NCBI RefSeq assembly: GCF_035084215.1
Contig: NC_090333.1
Span: forward strand, 28,954,001 to 29,018,000
DNA length: 64,000 nucleotides
Source: Heptranchias perlo
Taxonomy: Eukaryota
Direction of reading: 5' to 3'
The number at the start of each line of letters is the position of its first letter. The stretch's first letter is position 1. The notes under the pieces are model-generated. The model did no database searches. It was not told the DNA's origin and worked only from the letters and a program-made list of their open reading frames with translations. The position numbers and the translations under genes were made by a program. Below, one piece after another: positions 1 through 64,000 of this stretch.

Positions 1-127
1 TATTCAGTACTGAGGCTGTTGCAGCGATGCCGTCATCGTGGGGGATACTGGTGTAGAGTGCCGAGACGTCCATCATGGTGAGAAGTGTTCCTGGTTCAAC
101 TGGTCCGTGGGTGCTGCGTTTTTGTAG
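1..127 (-). mobile_element. Inverted Penelope RT fragment, head-to-head with the element at 128-1910
   Basis: 1-127 is the reverse complement of 144-270 with a few mismatches and a 16-nt spacer; runs off the window start. Confidence 0.9.
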
Positions 128-1910
128 TGACACTACAGACTTCCTACAAAAACTCAGCACCCACGGACCAGTTGAACCAGGAACACTTCTCACCACGATG
201 GACGTCTCGGCACTCGACACCAGTATCCCCCACGATGACGGCATCGCTGCCACAGCCTCAGTACTCAACACCAACAACAGCCAATCTCCAGACACCATCC
301 TAAAACTCATCCGCTTCATCCTGGATCACAATGTCTTCACCTTCGATAACCAGTTCTTTACCCAAACACACGGAACAGCCATGGGGACCAAATTCGCACC
401 CCAATACGCCAACATTTTCATGCACAAGTTCAAGCACGACTTCTTCACTGCACAGGACCTCCAACCAACACTATAGACCAGATACATCGACGACATTTTC
501 TTCCTATGGACCCACGGCGAAGAATCACTGAAGAGACTACACGATAACATCAACAAGTTCCATCCCACCATCAAACTCACCATGGACTACTCCTCAGAAT
601 CGGTTTCTTTCTTGGACACAAAAATCTCCATCAAAGACGGGCACCTCAGCACCTCACTCTACCGCAAGCCCACGGACAACCTCACGATGCTCCGCTTTTC
701 CAGCTTCCACCCTAACCACGTCAAAGAGGCCATCCCCTATGGACAGGCCCTACGAATACACAGGATCTGCTCAGACGAGGAGGAACGCGATGGACACCTA
801 CAGACGCTGAAAGACGCCCTCGTAAGAACGGGATATGACGCTCGACTTGTCGATCGACAGTTCCGATGGGCCACAGCGAACATTCGCATAGACCTCCTCA
901 GAAGACAAACACGGGACGCAACCAACAGAGTACCTTTCGTCGTCCAGTACTTCCCCGGAGCGGAGAAACTACGCCATGTTCTCCGCAGCCTTCAACATGT
1001 CATCGATGACGACCAACACCTCGCTAAGGCCATCCCCACGCCTCCACTACTCGCCTTCAAACAGCCACCCAACCTCAAACAGACCATCGTTCGCAGCAAA
1101 TTACCCAACTTTCTGGAGAACAGCGTCCCCAACACCACGCAACCCTGCCACGGCAACCTCTGCAAGACATGCCAGATCATCGACACGGATACCACCATCA
1201 CACGAGAGGACACCACCCACCAGGTACATGGTTCATACTCCTGTGACTCGTCCAACGTTGTCTACCTCATACGTTGCAGGAAAGGATGCCCCGGAGCATG
1301 GTACATTGGCGAGACCATGCAAACACTGCGACAACGGATGAACGGACACCGCGCAACAATCGCCAGACAGGAGGGTTCCCTCCCAGTCGGGGAACACTTT
1401 AGCAGTCAAGGACATTCAGCCACCGATCTTCGGGTAAGCGTTCTCCAAGGCGGCCTTCGAGACACACGACAACACAAAATCGTCGAGCAGAAATTGATAG
1501 CCAAGTTCCGCACCCATGAGGACGGCCTCAACCGGAATCTTGGGTTCATGTCACGCTACACATAACCCCACCAGCAAGGGGGAAAAAAAGTTATCTGTTT
1601 TTAATATTCTCTCTCTCTCTCTGCCTTTTGGGTCTCTTTCTCTCTGTCTGTGTAATTTGACACAATGTGTATTCAGCATACTGGGACCTACTGTTTTCCG
1701 TGACTAACCTGTCTGAACACCAACCACACCTTTTGATTGGTGTGATGGTGTCCCAGCCTAATATAAGATATGCAATTTGAGAACCTCTTACTCATTCACT
1801 CACCTGACGAAAGCTTGTGATTTTAAAATAAAATTGTTGGACTATAACCTGGTGTTGTACGATTCCTTACATTTGTCCACCCCGGTCCATCACCGGCATC
1901 TCCACATCAT
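128..1910 (+). mobile_element. Penelope-like retroelement (RT + GIY-YIG endonuclease; Neptune-like Cys linker), 5'-truncated, one nonsense codon
   Basis: ORFs 75-476 and 582-1565 are in the same frame, split by TAG at 474-476. RT motifs MDVSAL-T, GTAMG, RYIDD (483-494), FLD and LYRKPT; CxxxxCxxC linker; VVYLIRC...WYIGET GIY-YIG; stop at 1565, then 3' pseudo-LTR to about 1910. Confidence 0.93.
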
Positions 1911-4333
1911 GACTTTTATCCTGGCATCGCCTCCAACAATGTCCCGATAAGCCCTCTGACAATACAGTAAAATAATCCTGGTCATATTCTCAGCGTCAAG
2001 ACTTTCGCTACATGCTTTGTCCTGATAACTTTCCCCACATGTTCTGCTCCAATAAACCCTTATACGCTCTGCTCTCGTTACCCCCTTTCCACGTGTTCTG
2101 GCCTAAATATCCCCTCTATGTGCTGCTAATTACCCCTCCTGGATTATAACGGCCAGATAGTTTGGCCCAGATAATTCCTCAATTTTATAATCACTCCCAG
2201 ATACTTCACTCTGAACTTCCACCACTAATTTACAGTCTGTCAGTTACCTTGTAACACCCGCAGTGTCAGGAATCGCTTATTGACACAGAATCTAAATTAT
2301 GAATTGTTATGTAAATAGTCGGGAAATCCCTCGGAGCTGCTCCCGCTCCGCCGGCGTTACTTTGCCGGAAAACCCCCGTTTCCGCGCGTAACGCCGCAGC
2401 TCCGGAAAAACTTACCGGCCATAAAAATATTGGCTAAGTTGTCTATCCTAAGTGCCCCGTAGAGGTCGCTGCTGTAGTTGGTACCGGGTCTTCCAGCTAC
2501 ACAAATGGGCGACTGTGTGATTGAACTCATCTGGGTCTCACATTTATTATAAAGGTTAATTGGAGACCATTTGGAGCGGGGCAACGCGTGTAGTTTATAT
2601 GTCTCTGTTAAACTTGTAGCTGGAATACACCTTCACTCAATATTATGCAGTGTGTGCGGAAAGAAAAAAATGTGCGGAAAGGGAAAGCAATAGCTTCTAT
2701 TTCGAGTTTTATTGAAATAATACCATCAGCTCAAGTTTATACGCTATTAAAGTAGCGATCTATTTTTTTAAAAGTATAAATGCTGTTAACATAAAGGAGT
2801 GGAGCAGTGAAATATCTAGGAATATTGACAAGATGTTAACACATATGATCCTTTATAAAAGACCCCACTGAATGGTGGTGCAGGATGCATGGAGGAGGTG
2901 GTGGTGGGGGTGAACATAATTTAACAGGGTCTGTGAAACAGCCCCGCAGAGGACAAGATTTTACAATAATGCTCCTTCTGCTGTTACATTTTAACACGAC
3001 TGTGGATTGTGCAGAAGCAAGTTAGGAGTAAACCCACGTCCGGCCGAAACTCCGTCAAGCCCCCAATGGAGACAAAGGCGGGTTTGGAATAACCACCTGC
3101 TATCTGCAATCCTACAATACATCCTTAAAAGACAAACAAAAGACCTTAAAAATCTTAAAGAAGACCATTCATTAGGTCGACAAAGGGGAAAAGAAATAAA
3201 TTATCATAATTAATCCTATCAGTGCTGGTGGGTGGCATGCTGTGTGTCCTTTAAGGTAATGTTGGACACTAGTAATGTTAACATATACACATGCTTTTGT
3301 GGAAGCAGGCAGTCAGGGTTTCCACAGGATTTTAGCCGCTTGGTAAACAACCTTCAGGGAAGGAAAAACATAGTGCAGCTGCTGGCTGTAACGAAAACAA
3401 CATTTTCTGAAGTCAAACACAACGCATACATTTATATAAATTTATATAAGCGTACACACGTGTAAAAGTTTCATTATAATGTCTCAAATCAGAAATCGCA
3501 AATACTTGCCCGTCTGATTTGGGAATTTTTTTTAACACATATTCTTATTTTAAACTCTCTATCCCAGCTTTATATGGATAATCTAAAATCCGCATTGGAT
3601 AAGGATATTGGGTATTGCTGTTTTGAGTAATATTAAAATCTTAAAACAATGTGATCTACTTTTACATTTTTTTTATTGTTCTAACTAAATCGTTGCATTG
3701 AAAACAAGATCAGCCCCAGTCCCGTCTCTCTTTTCCTTTTCATTATCATCCTTTTATTCCTCAGCCAATAAAATATTCAGATCCCCAGCCTTGTAAATGG
3801 CTGGATGCAGTTTCACTACACGTTTCCCTCATTCATTTTCGCTCCACTTTATTAACAGCATTAGCAATGGCAGATTTCTGGACAACATTTGTTCAGATCT
3901 AGTTGCCCTTGGTTTATTTATGCAGTCTCCAGAATTCAACTGGGACCTCCCCTGCGTTTGTTGGGTTAAGGGGGCCCGGGTACCTCACGAGGCAATTCAC
4001 GATGTTTTATATATACATACATACATACCTAATATAAATACACATACACAGACTTGTGTGTGGCTCTGTGTGTGTGTGTGAGAGAGAGCGAGAGCTGCCG
4101 TTCCCACTACTTTCCTTTTTTTGTTAAAAAAAACTCTTTAACAAACTTTATTCGCAACGATAAAGACCTTTATGTGTGCCTATACCTCAAGTATATATGA
4201 TCGTATTTAGCTGGCAGCTTCAAGTATCAGATGGGAAGCTTGGTATTTTTAAAAAATGCAAGGGTTTTGGAAAGATCCGCAGAGATCTTGTATGCAGAAG
4301 TTCTCGCTACCTCCCATTGATGCTCCAGCAGCC

Positions 4334-4342
4334 TGGGTGGTC
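4334..4342 (-). promoter_or_regulatory. GLI consensus binding site in the PTCH2 promoter
   Basis: TGGGTGGTC (reverse complement GACCACCCA) about 450 bp upstream of the ATG; Patched genes are established direct GLI targets. Confidence 0.85.
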
Positions 4343-4414
4343 CGTCCACTTTGGTGAGCTGTTGCTTAGCAGCTAATAATAGTAGATGTTTGCTAAGTAA
4401 TTTGCTTCTTCCTT

Positions 4415-4424
4415 AGCCAATGGG
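4415..4424 (+). promoter_or_regulatory. CCAAT box (NF-Y type)
   Basis: AGCCAATGGG between the GLI site and the likely 5'UTR. Confidence 0.55.
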
Positions 4425-4790
4425 AATCCGATCGAGAGGACTTTCCATCAACTCTTTTTGATGGGCTGGAGGCGGGTTTTTCTCTCCAAATGTTGGATGT
4501 CTGAGATCGGGGACAGAAGTAAAGATTGAGCTAAAAGAGAGGGTTTTCTTTTTTATTCCGTGGTGCTAGAAGGACGGGTAAAGGGAGCGAGAGAGAGAGA
4601 GAAAAAAAAACTACACGTGGATGTAGAGTCAAGATCCTCAAGGATTTCTGCGCGAAATGTTGGGATGGAAATATCAGGCTTTCGCTCAGGAAGAGACTAG
4701 GGATTCTCCAGCTGTTTTTCTTGTCACTTTTGGGGGATTATTGCTGTTGTTATTGTTGAACCGAACGATCTGCGACTGGTTTCCAGCGAC

Positions 4791-4931
4791 ATGGCTTCGG
4801 CTGCTAACCTTCCCCGGAACGATGGAGCTCTGCCCCCGAGGTACAGTCACCATCCCCCGGCCGCCTGCTCGGATCTGCTGCGGAGACCCAGCTACTGCCA
4901 CGCTGCTTTTGCGTTGAAACAGATCTCCAAG
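4791..4931 (+). CDS. PTCH2: PTCH2 coding exon 1 (47 codons)
   Basis: ATG in strong Kozak context (GACATGG); in-frame upstream stop at 4698-4700; encodes [17 protein letters not shown]; donor AAG|gtgcaa, phase 0. Confidence 0.93.
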
Positions 4932-7900
4932 GTGCAAAAAAAAAAGAATATTCTGATTGTTAAGTTTCTCCCTCGCAATAAGAAACATATCATAATACAT
5001 TAATAACACCAGGATGTCGGCAGGGCTCCTGGTAAAGTTTTTTTTGAAACTGCTGTATTATTAATAAGAGTAATATCAAGCTAGGACCTCTTCTAATTCA
5101 GGCGCGTGTTTAATGTGAGGTTTGTTCTCTTATTTAGAAAATGCACGTTTCCCAGCCAAAGGAAGTGTGGTTGGATGTTTTGAAAGTAACTATAGAAAAA
5201 GTTGTCAATATTTTCAGAAACTGCTTTCCCTCCAGAGACGGGGATAGGTTTATTGACTGAGCGTGTCTCCGGATAACAGTTAGTGCAGATGTTGGTGAAG
5301 ACGGTGCCTGGGGGTTTATGAGTGAGTGGATGTGCGTTTAGTACACGCACTGTGTGTGTGTGTTGTGTGTGCGCATTCAGAGTGAATGTGTACGTGTGAG
5401 AATGTGTACACAGGTGTGCATGCATATGCCCCAGCCTGTGAGTTTCCTTGTGTGTAACAGCCCTGGATATTGCGATGTTGCGGGTCCAGGGAGCTCTGTT
5501 TTTTATCTGGCACAGTGATCGCTGAACTTGAGGAAACCTTGGAAGAGTGTCAGGATTTTTGATTGAAATTAATGGAGGCAGTTACTCGGGGAAATGTACA
5601 ACAATCTGCGGTGGGAGGAAACAATTTCTTACAGGAAAGGGAGAGAGAGAGGGGGGGAAAGGAGAAAAGGAGATAAATCTGCAAAGTGAGAGAATATAGA
5701 GGAGCTTGACAATTCTGAAGAGGAAGAGAGGATTCAGCCAGTGAGCATTTGATAAGAGTTGACGGAAGGGGAGGCAAAGATGACACAAAAGGATGGGAAA
5801 ATGTCCAGGAGCAAAAGACAGAATGGCAATAGGAATGAAAGGACTGACGGACAGAAGAAAGTGAGAAGGGAATGGAGAGAAACAGAAGGAGAAAAAAGCA
5901 TAAAATAAAAGAGTGAAAATGGAGGCAAGAAAGAATCAAACACTGACAAATAAATACTGACTAAAATTGCTAAGGTATGAAATCAGAGAGAAAAAAAGAA
6001 GGGTAAATAAAGAAGTGAAGAAAAAAGAACAAATGAAAGAGAATTATGGACTGAGAGGAAATGGAAGAATTGAAAGGATATAGTAAAAGGGAATGAGTGT
6101 GAGGGGAAGGAGTGAAGGAGAAGGAAACTGAGAACACAAGGGAAGGAACAGCAGAATGAAATAATGAATTATGGAAAGAAGAAACGAAAAAGGAGATGAA
6201 GAATGCAAGATCAATAAGGGGAAAATGGTGTGAATGTACTGAATCAAGTTATTTTACTCTCCAGTATCTACTTTATAAATGCCACTGACATTTTATATCT
6301 TTCTTCTCTTAACATTGTTTTATCTCATTATGTACTTACCAGATCTCTTTATTTCCAGTTGCTATTTCATTCTGGCTCCCTTCTCTTTCTCTTATTTATC
6401 TCGATTATCTTTCCTGATGCTTTCTTCCCTTGTTTTTGCCATTTCTGTCTGTTCTTTTTTTTCTTGCTCGATCATTTTCAGCTTTTTCTTCCTCTTTACC
6501 CTTCACTATCTGATTCTATGTCTTCTCTCTCTTTGCCTTTGCCATTCCCCCTCTCCTTCCCCTTCTCCTTGTTCTTTCTGCTTTCCATGGTCTCTATTTC
6601 TTTCTTTCCTATCTCCTTCCCCACATTCTCTTCTCTTTTCTCTCTTTCAGTCACTCTCTCCATACCCTTGCTCCTCCTTTCCCATTTCTCCCTCTTCCCT
6701 TTTTTCCTTTTTTTCCCTCCTCCCCTGGTCTCTCCCCCTTTTATTCTTACATTTCCTAACCTAACATTTCATTTTTTCACCCTTTATTTAACCACCCATC
6801 ATCATTTTTCTCTCTCTCCTCAGTCTCTTTTCTCCCTCTTTCCTTCTCCCTATCCTCCCTCTTTTTCTTTCTTTATTTATTTTCTCTCTCTGCATCCATC
6901 TCAGCTCTCTTTTTCCCCACTCTCCATCCTTTGCCTTTCTCTAGCTCCGCATCCTTTGACCTTCTCTCGCTTTCTGTAGCCTCTCTATCCTTCTGCTTTC
7001 TTTCTCTCCTTCCTTTTTTCCTTTTTCTCTTTCCTTCTCCCAATAGCCCCCTGGTCTGACGCTGCTTTTGTCTTTTTTCCCTAGGGGAAGGCAGAAGGGC
7101 GCCGGGCACCACTGTGGCTGCGAGCCCATTTCCAGGCCCTGCTATTCAGGCTGGGCTGCAGCATCCAGCAGCATTGTGGCAAATTCCTCTTCATCGGTCT
7201 TTTGGTCTTTGGAGCTTTTGCTGTTGGCCTGAGAGTTGCTAGCATTGAGACTGACATCGAGCAGCTTTGGGTAGAAGGTAAGAGAGAGTAAGAAATGGAG
7301 AACAAACAAACGGAAAAGAAACCAATATAAGTGCAAATGGGCTACAATATTCAGACAATTGGAAATGAAACCCTGAGCGAATGACACAGACTGACTCCAA
7401 TCGGTCCTTACTGACCTTTCTGAGCTCAATTTTATCATGTAACACCTTTTCTGTTTTAGATCCAAACACTTTGCATCCAAACTTCACAGTATTTAGTCTG
7501 TGTTTTATCATAAATGCATGGTTTTCATTGCAGTATTTCTTCCATTTCTCTTCAGTGTAACACAGATCTTCCTCTAGCCTCCTGATTCTCCATTTCTGTT
7601 ACTGCCTCCCTTTCTTGATAAACCTTCTTAATGGAGACTTTAAAATGACTGTTTACAATGTATAGGTTACCTTTTCTATTCACCCACCCAGAATATGTTG
7701 GCAGCTTGTTCCACACTATAAATCCCCGGAAATACATTCCCTACACTGCCCAACTTTACTGAGTCTCCCTCATCCTCATCCTAGTGCCAATCTCAATTGC
7801 ACAAATGTAATGTTTGCAAAACCACCTATATCACCAATACCACAGCACATTCATTGCACTGCAGAAATGTTCATGGAAGTCAACATTAATTTTTACTTGT

Positions 7901-10900
7901 ATACATGTTTTCTTGATTGTTTATGGGAAGGCAGGTAGTACCTCAGGAATTTGTATTGTGTTGGTTGAATTAAAACAAAGCTTCATGTATTTTTTTTTGG
8001 TTTGAAGTTAAGATGAGTTGAGGAGCAGCAGCTCCTGCAAGGTTTACATTCATAAGCAAACTGATTTTATTGTTTTGTACGTAGAAGCAGAGAATTCTTG
8101 ATATCCACAGTACATTGGTGAATTGATGCTCCTATTAATTCCATTTACTCTTCACTGTTCACATTTAAACAGCACTGTCTAAAACCTCTGGGCTGTGAAG
8201 TTGTCCAAGACTTCCTCTGACTAAAAGAACATGGTGGGGGGGGGGGGGAGGAAATTATAGGTTATCTAAAAATCTGAAGATGTAAATGTTCAAGGGCCTG
8301 AAAAATGCCTTTTAACTGGTTTGCTACTAAAGATTCCATCTGTTGTCCTTCCCACCGTTATTCCAGGTTGTGGGAGTACTCCAGATGGTGTCCTTGTTGC
8401 AGCTGTGCAAGGAGTTGAATACAAGGAGGCAGCAAGTGACATCAGAATGGCAGGGCACAGTGAACAAGTAATCAGAAATATGGAAGCTTATTATTTTTTG
8501 CTTTTAATAGTTTTCTCCCCTTAGTCTCATTGAGGAGAAATGGACATTTTTAACTAGTTATTCAGCACACAATCTCTTCAAATTCTGTTTCTGTCAATTT
8601 TGTATCAGTGGGATAGTGACAATGTAAACATTGAACTTAACTTCAAACCTTAAGCGGAATTTAGCTGCTCCAGGGAAGTCATTCTTGTTAAAGGGGCATT
8701 CTCATCTGGTACATTGAGTCGCAAGGAAGCTTGGCAGATCAGTGAACAAGAAGATGGCGCAATAACCATGCAATCCCAACGATAATGCATTGTACATCAC
8801 ATCTAGCGTTACTAATTTATTATTGTTAATCTTAGTTTTAAAGAAGCTAACTTTTAAAAAAAGTCGACCACAGCACTAGCATGGTGTGGCAGTTTGGTTT
8901 TCAAGGCAATTTATTGAAGGGATTGAATTAGTCTAAAAATTTCTCCATAATAACCTCTTTTACCAGGTTCTCGATTCTGCATATGGTTAGTGTTCAGCAC
9001 TGAGGCTTATGATTTATTTCTCTCAGATAACTTCTGCAAAATTGATTTTCTGCAAGTTTCTAAAGATTGAGTGTTTTTCAGAAGTAGCATTTTAAGACAT
9101 TCAAAAAACTAATAAACATTCGTTAATTCATTACATTCTTAAAATTAAAAAAAAGTGCTTTTTAACTCATTAATTTGGATTAAAAAAAAAATAATTTGGG
9201 TACAGAAACACATTTGCATTCTTCAAAGGGTTAAATCTGCTTTGAAGCAGCCATGTTCATCTTGAGTAGCTTTAAGCTTCCAAACATCATTTACAATAAC
9301 ATAGTCATCTACTGGTAGAAATGTAGCATAGCTTTAGACAGCAGTAGTGAATGGTTTATTGCAGACTCCGCTTGCAGCCGTTTCAAGTTGTAAAAATGCA
9401 TCTAATTTGTCCAGTTTTAACTGTGAAGCTACTTGTGTGTCCCTTTTCTGTCTCTTAACTGATCATTCTTCCTCTCTTTCCTATTTTTCCGGTCTCTCCC
9501 ACACTGTGCTGTTTTTATTTTAACATTTGTATGCTAATTGCTACCTTTGACTGAGTTTTTTTTTCTCTCCATGACTTTCTCCCTTCCCTTCCTGTGTGCT
9601 GTGCTTCCTGATACTCCCCCACCTCCCTCTCTGTTTCAGACAGTTCAGGGCCATGTGTTCAATTCAGTTTTCACACTCCGACCCTTTCTAAGCCCTGCTT
9701 ATGACTCCCCCCCCCCCCCACCCCCCCAAAAAAAAACTTATGCTGTTTTGCTCCCAGGAGCAGATGTGGTGTGTGAAATTTACGCCATTTTGAGCTATTG
9801 ACCCTGCATGGAGTTGTGTGTGTATGTGTGTGTGTGTGTGTGGTCTCAAACTATTCTTGGACTCCATTCAACAATAGAGGAAACCTCTCTTACGAAACCT
9901 GAATGCCATTAAAGTTTACCCACCTGTTTGCACACAAGGTTTTCACAGCAGTTGGAAAAAGAAAAAAGAGGAGAGTGATGCCTCTCCTAATTCTTTCATC
10001 TAGTTTTTTAAAAGTTTTTTTTCCTAGAAACAACGCCACGGGGAAGAGCAGCTGTTCTTACTTTTATGTTCTAAAGCACTACATCTTTTTTTTGTTTAAT
10101 GGGCTGCATTGCAAGAACTGCACAAACTACAGTAAATATATGTTAACCCTTTGAGGAACATGGTAGAATTTTTCAAAAAAGGAAGTTACAGTTCATATCT
10201 TTTGAAAATACTGCAGTGAAAAAAGTTTTCATTCTTTTTTGCTTTTTAATGTTTCTTTTCTTCTCACTTCATAACAGTATCGTGAATATAAAATTCAATA
10301 GAAAACTTGAAAATGAGCTTCCAGTAACAAATTAACAATTTGGCTTTTCTTAATATTAGTGTATTTGAATTTTTTTTTAAATACCGATGTGCTCTTGAAC
10401 TATTCATCAGGAAGGTGTTTGGTAAAATTTTTAAATTGTGACTTTTTTTTGGTTGAAGTTTAGGTGTTTATTTGTGGTGCTATGTGCTGAGTAGCTTTTT
10501 TTAAGAAAACATATTTAGTAGTTTAGAAAATGCAGCCTTAGAAATTACTGCTGAAACTATCAGTGGATGAATTTTAACGTGCTTGTCCTCTGTTCCTTAT
10601 TTAACCAGAGACCTTACCAATAACGTGAATTTGTAGAGTGCCAAAATAAATGGGTTAACACCTATGTTAAAATATCGGACAGAGGAATGTCATACAAACT
10701 TGTTTATCATTTGTCTGTTAATAGTAACATTAATTGCTAGGCTTGTATGTCAACATCTAACCCCCCCTGCTGATTCAAATAAAGATGGGCAATGACAATA
10801 TCTTCAGGGAACTGCAGCCTTATTATTTTTTGAAGGTATTATTTTTATAGTGTTAGAGTCATAGAGTCATAGAGTTATACAGCACGGATAGAGGCCCTTC

Positions 10901-13900
10901 GGCCCATCGTGTCCGCGCCGGCCATCAAGCCCTGTCTAATCTAATCCCATATTCCAGCATTTGGTCCGTAGCCTTGTATGCTATGGCATTTCAAGTGCTC
11001 ATCCAAATGCTTCTTGAATGTTGTGAGGGTTCCTGCCTCCACAACCCTTTCAGGCAGTGAGTTCCAGACTCCAACCACCCTCTGGGTGAAAAAGTTCTTT
11101 CTCAAATCCCCTCTAAACCTCCTGCCTTTTACCTTGAATCTATGCCCCCTTGTTATAGAACCCTCAACGAAGGGAAAAAGCTCCTTAGTATCCATCCTAT
11201 CTATGCCCCTCATAATTTTGTACACCTCAATCGTGTCCCCCCTCAGCCTCCTCTGCTCCAAGGAAAACAAACCCAATCTTCCCAGTGTCTCTTCATAGCT
11301 GAAGCGCTCCAGCCCTGGTAACATCCTGGTGAATCTCCTCTGCACCCTCTCCAAAGCGATCACAAACTACTTGTAGTGTGGCGACCAGAACTGCACACAG
11401 TACTCCAGCTGTGGCCTAACCAGTGTTTTATACAGCTCCATCATAACCTCCCTGCTCCTATACTCCATGCCTCGGCTAACAAAGGCAAGTATCCCATATG
11501 CCTTCTTTACCACCTTATCTACCTGTTCCGCCGCCTTCAGGGATCTGTGAACTTGCACACCAAGATCCCTCTGACCCTCTGTCTTGCCTAGGGTCCTCCC
11601 ATTCATTGTGTATTCCCTTGCCTTGTTAGTCCCTCCAAAGTGCATCACCTCGCACTTTTCCGGGTTAAATTCCATTTGCCACTGTTCCGCCCATCTGACC
11701 AACCCATCTATATCGTCCTGCAGACTGAGGCTATCCTCCTCGCTATTTACCACCCTACCAATTTTTGTATCATCAGCGAACTTACTGATCATACCTTTTA
11801 CATTCATATCCAAGTCGTTAATGTAGACCACAAACAGCAAGGGACCCAGCACCGATCCCTGTGGTACCCCACTGGCCACAGGCTTCCAGTCACAAAAACA
11901 ACCTTCGACCATCACCCTCTGCCTTCTGCCACTAAGCCAGTTTTGTATCCAAAGTGCCAAGGATTCCATGGGCTTGTACCTTCTTGACCAGTCTCCTGTG
12001 CGGGACTTTATCGAAGGCTTTCCATGTCATTGGGCTTTTATGAAAAAGGTTTGATGATTCCCCTTTTCCCCCCTTAAGAAAAAAGTGATTTTTCTATGCT
12101 CTTTTAGGTCCTTCCTATCAACATCAGAAACATTCTCCAGTGCAAAAGAAGACAGGCAGCCTACTCCCCGTGGTGTTCTGTAACTCACTGCCAGGATATG
12201 CCCCCCTCTCCCCGGCAAATCACTCACCTTGCAGTTTTCCCTTCCCTCAAAGTAAGCTTATGGTCTCCCCCAGTCTCAGTGCCTCCTCCTGTGGCCAGCT
12301 GATACTGGAGATCTCTGTGGAGAAGCTTGCATCCTACCACTCTTGGTCAGACCTGGAGTATGTTTAATTTTATACATCTACGTGCGTCTGTGTAAAACAG
12401 TGACAATTTACAAACAAATAACTTTTTTAAGAATTTAGATTTGGATTAAAGGCTTCAGGGTACAAAAAGGTAGATTGATGTCAGCTTATTACTTTTAGAT
12501 TTTATATATTACTTTTTCAAATTTCTGAATTTTCTTTGGCAAATATAAATGGCTTTGAAGTGATTTATAGTATTTTGCTGCACCTGAGCTATTTTAGGTG
12601 TATATTTGGAAGCAAAATATTTGGAACGAGAATTTTTTGTGTTCAGGATAATGTCATATAGAAAATAGATGGAAATGAGTTAAAAGGGAGTGTTTCTGTT
12701 AAAGGGAGCAGATGGTTTATATAAAAAATAAAGGATCATGATTACAATGCCATAATCCACCTTATAAACAGGGAGAGCAGTGAACTGCTTCAATAGGTTA
12801 CAGTATAACTTATTTGCTAATCCATGTTATATATGTTAAGGAAAGAGGATATTAATCAGATTGATTGCGTAACAGTTCATCATGATTTGACTTGCTCAGT
12901 GTGTATTATTTCATGTACTTGAAATTTGAATTGGGAGTTTTGTCTCATTTCTGCCTTTGCTCTCATGTAAATTTTCCCGGATTTATCCTTGAGTCTTCTC
13001 ATTACTTTGTGTCTTCCTAAGCCTCTGACTGTATTTCATAAGACTGATTGCTTCAGATCACCCTTTGAAAGTGTCCCACTATGTAGTCACTATGTACAGA
13101 GGGCTTCACTGAATAACACGAGCAGCTGAGAATGACTCTAGATAGTGGGTCAAAACATTTTGGAGGAGTTTACACACAATACCAAAGATTGAAGTAAATT
13201 GGAAAATTAATTTATCATGTGTAAATTTCAGTAATCCAGTAACTTTTTCAAAAACATATACCTATGTAAATATTTTATATTCAGCTTTAAAACAAGACAA
13301 GTAAAGATGTAGAAGAGTTGATATTTTGCATTTAAGGAACAGAGGCTTGTCTTGGTGGAGCTAGTGCCCCCTGCAATCCCTCATGGCTTGTTCAAAGGGT
13401 TGCTATCTGAATCAGATTTAAGTGGTTCACCAGCCAGTTTCTCACAAATACTGCACTTTTCTGTTAAGCAGTGTTGAAAGGACTCTGGGCAAATCTTTGA
13501 GTTGATTACAATCTGTCTGGAAAGTAACCCGTAGTTTTTGTTGAATACGTGCCCAGGAGACCTCAGTGCATTGTGTATTCTCTTGCAGCATTCACACTGC
13601 TGCACAAAGTAAGAATTTTTTTTTTATTGAGGGCAAACATATTAAGATAATGTTAAGGAAATCTCTTGCCACTTTGGATTCCATGGGGTTTATTTTTCAA
13701 GTTTGTTAAATAGTTTTTAAATATTATATGTTGGAACAAAAACAACCTTTGGAAAGACAAAGCCCTATTTTAATTTTAATTTAAGTTTTAATTTTAGCCA
13801 TTGGTAGTGCCAGAATTTTGCTATAATGAATGATCCAGTGTGTTCTATGGTAGAATAGAGCACAAAACATACAAGATAAAGCATTGGGCAATGGGTCCAA

Positions 13901-16900
13901 CATTGATATTACTGAATCATTCATCGTGTAGTTAGAACTACAAGTTACGTTTAAAAATAAATTAAAGATGTATTCAGGTGATGCAATAAACTGCAGGAAC
14001 AAAATTTGGAATGGTCAGTTACCTAAGCACTGAATCATGTGATGTTTTTAAACACACTGTATCCTGTGTAATTCTTTGTAATTGTGGAGTTTGCAGAAGC
14101 ATTTTTATTACATCTTTGGTGGAGCTTTTCTTTTGCTAAAGTCTGGTGCCATGGTGGACAGTAAGAGATTGCAACTATGGTAAACTCATGATTTGAACTG
14201 GCATGCTGTTGTACTACCTGATTTGTATTAAAGCGATGTTGAGTTTTCTTTCACTACTATACTGGGAATAGCATAAAAATAAAAGTAGAAAGTGCACTGC
14301 CTGAGGGAGTGGTGGAGGCAAATTCAACCTTTCTATGCTGGAAAGACACAAGAGGTCCATCAGTATTTGAAAAGAGAAAAGACAGGTTACCATTTTGGGT
14401 ATAGATTCTTCATCAGAACTCATTCTGAAAAATGATCTACACCAGGACATAAAGCAGTCTTTTCTCTTCTTATTTAGTATTGTCTATTTTTATTTCAGGT
14501 TTCCAGCCTTTGTAGTTAACTTGCTTTTTTTTAGTATATAGACTGTAACTGTGATGATAGGACCTTTACCAATTATAACCTATCATGTACACATGATCAC
14601 CAGAAATGAGGCTGTCCAACAGCTCCAAGAAACTGGCAAAGATATGTCGCAAATTTGGATGAGTTACATGTCATAATTTAGCATCAATCTTAGAGTTGTT
14701 CCTAATGCCATTTGACAGGTTCTTCCTAATTGGTTTCAACTAAAAGTTCACACACAAACGCATGAGACTTTGTGAAAAGAAAGCTCAATAGTTCAGTCTC
14801 TTAATTGCTCAACTAACCATTTAGTTCCTTTTCTTGGTTCTAGAGTAGCCAGGTTCTTTTGTTATTTTAATCTGAATAAAATATTTTCAAAGTATCCAGG
14901 TACTCAACGTGTACTAAAAACTTCTCTAGTTAGTCATTTGAACTGTAATAACAGTCCTGTCTTTGGCTTCTGTACTTTGGTTGACCTTTACCTAAAGCTT
15001 TTTCTGTGAATGAGGGAAACAGCAATTAGTTCTCATATAGACTTCTTTTCTCAGCAGAGTGGAGGAAAATAACAGGAATTGATTGCAAGCTGATTAGATT
15101 CCTAATCATGTTGCAGTCAATGTTATGAATAAAGGCCCTTTGGTTCATTTGATCTCATCCTTGGGGCCTCCTGGGGGTTGCCTGATCTCCTTTGAGGGGC
15201 AGAGAGGAATATGTGGCATAGGTTCCTGAATTGCCTCTCCCAGGAGATGGTGGTGGAGGGAGAGATAGATGAGTGGAAATACAGGGATAAGTCGAGTAAG
15301 AAATGGGGTGAGCGCTTTTGGCCCTGGTGACCTTTTGTCATTCTGAGTACATGACATAACATAACAGCCCTACCTATCTCATTCTTACAGAATACAGTGT
15401 TTCTTAAATGTGTCTTGGCTTCAAACACCCTTCCTGGCAACCAGTCCAGTTGCTCTCTGTCTCTGCCATAGGTTTGATTCCTAGAAGATGGAGGTCCATA
15501 TTATAAAAATGCCCATAGTTCATTATTAAATTGACAGTGTCACCCAGAAAGGTAACAAGATGGCCAGTGTGGGAAATACAAAAAAAACCACACTCCTGTG
15601 GTGCCCTTCTGTCAATGCTTTGTAGAAGGAGCTTTACTTTGTATCGAACCTCTGCTGTACATGGTCTGGGAGTGCAAATGCTTGTAGTGGGGGGAAGGAG
15701 GTCAAAAAGTCACAAAACGTTCCATTTCTCAGGGTGGAGATTACCCCTGCCCATCCAGTTGGAGTTACAATTTAGTTTAAATCTTAGATTAGTTAATCCT
15801 ACAAGAAATGAATTAAAATCGATTACAAATGCATATATAAGGGAATTACTCCATAATCAATCTACTGGGCCTAAATTTTAACCCGGAAGAATGGGTGGGT
15901 TGGGGGCCGGGGGGGGGCAGTAAAAATTTTAAAATTCTAAAATCCGACCCAACCTGCCTTCAACCTGCCCATTTCCGGTTTTAACAGAGGCGGGACGATG
16001 GGCGGGCAACTAACCCACTCTTAGGAGTCGGGTCGGTCACTGAAAGGAGGCTGCGGGCCTCCTTTTTTACAGCTTTTTTATTTTTAACCTCTGGGGGCCG
16101 GGATTCCCGGGCCTTCTACTCCATGCCATTTAACAGGAGGCGAGAAGGCTCGAAACTGCAGCTAAGTGCCTTTGTAGCACTGCTTGTGGGCCTGGAGGAG
16201 CAGGAGTGCTTCCCCTCAGGCCCAACAAACCTACCTGCAGTGACCGCTCCGACCCCCCCCCCCTCCCCCCCACGATCTTCGACCCTCCCCGTGACTCCCA
16301 TCCCCCACATGTCTCCCAACCCCCCCCCCCGATGACTCCCAACCCCTGATGACTCTGGACCCCCACCAATGACTTCCAACGCCCCCCCCCCAATGATTCC
16401 GGACCCCCCGCTGAATACTCCTGACCTCCAATGACTCCGGACCCCCCCCCAATGACTCCCGATTCCCCTCGATGAATTCAGACCCCGATGACTACGGACC
16501 ACCCCCTCGATGACTCCTTAACACCCACCCCCCCCCCCGATGACTACGGACCACCCCCCCCCCCCCCATGACTCCCAACCCCGATGATTCCAGACTCCCA
16601 CTGATAGATACCTCCAGACCCCGAACCCCTCCCAATGATTCCCGACCCACGATGATTCCCGACCCACCCCTGAAAACTCTGGACCACCAATGACTCCCGA
16701 CCTCGGGCCCCCCCCCGATGACCCCCGACCCCAACGACTCCTGACCGATTCCCCCGAACCCAACCCCCCACCATGGCTGATCCCCCCCCCATCCAAGACT
16801 TACCTTCTCGCATCCACTTCCTAGCTCTTCTCCCGTCTGACTGACAGCCAGCCTGTCAGTCAGCCTGGCCTGTCAGGCAGGAAACTGACAAAAAAAAGAC

Positions 16901-17591
16901 ATCCTTATGTCAAAATCATAAGGACCTTCGGGAAACCCGTACTTCCGAGTTTCCCTTCAGGAATCCCCCCAGCTCCGTGTTAAAATTTAGGCCCTGATCC
17001 CAGCAGAGAACCGCACTCAGGGAGCACAGGTTGGAGAATTTAGGATATAACATTTTATCCCATTCTCTGACCTGAGCTGCCTTTGAGCTCAGCTTTCCTA
17101 CTAGGCATGCAGGATTTCATAATCAGTCTTTTGTGATTACACATGGAATTTTACGTACTTCAGGAGAACATGCGTATGCAGATACACGGGAGAGACTAGA
17201 GAAGGTTAAGGGGAAATATAATGGTGATGTTTATAATTATATGGGGATTTGATAGAGTAAATAGGGAGAAACTGTTTCCATTGGCAGGAGAGTCAGTAAT
17301 CAGAGGACACAGATTTAAGATAATTGGCAAAAGAACCAGAGGGGAGATGAGGAGAATTTATTTTTTAACAAGGCGAGTTGTTATGATCTGGAATGCCCTG
17401 CCTGAAAGGGTGGTGGAAGCCGATTCAATAGTAACTTTCAAAAGGGAATTGAATATATTCTGTGTTTGAAAAGGAAAAATTTGCAGGGCTATGGGGAAAG
17501 AGCAGTGACGTGGGACTAATTGGATAGCTCGCCCAAAGAGCCGGCACAGGCATGATGGGCCGAATGGCCTCATTTTGTGCAGTATGATTCT

Positions 17592-17629
<38 letters not shown>

Positions 17630-20600
17630 TAGGCCCAGCATACGTCAAAACCAAGCGGCCTGAGGATCTCCTAATTAATATATATATATAATGGTGTTAT
17701 TAAGGTCTGCTAAATATAAAACTTTGTTAAATATGCATTACCAATTATACGTGTCTGAGTATGTCTGTATCTGTAATTATTTTAATATAATACAAATGAT
17801 ACATCTAGTGTACACACACTCCACATATCATCCTGTTTTAATCCTACATTCTTCTGAATTACAGCTTCAAAATGACAACCACCTGCCAAGCTTCAAAATT
17901 CCTTAACCAAACAATTATACACTGAGTGACCTCAGTCCGTGTTAGTTTAAGAATTAGACTTTCTGCCCTTAAAGGGACACAGTGCCACCGTAGCACTGTA
18001 ATACATTGTGCATTATATAACATTACACCCCTGGTATGAAATACATATGAAACACTTCATCATCCAAGTGATCCTGAGCAGCACCACACATGTGTGTGTA
18101 TTGTCTTTATTTTGCTGGTTCTCTCTCACTTTCTTTCTGTTTCTGCCTGTTCTTTTCTACTTGTCTCCCTGTCCTCCTTTACATTTCTCTCACTCTTTGT
18201 CTTCTTTTCTGGATCTTTCTTTATCATGTCTTTTGTTCTTTTTGCCTCCTGTCCCTTTTCTTCTTTTGCCTGCTCTTTCCTTTCTTTTCGACACCCAAAG
18301 GAGCAGGCTGTTGGAGTGGGAAGCCCAGCAGCCAAGTCCTGAGGGAGCAGGGAACTTGGGAAGCAGCAGCTAAGTTCCTAGGGAGCAGCCCAGGCGGGAA
18401 AGATAGGGAATGGTTCTGTGGCAGTGATGGGTTACCTTAATGTATACTTTCCATTCCTAATCAGTACTAATGATGAAATTCCTTCTTATGAGTGAAACTT
18501 TATGAGAAAGGACTCCTTGCACATTGAATAGGGCTATCAACTAAGAGTGCCTGAAAAGGCTACTCATATAAATTGAGCTCTAGATTATGACTGGCTAATT
18601 TAAACCATAAAGACTGTGAAACAAGGCCACTTGACAGTTCAGAGTTAAAGTGTGCAACTCAACTCCTAACCAGATGATTAAAGCTTCAAGTAATCTGAAT
18701 ACTTATCGCATAGTCACATTTTTAATTTTCTTAATCATTTCGGTGAACTATTTGTGTTTATCAAGGTGAGGGATGTTGATGCTGAGAAGCTGAATATGTT
18801 TATCTTATTTTCCCCACAATGTCAGCATCAGACATTGAGGGCAGGTGTAGCATGGGTTAGATGCAGAATAAAGCTACACGGCTCCCAACAATCACCATAA
18901 CCCCAATTTCAGAAGAGACTCAGAGTGACCTTTCATTTCTCACACTCGGCATCCGTGTGACCGTTGTGAGTGAGATTTAGTGACGATTACTGCTGAATTT
19001 GGCCGAAACTCACATTCCAGTTATGCATGTTCTTATCAGGTGAACCACATTAATATAATATAAGGGCCGATTCAGCAATGGTGGACATGCGTTCCAGGAG
19101 TACATCTCACTGTACCAGCCAAGTAGGCCCAAATGCCCTATTCGTGCAGCGCCAAAGTTGATCAGCTGCAAATGTAGCCAATTTTTAGAGACATTGCATA
19201 GAGCATGTAAATGCCACATTAACCCCACAATTTTAGGCAATCCTATGCAAATTGGTCCTATGCCAAAATCAGCAATCTTTCTTTTTCATCTGTTCACTCT
19301 ACTTACCCTTATGTAATGGGGGCTGCTGGGATTTCCTGCTCTGGTCTTTTGGAGTCTGATTCTAAAGATGTGATTAACAGTTTAGCATTGTGTTTAAAGT
19401 TTTTTTTTGCTTTTCACATAGCTATATCTGTATTATCTTTGGTGCACTACTTGCTGCTTATATTTGCCGCTGCATTTTCAATGTAAGACTCCTTTTGCAG
19501 ATACCCTATTCCCAAAGTAACTACATTAGCAGCAACCACAGTGTTCAACACAGGAATTCTATTGGGCATTCCAACACCAATGCAGGATTTGAAGCAGGAA
19601 GAAAAGACGGGAGTGATTGCACCTCAGGTGTGTGGTATCCACTTGGCCACAGAGGTGGAAAGCAAATAAAACAAAGATAATGGCTCCACCCAATTCTTAT
19701 AGAAAATATAATTAGCATGCTAAGGCAGCGATTCTATTGTTTGGATAGATTGGGAAGGGATTGTTCTATGGTCCCAACAAGGTGTTGAAAATTGTCTGCA
19801 TCTACTGTATATTGCACAATATTGCCATCCAGAGAGGGGTAACTGTAAGCAAGGTAGTGAGAATGGGTAGTCTAAAGCCTTGATAGAGGAAGAGGAGAAC
19901 GAAGAAGAGATGGTTGAGGGTGATATGTAGCCAGGGAGATTGGTGCTTCAATGATTGATTGATTGAACTTTTACTTGACTTTGGAAGTGTATGTCTGCAT
20001 GAGCAGTCGTGTGGTTTTGTGCACAATATACTGGCCCCATGAACAACAAACTTTGCCTAATCATCAACGCTGCTTCCACCATCATACATGACGATCAACC
20101 CATCGAACGATACATTAATAAGTCCCATCTGAAAATAAATCTTTAAACAACATTCAAAAGAATGTGTAACCAGTTTGTTTCCCTACATTGTTTTGTGTAT
20201 GTTCTCTTCCTGTTTGCTTTTCCAGTACTTGCCTTTGATGAGAGTGTATGGCATCTCCTACATAATCTCATGCTCCTTCTAAGTGCTACCTCAGTGGTGG
20301 CAGTCTGCTGTTCCTCAATGGGCCTCATGACAAGGCCATGGTGCTGTATTTCTTTGTGCTGGGTCATCAAGTTGTCCTGCAACTTCTATCTTTGCTCTCT
20401 CTTTCCCCAACCATCTGGATGATCTTCTACTTGACACTTCTTCAGTCGTCTGAGAGAGCCAGCTGGATTGGGTAGATCTGGCATCACCCTTAGAGGGAGC
20501 TACCTCATCCATGTCATCTCCTGTCATGCCCTGGCTGTTGGAGATTCATTACAGATGACCAGGGATCTATGTAGAATCAGACCTCTGGCCACCATTTAGG

Positions 20601-23600
20601 AGTATGAAGCCCGTCGACAAGGTTATCTCAGGCAATACCCCACTTTAGCTGGGGTTCTTGAATTGGCCGTAGAACAATCCAGAGAAAGTAGGGAAAATAA
20701 AAACACATAACGGAATTTTCATGTCAGGATCATCGTTTGTGTACAGAGAATTTGGCAGATTACGAATGTATACTTACAACCACTTTAGCCTGAGTCCCAT
20801 TTTCCAGGCTGTGTGTGGGTTGGTTAGAGGCATAATTGCATCACATCTGTTGGTCCAGGGGGAGGGAACCAGGAATGCAAAGATTAGCAGATCTGTTCTT
20901 CAATTATTAAAAATATAGCTGGGAATGGCCATGAAGCAGTAATTTAATCTACTCTTGAAATCTCACCCATGTGTCTGTTATTTTTTTATAAAATGTACTG
21001 CAGTGATCTTTTGAGGTGACATTATTCCATATTAGGTCAGTTTTGTGTCAGCACCAGGTATCAATGTTGACAGTTATATGCTTTATTCTATGTGAGTGTA
21101 TGTAAAAACACATATAGAACAAAGCATATGTATCCTAATTCCTTACTAGGACAGTTTTATATATATATATATATATACACATATATATATGTACACTGAT
21201 TATTAATACTCACTCAAAAGAGGAATAAAGAACTATTTACAGATGGTCAAACAGTTGATGGCATACTACTGTAGTGTTCTGCGTTACAATATAGATCTAC
21301 GGAAGGCTTAGGGAAAAGAGGGAATGAGCAACTTTAATTCGAATTTGTGGCTTTTTGGCAAAAAAGAAGAGGATATGTAAATGAGTTGTTGGAAAAACTA
21401 CTGAGTGAGAAAAGAAAATGCTGGCCATCTGAGCTCAAGCATTGAAAGGTTTGGATGGAGGGAATAATAGAGCCAAGGGACCATTGTTAGAGAGAAGAAA
21501 AGAGAAGGCTGGAAGAGGAGCTGGCTGCACTGAAGCTGAGTTCGAGGGGGTACGTGTTTAGTATTAGATTTGCAACTTAAAGGAGCTTAAATAAGCAGAG
21601 ATTTTTCGATGGAGGATGAAGGCTGATGCCAGTCCAGTGCCTGAAGTTGGAATCATCTATTGCTTGGGAAATTTTGAATCAGAAAGATTCCGCATTTCTT
21701 TGTGGGGGGGGAGGGAAGAGAAATTTAATAACTTTTAAGTTTTTAGTAAGACAATGTGTTATCAACATGAGATAATTTAATTTAGTTTTGTTGTCTCTGT
21801 TTTGACTATAACCAAACAAAATGAACTTGGAAAATGCTGGAAATACACAGCAGGTCAGATCAGCATCTGTAAAGACAAAATGCAAGTTTTTTATGTAAAC
21901 AAATTGAATATTTTAGCTTCCTATCAAATTTTTCTGACAAAAACCGTGATGGAGGGAACAAAACAAACCATTTCCACCCAATGTAAAAGTTGTGTAAACA
22001 TATCAAAAACTTGCAGTAAAATGGCGTGAACTGTACTGTGTCTTTTTGTTTTTGGATGTAGAACACCGTTATACAAATTGTTGAAATAAATCTCAAACCC
22101 ATCTGAAGTGTGTATATTTTTAAAAAATCTCACAGAAAATGAGTCCTTAATAAAACCCTTTCTTCAAAAAATTAAAATTACCCCTTTGAATTTAATTTTT
22201 GCCCATATTATGTTACACCCCTTCACAGGTATAAACTGTTGGACTGAATTTTGTCAAAAATTGAATGGCTAATGCAGACCGTGACTTAGATTCATCCCAT
22301 GACATCATTGTGGAACATATACTATAAACTATCTATTACATTGTACCATACACCATATACAAACCCAGTGAGTGGTCATCTACTAATGAAATACAGCAGT
22401 AAGTAGGCTTTAGATTCATACCTTCATAAAATCCCCTTCAACACAGAAAACAAGTATTATCTAGAAATGATTTGCCATTGATTACTTGGGAGTTCTGTAA
22501 CTGCCTTTTATAATATAATTTCATACAAATTGGAGGAAAGATGGAGGTTCATTTGCCTAATGAATACCTTTGAATTGATTGATTACTACTGTAATAGAAG
22601 ATACTCAGTACGCATAAAGGAAATGTTTTTATTTTCATGAATAAGGCTAAGGCATGAATTACTAATCTAGGCTGACTTCAATATAAAGAGTGAGTGATTT
22701 ATATTCCCTTGAGTATAGAAGATTGAGGGGTGATCTGATTGAGGTGTTTAAAATGTTAATAGGATTCAATAGAGTACATACAGAAAACTATTTTCTCTGG
22801 TGGGGGAATCAAGAACCAGGGGACATAAACTTAAGATTAAAGCTAGGTGATTCAGGAGCGAAATCAGGAAGCACTTTTTCACACAAAGCTGGAATTCTCT
22901 CCCCCAAAAGGCTGTGGATGCTGGGATAATTGGACCTTTTAAAACTGAGATTGATAGATTTTTGTTAGGTAAAGGTATTAAGTGATATGGAGCATAGGTG
23001 GGTAAATGGAGATGAGATACAGATCAGCTGTGATCTAATTGAATGTCAGAGCAGGCTCGAAGGGCTGAATGGCCTACTGCTGTTCCTATGACAGTCTGCA
23101 TCATGTGTAGAACTGAAAATTATATTCCACAGGGAAGCATCGAGCTTTGTTTTTCATGATACTACATGTAGTTTGATATATACCTGAACAGGTAGATACG
23201 TCTCATCTGAATCTGCAGTATTTCCTCAGTACTGTACTGAAGTGTCAGCCTAGATTATGCGCTCAAGCCCTGAAGTAGAGTTTGAACCCAAAACCTTTAG
23301 CCTCCAACTGAGCCAAGCTGACATAAAGAGGAGAGTAGCATGGAAATAGTTCCCATTTTTATTTTCCGCCTCTGTACTTTATGGGGTAACACACTGCTAT
23401 CTGCTTTGTGACTTTCCCTGAGATGTAAAATCAGGCTGTGAAATTGTGTCCTACCACTCCACACCATTGGCCCCAGGATTGTGCCCTCCAACACTAACCC
23501 CTGTTGGGGTTTGCAGGGTCAGTGGGAGGATATCTCATTTACATGGTACCGGGAGGGAGGCAGAAATGCCATTTGGGTACTTCTTTGGCTCTCACCTGCC

Positions 23601-26600
23601 CCATGCCAACAGAAATTTGGTTAGCCACCTGCCCTCAGAGAGAGGGGGAGTTGTCCAGGCACATGCCGACCCCCCAACTCCAGCACTACTCCCATTGATC
23701 CTCATGTAAGAGGGCCAAACAGGAAGTTTAAACATTTTTTTTCCTCTTTGGGATTCTAGGTTGCTTTCCAGGCCTGTAGACTCCACCGGTGGGGCCCTCA
23801 TGTGCCCTTGGTGAGGCCAATACACCTCATCTTACTCAGTATATTGATATGCTGGATCCATATCCAGGACTAGGAGTGGGAACTCCCTGCCCCTAACCCG
23901 TCCTTAGCCTGTTACTTGCTTTGTAAGGGGTTCACAGAGATTCTGTCTCTTACAAGGCAACCCAGAAGCTCGACATGACATAACCGGATCCCCCTCATTT
24001 CCTTCAGGGTTTTGCCGATTTATTGCCAAAATTACAGCGGGTTACTGGTAGAGGCCCGGTGGAATTTCCTGGCCATAGTACATTGGAGCACTCAATTGCA
24101 TTGTGCCGCCTTAGTAGAGTGTATTCTAATTTGCATATTGAGGTAAAGATATAGAAAGACTCTGGTCCCTCTAACAACACAACCAGGAGGCCTAGTTCAT
24201 GCTGGTATTATTAACACAGGCTGTAGCCATGGCCCATGAACTGTGGGGCACTAGCTACACAAATAAACTGTTGCTGCAGAACTGCATACCTTAGTAGCAG
24301 TAAGCATAAACAAAAGAGGCAACAGCCTTCGGGCTCCAGATAGAGGTGCAGTGAGAGGTTTAGAGGGAGTGAGTCCTTTGTATGCTAGGAAAGGGATTGG
24401 TGGTGGTGATGTGGTTCATTTCTGCTTATGAGAAAGCAGTAGGAGATTCCAGTCGGAAGGCAGTAAAGTAACAGCGTATTACTAATTGATATAGTGCTGT
24501 TGATAAACCAAGGTTTAGGCCCTGACATCATCAGAGTGACGACAGGTATCAATTTGGCAATCAAGTTGAAGATGTCAATTCTGAATTTTGAGACATTTTG
24601 AACGATATGATCTTTATCAGGGTTGTTATGTGCGTTTGTTCATTTAAAAATAAATTGCCATTAATAATCAGGGCAGAAATTAAGCCAGATTAAAGATAGA
24701 AGTTTAGTATTTTACCTGTTTAATTGCATTCATGAGTGGGAAGCAATGTTTTTTTAAGGAGTAAGCAGTATTTTCAGCTTTAAAAAAATATTTTGCATTA
24801 GTATTTTTCTTTAATGACACTGCAGTGGTATGTTTAACATTTATTACCATCTGCTTGTTGTCCTCTGAAATGGAAGCGAGGAGCCTCGCAGTATATATAG
24901 TACTGCTTCCAGGCTTGGGATCTCACACCAGATTTTGAAAAGGCACGAGTGGAGGTTTTGACTATGAGCACTATAACAACATATATAAAGATCTAGTTGG
25001 TAGTATAGGCTAGTCCTGCAAAGAACTGCTTGAGCTAGAATGATCTAGTGGAAGATAAGTAAGTGTGTGTGTGTAGAATAAGAGACCATGGATGAATTCG
25101 TTATAAGACAGAGGGGCAGAGTGTTCTGAAATTATTGGGTTACCATGACCCTGTGCATGAGATGCTGTCAGTATTTGCGACTGCTTGCACGTATAGGAGG
25201 ATTCCTGTCTACTGATGAAATCTGGATAGCACTGTATATGTTGGGAAGACACTGCATGCTGGTCTGCCTGGAGTCAGCTGTTCTCTTCTAGCTGAAACTG
25301 TTGTCTGCCTGTGTGTGTGTGGGTGGGACGACAACTCTGTTATTGCTTAGATTGTTTGACGTATCATTCTCTTCACCCCCACCCCCCTCACCACCACCAC
25401 CACCTCCATCCTTAACAGCATTGACCCTGTCCATCCAGAAGCAGGATGATCGCTTCCCACATCTGTCCCAGTTTTTTTGAGTGAGAGAGACTTGCGAGCT
25501 GCTGACTGCTGCCTGATACCTGCTGTAGATGTCAAATTGTCCCGAAGGCTGTTTATTTTTTAATATAATGAGGGGTTTTTTTTTAGACAGACACTTTTAT
25601 TATATTCTTCACCCCAGTATTTTAATCATTATTAGTATGGGCTGGTAAATGGCCCATTACTTCCTTGGTAGATGTTTTCCTTTTTTAACATAAAATCTCA
25701 ACAACTTTCACTTGGTGGGGGAGGGTGTAGAACGAAGGACACAATTTAAATAGAGCCTAGCCTGCTAATGTGAAATGTGTGAGCTTGCTTGAGACAGGGA
25801 TGGGTTGGGGGGAGGTGGTGGGCAGGGATGGGGAGGGAGACAGGACTGAGGCATTTTCCTTCCCATTGCACAGCCCTGACTGCCAGGGGATAAAGTAATT
25901 TCCTTTTTTAATGCACATATTATTTTGTTAGGTAGTGGGTTGTGTTTTTTTAAAGAAAGGATTGAGAGAGAGAAAAATTAACAGTCACTTTTTATTTTAG
26001 CCTACATTTCACTTGCCTTGGTACAGAGGACTGATGTGAGTTCAACAAATTCATTTTTTTCCATGAATGAAGCCAGCAATGTGGAAAAATTTTGCCTTTC
26101 AGAGCAGGATGAATGTATATCTCAGCCACACATTAAGCCGCATTAGCAGGCAGTGGAGTGCTTAATGTGGCCATTTTTCACAGGAGCCAACAGAAGAGAT
26201 GATTAGCATAATTAGTACAGGCAAGTCTATACATATGGAAATGCCAACTGCGTAAATGCCAGCACCAGTGGAAATTTATGTCAAGGCTGACAGGAGTCTC
26301 AGGGCTCAATAGTTCCCAGCTGTACCTCTTTGGGTCACACTGTCCCAAACCCAGTCAGGGTCTTTGGTTTCTGAATCTAAGTATGGAGTGGCTAAAGCCA
26401 GATGGGATTGAGTGCTTAGGCTTGTAAAACAAACTAGACAGCAGCACTTTCCTTGCACCCTTAATCACTCAACTTCTTCCTTTCCTTCCCTTCCCAATTT
26501 TACAAGGATCTTAACTGTCTTCTATATAATCCTCCCCCCACCTCCCACCTCCCCCCCCCCACCCGACCTTCTCCTTCTCTTCTCCTCCACCCACTTTCCC

Positions 26601-29600
26601 TGGTTTATTTTTTTTATGTGGAGGCTTTGGTCTCCTGCTTTTGTTGTAGAGAATTCTTTTTTTTCCCCTGTTTGTTACAGAACATCTCTGACGGACATTC
26701 ATGGTAGTGACAAAGCCTTGCATTCATTCAGAGGAGGCTCGATGAGCCCTGCCTATTGGGCCTGAGGTGGAGCACACATCTGCTACTTGATTCAGGGAAT
26801 GGAAAGATTTATTTTCAACAAAGCTTCTCCTAAAGGCCTCTCTCTCTCTCTCTCTCTTTCTTTTTCTCTTCACCCCCCCCCCCCCCCCCCACCCCTAGTC
26901 CCCTTAAAAATGTAGAAGGTGGTTCTGGGAAAGGTCCTTATTGAACAATGATGTAAAACAAAAAAAACATTCTGGCCAATACATGTTGTGACAGCACTTG
27001 GCTGGAGAGCACTTATGAGCCTCTTGGGCTTATTTCTCCACCCCCCCCCCCCTACTTTTCTAATAGAAGGCAGGAGTGGCTGGGACAGGTATAAAAAAAA
27101 AAGTCTCTTTCAGCAAGTCCACAGTGAGACTTCCTCCAAAGCAGCATGGATCTTTTCAGTGGAGCCCTAATCCAGCTAATCCTACCCACAACACTTTGAA
27201 GGTGGCCCAAGCCATGTGTGCCATATGATTGGAAGAAAAGCCCGAGAGCAGGGCATGTCATTTTTTTTCTTTTTCTCGATGCTGCTAGATGACGGAGACA
27301 CGCTTGTTTTATCACCAATTAAAATAGATGCGTAGCTTTAAAATAAAAGCTCTTCCATTACTTTAAAATACATTGACTGAGCTGTGTGGCCATGGCATCA
27401 GTCTTGTGATATATTCAGGAGTTCTGTACCTCAGTGAAAGAGAGAAGGGTATAATGTACACGAGAAAGTTATAACCCAGCGAAAGGGAGTGCTGTTATTA
27501 TAGGCAGGACTCTGATATAACCCAGTGAAAGGCATTATTACCCACTGATAACTTTAATGGTAGTCAACTCCAGATTATCATTCGACAAACTTGCACTGGT
27601 TATGATAATTAATCCTCCAGTAAAGGACATTGGCCTGGATGTTCCTCTGGGAATCTGTTCTTTTTTGGGCGGTCCTGGAGATTTAACAGGAAAAAAATGT
27701 GTGGTGGTATCTACTGCCTAACCCCCACCCTAGAAAAGTGCCACAGTGATTTTCTTCTCTCTCCTCTGCACCCCCCACCCCCAGGTGATTGAGGTGGCAG
27801 CCATTTCCCCTTTAAGAAGAAAGTGGAGAGAGTGAAGGCACTCTGTGCTATCATGTGGAATATAACTCAGATTTAAGAAGGTATCTTTAATGGGGGGTGA
27901 GGTGGCTACTAAGACCTCCTCCTTCTGTGGGCTAAAGTCCTCCTTTGCTGGTTTATATACAGTCACATTTCAACTGAAGAATCTTTAAAGATAATGATTT
28001 GGTGCTCTGAAGATGCACCAGCCACAGAGATTCTGACATTGCATTGTGCCACCTAATTACCGACACAAAATGGCTGCCGTGGCCCTTTCAGCTTTTGTAG
28101 CAGGACTAGATTTACATAGAATTTATAGCACAGAAACAGGCCATTCGGTTCCAACTGGTCTATGCCGGTGTTTATGCTCCACACGAGCCTCCTCCCACTC
28201 GACTTCATCTAACCCTATCAGGATTTACTTACTCTCTATAGAGGGTGCTGACAGCACCAGAAATCCACCATGAATATGTAATGAAGGTGAACTGAGGAAA
28301 ATTGGACTGATTCAGGAAGGCATTACACTGACTGGCAGAGGTTCAGCTTTGGTGCCATTCCAGTGCTAAATCCACCACGGAAGAAAATCGAGACCCATCA
28401 CTTCATATCAGTTGCACGGCAGGTCCTGGCTGTACATGACAATGGAGAAAGAAATGGAAAAGAAATTAATTAGAAATACTCCCACTAAATTCACGTATGT
28501 ATTTAAAAATAATAGAACATGGAATGGATTTGATATACATATATCTGGGTTTAGACATGGTTCGAAGCTGTTTGAGCTGTGGTTTATGAAGCCATCTGAA
28601 CCCGTTGATGAAATTACTGCTGTACAATTACTCCCAGCTAACCAATATTGCATTTAGAAAATGTTCTAACGCAGTAAAATAGAACGTTTTGTTACAACCC
28701 ATGACTGAATGACCAATTACACTTAAAAAGAGAGAAAGAAAGGCAGTCAGTTCTACCGCCTAAGGAACAATTAAACTCTAACCTCCCCCAGGACTTTCCC
28801 GCTGGGTGGCCAGGGTTAAAATCGACCCTTTAGATGATGGCCTTAAACAGACATAATCCACCTTAGCAGAATAATACATTATATATTATATAGTATAATG
28901 CCCCTGTCCTTATAAAACAGGGTATTATCCAATTTACCATGAACTCATTTATGACATTAAGCTCATTTATGACTCCATGATGCCTTCTGAACTTTTTGCT
29001 GTGATTTCCTCTCTGTAGTCACTCCCAAATACTCATTATTCACTGTAAAATAAACACTGATCACACAATTGGTAATGGTGTCATTCATCTCTGAGTGTGA
29101 CTGGCATCGTGCTTCAGTGATACATTGGGAGTAATTTTGACTTTGGACAATTTTCATTTCCAATCGGGAGAGATGTATAATGTGCGGCTGATCCGATATC
29201 GGCTGTTTTGCACTATCGCCCAAAGTAAAAATTACCCCCAGTGTCTGCAAAGAGAATCACTTCTGGCATAAAAAAAATGAAACTGAAAATACATAACATA
29301 ACTTCACAAGAAATAGTATTCCTGGATCTACATCAGCTTGAATCAAGAATACTATAAAATCCCTTAAAATTGACAAATGACACAATTTGTATCTGAGCTC
29401 TACACAATTTGGAACCCAAGTTCAGATATTAAATACAAAAGATTATATTTTGTAAAATATTGTTAGTAAGCAAACGAGAAATGACATGATGGACTGATGA
29501 TGGTCAGTAGGATGAGTAATGAGATCCCCACCATCACAGAAGCCAGTCTTCAGCCAATTCAATTCACTCCATGTGATATCAAGAAACGGCTGAGTGCACT

Positions 29601-32600
29601 GGAAAGGCTATGGGCCACGACAGCATCCTGGCTGTATTGCTGAAGACTTCTGCTCCAGAACTAGCCGCGCCTCGAGCCAAGTTGTTCCAGAACAGCTACA
29701 ACACTGGCATCTACCCGACAAAGTGGAAAATTGCCCAGGTATGTCCTGTCCACAAAAAGCAGGACAAATCCAATCCGGCCAATTACCACCCCATCAGTTT
29801 ATTCTTAATCATCAGCAAAGTGATGGAAGGTGTCGTCAACAGGGCAATCAAGCGGCACTTACTCACCAATAACCTGCTCACCGATGCTCAGTTTGGGTTC
29901 CATCAGGACCTTTCGGCTCCAGACCTCATTACAGCCTTGGTCCCAACATGGTCAAAAGAGCTGAATTCCAGAGGTGAGGTGAGAGTGACTGGCCTTGACA
30001 TCAAGGCAGCATTTGACCGAGTGTGGCATCAAGGAGCCCTAGAAAAATTGAAGTCAATGAATCGGGAATGGGAATCAGGGGGAAAACTCTCCAGTGGCTG
30101 GAGTCATACCTAGCACAAAGGTAGTGGTTGTTGGAGGCCAATCATCTCAGCCCCAGGACGTGGCTGCAGGAGTTCCTCAGGGCAGTGTCCTAGGCCCAAC
30201 CATCTTTAGCTGCTTCATCAATGACCTTCCCTCCATCATAAGGTCAGAAGTGGGGATGTTTGCTGATGATTGTACAGGGCTCAGTTCCATTTGCAACCCC
30301 TCAGATAATGAAGCAGTCCGTGCCCGCATGCGGCAAGACCTGGACAACATCCAGGCTTGGGCTGATAAGTGGCAAGTAATATTCGCGACAAACAAGTGTC
30401 AGGCAATGACCATCTCCAACAAGAGACAGTCTAACCACCTCCCCTTGACATTCAACGGCAATACCATCACCAAATCCCCCACCATCAACAGCCTGGGGGT
30501 CACCATTGACCAGAAACTAAACTGGACCAGCCACATAAATATTGTGGCTACAAAAGCAGGTCAGAGACTGGGTGTTCTGCGGCGAGTGATTCACCTCCTG
30601 ACTCCCCAAAGCCTTTTCACCATCTACAAGACACAAGTCAGGAGTGTGATGAAATACTCTTCACTTGCTTAGATGAGTGCAACTCCAACAACGCTCAAGA
30701 AGCTCGACACGATCCAGAACAAAGCAACCCACTTGATTGGCACCCCATCCACCACCTTAGACATTCACTTCCTCCACCACCATGGCTGCAGTGTGTACCA
30801 TTTACAAGATGCACTGCAGCAACTCACCAAGGCTTCTTCGACAGCACTTCCCAAACCCACGACCTCTATCACCTGGAAGGACAAGGGCAGCAGACGTGTG
30901 GGAACATCACCACCTGTACATTCCCCTCCAAGTCACACACCATCCTGACTTGGAAATATATCGCCATTCCTTCATTGTTGCTGGGTCAAAATCCTGGAAC
31001 TCCCTATCTACCAGCACTGTGGGAGAACCTTCACCACACGAACTGCAGCGGTTCAAAAAGACGGTTCACCATCACCTTCTCACGGGCAATTAGGGATGGG
31101 CAATAAATGCTGGCCTTGCCAGCGACGCCCACATCCCATGAATGAATAAAAAAAATACAGGTAATTGGAGAATGGTTTGTGGTAGCAGTTGGGATTCTTT
31201 TTAAGTGACCTGCCTGGATTGGGATTTGATAAGCAAATTTGAATGGGCGCAATTTGGCACATTACAGTGTTATGTTTGGGATTGGAATTGACTGGAGTCA
31301 CCTGTGTTTGATCTAGAATAGGATGGTGGTACTGTCATTTTTCATGTATCAGTACGCTGTGCCATGGAGCAATGGGATACAGGCTCATGCCGATAATTCC
31401 CCCCAGTGCCCGAGCTCCTGACCTTATTTGTCCTATCAGTGAGGGTGCACTGGGGAAAAGATGGACAGCAAAGGTTTGCCACTTCAAAGGGAGGGATGGG
31501 AAGTTGAGTCACCTCCTCCTCTCTCCAACCCCTGGTAAAAGTTTTCAACATAGAGCAACAATCCAAGAGTCCTAGGAGCAGGTTGCCTGCCTTCCTGCAT
31601 CTTGTATGTTGGGGAATAGTGCATGGTTACATGGGGGGAGGGGCTGAGTGCCTAACGAGGGGAAAAAGTGACCTGTGCTAGCATTTCGTAGACCTTTTTA
31701 ATGTGTTTTAACAAGAGTCAGCTATATCCTTTCCCATATAACCCTTCACAAATATAACAGACTTTTAGCGGTGAGATTAAACTCTTAAAGCTTTATTTTG
31801 TATCCACTCCCACTGACTGCTGTCTGCTGTAAAGCAGTTATTGACAGGCCCAATTTGTTTTTGGAAAGGAATGGAATAAATTATGTGTGACTGTCAGCGA
31901 TTGTCTTAAATGTATGAAAAGATTGATTCTTCACAATTGGTGCTTTGGTATTTTCATTGTTCATTTTAGAGGGATTTACAGGTGCATTCCCCTCAGGTTA
32001 TTTGGTATTGTATTGTACTGAGAGACTAAAGAATCCCCCCAATGATAGGTGTGCCCACAAGTTCAAGATACCTTGCCTTGCATTATAAGTTGTGATACAG
32101 AGACCAGATTTGACATCAGATTGATGCATTACTAAAGAGACTAACTCCAAGTGAATCAATGCCTCATCCAGGTTTAGAAATCCCAATACTAAACCATTCA
32201 CTCCTGTAGTATAGAATTTCCAGTTCCTTCAAAATCCTGATACGAAATATTAAAATCTTAAATATCTGTACTAAGTACAGTTTCTAGACTACCAAATTTC
32301 ACTGCAGCAGCATATTAGAAGTCTAATCAGTGTTGTATAAAGTAATGCTTTTGTTAAATGTTTTCTGTGGTTTTTATTTAAATTGAATTGCTGAATGAAA
32401 GCTTTAAATGAGCTAGGGTACAAAGATATGCCAATTGGCTATTTTTATCTAGAGTTTATAGAAATCCTGATCCAAGCACAACATTTCTTGGCACAAAAAC
32501 AGTTATATGATTATTAGGATTCAGCAGCAACAGTTTCATTTCTATGTTCACAGTGAAGGGAAGGAGGAGGGGAAGGGAGTAAGGCTGAGTTAAAGAAAAA

Positions 32601-35600
32601 CTTAAATTTCCACAGGTGGCAAGGTCATATCACTGCAGAGCAGCAAGTTTCAGAGATGAATTTTAGTATATTTATTGTGGAAAGTAGACTCTCAAACACA
32701 ACACCCTCCTCCTCACCCTCACCACACAGCTGCTAGAGGCTAAAACCAAAGTCTCCGTGCTTCCTTGTGAGATTTTTGCCGTGCAATTGCTGCATTTTGG
32801 ACACCCATAACATTTGCAGTGTAGAGAATCAGTGTTTTAACATAGGGTTGCATATCTAATTTTGGGATATTTTCAGTGAGATGGTAAGCACAGTCCAAAA
32901 CCAGCGAGACTGAGCAGAAACAGAAAATATCAGCAGCAAAGAGCATCAGAAAAAAACAGTGAGGCTGACTGAACTGCCACTGCAATGAATAGAGCTGTGT
33001 TTGTTTATGCATTTTAACAAAGAGCCATATAGTCACAGGGTTTTTCATTTTATTTGGCACAATTAATGACTGCAGTATCAGAAGCAACAATGGAAATAAA
33101 AATTTTGAGAGATGTAAAATGGGCTGCCGATTCCTGACTTACGCTATCGCACAAAGTCAAAATTACCCCCAATAAGTGAAATTTGATGGGGTCCTATAGG
33201 TTACTAGCAACCTCTAATGTAGAAAGCAAACACTGTGACCTGTACAACAGGGAATGCGCCTCTTGAGAATTTGCCTCAGAGACTCAGCATTTTGAAACTA
33301 TTAATCTAATATGGCCACAATGCCTCCCCTTCTGCCCACAAACATGTGTCAAAAACTCTGGGCTATTGAAAATATATTGACACATACTTCTAGTGTCCTG
33401 GTTCATGGTCTCAAACTTGTCAGCTGCAAAGCTTTTTTGGATACTTGTGCTCTTGAGATTGTATTGTCACATAAGACTGGGATCATAGATACCGCTATCC
33501 TGTACAGTAAAAATGTGTGCCTAAATTGTGCTGTGGTTTGATATGTGATATAAAGTTTCATTTCCATAAAATGACTCAAGTGAGAACAGGTTCATGATTT
33601 TCTTTTATGCAGCACATGGGAAATTTTCCCCATTCATTGCATCCTTTATAGCCACTATGCTCAGGCACTTGGTGATTATTAAGGTTTTACATTGACCAGT
33701 TTAGGTAATCCTTTAAAGGGACAGAGTTGCTGTGTCAGGGAATGGTTCTGGGAGGCTCAGTTCATAAAATACCTCTCTCCAAAAACTGCTACCTAGCCAC
33801 ATCAGACTCCATGGCAAGTGCACAGCCTACAATCTACTTCAGTGCCAACTTTCTCAGTGCAATTTTCAGATTGTTGTCTTTTCTTTAAAGCAAGATTCTC
33901 TTCTAAATAAATCAATTTCAGGTGGTAGTATTGTGCCCCATTTTTTGGCAGTAGAGGGGGCAGAGCACAGATTCACTAGAATGCTGCCTGGTATGAAGAA
34001 ATACCATTATGAAAGACTTAAAAACCTCCAGCTGTTTTTGTTAGACGCAGTGACTTGATAGAGGTGTTTAAAATTATGAAGGGATGGGATGAAGTAGATA
34101 GAAACAGACTGTTTCCGGTGACTGAGATATCTAGAACAAGGAGATATAGATATAAGATTAAATGTAAGAGATTTAGGACAAAGAGCTGGAGAAACGTTTT
34201 TACATAGAGGGTTGTGAGGCTGTGGAATGTACTACCTGAGTTAGTGATTGAAACAGAGACCATATCAACATTTAAGAAAAGGTTAGATAGGTGGTTGAGG
34301 GAAAGGGGGATAAAGGGATATGGGAACAGAACAGGTACATGGGATTAGGACTACTGCTCAAATGGAGCCAAATGTTGGGCCAAATGGCCTGTTTCCGTGT
34401 TATAATTTCTATGTAGTTCTATGTCAGAAGCAATTGGGAACACAGACATAATCACGCTATCAATCAAGTTGTAGCATTCACCACTGTGTACAAACATATA
34501 ATTATCTTACAAAGCACTCTAACTGTGTTGAGAGGAATAATGTTAAGTGCAGTCTGACTTGTGTTTCTGATATGGTTGTCAGTACCTGTCTGGTTTTTGT
34601 ACTAGTTGATAGCTAATTGTAAGGAACTACACTCGGCACTTTTCCTGACTTGTAAAATTAAATTCCAAAAGTCAGTGTCTTGTTGGATGTAAAATAATTG
34701 TACAAAATAAAATACAGAGCTGTTTAGTCATACAGCAATTCTGAGCTCAAGCATGAGCCCCTACCCTAGTCCTGAACTTGTATCTCTCTCTAGTTTCTCT
34801 CCTGTCTCCCTTTATGCCCTCGCCGAGCTCATCTTGACCGTGAGACCCACCTCCTGCGCCCTCAACTCTATTCCCACCAAACTGCTGACCACCCAACTTC
34901 CCTTCCTGACCCCCATGTTAGCTGATATTGTTAACGGTTCCCTCACCTCAGGTACTGACCCCCTCCTCTTCAAATCTGCCATCATCACCACTCTGTCCTT
35001 GCAAACTACTGTCCCAACTCCAACCTCCCTTTCTTCTCCAAAGCCCTTGAACATGCTGTCACCTCCCAATTCCGTGCCCATCTTTCGTGCAACTTCATGT
35101 TTGAATCCCTCCAATCAGATTTCCGCCCCTGCCACAGTACTGAAATGGCCCTTATCACAGTCACAAATGACATCCTATGTGACTGTGATCGTGGTAAACT
35201 ATCCCTCCTCATCCTTCTCGACCTGTCTGCAGCCTTTGACATGGTTGACCACACCATCATCCACCAATGCCTCGCCTCCGTTGTCCAGCTGGGTGGGACT
35301 GCGCTCACCTGGTTCCATTTTTATCTATCCAGTTGTAGCCAGAGAATCACCTGCAATGGCTTCTCTTCCCACTCCTGCACCGTTACCTCTGGAGTCTTCC
35401 AAGGATCTATCCTTGGCTCCCTCCTATTTCTCATCTACATGCTGCCCCTCGGTGCCATCATCCAAAAACATGTCAAGTTCCACATGTACGCTGACAACAC
35501 CCAGCTCCACCTCATTACCACCTCCCTCGACCCCTCCACTGTCCCTGATTTGTCACACTGTTTGTCCAACATCCAGTACTGGATGAGCAAAAATATTCTC

Positions 35601-38600
35601 CAGCTAAATATTGGGAAGGCCGAAGTCATTGTCTTCGGCACAAACTCTGTTCCCTAGCCACTGGCTTCATCCTTCTCCCTGGTCACTGTCTGAGGCTGAA
35701 CCAGACCGTTCGCAGCCTTGGCGTCCTATTTGACCCTGAGATGAGCTTCCAGCCACATATCTGCTCCATCACCAAGACCGCCTACTTCCACCTCCGAAAC
35801 ATTGCTCATCTCCGCCCCTGCCTCAGCTCATCTGCTGCTGAAACCCTCATCCATGCCTTTGTTACCTCTAGACTTGACTATTCCAATGCTCTCCTGGCCG
35901 GCCTCCCATCTTCCACCCTCCAATCCTTGTCTCTTGCGCATCCCTGATTTTAATCGCTCCACCATTGGCGGCCGTACCTTCAGCTGCCTCGGCCCTAAGC
36001 TCTGGAATTCCCTCCCTAATTCCACCTCTCCACCTCTCTCTCCTTCTTTAAAACGCTTCTTAAAAGCTACCTCTTTGACCAAGCTTTTGGTCACCTGTAC
36101 TAATATCTCCTTATGTGGCTCGGTGACAAATTTTGTTTGATATCGCTCCTGTGAAGTGCCTTGGGGCGTTTTACTATGCTAAAGGCATTATATAAATGCA
36201 ACTTGTTGTTAGGACTTCTTAGTCTCATTGACACAGTTTACAAGCAGTCTCATCTCTTCTTTCACACATCTGGTCGTATATTTAAGAGAAATGCAAGATT
36301 TTGGAGGTGGGGGTGTAAGTAATCCTAGACCCACCTTGCACTTAGCTTGTGTAATTACTGTCCTACAGATCTACAGGAGGGACAGAAAGAGATGCACTCA
36401 AACTAATCTCTTTTTAAAAATATTTAAAGCAATGAGAGTTCTTAAGAAATGAGCTAAATGCACGGATTGACTATTAATACGAGATATTGAACACCTAACT
36501 ATTTTTTGACCATTAGGGTATTGAAAGACTTTTGACCTTGACATTGGAACATAGGAACAGTAGGTCATTCAGTCCCTCGAGCCTGCTCTGCTATTCAATT
36601 AGATCATGGCTGATTTGTATCTCAACTCCATACCCTTACCCGACAAAAATCTTATCGACTTTGACAGCTCAGGCAATCATCACATTTTGGATTTAAATAA
36701 TAAAATTGTTGTGTCATTATGTGGATTCAATATAAATAAACCAAATACAAATCCATAGAAAATGTGGCAACTTTGTAAAATAATTACCAGCTATTCGGCA
36801 GCCCAGTGGCTCAGCAGATTTGGTGTATCAGTGTCCTGAACTACTGATTAGTAGAGTGCCAGATCACATCCGTCAACTTTCTGACTGTGGGGAAGGTGCA
36901 GAACAGAGGCTAAGTGCTTACCCACAGGAAGGGATGGAAAAATTGGCAGAGCAAGGCTCCCAGGTCTTCTCCTGTGTGCTATCTGACAGCTGTTTACAGA
37001 GCTGGACTGGCAGTGTTGCTTGCCCATTTAATCAACTTTAGTATGGTCCATGGATTGGGGAACCGAAAAGAATGGAGGGGAAGAAAATTACTCAAATTAA
37101 GGTATCAAGGAAGTAACAAAATTATTATTATAATCAGTAATAATGAGGGAGAGAATCAAAATTCTAACATGAAAGCCAGAACTTAGTACTGAGTAGACAG
37201 CAACAGCAATATCATAACCAGCTGGTCAAAGTGCTTATTAAAACAAAATCTAAAAATTCATTTTTGATTTCCCCAGTACAAAATATTTTTACAGCTCATT
37301 TGCCTGTTGAAAAAGTGAAGATGCTGCCTTGTGTATTTGTCTTGGCTCAGTGCCCCTGAGGCTCAAGTACAGCTACAGTCAGTGTGAGGGTTTTACTAAA
37401 TCCCAGTGAAATTGCCAGATGAAGATTTTTGGTACTGTATTTCCAAAATTGACACCATTGACTTAAAAATAAGTAAAGAGGAAACAGCAAGTCAAAGAGT
37501 CCAAATCTGTTACAAGATCTGACTGGAACGTGGTGAAAAGGAGAGAGACAGGAGCCATTTGTAGCCAATTTTTCTCTCTCATGCACGGGGGAGGAGGACT
37601 GATGTAAAACTTGTAAGATAAATGGCTGGCAGTAAGACACAAGGCAGTTATTGCTTTCAGGGGTTTTGTTGGCATCATAAATGTCATCACTGTAACACAG
37701 TTGGTAATAATTGTTATTGTCACTCCTTGGAGAGTGAGACTGAAACTTAAAATAGGCCATTTTTCTAAAGCTAGGTAAGAGTGGCTAGTTATTAAAGTAA
37801 TCGCAGAACTCTTGAGAATTGAATAATGGCTTATATCTCCACCATCCAACTTCTATTCCTTATGATTGTATACCAGGTGGAGGTTATATATTTATTGGAG
37901 CCTGCTTGCTTACCCATATTGGCTGCTGTTTGTTTGATAGGGATGGAGATAAGAGTGGACCTGCACGGTGATGCCATCAAGTGTTAGGGTGCTAGCACGC
38001 GGAGTCATAGAGCTGAGCCAGATGTACTTGATAGTAATGTGTCAATCCACTTGGGCAGAGTGGCCTCCTTTTGTGCTGTAATCTCTATGGCTCGATGTTT
38101 ACCTCACAGTTGACAGCCCTACAGTCGGATGTCATCCTACATCAACAACATAGAACTGTCCTTCATGATAGTCAATGTGAGCAAAAACAAGGACCCAAAC
38201 TGGATTAAAACCACCCAAGTGCATTACCTGGAGTAATTTCAGGGCTGTAAGCTTTGGGCTTCAGATAACAATTATAAACCCACTTGAGCTTAGCTGAACC
38301 CCTCAATTACATTACTGCTTTGAATCATCCTCAGGTATCCATTATTCTACGCATAAACCATCTCATTCCCTTAACTAGATTGCAGCCTTATAATCATTCC
38401 CAGACATCCATTCTTCTATATATAAACCATCCAAACATGTCAATTAGACTACAGCCTTGTAATCACCTCCAAGTATCCATTATTCTCTACATAATTTATA
38501 GCAATTATAACCTTCAAGCAGCAAAAATATTCCTGTATCGCTGGTCCTTTCTGTTACTTGATGTGATGTACCATCGGATAGTCATCTCTCAGCACTGTAA

Positions 38601-41600
38601 CAGTTTAACAGCTTAACTATAGCACCCATTACATAATATGAGAACTGTCATCCTCTTTAGAATATATTGGAAGCACAGGAAAATCATTGTCTTTTGTCAA
38701 TTGTTAACAGTCTAGTGTGCATTTTCCATTTTCATATATTTTGGGGGCGATTTTAGCATTTTCCAAATTTTTTCTAATTTTCTCTCCTTGTTCTTTGCTT
38801 TTACTTTCAAATTTTTCCAGGCTAAGTTTGGGGGTTGGGAGTTCATTCTATCACACTTAGTGGTTAATTATTGAGCAACGTTGGCAGAGGCCAATGTTGG
38901 GAATGTGTGTGCTATATTGTGCCATGGAGTAAAATGTGATATAGATAGGAACTTAAACTGATGAAGGAAAATTGTTTTGAAAGAGTATCATGGTGGTATA
39001 ACATGTTGGAACTTTGACAGACTGCACTGTAGATTGTTAGGGCAAGGGTTCATACCCATCATCCCTCATTTGCTGCCCTCCCAATGTCAACCGTGCATGG
39101 CATGGGAAGGCACAGAGTGGAGCCCAGGCACTTTCTCCACAGAAAGGGATGAATGTTCACCTGTGGATTGCTCTCATGCACCACCTAGCAGGTGGAATGG
39201 AGCAGCTTTGGTGGAGGTATGAGACCAACTTTCTAGCATGTTCACTTGGTCAATGAAGGAGTTTGATATGGCGGGGAGGGATTCTGTTTTGTTATGTAGT
39301 AATGTCTGTAGATAAAGAGGAGGAACCAGACTTGACTTAATGGTGTCTTAAACGAAGCTTTGGAAAAATAACACGTGACTGCAGGAACAAAACTATTATA
39401 AAGAAGGAACAGCTTCCCATCACTGTTGGTTTTTAAACTGGATACCGCCTAGCATTTGGGCATGACAGGATGGGGTGTCAGCCAGATTTTTTGCTTGGTT
39501 ATTCTGGGTGGTCCAGCTGGATGAACAGGAGATAGCAAATAACTGTAATTTTGTTCAGCAACTCAGTAATTAAAGGGACAGTATCCATTTTGTTTGCCTA
39601 CACAGAATGCAGTTTTCAAAGTTACTAAAAAAATTCAAATTACAAAGGTTTTCCTGGAACATAATTCATTTGAAGCGTGGTTTTGTTATCTGTTTAAACA
39701 GTCCTTTTGGCTAATTTAAACAAAAAGAGAGTAATTAGAGACAAACTTTTATTTTACACAACTTTGGCAAAGTTGTATGTAATTTCTTTAAGTATCGAAT
39801 TCTAAGAAGTGGCATGGCAATGCAATGTGTACGGGGCCCCAATAGACCTAGCCACAGGGCTCAAGCGGTAACTTCCCAGTCTTGGCTACAGAATCTGTGA
39901 GGGTGAGGACTACATTATCTGTGGTAGGGGGATTTGATGTGGTACCAGTTGGAGGTCATGCACTTTAATGCTCTGAGGAGCTTTTGATTAGGTTGGGAAC
40001 AGGTCATCTGCCAACTCTGCCAAGCTATGAATGGTGCGTGATACCCCGATAATGACACAAACTCCTCTTTCCAAGTTAATGGTGAAATTCCTTTTGTAAA
40101 ATAGAAGGTGGGCTCATCCTTTAATAACAACAACAACTTGCCTTTCTATTGCGCCTTTAATGTAGAAAAATGTAGCTGTGGTGGGAGTCCTCCGTGCTCT
40201 CGAAAACTCAGGTGTTAAAATGGCACAGTGGGCAGGAACGCAGTGTGTTCCATCCGCCCAGACTCCTTTTTAACCCCCCTGCTCCACCGCACCGTTGCCG
40301 CAGAATGAGCAGGGTTACGATTGGGACTAACCTCTGTAAAAGGGGTCCTGATGAAGAGATACTCTTAAAGGGGTCTAATGGTAACACTCCCTCTTCAAGA
40401 GTGCAACTTGCCAGTTAATGTCTTTGTTAATCATGAATCGAGTTGGTCCAAAAACTTTGTTTTATCCTTGTTAAGGGGGGGGAGCAGTAGTTTGAAATTG
40501 ACACAGGGCCTCATCAAACGAGGCTGTGTCTCTTTTGATGTGTTGCTTTTCAGATGGTTATTTTTCATCTTGTCTTATCGTGTTTGGTCTAGTTAATCAA
40601 CTTTTGGAATTCGAGGATGCCTTCTCTTTTTTTTACAAGCTTATATGCGATTGACTTTAGAATTCGTTGCCAAATTTAAAATGAAAGGGATTTCTCTTTC
40701 TCTGTTTCCCATTGTGAGATATTTTTGATCAAAAACGATACTCGTGTACCCATTATTTCCAGCATTTCTAATAAAATTAAATTGAGCTTAAATTTACATG
40801 TAGGTAATTTTAAACAGCACACTCAAAAGGCTCCAATAAAATAGTATGTTCTTCATTGAGGGTCTGACTGCTTGGTGTGTGGCCCTCATTCATTTCTGTA
40901 CCAACCAAAAAAATGAAAGTCACATTTGACATGTAATCGTTTAATTGTAAGGTATTTTATTGTTTATCTTCTCCTTCCCTCCAGTGCCACATGTCCTCCA
41001 TGGCCGAAAGGGTGAAAGGGGACCTTCTCCCAGATCAGTGTCACTGTATGTCACTGTATGGCTGGCTGCTAGAAGTTGCACGACTATTGCCCCTGAGATT
41101 GACTTTCCCTCCAATTTTCCCTTGACTCCTCAGTGTAGAGAAGAGCTTGATCTGTTACTCACTGGCTCCCCTGTGAGGAATCATAAGTGCGCACTTCTGT
41201 CCTGCCACTGGCTCAGAACTGGGCTAGTCTTTTCAAAATAAAACTGTATATGACATTACTTGTCCAATTTTAAAGTTTTTTTTTGCCCTTCTTTAGTGCA
41301 TTAACAGGGGATCCAGTTGATTTAGTTCACAGTGTATAGTGACTCTTTCATCTAAGTTATAAGAATTTTGGATTTTTGACGGACAAAGCAAATATGTAGA
41401 ATGCAGCACCCTTCTAACAGTGGTGGAGAAACAAAATATATTGGTGTAGAATTTACCCTTTCAAGCTGTTGTGCAAAAACTCATATCATTCCAGTTTTGA
41501 GGCACGTGGAACATTTGTGAGGACTTTACACTTCTATTCTCTTCTGTACAATATCACAACCACAGAAACTGAGATCAGATTTTTGTTCTTGCAATAGACC

Positions 41601-44600
41601 AGTGACTGAGTGGATTACAATCTGAGTTTGATAATAAAGGTGACCTCTCCTTTATTTGTAAGTTACTTAGCAATATATTTTATGAGATGACGGCGCCCCT
41701 TTAATGGAAGGAAATAGAAGGATAACTTCACTGATCCTGCGCTCCCTGTGGGAAGCCATGCTCGAAGAGATTGAGCACTGGAGACACAGCTACAAAACGA
41801 TAGCATTAATTCCTCGACCTGCTCTCCCTTCAAGCACAGCTTTCCACTGGGAGCACCGGATTGGTGAATTTATTCTCTAGGGATGTTTCTCTAATTATTA
41901 TACCTTCAAAAACATGTTTATTTAAAAATAAAATGACTGTGACATTTCTGTTTCTCCATAACAACTGAATGCTCCTGTATAAATGGAAGGTTGTGTTTGG
42001 GCTGTGACATAGATATTCATTGAGTAGGCCTCGCCACCCCCTAGTAGCACAAGTATTAAACTGCCAATCAACAGAGCCAAGCAGACAGCGGTGTTTGGCT
42101 ACCCACAGCAAGGGGAGGGAACTCAGCATCTGTCAGGATATTAAAAATAATGCTTTATAATACTCCCTGTTTGTGGTCTTGCTCTCTGATGCTGCTTTAC
42201 CTCACACTGGACGTCTGCCAGCCCTTCAATTTGGACTGTACAGCAGACGAAAGCATGTAGGAAATGGAGCCGTACTGTGGGGAAGTGGGAGCTGGGGCAG
42301 TTATCGGGGAATGAAAGTGAGAGGCATGCACCACGCAATCTAGGAAATGCCTTACCCACTCCAGGCCAAGAGAGGCTGTACTGTCTCAGTGTAGATTTTT
42401 ATGAGTGAAAAGACAGCCCATTACTGTAATCAAGGCATGGACTGTTCCTATTTTAAAGGCATAGTGTTGTGTTTTCCCTGATATGGATCCAGCACAGAGT
42501 GTAAACAGTCAACAATATTACCTCAGGGCTCAAAAAGAATTCACAGTTCCTGATCATGGATCAAGCACCGTGGAAAAATTACTGGTCCACATTTCCAAGT
42601 TACTGTAATTGTAGGAAAAGTATTTTTTATTTCTTGTGGGTAACAGGCTAACTTGTTTTGAATATCTTACTTTCCTATCTTCTTTTTTCTGTCTCATTTT
42701 ACTTTACTTTCCAGTTGATCTGGAGGGAGGGAGGACCAGCTGGGCTAGAGCTGCACGACAGCATAAATTAATATTATGCATATTTTTAGAATACCCTCTG
42801 GAGGGATGAGGTACAATAGACCTTTGTTTAAAAATAAATTGTAAAAAATTCAAACACTGCGTTTAAGTCAATGTAGCAGTCTGTGTAAGGTTTAATTAGC
42901 AATTTTTTTTAAAACTGTTTTAAAGTGTTTAATATACACACATCTGTTGTGAGGGTACAATTTAAAATAAGAAAAACTATAACATTTTTTTATAAAAGGG
43001 TTAAATTGTTGGCCGCTCATAAATAAGCCATCACCAATTCCTCTTTCTCCTCCTCTCTGGGTTAGGTGGAGCAACAACAACAACAACTTGCATTTATATA
43101 GTGTCTTTAACGTAGTCAAACGTCATAAGGCACTTCACAGGAGCGTAATCAGACAAAAATTGATACTGACCCAAAGGTGGCGACATTAGGACAGGTGACC
43201 TAAAACTTGGTCAAAAGAGTGGTTTTAAGGACCATCTTAAGCAATGTGGGTGTTCGTGAGCCCCTCGAGTCTGTAGGTGTCCATGTGCTGCAACTTTGGG
43301 CCAGGCTGCAGGTGGGTGGGAACAAGCAGTAGTTCTGTATGCTCAGCCTGTGGACAGCCAAAATGGCAGCTATGTCATTTAAAGCATATTTCTCTTTGAA
43401 GAAGAGGGAGAAGATTGAATTTTGTACTCAAAAAGATGAGGATTGTTAGCGCTGTGGAGTGAAATATTTTTCTCCCAGTGTCACAATCAAACTTTCCAGG
43501 TCTTGAGTTAAATGCAGGATAAAATTCTTAATAACTCCATTCCACGAACTATGGCTTAACCCCAAGATGAGAAGGGCCACCCCATTGAACCATGTGAAAT
43601 TTCCATGTCCCGTGCCAGCCGTTTTTATGGCCTTTGTGTGAAGCTGTCTGTTTAGTACCAATTTCTTCCGTGGACTCATGGATCGCCTTATGCTCATTTT
43701 GTTTATCACCCCTATCAGAGCTTACAGCTATCAGAGAGGAGGCTTTCATCCCATCAGTCTAAACTGGATTTGATCCTGGTTCCTAAAAGTGAAAGGATAA
43801 TTTTAATCATGTACACTATCCTGACCCTAGCAAACATCCCTTAAGCTAGAGCTGGTAATTGTCGACTTGACTGATGCCGAAGTGAATAGATATCTTTTTG
43901 AACAAGTTTCTGAGGTTTATTGTCACAGTAATTACATGTTAATTGTACTATTAATAATATTGTTTTAAATGTTCTTTTCTGTGGGTTTTTTTCTGCAGTG
44001 GGAAGCAGAGTGAGTCAAGAGTTAATATACACACGGGACAAACTGGGTGAGGAGACGATCTTCACTACACAGATGCTAATTCAGACCTCGAAGAAAGAAG
44101 AGGAAAATATCCTTACTCAGGAGGCATTGCTTCAGCACCTGGATGCCGTGCTAGCAGCCAGCAAAGTACAAGTCTTGCTATATGGAAAGTAAGAAAGCTG
44201 CTCCCATCACATTTTGACATGAGGGTCAGTTTTAACCCAGAGCGGGTTTCAAACGGGCAGGAGAGGCGGGGCAAGTCCGAAACGCACTCGCTGGCCTAAG
44301 TTTTCTGTCCAGGGATATTTTAACTCCTGGACCTCGTTCTGAGTGTCGCCAATGCACTTCCCATCCATTCTGGGGGAGGAAGGGGGCACAGAGTGGCTGG
44401 TGGCAGATGAAGATCAGGCGGCCAAGGCCCCCCGGCCCGCTTCCAGGTATATGGCGGGGAGGGAGTTTCGGGAGGGCCTTGTATGGGTGGCCGGGGTGAT
44501 CTGAGGCAGGGAAGGCAGCGACTTTCCTTGTGGAGCAGCAACTTTCACTAGTTGGAGGGCCTTTTCGTCCTGCCACCAGCTGCTGACCTGCTTGAGCCTG

Positions 44601-47600
44601 ATGTCATAGGACTCCGATTAGGATTTATGCATGAGGCTCCAGCCTGAGCCTGGCAGGCATCTTATCCACCGCCAAAGCCAGCAGTGTTAAAATCGGTGAA
44701 GGGCAGGAACGGAGTAGGAAATAGGGCCCTTCCATTTGAACTGCTTGCCTGCTCCATACCCGCCCGCCCAGCGGGAAGAGTTAAAATCCCACCCCCACCA
44801 CCACCACCCCATCATGGTTTTAAATGTTCTGCATCTTCTTTTTCCTGCCTGTATGTGTAATTGAGCAATTTATTCAAAATTTTAAAAAAATATTTTCTCC
44901 CCACAGTGTATCACCCCAGACCCCATATCAACTAATCTCGATTGTGAGAATGAGAGTAAGGGGCCTGCTACCTGCACCAGGGCTGCTTATGAGGTCAATG
45001 GTTGCCATTTAGTGCTTCTTAGGGACAAGGGAACATTTTTACTTGACACCAGGGTATCCCTATAAAAAGGGTAACCTTGTAGAGCAGAGATTTTTTACAT
45101 AATGCTGGGACATCTCAGCAGCCCTGTTGAGATTTGCTGTTGACATGGTGAAAGCAAAATCTTTTGAGGCACTGTGGCAAAATTTCAATGTATATGCACA
45201 TGTATATAAACATATATATTACAGCAAATGGTTAAATTATTTATTTTTTTATATATAGTGATAAATTTAATGTTGCAAAATTTGAAACACTGTTCTTCCA
45301 AGTAAGGAGAAGCAATAGGATCCCACATTGAACATTCGAAAATAACCCCAGTTAGAACACAAAAGTAAAATAATTCCCTGATGGCGACAGTGTTGCCAAC
45401 AATCACATTTTTATTCATTTACTAATTTTTTACTATTCTCTTAATCCACATGATTCACCCTTCTATCCCCATGAATCATACGTGTTAAAGCAGCAGTATA
45501 AAATCAATGATTTGTTAACAAAATTGTGAATGTTGACAACATTGTGATGATTTTGCTTGTCGATCTTGCCTCCTGTTTTTGGGTGCTTGGCTCTCGTTTC
45601 TAAGGCATGTTATTTTCTCCCCCTCCTGCACCGCACATCGGCTGGAACTTCCAACTTCGGGCGGGGATGTAAAACAGGTGATAGCGAATCTGGCCCCCTG
45701 TTATACATCTCGCCCAATTTTTGATTTGAAGTCAACAGAAAGGATAAATCGGGTGGGGCGGTCAACCTGATATCGCCCGTTTCATGCCCTCCTCTCAAGT
45801 TGAAAGTTCCGCACATCATTCCCAGGACAAGAGGATGGCAGATGGCCTAATCTCAGGCTTTCCCCTTCATCCGGCTGATCTCATAGGACGGGGATGATGT
45901 TCCTCCCTCTCAGTCATTCTTTCTTGCCTCCACTCAGTACCTGATGACACAATTGAAAACCTGTCCTGCTTACCTGTATTTTTGGGGGGGGGCGAGGGGT
46001 ATCCTCAAATAATATCGTCTACAGAACATTTAATTTAAATTCTTAACAGTACAATGTTCAGACAGTTGTAAACAAATGTGTATGTGCATGCACTCAGTAA
46101 TTAGCATTGCTGGCTCCATCAGTGTACTGTTTAACAAGGTCATTGCCCTTTAACCTTTCTTTCAGGTCCTGGGATTTAAACAAAATCTGTCACAAATCTG
46201 GAGTGCCTATCATTGAGAATGGAATGATTGAGCGAGTGAGTATGACAAAAATTATACTTCACTATTTCAAGGGTGTCCCTTTACTCTCAAGAGCTTTTTG
46301 TTTTTATTCATAATTCTCAGAGAATTTTCTGTTGATTATCAAAGTGAGTGATGTCAGTGCTGGGGAACCGTTCTTTATGCACTGAACTTAGCATTACAGT
46401 CCTGATGTACGATGAAGTTTCCTCTGCTCTATCCCAAAAATGTGCACAGAGCCTTTGTTATGCATTGAATCTGTGACCACATTGAAGTAAAGTTGGTATA
46501 AAAATCGATTTCACTCTGATCTGGGTGAGCCATTTCGATCAGGAGGCGACTCAGAGTGAAGGTTTAACAGTATCATGTGTTAGCCCCATCTAACAGAAGG
46601 CAACAATATATCCCAAAGTCCAATATGTTGGAACTGTGTTTAGACCGTGCAACTATTAGATCTAAAATAGAGAGAATTCTCAACTGTCATTGTGGGCTGG
46701 ATTCACATGCATGTCCCAGAGATGAAATCACACTAGCCGGCTTTGAAAGCCTGACAGCAACATGCAAGTTCCATTGTACGCAATACCATAGTGTCATATC
46801 ATGTCAGGATCTCCACATGGGAGCATTTTTTAAAAAAACGTCTGCATCCCCCCCTTCACCATATTAAATTAACCCTTTCGCCTTACAACATAATAAATAA
46901 TATAGATGCCAATTTGCGTTACAAGACGAAGAGATTGCTCGCTGTGTGGTGTGGGTATAAAAATCGATTTCACTCTGATCTGGGTGAGCCATTTCGATCA
47001 GGAGGCAACTCAGAGTGAAGGTTTAACAGTATCATGTGTTAGCCCCATCCAACAGAAGGGAACAAAATATCCCAAAGTCCAATATATTGGAACTGTGTTT
47101 AGATCGTGCAACTATTAGATCTAAAATAGAGAGAATTGTGTACCAACTAGTGTACCAACCAGTTCCCCACAATGATTATTTTCTTAGCACCATCAGGCAC
47201 CAATTTTCTCCTCTCCTTTCCGGGCATAGTCACTGGGCATCAAAGGCAAACTCAATCCTGTCCCCATCCAAACATCCTCACGTACCTCTACTTCCAGCAG
47301 AGATCACTTAATAACAGTCAGGGCTGGGAACCATAGCTCATTTTTGCTGCCCTAACCCAAGGGTGCTGAGGTCAACTGTAGCAGTCCTCCAACCGCCCCG
47401 TCTAAGATCAGCTAATTTAGCACAGACTGGAGATTAAGCCTTCCTTGTCCATATAGTTCAGCTACTCACTAGATAAGCTTGCTGAATCATTGGGCAAGCC
47501 ATATATTATCTTAACAATATTGGCAACGCACATAAATTTCTACTCTTTATGCAGAGCACAATGCTAACGGGCCTGTGCCCTCACACCCACACCACACAGC

Positions 47601-50600
47601 GAGCAATCTCTTCGTCTTGTAACGCAAATTGGCATCTATATTATTTATTATGTTGTAAGGCGAAAGGGTTAATTTAATATGGTGAAGGGGGGGATGCAGA
47701 CGTTTTTTTAAAAAATGCTCCCATGTGGAGATCCTGACATGATATGACACTATGGTATTGCGTACAATGGAACTTGCATGTTGCTGTCAGGCTTTCAAAG
47801 CCGGCTAGTATGATCGAGACGCAGAGGCAGAAGGCTGATGACAGGCTGCACTGATTTATGGCTGGCTAATGGTTTTGGAGTTCAGCGTGGTCTCTGCCAA
47901 CGTAGCCTGTATATGCTCCAGCGGAAGAGGATGTTTGGCACACACCGTCATTAATTATCTCCTCTGTTTTCCGTTCTTCCTCCTCCTCCCCCCACCCCCC
48001 ACCCTGCACACACACATAACCACAAATTATTAAACATCAATCCAGCACTGACCACAACGGGTATTGTAGTTTATGAGGATCAGAAATCTTCTTGTTTATA
48101 TCAAGAAATCAGTACTTTACAGCATCTTTTCATATGTAAAAGTATAGCTTTTTAAAAAGGTAAGAATTATGACAGATGATTGTGGCCTAATAAACCCAGG
48201 TTTGAAACTCAGCCACACAGTTTTTGGCTGAATTCAAGACTTATAAAAAGTGCTGCTAAATCATGTTAAATGTCTTTTTTTCTGTTAAGCATCACAACTT
48301 GCCAGTTTGCTGTTTGTTTGACTTTTCTAATCTGTAATTTAACCCAGCGGTATATAGTATTCTAGTATTCCTTCTCTTCCATGTCTAGTCCCATACCACA
48401 CCTGGAAGAATTCTTTTCTGAGTTCTTTGCCGTTTGAAATAAATGAGGAGCTGGGTCATTGTGAGAAACAGCTGCAATGTGGGAAGATCCAGGTCTTGTC
48501 ACCTAGCCAAAAAGGCCAGCTCATTCAGACCAGAGTCAGGGCTGGAAGTTAAAGAGCAGAAACTGCTGGTTACAAGGACAGGCATCAAACTCTGTCAACC
48601 CAGCGGTAGACCGTGTTATCACTATTAGAGAGCCTTCTGAGAATTTGAAAGGATCTCCCTTGTGGCCAGTGAGATGTACCATCAGGTTAAGGGAATCTCA
48701 GGAGCCAGTCCCCCACGTTTCCGCTCATAGAGCAACTATGGGGGTGAAATTCAACTTCAGCCGGGGCATTGGAAAGGAAAATCAGGCGGCATGTATATTG
48801 GTCGGTCGAATCACTACCTCCTGTTTCACACCCTTGCTGAAGTTGAATTTCGTCCCCTAGATCTCTACCTTCTGCACGGGAGCGCAGAGTGACTGCCCCT
48901 GATTTAAAAGTAAATGAGGACAGTGACATATGGAGGAATTCATTACAGGTGAAAGTCAGGCATTCCGCCATTTTCCACCAGTAAAGGAATTTCGCCCCAT
49001 TGCAGTGATCAAATTTGTTACCCTCCGATTTCCTTGGTGTGATGCAGGAGAATGTAGTGGTCTTATTTATATCCTGCTGGCCAGCTGCCTGCCCGAAGTG
49101 GGTGTAAAGAGGCAGCTGGCGATAATTGCATGCAGATAAGTTACAGGGGATGGTTGGGGGGGGGGGGTTTCAGTAGGGTCTTGCGGGTGAGAAGAGGGGA
49201 GCCCAGGGTGGCAGAGGCCCAGACCTTCCTTGCGTGGCCTGGAGGAGAACTCCTGCTCCATTCTGGCCCCGCAAAGATAAGTTTAAAACTTGCCTTTTAG
49301 GGCCTTCGCTTCTTCCCTGACAGGTTCTCCTGCGCGGGGGCGGCCCAAGCAGTTGCCCTTCTCAGTCGGCAGTTAAAATGCTATTGGAGTCCTAATGTAT
49401 CAGAGGACCCTGATTTGCACATATTAATAAGGCTCCCAGCTGACTCAGGCAGGCGCCTCAGCTGCCTACAGAAAAGGTCCCAGTTAAAGCAGGGGCGGGC
49501 AGGAACAGGGCAGTCAGTTTTCAGAGGTGATTTTAACAGCCGTTTGCCATGTTCCCACCAGGTGGGGCGGGATAAAATCAGCCCTGCCATTTTCTGTTAT
49601 ATTTCAGCATCTAGTCTTCACATCCCCACTGCTCCACACCAATCTCACTAGAAACAGTGCAGCCTCCCTAAACCACTAAACAACATTTCAGTAACACAAA
49701 AGTTTAAAAATATTTTTAATAACTATTGGATGTCGAAAGTACCCACTATCCCAAGATGGTGGGTACTTTTGGTAGCTTATTAAAACTCACTTTCTGTTAT
49801 AAAGAATTCTGTTAAAAAGTGAGCTCCCCAAATAGCTCTGGGTAAATGCACTACTTAGTGTGTTATTGAGCCACAATAACCAAGACGGTCACATGTCCAG
49901 TCTCTGGTTGATATTGAGTTAGCTGACCTCGACCAGGGTGGTGCTAAAGATACTTCAATTGGCTTTAGCATGCCTGGGCTAAGGTGGGGGAAATCAGCCA
50001 GTGGTGATCATTACACAGCGACCCCTCTGGAAGGTAATGTATCTGTGGCCCTTGGGGTGAGGGACAGAATCAGGTTCAGCTCTGATGGAATCTATGATTG
50101 AATAGCCTGTTGACATTTCACTGTCCAGGACCACACATGAAGAATGACTATTTGGGGTGAGACACTGAAGGATTACCATTGCATTGGGAATGTACCCCAT
50201 TGCATGAGTCATCCAGGACAAACTTGGGTCAGCCTGGAAAAACCTTCCCCCAAACCTCAGTCTTTAGCTACTGAGATTTGTTTTAGCACTGTGGTAGCAC
50301 TATGACACTTTATCAAGTCATTTTTTTCCAGTCCTTGTAATTTGGTGAGAGACTGAAGGGTCAGTAAAGAGATTACACCTCCATAAACCAAAGATATCAA
50401 TGCACACACAGCAACAATTATAGACAGGATAATGTCTTCTCCCTCCCATCATCAAACATACTTTGCCTTGACAGCAGACCCCAATTAATGGAAATCAACT
50501 GTCGAAATAAGACAAAATGAATTGTTTCTACCAAGTTTGCTGCTTTTATTGCCTTGTTTATGGTAAAATGTAGTAATATTTGTTCATTTGCCTTCCTTCC

Positions 50601-53600
50601 ACCCTCTAGATGATTGAGAAGCTTTTTCCCTGTGTTATTCTAACGCCCCTGGACTGTTTCTGGGATGGTGCCAAGCTTCAAGGAGGTTCTGCTTACCTAC
50701 CGTAAGTACGGCTGTGTTAATTATTATGTTTCTGGGGTTTTAGGGATTGGTACTCTAAAAATTACACACTGGACGTTTCTCCCAAGTTTTTGGTCTGAAT
50801 TAAAGTGCTGCGAGGCTGAACAATGGCTCGCATTCTTCCCCTGCGATGTGGTTACTTGTCAGGCGGAGCAGAGAGACCCATGGGAATTCTTTGTCAACAG
50901 ACGGTAACTGAAGTTATTCTCATGCTAATCTGAGCCTTATTGCTGCAAGTTGCCCAACAAATAAAATGTACACATTATTCATGCCACGGGCCCTATTTAA
51001 AAAATGCCCCTGAGAAGAAAAAGGCCCTCTTTCGATTAAAATCAACTCACTGACAAGCATTCCATTCTTGAAAGATTTTTCACAGCTTTTTTTTTGTGTT
51101 TACTCTGTAGTGTTAAACTGACACTGACTCTTATTCTTTCAAATGCTTTTTTAAAAAAAAAATCAGTGTACGTATGACATTTTCAATAGTTAGCATCTTT
51201 CGAGTTTGTTTCCTCTCCTCCCTCCCCCCAAACCACAGCACTTTCCCCATTTCTCTCCTCCCCCACCCACCCCCTCCTGTCCCTTTCCCTTCACTGCCGA
51301 GGGTTAGTCTGTGTGTGCCGTCAGCTTCCGCTTCAGTTCAGCCAGTTCGAGAACGCAAGAGAGAGAGAGAGAGAGAGAGAAAAAGGAGAACAAAGAATGG
51401 CAATCTATTCTCAAAAGTGGAAAAACAAAAGGGCTTGAGCAGGCTCACTCAAGCAAGAAATAGGAGATAAAGGAGCCTCTCTTTGGTTGCAGTAGAAGGG
51501 GTTGCTGGTATGTGGGAATCAGAAAGAGTTTGCTTCATGCGATGCCTTGCTCATGAATTATTGGAGTGTCATTCTGCCAGAGTTGGACATTTTCCCCCCT
51601 TGTCTTCTATTTGAGATGTCCTGTACACTCGCGTCTCTCTTTCCAACAGATTTTTTTTTGAAATGCCTTCACTTGGAAAGAAAAAATCAAAATCATTTGC
51701 AGGCTTTATTTATGAGAAAAAAAATTGAAAAGCAGACATAAAAAGAAAACTAATAAAACAAGACAGTACCAATATTCAAAGAACGTTTTAATCATTTCAT
51801 TTCCGATAGCCCGAACTCTGGTTTCAGCTTGGGTGATGCTCTTAAGCTCAGGAGATATCACTAAAATGACAGCAAAGTCTTTATTTTTTGTTAAGAGAGT
51901 GCCTTCAAAAACACTTTTTTCAAATTTCCTTTATGGCCAATGCTGAAACATTGAATCATTTATGTTCAATAAAATTTCATTGCCATCTGTCATAGATTCT
52001 TTGCAAGACCACTGGCTTATAGTTCTCACGGAAAAAGGGACAAAGTTGTGGAATTCAATCCCCAAAACACCCATAAACTCGAAGAATCCCATGCAATAAC
52101 TCAGAATTTGACTTATTCAGTTGTCCTGATTATTTGCTACTAAACGTTAAACCTGTGGTGGTGATGTCACAGATTGTCACTTCTCTTGTGCAGACATCAT
52201 CATGCATTAAGGAGATGAAGTCTGACACCAGTCAGCATCTGCTGACAGCCACTGGCAGCACAGAAAACACCTCGCTCTCTAAACTTCACTCTGCCTTCAT
52301 TTATTTTAATATATAGATATAATATCTTAAATGAAGGCAGATGGTAGGGAGCAATTTTGAGATTGTTACCTGATCCCATTTGTTAGTTTGAAAGCTTTTG
52401 AACTTCAACCTTATATTTTGTGCACTTTATGCTTAAAATACTACCATATTATCACTCTGCGGTGTTCCAGTATTCTATAGCTCATAAAAGTAACATTTTA
52501 TATTAGTTACTTGAGTCACCCAAGCATCTTAGCTTATTTAAATGTTACCGAAAGGCTTGAAATAAAAAGGACAATCGATTGACTTATTCCTTCCCCCCCT
52601 CCAGTAAAGTAACTAAGTAAAGAGAGACCTGACAGTTCTGAAGAACTTTATTAGGTCTTGTCGAAATGGAGAGAGGCAGTCTGGGGAGGAGGGTGCAAGA
52701 TCCATATAGGAACCTCTTCTATCCTGCCTTCCTGAGTCCAGTTTACCGCTCAGCTCCCAAATGGTGATGAGCTGGCAGCAGTGGGTATTGAAATGCACTG
52801 AAATGAGAAGAAAGAAAGAGAGAGAAAAAAAAGACACTCTTTGTGGTGGCGGGAGAAAACCGTACAAAAGGATATTTTACAGATGAAGAGATTAATGATT
52901 TAATGTGGCTGAGAAGAGAGCTGTTACATGGAGAGTGGGAGGAGGAACGAGCACAATGGGGGAGGGGGAGAGACACAATCAAGAGTGGCAGCCAGCGTTG
53001 GAGACCGCAGGGCTCTGTTTGTGGGGCGTAATCTGATTATTTAGAGGAAAGACCTTTAATGAAAAATTAATTTGATCGGGACTGACACATTGCCTGGATA
53101 AGTGCAGGTGGTGAGTGCCCACTGAAGGAAAATGGGTTTATTAAAAAGTCACCTAATTGCAGCAAGAGTTTGAGATCTTAAACAGGAGGACACTAATCCC
53201 ACCTTTAAAGAAACAATAATGGTGGGAACAGGATTCTAATGTGTTGCCACATCAGCTATCAAAATGCTTTATAAAATGATTTTTTTCTTCAGATTAGCTA
53301 ATTGTTATGCATCGCTTACCTTCTATAGGGTGATTGATATTGTGCTGTGTGAACACAAACATGTTAGCACATTTGTATGAAATTCCTGCATTTACTATTT
53401 TAACTGAGACATTAAAATACTGGATAGGGCAACTTCATACAAGTGCATTAACACATTTTCTTACTAATATTGAATGACAAAATATGACTCCATTGATATT
53501 TTATTTGTTGACACGTTAAGATTAATTTTTGGTTTCGATTTTTAAAATGTTCCTGATTTTTGATGAGTTTAGTTTTAAAGGGTTTTTATAGCATCACTCT

Positions 53601-56600
53601 CCAGTGAGACATTTGTCCAATTTCCTTAAACATAAAGCCTGCAGACAGAAAAACTCACAGGTGGGGCGGCCTCTGAAAGCCTCCATAAAGGGCCTGTTCC
53701 TCTCACTCACTTGCAGGTTGCTTTTTTTTTAACAGTTTAGTCAGTCCTTCAGCTGTCAAGCAGATCTCTTTAACTATCCCAACAACATCAAGTCAGAAGA
53801 GGCAGTGAGGGTCTCTTCCCCTCGCCCGCTGCAGGAATTTTAAAAGACCCAGGACAAACCACACGCCAGTAATATCAAGACATTTGAGAGTTCCCCAGTA
53901 ATTGTCATGTCTCACTGCACAAAGTTAAGAAATGCGAGTGGGCACCGCGGCCTGATCAGGCTTTCCCTCACTTTGTTCCTCCATAATGGGATAATACATG
54001 GTCTTTTACTCTGCATCTGGCAATGATATAAGCTTAAAGGAGAAGGTACCTCTATGGGTAAGTATTGTCAATAGGAAGTACTTACCCGCAGACCACCTCT
54101 ATGTGTTTTTCATTATTTTGGAAAAAAAATTAGCAATGAGAAAACAAAATGTTAATTTTTCAGAATATTTGTATTTATGGGGTGCCCTTATGTATTCGTC
54201 CACTTCTTGCTGTAAATGCTGGGACAGATGTGGTGAGATTTTTGGACAGCAGTGTGGTTGGTGTCTTTAGAAGGTGATGGTGGACTGGTTCCTTTCAGGG
54301 TAAGCAGTACCCTTTGACAGAAGTTACCTGTAGAGTTGCCTTCTCCACTAAGACTAACATTAGAAGTGTGGAGTAACTGAAGCACACAGCAATCAGAAGC
54401 ACTTAGTGACATGGGGGAGATTTCTTCTGTTTACTGTTTGTAGCCAAGTTATACATGCATTCTTCATACATGTGTTTTTGATTTCACTACAAGTAGTGGA
54501 CAGAGGAAATCTTTCTGCACAGTAACTTAAACAGATATTATCACTTCCATAAAGAGGGAGTCTTGTCATCAGTAGCCCCCTTTTTAAATTGAATAGTTAA
54601 AGCGATTTATGATTGTCAGTAACACTTCTTTTTGCAATGTCTATTTCTGTCGGGTTTTTTTGGGCAGTAGGTATTTTTATTCAAACAGTAACTGGGATAA
54701 CATCGTCAATGGAATTGACTTGGAGAAGCTGCTGAATCTGACAGTGATAAATTAACGCCCACAGTTGAAATGACAACAGACAAAACAAAAAAATACAGAG
54801 GTTCCCCAAGTTAATGATAATTCATCTCCCTTATACCGTCTCGCTTTGTAACTCCTCCAACTCAGACCCACCCTTTCTCTGATTCACTGTTCAAATTGCA
54901 ATATCCCACATAAGCATACAAGGCTACGGACCAAATGCTGGAATATGGGATTAGAGTAGACAGGGCTTGATGGCCGGCGCGGACACGATGGGCCGAAGGG
55001 CCTCTATCCGTGCCGTATGACTCTATGACTCTAATCAACAGGATAGACAGGAAAAAGATTTTAAAGGGGTTCTGCTGGTGAAACATGCTCATTAAAGAGA
55101 CCCTTGATATTGAGACTCCCTCTGCAAATAACATCTGCTTGGTTATATTGAGAAAAGTTCAAAAAGCAACGTTAGCAAAATCTTTGAACAAACTTGGCAG
55201 AGAAATTGTAACTCCTGGCCATGTATTCCGAAACTTGCAGTGTAATTAGCATGAGGGCAGGAGCGAGTCACAGAATCCAAAAGCCTTGGTTAATAGAATG
55301 AGAGCAAGGCCTAGTCAGAAGAGGCGTGATACATTGGCCTGAAATTGCTCAGGATCGTGTCTGACGGGACCTTCCATCAGTGCTGACCTTGCTGGAGTTT
55401 GCGGGGTTAGTGGGAGAGCACTTCATTTACATGAGCTAGACGGGCACAAGTGCCATTTTGGTTGCATCTCCAGTGCCAAATTGTTCACACCAGCCTGAAA
55501 CTTCAGCACTTGCCCACCTGTGGAGCAGGCGACCCTAAGCCACACCCACCCACACCCACCCCCAGCCATCATCCCCTCAGCACTCCAAGCTAGGTAGTTG
55601 ATCTATAAAAATCATTGTCTTCAGCGTTTCAGGCCGCTTGCCTGCCCTCGGCCATATAGTGGGGCTCACATACACCTTGTGGATGCCGCTATGCCTCCAC
55701 ACGCACAACATACAACGATGTGGAGATGCCGGTGATGGACTGGGGTTGACAATTGTAAACAATTTTACAACACCAAGTTATAGTCCAGCAATTTTATTTT
55801 AAATTCACAAGCTTTCGGAGGCTTCCTCCTTCCTCAGGTGAACGAAATGAAATTTCGTTTCATTTCGTTCACCTGAGGAAGGAGGAAGCCTCCGAAAGCT
55901 TGTGAATTTAAAATAAAATTGCTGGACTATAACTTGGTGTTGTAAAATTGTTTACAACATACAACAACAGGTCCCACTGGAGCTTGAGGAATGCAAACTC
56001 CCGGCTCTGAGAGTCCCCACCCTTCGTCTGCCACCTGACCATCATTCTGCCCCATACAAGACAACCAGGAGACTCCTCGACATGGCAGTGACCCAGTGCA
56101 ACCAGATTTACATCATTTTCTGTGGGCTCCTGCTGGTCTCCTGCCAGAATTACAGTGGGAGACCAGCAGAATCCCCAAGGCATTTTGGATCCATTGTCAC
56201 TAAGGTGAGGGTAGAAGTTGGTTCTGGAGTCATAGAGTTATACAGCACGGATAGAGGCCCTTCGGCCCATCGTGTCCGCGCCGGCCATCAAGCCCTGTCT
56301 AATCTTATCCCATATTCCAGCATTTGGTCCGTAGCCTTGTATGCTATGGCATTTCAAGTGCTCATCCAAATGCTTCTTGAATGTTGTGAGGGTTCCTGCC
56401 TCCACAACCCTTTCAGGCAGTGAGTTCCAGACTCCAACCACCCTCTGGGTGAAAAAGTTCTTTCTCAAATCCCCTCTAAACCTCCCGCCTTTTACCTTGA
56501 ATCTATGTCTCCTTGTTATAGAACCCTCAACGAATGGAAAAAGCTCCTTAGTATCCATCCTATCTGTGCCCCTCATAATCATGTCCCCCCTCAGCCTCCT

Positions 56601-59600
56601 CTGCTCCAAGGAAAACAAACCCAATCTTCCCAGTCTCTCTTCATAGCTCCAGCCCTGGTAACATCCTGGTGAATCTCCTCTGCACCCTCTCCAAAGCGAT
56701 CACATCCTTCCTGTAGTGTGGCGACCAGAACTGCACACAGTACTCCAGCTGTGGCCTAACCAGTGTTTTATACAGCTCCATCATAACCTCCTTGCTCTTA
56801 TATTCTATGCCTCGGCTAATAAAGGCAAGTATCCCATATGCCTTCTTTACCACCTTATCTACCTGTTCCGCCGCCTTCAGGGATCTGTGAACTTGCACAC
56901 CAAGATCCCTCTGACCCTCTGTCTTGCCTAGGGTCCTCCCATTCATTGTGTATTCCCTTGCCTTGTTAGTCCCTCCAAAGTGCATCACCTCGCACTTTTT
57001 CGGGTTAAATTCCATTTGCCACTGTTCTGCCCATCCGACCAACCCATCTATATCGTCCTGCAGACTGAGGCTATCCTCCTCGCTATTTACCACCCTACCA
57101 ATCTTTGTATCATCAGCGAACTTACTGATCATACCTTTTACATTCATATCCAAGTCGTTAATGTAGACCACAAACAGCAAGGGACCCAGCACCGATCCCT
57201 GTGGTACCCCACTGGCCACAGGCTTCCAGTCACAAAAACAACCTTCGACCATCACCCTCTGCCTCTGCCACTAAGCCAGTTTTGTATCCAAAGTGCCAAG
57301 GCACCCTGGATTCCATGGGCTCGTACCTTCTTGACCAGTCTCCTGTGGGGGACTTTATCGAAGGCCTTACTGAAATCCATGTATACCACATCCACTGCGT
57401 TACCCTCATCCACGCGCCTAGTCACCCCCTCAAAAAATTCAATCAAATTAGTCAGACATGATCTTCCCTTGACAAAGCCATGTTGACTATCCCTGATTAA
57501 TCCTTGCTTCTCCAAGTGGAGACTAATTTTGTCCTTCAGAATTTTTTCCAATAATTTTCCTACCACTGATGTTAGGCTCACTGGCCTGTGGTTCCCCGGT
57601 TTTTCCCTACTCCCCTTCTTGAATAATGGTACTACATTAGCGGTTCTCCAGTCCTCTGGCACATCCCCTGTGGCCAGAGAGGTTCTGAATATATGTGTCA
57701 GAGCCCCCGCAATCTCCTCCTTTGCCTCACACAGTAGCCTGGGATACATTTCGTCCGGGCCTGGGGATTTATCCATTTTTAGGCCTGCTAAAACCGCCAA
57801 TACCTCCTCCCGCTCGATGTTAATATGTTCGAGTATATCACAGTCCCCCTGCCGTATTTCTATGTCTACATCGTCCTTCTCCATAGTGAAAACAGATGCA
57901 AAAAATTCAATTAGAACCCCTCCTACATCTGCCGGCTCCACACACAGATTGCCATTTTTGTCCCTAATGGGCCCTATTTTTTCCCTAGTTATCCTCTTAC
58001 CCTTAATATACTTATAAAACATCTTAGGATTTTCCTTTATTTTGCTCACCAGTGTTATTTCATGGCCCCTCCTTGATCTCCTAATTTCTTTTTTAAGTAT
58101 CCCCCTGCACTTTTTGTACTCCTCTAGGGCTTCCTCCGTCTTTAGCCTTTTGTATCTGCCAAAAGCCCTCCTTTTTTTCCTAATCCATTCTCGTATATCC
58201 CCTGACATCCAAGGTTCCCTGGAGTTCTTGGAACCACCCTTGACCTTTACGGGAACATGTTGCCATTTTATGGTCTCAATCTCCCTTCTGAAAGACTCCC
58301 ATTGCTCCGATGCGGATTTTCCTACAAGCAGCTGATCCCAGTCCATTTTGGCCAGATCCTGCCTTATCCTATTAAAATCGGCCTTCCCCCAATTTAGAAC
58401 CTTTATTTCCGGCCCCTCCCTGTCCTTTTCCATGACCACCTTAAATCTCACCGAATTATGGTCACTGTCACCAAAGTGCTCACCTACTAGCACTTCTTCC
58501 ACTTGGCCGGCCACATTCCCTAGAATTAGGTCCAGTACCGCCCCCTCTCTTGTAGGACTTTCTACATGCTGGCTCAAAAAGCTCTCCTGGATGCACGTTA
58601 AGAATTTTGTACCCTCTAAGCCTTTTACACTCTGAGTATCCCAGTTAATATTGGGGAAGTTGAAATCCCCCACTATTATTACCCTGTGATGCTTCTTCTT
58701 GATTGACAAACATAGTGTTATAATGATCAATATTATTGCACTTTTGATAGTGCTGTGTTGTATAAAGGGTAATTATTTATTTTTTCTCTTTGATTTGTCC
58801 TTTATGAAGCTCCATCTACTGGCTTGCTTAAGAACCATCAAATCTTGCCCAATGAGAGTTGTTGACTTTGAATACCAGTCAAGACTGTGTTTTGAACTTT
58901 CAGCCCATTGGTTGAGCGTACAACAAATTGTCCATGAGCTATCCCATCAAACTCCAGTGAACACTTAGAGTTCATCCTGCATGGTAATTAATACAGGCAT
59001 TGCGGAGTTGATTGCTCATTCTGTTTAGAGACTACCTGTCGCAGACTACTCATGATTCATGCATCAGCGGTATCAATCGGAGGTGGCGGAGCATATGCTG
59101 GCTTAGCCAAAATGAACAATTTATGGATTATTTTTCTTTCAACAGAGGAAAACCAGATATTCAATGGATGAACCTTGACCCTGTGCAGCTCCTGGATGAA
59201 CTGGGGCAGTTTACATCTTTGGAGGGATTCAGGGAGATGCTAGATAAGGCCCAAGTAGGACATGCATACATGGATAGACCCTGCTTACAACCAGGGGACA
59301 CTGAGTGCCCTCCAACTGCCCGAAACAAACAATCACTGGAGGTAAGCCCTTTGGCAATTTATTTCTGTACTTTCGGCCTCGAGGTAAATTTTGGTCTTTA
59401 GCACTCCCAGTGCAGAGCTCCACATGCCAGGAGTAATACTGGGAATTTGGGCGCAGCCCCAGCACACAAAGCTCTACTTTGCGAATGCAAAACAGCAGAA
59501 TTTACCCTGTAGTTTCTGACAGTTGTGGCCAGTGTACTTTTTAGTTGCGGCGGATATATGAATATTTTTTTAGAATGCCTTCGACCGGGTGAAGTTTGTT

Positions 59601-60207
59601 GAATATTACTGCCATTTCACTTCTTGGTCCTGGGTTTTTGAATCTAGGCAAGACTGATAGAATGTAAATCTCCTCTCTCTGACAATGGTACAGGTCCTAT
59701 GTATAAAACAGTCTAAACCCAATTTCTTGTGAGTATGGGTTCACAGAATAAACCTACGCACAAATTGGCAGTTGCCGGTAAAGTTGTCCCTTCTGCTTTG
59801 TTCATCCACTGCATTAAATGTTTTGTGAAGGCTCTCAGAAGAAGTGTAGGTGCAGGCAAGTGTGACTATCCAGAGATTGGGACCACTCAGATCCAGGTGG
59901 CCCTTTACATGTAAGTTAATAGTAAAGGCTCCAGTTATCTACTTACATTTTACAGAGAACTAGTGGAAAACTCTATTCTCCGTGAACCCCACTTGAGATT
60001 AGAACCTGCCACTTGAGTGTGAACAATAAAAAGTACCAGTAACATTACTAAGTGTAAATTAAACATGATTTTTATGTTGTTACAGGCTCCTAATATTCCC
60101 ATAGAATTAACTGGTGGCTGCCCTGGATTCTCAAAGAAGTTTATGCATTGGCTAGAGGAGATGATTTTGGGAGGCGTGAAGAAAAATTCCCAGAATATAC
60201 TGCTGAG
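4791..60207 (+). CDS. PTCH2: Patched 2 (Hedgehog receptor), coding exons 1-7; 3'-partial, continues beyond the window
   Basis: Spliced translation [10 protein letters not shown]...[18 protein letters not shown]|[25 protein letters not shown]...[11 protein letters not shown]|VGSRVSQEL...|[23 protein letters not shown]|[31 protein letters not shown]|[12 protein letters not shown]...[13 protein letters not shown]...|[13 protein letters not shown]. Exon sizes 141/193/190/70/92/196/122 fit the vertebrate Patched exon structure. [24 protein letters not shown] and DIQW-NLDP are PTCH2-type rather than PTCH1-type residues. Confidence 0.95.
5600..7084. repeat. Low-complexity polypurine block (about 5600-6230) followed by polypyrimidine block (about 6290-7084) in intron 1
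   Basis: Strong GA-rich then CT-rich strand asymmetry. Confidence 0.9.
7085..7277 (+). CDS. PTCH2: PTCH2 exon 2 (193 nt; includes TM1)
   Basis: Polypyrimidine tract + ctag acceptor; [64 protein letters not shown]; G|gtaag donor. Confidence 0.96.
10854..12020 (-). mobile_element. CR1-clade LINE, young, 5'-truncated
   Basis: Minus-strand ORFs with [37 protein letters not shown] and [12 protein letters not shown]; (CTATGACT)n 3' tail. Confidence 0.95.
14336..14530. mobile_element. Decayed palindromic Penelope-type pseudo-LTR repeat with a degenerate hammerhead core
   Basis: Imperfect inverted repeat centred near 14431 (agagaaaagac...tcagaa | ttctga...gtcttttctct); minus strand reads CTGATGA-AG...; related fragment at 21830-21880. 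Confidence 0.6.
15867..16994. mobile_element. Non-autonomous DNA transposon (MITE; Harbinger-like inferred) with internal C-rich minisatellite
   Basis: Perfect 16-bp TIRs GGGCCTAAATTTTAAC / GTTAAAATTTAGGCCC; internal (ccccgatgactcc)-like repeats about 16250-16800. Confidence 0.82.
17195..17623 (+). mobile_element. Old CR1 3' fragment followed by (TA)n
   Basis: [13 protein letters not shown]...RGHRFKI...[11 protein letters not shown]; gggccgaatggcct 3' motif. Confidence 0.85.
22700..23090 (+). mobile_element. Old CR1 3' fragment
   Basis: [18 protein letters not shown]; gggctgaatggcctact...gttcctatg tail. Confidence 0.85.
23203..23323 (-). mobile_element. tRNA-derived SINE (DeuSINE/SacSINE1-like) fragment
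   Basis: cctcagtactgtactgaagtgtcagcctagattatgcgctcaag...tttgaaccc (B box)...actgagcca (A box), reverse orientation; family recognised from memory. Confidence 0.7.
28113..28222 (-). mobile_element. Short CR1 3'-end fragment
   Basis: catagaatttatagcacagaaacaggccattcgg, a CR1 3' terminus in reverse orientation. Confidence 0.65.
29521..31156 (+). mobile_element. Second non-LTR retrotransposon family (CR1/L2/Jockey group RT), 5'-truncated and degenerate
   Basis: [45 protein letters not shown] and FADD across frameshifted ORFs; ends tgaatgaataaaaaaaa. Confidence 0.92.
33960..34423 (+). mobile_element. Old CR1 3' fragment
   Basis: gtgacttgatagaggtgtttaaaattatg (DLIEVFKIM); gggccaaatggcctgtttcc...ttctatg tail. 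Confidence 0.8.
34753..36210 (+). mobile_element. L2-clade LINE, 5'-truncated and degenerate
   Basis: [29 protein letters not shown] and [15 protein letters not shown]; L2-type 3' end ...tatataaatgcaacttgttgtt. Confidence 0.92.
36546..36660 (-). mobile_element. Short CR1 3'-end fragment
   Basis: ggaacataggaacagtaggtcattcagtccctcgagcctgctc; reverse-complement homolog of 23020-23090. Confidence 0.65.
38323..38495 (+). repeat. Degenerate tandem repeat, 69-bp period, about 2.5 copies
   Basis: aatca-c-cag--atccatt-ttct units begin at 38323, 38392 and 38461. Confidence 0.75.
39505..39513 (-). promoter_or_regulatory. GLI consensus site in intron 2 (candidate enhancer)
   Basis: Perfect TGGGTGGTC in apparently non-repeat sequence; same cTGGGTGGTCc context as the promoter site. 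Confidence 0.65.
43071..43240 (-). mobile_element. L2 3'-end fragment
   Basis: (caa)n-cttgcatttatatag...; reverse-complement homolog of 36050-36210. A shorter remnant lies near 40126-40172. Confidence 0.85.
43720..43828 (-). mobile_element. tRNA-derived SINE-like head; second copy near 60245-60350 (+)
   Basis: ctttcatcccatcagtctaaactggatttgatcc matches the reverse complement of tttgaatccgcactagactgattagataaaagtctc. Confidence 0.5.
43999..44188 (+). CDS. PTCH2: PTCH2 exon 3 (190 nt)
   Basis: ttttctgcag acceptor; (V)[29 protein letters not shown]...[10 protein letters not shown]; AA|gtaag donor. Confidence 0.96.
44223..44795. mobile_element. MITE related to 15867-16994
   Basis: Ends gggtcagttttaac / gttaaaatccc; GC-rich interior; starts about 35 bp after the exon 3 donor. 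Confidence 0.6.
46166..46235 (+). CDS. PTCH2: PTCH2 exon 4 (70 nt)
   Basis: ctttctttcag acceptor; (K)[23 protein letters not shown]; CGA|gtgagt donor. Confidence 0.96.
46495..47137 (+). repeat. 184-bp direct repeat (46495-46678 and 46954-47137)
   Basis: Ungapped alignment by eye, 6 mismatches. Confidence 0.95.
46732..47809. repeat. 225-bp perfect inverted repeat (46732-46956 and 47585-47809)
   Basis: Block-by-block reverse complement comparison found no mismatch. Confidence 0.96.
47160..47495 (-). mobile_element. Old SINE-like interspersed repeat
   Basis: Diverged inverted homolog of 49850-50190 (ttagctga-ct...gacctcagcac...ggg-tagg core). Confidence 0.6.
48741..48857. mobile_element. Short MITE / hairpin element
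   Basis: TIRs GGGGTGAAATTCAACTTCAGC / GCTGAAGTTGAATTTCGTCCCC. Confidence 0.75.
49059..49583. mobile_element. MITE related to 15867-16994, opposite orientation
   Basis: Shares the ggcctg-gg-gaa-cactcctgctcc...ggccc core with 16190-16222 (reverse complement); ends ataaaatcagccc. Confidence 0.6.
49850..50190 (+). mobile_element. Old SINE-like interspersed repeat
   Basis: Homologous to 47160-47495 in the opposite orientation. Confidence 0.6.
50610..50701 (+). CDS. PTCH2: PTCH2 exon 5 (92 nt)
   Basis: ccctctag acceptor; [30 protein letters not shown]; CC|gtaagt donor. Confidence 0.96.
54912..55033 (+). mobile_element. CR1 3'-end fragment, same young family
   Basis: Reverse complement of 56227-56345 with about 4 mismatches; ends in ctctatgactcta. 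Confidence 0.92.
55336..55635. mobile_element. Short MITE
   Basis: TIRs GGCCTGAAATTGCT / AGCGTTTCAGGCC. Confidence 0.55.
55804..55842 (-). ncRNA. Minimal type I hammerhead ribozyme motif (mirror copy)
   Basis: Exact reverse complement of 55868-55906. Confidence 0.75.
55868..55906 (+). ncRNA. Minimal type I hammerhead ribozyme motif
   Basis: TTCAC-CTGAGGA-A-GGAGG-aag-CCTCC-GAAA-GC-T-T-GTGAA: stem I TTCAC/GTGAA, CUGANGA box, stem II GGAGG/CCTCC, GAAA box, palindromic minimal stem III (AAGCTT). Confidence 0.75.
56227..58690 (-). mobile_element. CR1-clade LINE, same young family as 10854-12020; end of APE domain plus RT, frameshifted
   Basis: [16 protein letters not shown] and GDSDHN (endonuclease); [23 protein letters not shown] and FADD (RT); near-identical to the 10854 copy. 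Confidence 0.96.
59146..59341 (+). CDS. PTCH2: PTCH2 exon 6 (196 nt)
   Basis: tttcaacag acceptor; (P)[65 protein letters not shown]; GAG|gtaagc donor. Confidence 0.96.
60086..60207 (+). CDS. PTCH2: PTCH2 exon 7 (122 nt)
   Basis: ttgttacag acceptor; [40 protein letters not shown]; AG|gtaagg donor. Confidence 0.95.
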
Positions 60208-61401
60208 GTAAGGCAAGAGGGGGGATGAAAAATTAAAGGAGATAGAATTGGAACTAAGTGGTGCAAATAGGTAGAAATCTGACTTCTCAACTCTGTGACC
60301 TCCGTTTGAATCCGCACTAGACTGATTAGATAAAAGTCTCTTTTCTCTCTTAAGAGGCTAATAGGTACAATGGGCATGAATTTCCATGGGGTTCTCCTGA
60401 TTGTTAATTGTAACTTCAGCAGAAGTGCTGCAGAAACCCCTGAAAAACAGTGTAAATGCTGCTTAAACCGTTTTTCTGGGGTTTCCGTGGCTCTCCTGCC
60501 AAAGTTACAGTGGGCAATCGGGAAACCTCCCAGTGAGTTTAAGGAGGCTCAAGCCATTTCCTATTAGTCTTGAGTCCACAGTACAAAATCGTCTCCAATT
60601 GTGCACTAATTAGCATCTACTGGGGACTCAATCAGAAAGGCTGCAAGTGTGGCTGGAGTGAGAAATGCATGTGTCACGGTGGGGAAATAGATGATATTCT
60701 TTTTGAAATTGCAGGTTACGGTATAGTATTTCTGACATTCTCGAAGAGACTCTGCCTTGCAGCTAACCTGTACTGTAGCTAACCTGGGAGTGAGAAGTAC
60801 AAGATGTTAAGAGGTGGGTGTGGTGTATGCCCTTTTGGTATACCAGCATTCTGATCCCAGGTACGTGGCTCTTCTGTCTGCAGGATGAAGCCCATGTTTC
60901 TGTCACAGGCCAGTTACGTAGGGACTTGGACTGCAGGATGCCTGCCAACCCTATCATCCAGAAAAGGATGCGTGTTTCACAAATGAGGGTGAAAATGTGT
61001 GCGTACCATTTTGGGAGTGTTTCAGGGTGGCGCCATCACAGTTGCCAGGAATTAGATGATTAGACCTGACGCTGGTAATTGTGCGGGCATTGAACCCACT
61101 TTGACGACATGCTAAAGAACATTCAGACTGAAAGCTAGCCAATCAGAAATAACCAGCTGGTTGTCTCATTACACGAACGCAGAATTATTATTTTTTATTA
61201 ATGTGGGCTTGCTTTGTTTTGGTCCCAAGTGGTTTTGAAAGGGTTAAAGCCTGAATCAGGCTCATTTGCCTTCCAATAACCCAACTGCAAAGGAATTCCT
61301 TGCAAGGGCAATCAGTGCTGCCCTTTGACCTGAACTCTGGTGTAGCCAGCTGCAGTAAGTGGATGGTCGTATAATCCTGCCTCTTACATCACTCTTTCAT
61401 T

Positions 61402-61555
61402 CTTAAAGAGGGAGTCTCACCATCAGGTCCCTTTTAAAGAAGAGGGTCTCATCACTGGGACCCCTGTTAAAGAGGAAATCTCACCATTAGGAACCCTTTT
61501 AAAGAAGAGGTTCTTATCACTGGCATTCCCTTCTAAAGAGACAGTCTCACCCCCA
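61402..61555 (+). repeat. Degenerate tandem repeat, about 32-bp unit x5
   Basis: ttaaaga-g-g-gtctca-ca-t-gg--ccc units in alternating A/B variants. Confidence 0.7.
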
Positions 61556-62008
61556 AGATTCTTTTTAAAAAATAAACTATTTAAAAGAATTATCATTAAC
61601 TTTAACATCCTTCTATCTATTTATTTCTGAGTGCTGATAATGTCATTGGAAGAACTATCGTAAAGAGGAGATACAGAACCTGCCAGTATGCAGGAGCTAA
61701 ATTAATATCAGTAAAGATGCAGAGTCTGAAATTCCAGGAGTCCCACTCCACCACCGGCAGTTACGCAGAATAGAAACCCTGGCTGCCTGTGCCCAAAGAC
61801 ATAAAGCCCATCTGAAATTGTGGGAATGGGGTCAATTGTATATTTGGGTCAGGCCACTGGTGCCTGCAAAGGGGCTTCAGCAACACCCGTCCCAATTCAC
61901 CTTGTAAGTTTCTCTTCCTGAGGTCTCACAGCATTCCTGGACTGAAGATAAAGGAGCTTTTTTTAAAAACCTTAAGCTCCACTGGGAGCCTTTTGCCTGC
62001 ATAAGCAA

Positions 62009-63107
62009 GATCCCCTCTGGGATTGAGAAAGGTTATCGATCCCCTCTGGGATTGAGAAAGGTTATCGATCCCCTCTGGGATTGAGAAAGGTTATCGATCC
62101 CCTCTGGGATTGAGAAAGGTTATTGATCCCCTGTGGGATTGAGAAAGATATCGATCCCCTCTGAGATTGAGAAAGGTTATTGATCCCCTCTGGGATTGAG
62201 AAAGGTTATTGATCCCCTCTGGGATTGAGAAAGGTTATGGATCCCCTTTGGGATTGAGAAAGGTTATCGATCCCCTCTGGGATTGAGAAAGGTTATCGAT
62301 CCTCTCTGGGATTGAGAAAGGTTATCGATCCCCTCTGGGATTGAGAAAGATATCGATCCCCTCTGGGATTGAGAAAGGTTATCGATCCCCTCTGGGATTG
62401 AGAAAGATATCGATCCCCTCTGGGATTGAGAAAGGTTATTGATCCCCTCTGGGATTGAGAAAGGTTATTGATCCCCTCTGGGATTGAGAAAGGTTATTGA
62501 TCCCCTGTGGGATTGAGAAAGATATCGATCCCCTCTGAGATTGAGAAAGGTTATTGATCCCCTCTGGGATTGAGAAAGGTTATTGATCCCCTCTGGGATT
62601 GAGAAAGGTTATTGATCCCCTCTGGGATTGAGAAAGGTTATTGATCCCCTCTGGGATTGAGAAAGGTTATCGATCCCCTCTGGGATTGAGAAAGGTTATT
62701 GATCCCCTCTGGGATTGAGAAAGGTTATTGATCCCCTCTGGGATTGAGAAAGGTTATCGATCCCCTGTGGGATTGAGAAAGATATCGATCCCCTCTGAGA
62801 TTGAGAAAGGTTATTGATCCCCTCAGGGATTGAGAAAGGTTATTGATCCCCTCTGGGATTGAGAAAGGTATCGATCCCCTCTGGGATTGAGAAAGGTTAT
62901 CGATCCCCTGTGGGATTGAGAAAGATATCGATCCCCTCTGAGATTGAGAAAGGTTATTGATCCCCTGTGGGATTGAGAAAGGTTATTGATCCCCTGTGGG
63001 ATTGAGAAAGGTTATTGATCCCCTTTGGGATTGAGAAAGGTTATTGATCCCCTCTGGGATTGAGAAAGGTATCGATCCCCTCTGGGATTGAGAAAGGTTA
63101 TTGATCC
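62009..63107 (+). repeat. Minisatellite, about 38 copies of a 28-29 bp unit GATCCCCTCTGGGATTGAGAAAGGTTAT(C/T)
   Basis: Direct head-to-tail repeats with no spacers; intron 7. Confidence 0.98.
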
Positions 63108-64000
63108 AAACTCTGGGACCAATAACCTTAGTCTTAAAGAATTGTGTGATCTTTTCTGGGGCCTCCATGGAACTCTAACCAGCTAAGAGTTAGCAAGAGC
63201 TCCATTGAGAATTACTGAGGACATAATAGGCGGTATTCCTGAGATAGCTTGAAGACTCCTCCAGACATATCCCTTGATGCAGGGGTTGGAGGGTTGGGCG
63301 GAAGATTCTCCCACCAGGATTTCTTGTAGCGGTGCAAATGGGGCCGACTCCAAGCAGAACCGCATTCTACCCCATATCCTGTTCCCCCAACCAGAGATCC
63401 GCCACACTTAACGCCTTGGTCAATGTGGGACTTCAGGGCCAGTCATTAACCCAGACAAGCTCTGGATCTTCAACGGTGGTCATGTTAATTCAGCTACTTC
63501 ACATTGTGGTGTTCAGGAATTCTTCTGAACCAGTCTCCACTTAAATACCATCTGCGTTCTGTATTTTAACAGTTTTATTTAACATCACACAGAAATACAT
63601 TGGAGGATGGAAAGGATGTTAACATAATATCAAAAATAATATTATAACACCTTTTATTTTAAAAAAATATTATAGTGCCAGTGAAACTCTCACTTTAAGA
63701 ACAGCTGTCAGCTTTAAGGTAATGCTGGATATATTTGCCCAAAATATTGCTTTGTTTCCATTAATAATTAATGGAAATGTGTATTTTTAATTGAGTGGGG
63801 GAAGGCAATCGTTGTCTTTAGTTGTGCAGTAGCACAGGATGTCGATTCTGTAAAACACTGTCAATGGTGGTCGTGTACTAGTTTGCAGCTGCTATCACAA
63901 TTATGTGAGTTTCCTCTCTTCCCGAACTAATCAAGTCCTTTCCAGGGTTACCAATTTACACCTTCCAGCAGACTCTTCAAAAAGGCACTGGTAGAAATTG

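Follow-up and report, generated by a model that had tools for sequence, protein, structure and literature searches.

The palindrome between two Patched exons of a Heptranchias perlo gene, probably PTCH2, is a back-to-back stump of a Penelope-like element (PLE), a short form that this genome contains in thousands, and the element likely copies its RNA start onto both cut DNA ends at once. As a locus the intronic palindrome is real and ordinary. An inverted copy, a tail, a target-site duplication (TSD) and opposite-strand hammerhead pairs have all been published for PLEs; the interest lies in the sister copies. Coordinates (Table 1) refer to the window, the whole stretch of 64,000 nucleotides that was analysed (contig NC_090333.1, positions 28,954,001 to 29,018,000).

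The two arms are exact reverse complements of 100 nt each around the loop TTTCG, as in the preliminary description, which had reported a perfect 205-bp palindrome. The left arm alone continues for a further 36 nt, and with this extension it matched window positions 1808-1908 at 90% identity over 101 nt, in agreement with the earlier view that it reaches 36 nt into a Penelope 3' end. The unit does lie between 12-bp direct repeats, as had been described, with one detail absent from that account: the last 4 nt of the right arm are also part of the right copy. The letters of the central junction were found again within the first 12 nt of the arm, as would be expected of a short templated slip. The structure supports a recent single insertion of a hammerhead-bearing PLE end, inverted and flanked by a TSD, as first suggested. 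A very high-copy short repeat adjoins the element, with two opposite copies 1.2 kb apart (56227-56290 and 55000-55031).

Table 1. Positions in the window of the palindrome, its parts and related features
Feature	Position	Strand	Remarks
5'-truncated relative, same PLE family	119..1908	+	93% identical to full unit; hammerhead without stem II
Probable PTCH2 exon 5' of host intron	50610..50702	+	approximate bounds
TSD, left copy, 12 bp	55705..55716	+	12 bp is the modal TSD, 50/109 head-to-head pairs
36-nt PLE tail, only on left arm	55717..55752	-	immediately 5' of ORF start codon in full-length units
Left arm, tailed copy: PLE 5' leader/3' end	55753..55852	-	
Minimal type I hammerhead (antisense in the probable PTCH2 pre-mRNA)	55804..55842	-	mirror of 55868-55906, motif scan
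Central junction	55853..55857	.	unique to this intronic locus among 18 listed
Right arm, tailless copy, same element end	55858..55957	+	final 4 nt in common with TSD
Initiator-like motif	55860..55866	+	A 55862 is 30 nt from first TATA T in full-length copies
Minimal type I hammerhead	55868..55906	+	extra A 55880; predicted cut after 55901; definition from PMC4209133
TSD, right copy	55954..55965	+	direct repeat of 55705..55716
Probable PTCH2 exon 3' of host intron	59147..59345	+	approximate bounds

That the palindrome is an assembly fold-back artefact is scarcely credible. Perfect palindromes can be library artefacts, and no contig among the short-read contigs listed spanned the centre; against this stand the asymmetric tail, the 12-bp TSD, unique flanks on either side and thousands of similar structures with diverged arms. 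Both outer junctions were also crossed by short-read contigs with zero differences, over 23-24 nt, which is less than the 31-letter bridging rule, and in contigs possibly from the same sample as the assembly. An empty-allele joint was absent from the 15 listed of 210 joints, and one contig carried the left junction unbroken.

Patched exons on the + strand were found at ~50.6 kb and 59.15 kb, on either side of the palindrome, in keeping with its earlier placement inside PTCH2. By elimination the host gene is probably PTCH2, because the other Patched paralogue in the genome is closer to PTCH1 (106 bits against PTCH1 structures vs 62 bits for the host gene); the label "intron 5" follows mammalian exon numbering. 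Since the host gene lies on the + strand, the antisense arm is transcribed first. The locus shows no sign of function for the insertion. Beyond the 3' exon, a tandem array of short units, seen as repeated translations, occupies window positions 61900-63170.

Each arm had been described as holding a complete minimal hammerhead, and the motif was found as described, with the addition of an unpaired A at 55880 between core A9 and stem II. On the plus strand it consists of stem I (55868-55872/55902-55906), core (55873-55879), stem II (55881-55885/55889-55893), GAAA and a palindromic AGCT. Hallmarks of the PLE type are present at 55880-55900, namely an extra nucleotide between 9 and 10.1, G10.1-C11.1 and a palindromic helix III; the extra nucleotide and palindromic helix III are features of minimal PLE hammerheads (Cervera and de la Pena 2014, PMC4209133). 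An Rfam scan, suggested in the preliminary description, detected no hammerhead family at E<=10 in either the palindrome or a single arm, and otherwise returned just miRNA-type hairpin matches under the gathering score. Folding gave pair probabilities of 0.90-0.94 for the hammerhead stems in a single arm with its 3' flank vs 0.00 in the full palindrome, and helices I and II are thus predicted to form in the single arm. Cofolding of two copies yielded a predicted dimer without stem III pairing, which speaks weakly in either direction. It had been proposed that the upstream arm traps the sense ribozyme in a duplex, and that this explains why the intron tolerates the insertion. The first part remains physically plausible, given the loss of the hammerhead helices in the modelled palindrome; the second is unneeded, because a lone minimal PLE hammerhead showed no in vitro cleavage (PMC4209133), the ribozyme of an anole PLE needs the PLE protein for cleavage (PMC11167929), and arms often occur unpaired (91 of the 308 sampled). 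By analogy, cleavage by the lone minimal hammerhead in the palindrome is not expected.

Across 10 hammerhead variants, 99% of cells were paired, and one G-C/A-U pair was compensatory; an equally high score was reached by 14 of 500 shuffles, slid controls gave 27-55%, and the kinship of the variants remains in the control. Eight sites polymorphic between lineages were all N7, loop II or pair-keeping, part of the hammerhead core having been held fixed by the search pattern in this scoring. Helix I varied by wobble changes and helix II by a single G-C/G-U/A-U series, with further changes at N7 and in loop II. Such fold-keeping variation points to selection that would act on the hammerhead in source elements, not at the PTCH2 locus, and the hammerhead of the palindrome would then be a passenger.

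The full unit of the parent element is 3,081 bp long and encodes a 901-aa ORF with an RVT_1 domain (E 3e-10). Protein-domain tests were carried out on the full unit in L077, which belongs to a sister subfamily of the palindrome's, and the GIY-YIG match was weak (E 7e-4, 20.3 bits, under the 22.6 cut-off). A CX4CXXC linker could be read in the ORF translation, matching the CX2-5CxxC linker before the endonuclease that defines the Neptune/Nematis clades (PMC8557442). As judged from this translation, the parent is an endonuclease-positive PLE, of Neptune/Nematis type by its linker. L077 (G000:C1:4460000-4469999) contains three tandem units at 3,081-bp spacing, which is the pseudo-LTR arrangement; the last of them is tailless, and the 901-aa ORF is open in the unit translated. 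In full-length units the tail end abuts the ORF start codon, and therefore an arm consists of the 3' end of one unit plus the 5' leader of the next. Contigs from three runs guessed to be RNA and one DNA run covered the full unit in all 30 bins, and none of the 15 listed of 82 joints on it was intron-like. The window's own 5'-truncated copy was ruled out as donor of the arm by its 90% identity and broken hammerhead; its stem II was lost (1795-1825) when 20 nt between two direct repeats of 4 nt were deleted.

To establish abundance, the 3.25-Gb genome was searched for parts of the arm. A 36-mer of the arm gave 43,901 exact matches and this hammerhead variant 11,468. Head-to-head core pairs numbered 4,716 at 0-30 nt and 2,021 at 31-60 nt (~6,700, a few loci being counted twice), with 1 and 0 in reversed-pattern controls. 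The ~6,700 recurrences of the architecture have varied centres and come from several subfamilies. The palindrome's own subfamily has 64 short junctions. The preliminary description had proposed checking whether the junction recurs. All 18 loci with the junction flanks and a loop of 3-12 nt were listed, and the loop TTTCG occurred in one of them; likewise, among 50 of the 64 subfamily loci, the junction of this locus was present once. The junction is thus a one-off and the architecture is not. Near-perfect hairpins of 90-130 bp number in the thousands, and intronic ones are a possible bulk source of dsRNA, to go by their sequences.

These counts bear on the proposal that the palindrome is a non-coding, ribozyme-only derivative. 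Taken as an independent lineage, a retrozyme- or MITE-like unit spreading as a whole and tolerated through silencing by the antisense arm, it is very improbable. Some palindrome centres do recur identically at many loci, folding predicts full sequestration of the hammerhead, and an origin from PLE ends has been reported for retrozymes (bioRxiv 10.64898/2026.07.22.740005). The recurrent centres, however, are those that microhomology at the +30/31 end would remake, and they occur in several subfamilies. The unit also has neither a TATA box nor the ORF-proximal RNA required by the anole protein (PMC11167929), it is not a head-to-tail tandem, and arm lengths form a continuum up to >3 kb. Judged by sequence, a self-propagating element is not supported, the same unit and junction not having been found at many loci.

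The 5' ends of the arms were compared with the promoter of long copies. Of 49 long reference copies, 48 have a conserved TATA box 39-48 nt upstream of the core; the exception is a compound copy. The least selected arms, 95 in number, come from the first 100 matches of the 3' 36-mer, which cover just the first 5.75 Mb of contig C1; 22 were long and 49 started at TATA+20..46, with 28 at TATA+28..33. Start density was 4.7 per nt at +28..33 vs 0.04 per nt over -240..+10 (~100-fold). The mode was +30/31 both where TATA and core are 39-41 nt apart and where they are 44-48 nt apart, so that starts shift 7 nt relative to the ribozyme: arm 5' ends track the TATA box, not the ribozyme. Single arms that are not long behaved likewise, 17 of 52 starting at +30..33. 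The palindrome's own arms start at +25/+26, 4-5 nt ahead of the main peak; their subfamily has a further cluster at +24/25, which needs a second transcription start or another cause.

Position A 55862, within the Initiator-like motif, is probably the main transcription start. For this assignment we took the Inr consensus and TATA spacing to apply at 55860-55866; it rests on motifs, the transcript data being contigs of runs guessed to be RNA. D. virilis Penelope has an internal promoter without a TATA box (PMC2377424), and the TATA reading is therefore not transferable from the type element. Three other sources of the 5' ends were considered. The ribozyme cut site was not established as the origin of stumps: 7 of the 95 arms start at +68..77, near the cut, and head-to-head junctions downstream of the core number 403 genome-wide vs ~6,700 upstream; most of 50 downstream junctions listed lie on internal palindromes, with ~4 exactly at the cut (by eye). 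Stalling of the reverse transcriptase (RT) at the ribozyme was rejected, since ends follow the TATA box rather than the core. A splice acceptor, by comparison with the D. virilis intron that ends at helix I, was dismissed in that the +30 ends have no AG and no common upstream sequence.

For the sister copies, 220 loci gave 404 arm hits and, after removal of duplicates and of arms near a locus end, 308 distinct arms. Loci were drawn from four lists: L001-L045, chosen for identity to the arm or the junction in the window; two lists with the first 100 matches of, respectively, the 3' 36-mer and the hammerhead variant; and short junctions. They contained 109 head-to-head pairs, 107 once two duplicates were removed. 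Exactly one tail was present in 98 of the 107 (p 5e-20 vs 50%); the nine exceptions were six tailless-tailless pairs, two tail-tail pairs and one unclear case. TSDs, 70% AT, were 12 bp long in 50 of 109 pairs and 10-15 bp in 97. The 91 unpaired arms, some of whose partners may fall outside the fetched stretch, were 46 tailed and 45 tailless. At two loci (L006 and L045), independent palindromes with different centres share an identical 12-bp TSD within another repeat, a target hot spot.

At the eight lineage-diagnostic sites the arms agreed in 52 of 61 pairs, where 20% would be expected at random, and in 13 of 14 pairs with arms >300 nt apart. The tailed arm reached further 5' in 36 pairs and the tailless arm in 34, with 14 equal, and therefore neither arm was simply copied from the other. 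Among 72 short pairs, the centre had an overlap of 0-3 nt in 34, a larger overlap in 4 and an insertion in the remainder. A/T homopolymer runs are seen at the centres of L038, L006 and other junctions, as from slippage or untemplated addition before joining. DNA that is not part of the element, 40-200 nt long, sits in the centres of L060, L088 and L095, and that of L088 resembles the flank. At L139, L037 and other junctions the hammerhead or leader carries short internal duplications; with its core duplicated, a hammerhead might form a dimer in cis.

LINE-1 elements are known for twin priming, in which cDNA is primed from both cut ends and the inverted product, flanked by a TSD, is joined by microhomology. 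We consider it probable that the PLE stumps arose in a comparable way, by twin priming at two internal start sites of the RT, with synthesis running off the 5' end of the mRNA before end-joining. Behind this model stand the observed family identity and copy numbers, the 12-bp TSD, the single tail per pair, 5' ends that cluster downstream of the TATA box, and arms that agree with each other. The palindrome would be a dead-end insertion, two short copies of the hammerhead leader laid head to head from one staggered cut. A TATA/Inr promoter in the pseudo-LTR would start the mRNA ~10-17 nt upstream of the hammerhead core, and an RT-endonuclease dimer would cleave AT-rich DNA with a 12-bp stagger. 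The two 3'-OH ends would then prime separately, one at the tail-end start site and one 36 nt further upstream, in most cases with a single RNA, or RNA of a single source, as template. With priming in the 5'-most leader, both cDNAs would stop at or near the cap, and their ends would be joined via 0-3-nt overlaps or small insertions. Loss of one cDNA would leave a single tailed or tailless stub, in equal numbers.

Unlike LINE-1 arms, which copy different parts of the RNA, the two PLE arms would copy a single stretch, from two fixed start sites separated by 36 nt. A fold-back origin was weighed as an alternative. Self-priming antisense RNA, or a run-off cDNA that snapped back, would be copied to a hairpin, and a staggered endonuclease cut would leave one tail. 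This route accounts for perfect arms, for shared variants (52/61) and for the one-tail rule. A short palindrome containing the AT-rich motif preferred by the enzyme marks the boundary of the tail, many junctions lie on internal palindromes, and antisense self-priming was proposed by Arkhipova et al. 2013 (PMC3846280). We nevertheless regard it as unlikely. Its geometry predicts that one arm type is always longer 5', against the 36:34:14 observed, and loop-less centres, with both arms ending at the +30 A and a 2-nt overlap, occur at 7 of 50 subfamily loci (by eye). The 5' ends fit the sense start in unpaired arms too, and TSDs flank single stubs of both kinds (tailed 12/25, tailless 15/28).

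A second possibility is that two independent RNAs serve, one per protomer and per cut end, with an asymmetric dimer giving the one-tail rule. This is a variant of twin priming, not a separate origin, and we hold it to be improbable, more so than fold-back. Nine of the 61 pairs disagree at lineage sites (L155 at three sites, with a 12-bp TSD), and a single RNA therefore cannot account for everything; a dimer is also predicted for the anole PLE (PMC11167929). Concordance of 85% vs 20% at random nevertheless means that one source element would have to dominate each cell. TSD-flanked pairs with discordant arms were also seen at L081, L092 and L123, as from two templates in some events. The concordance itself can also be explained by later arm-to-arm conversion or by one dominant source per cell.

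Twin priming might go further and be obligatory in every integration, the dimer giving each cut end one start site on one RNA, with mini-palindromes as leader run-offs that map the transcription start to the nucleotide; our judgement on this stronger claim is evenly divided. If true, antisense self-priming would give way to it as the model for head-to-head PLE inversions, the tail on just one side would be accounted for, and PLE integration chemistry could be read from the genome. The stump population thus bears on how PLEs make inverted units and one-sided tails, for which the published idea is antisense self-priming; in vitro work of 2024 describes two start sites, not their pairing, and its main text has nothing on inverted units or joint use of the two sites (PMC11167929). 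No paper stating the obligatory reading was found in the main texts of the open-access literature. For the existing in vitro assay, sharp predictions follow from the one-tail rule, the 36:34 split and ends at TATA+30.

Compared with known systems, the palindrome resembles insertion units of endonuclease-positive PLEs in its head-to-head pseudo-LTR ends, one-arm 36-nt tail, TSD and TATA/Inr-like motifs. Such units typically comprise an inverted, 5'-truncated copy and a TSD and bear a tail of 30-40 bp on one end (PMC8557442, PMC3846280). The palindrome differs from them in that both arms are shortened to ~100 nt and copies of the form run into the thousands; the TSD mode is 12 bp, against 8-10 bp in the rotifer examples. 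Opposite-strand hammerhead pairs 100-700 bp apart are already described (PMC4209133); relative to those metazoan pseudo-LTR hammerheads, the one here has a helix II of 5 bp and is known from sequence. Chlamydomonas has also been reported to contain very short PLE insertions, with a median of 128 bp (PMC9977147). As with non-LTR retrozymes, the unit is non-coding, with a type I hammerhead and a PLE pseudo-LTR origin; retrozymes (bioRxiv 10.64898/2026.07.22.740005) are head-to-tail tandems of monomers each with a hammerhead, whereas here there is a single head-to-head pair with no sign of self-propagation. A functional comparison is offered by the anole Poseidon element PAc, which nicks and extends both strands in vitro and uses uncleaved RNA; its two RT start sites lie on either side of the tail, and it is predicted to form a dimer (Frangieh et al. 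2024, PMC11167929). Unlike PAc, whose tail lies inside the ORF, the present element is apparently of Neptune/Nematis type and has its tail just 5' of the start codon; as in PAc, targets are AT-rich, and by analogy it too may use two RT start sites bracketing the tail, with both strands nicked and extended.
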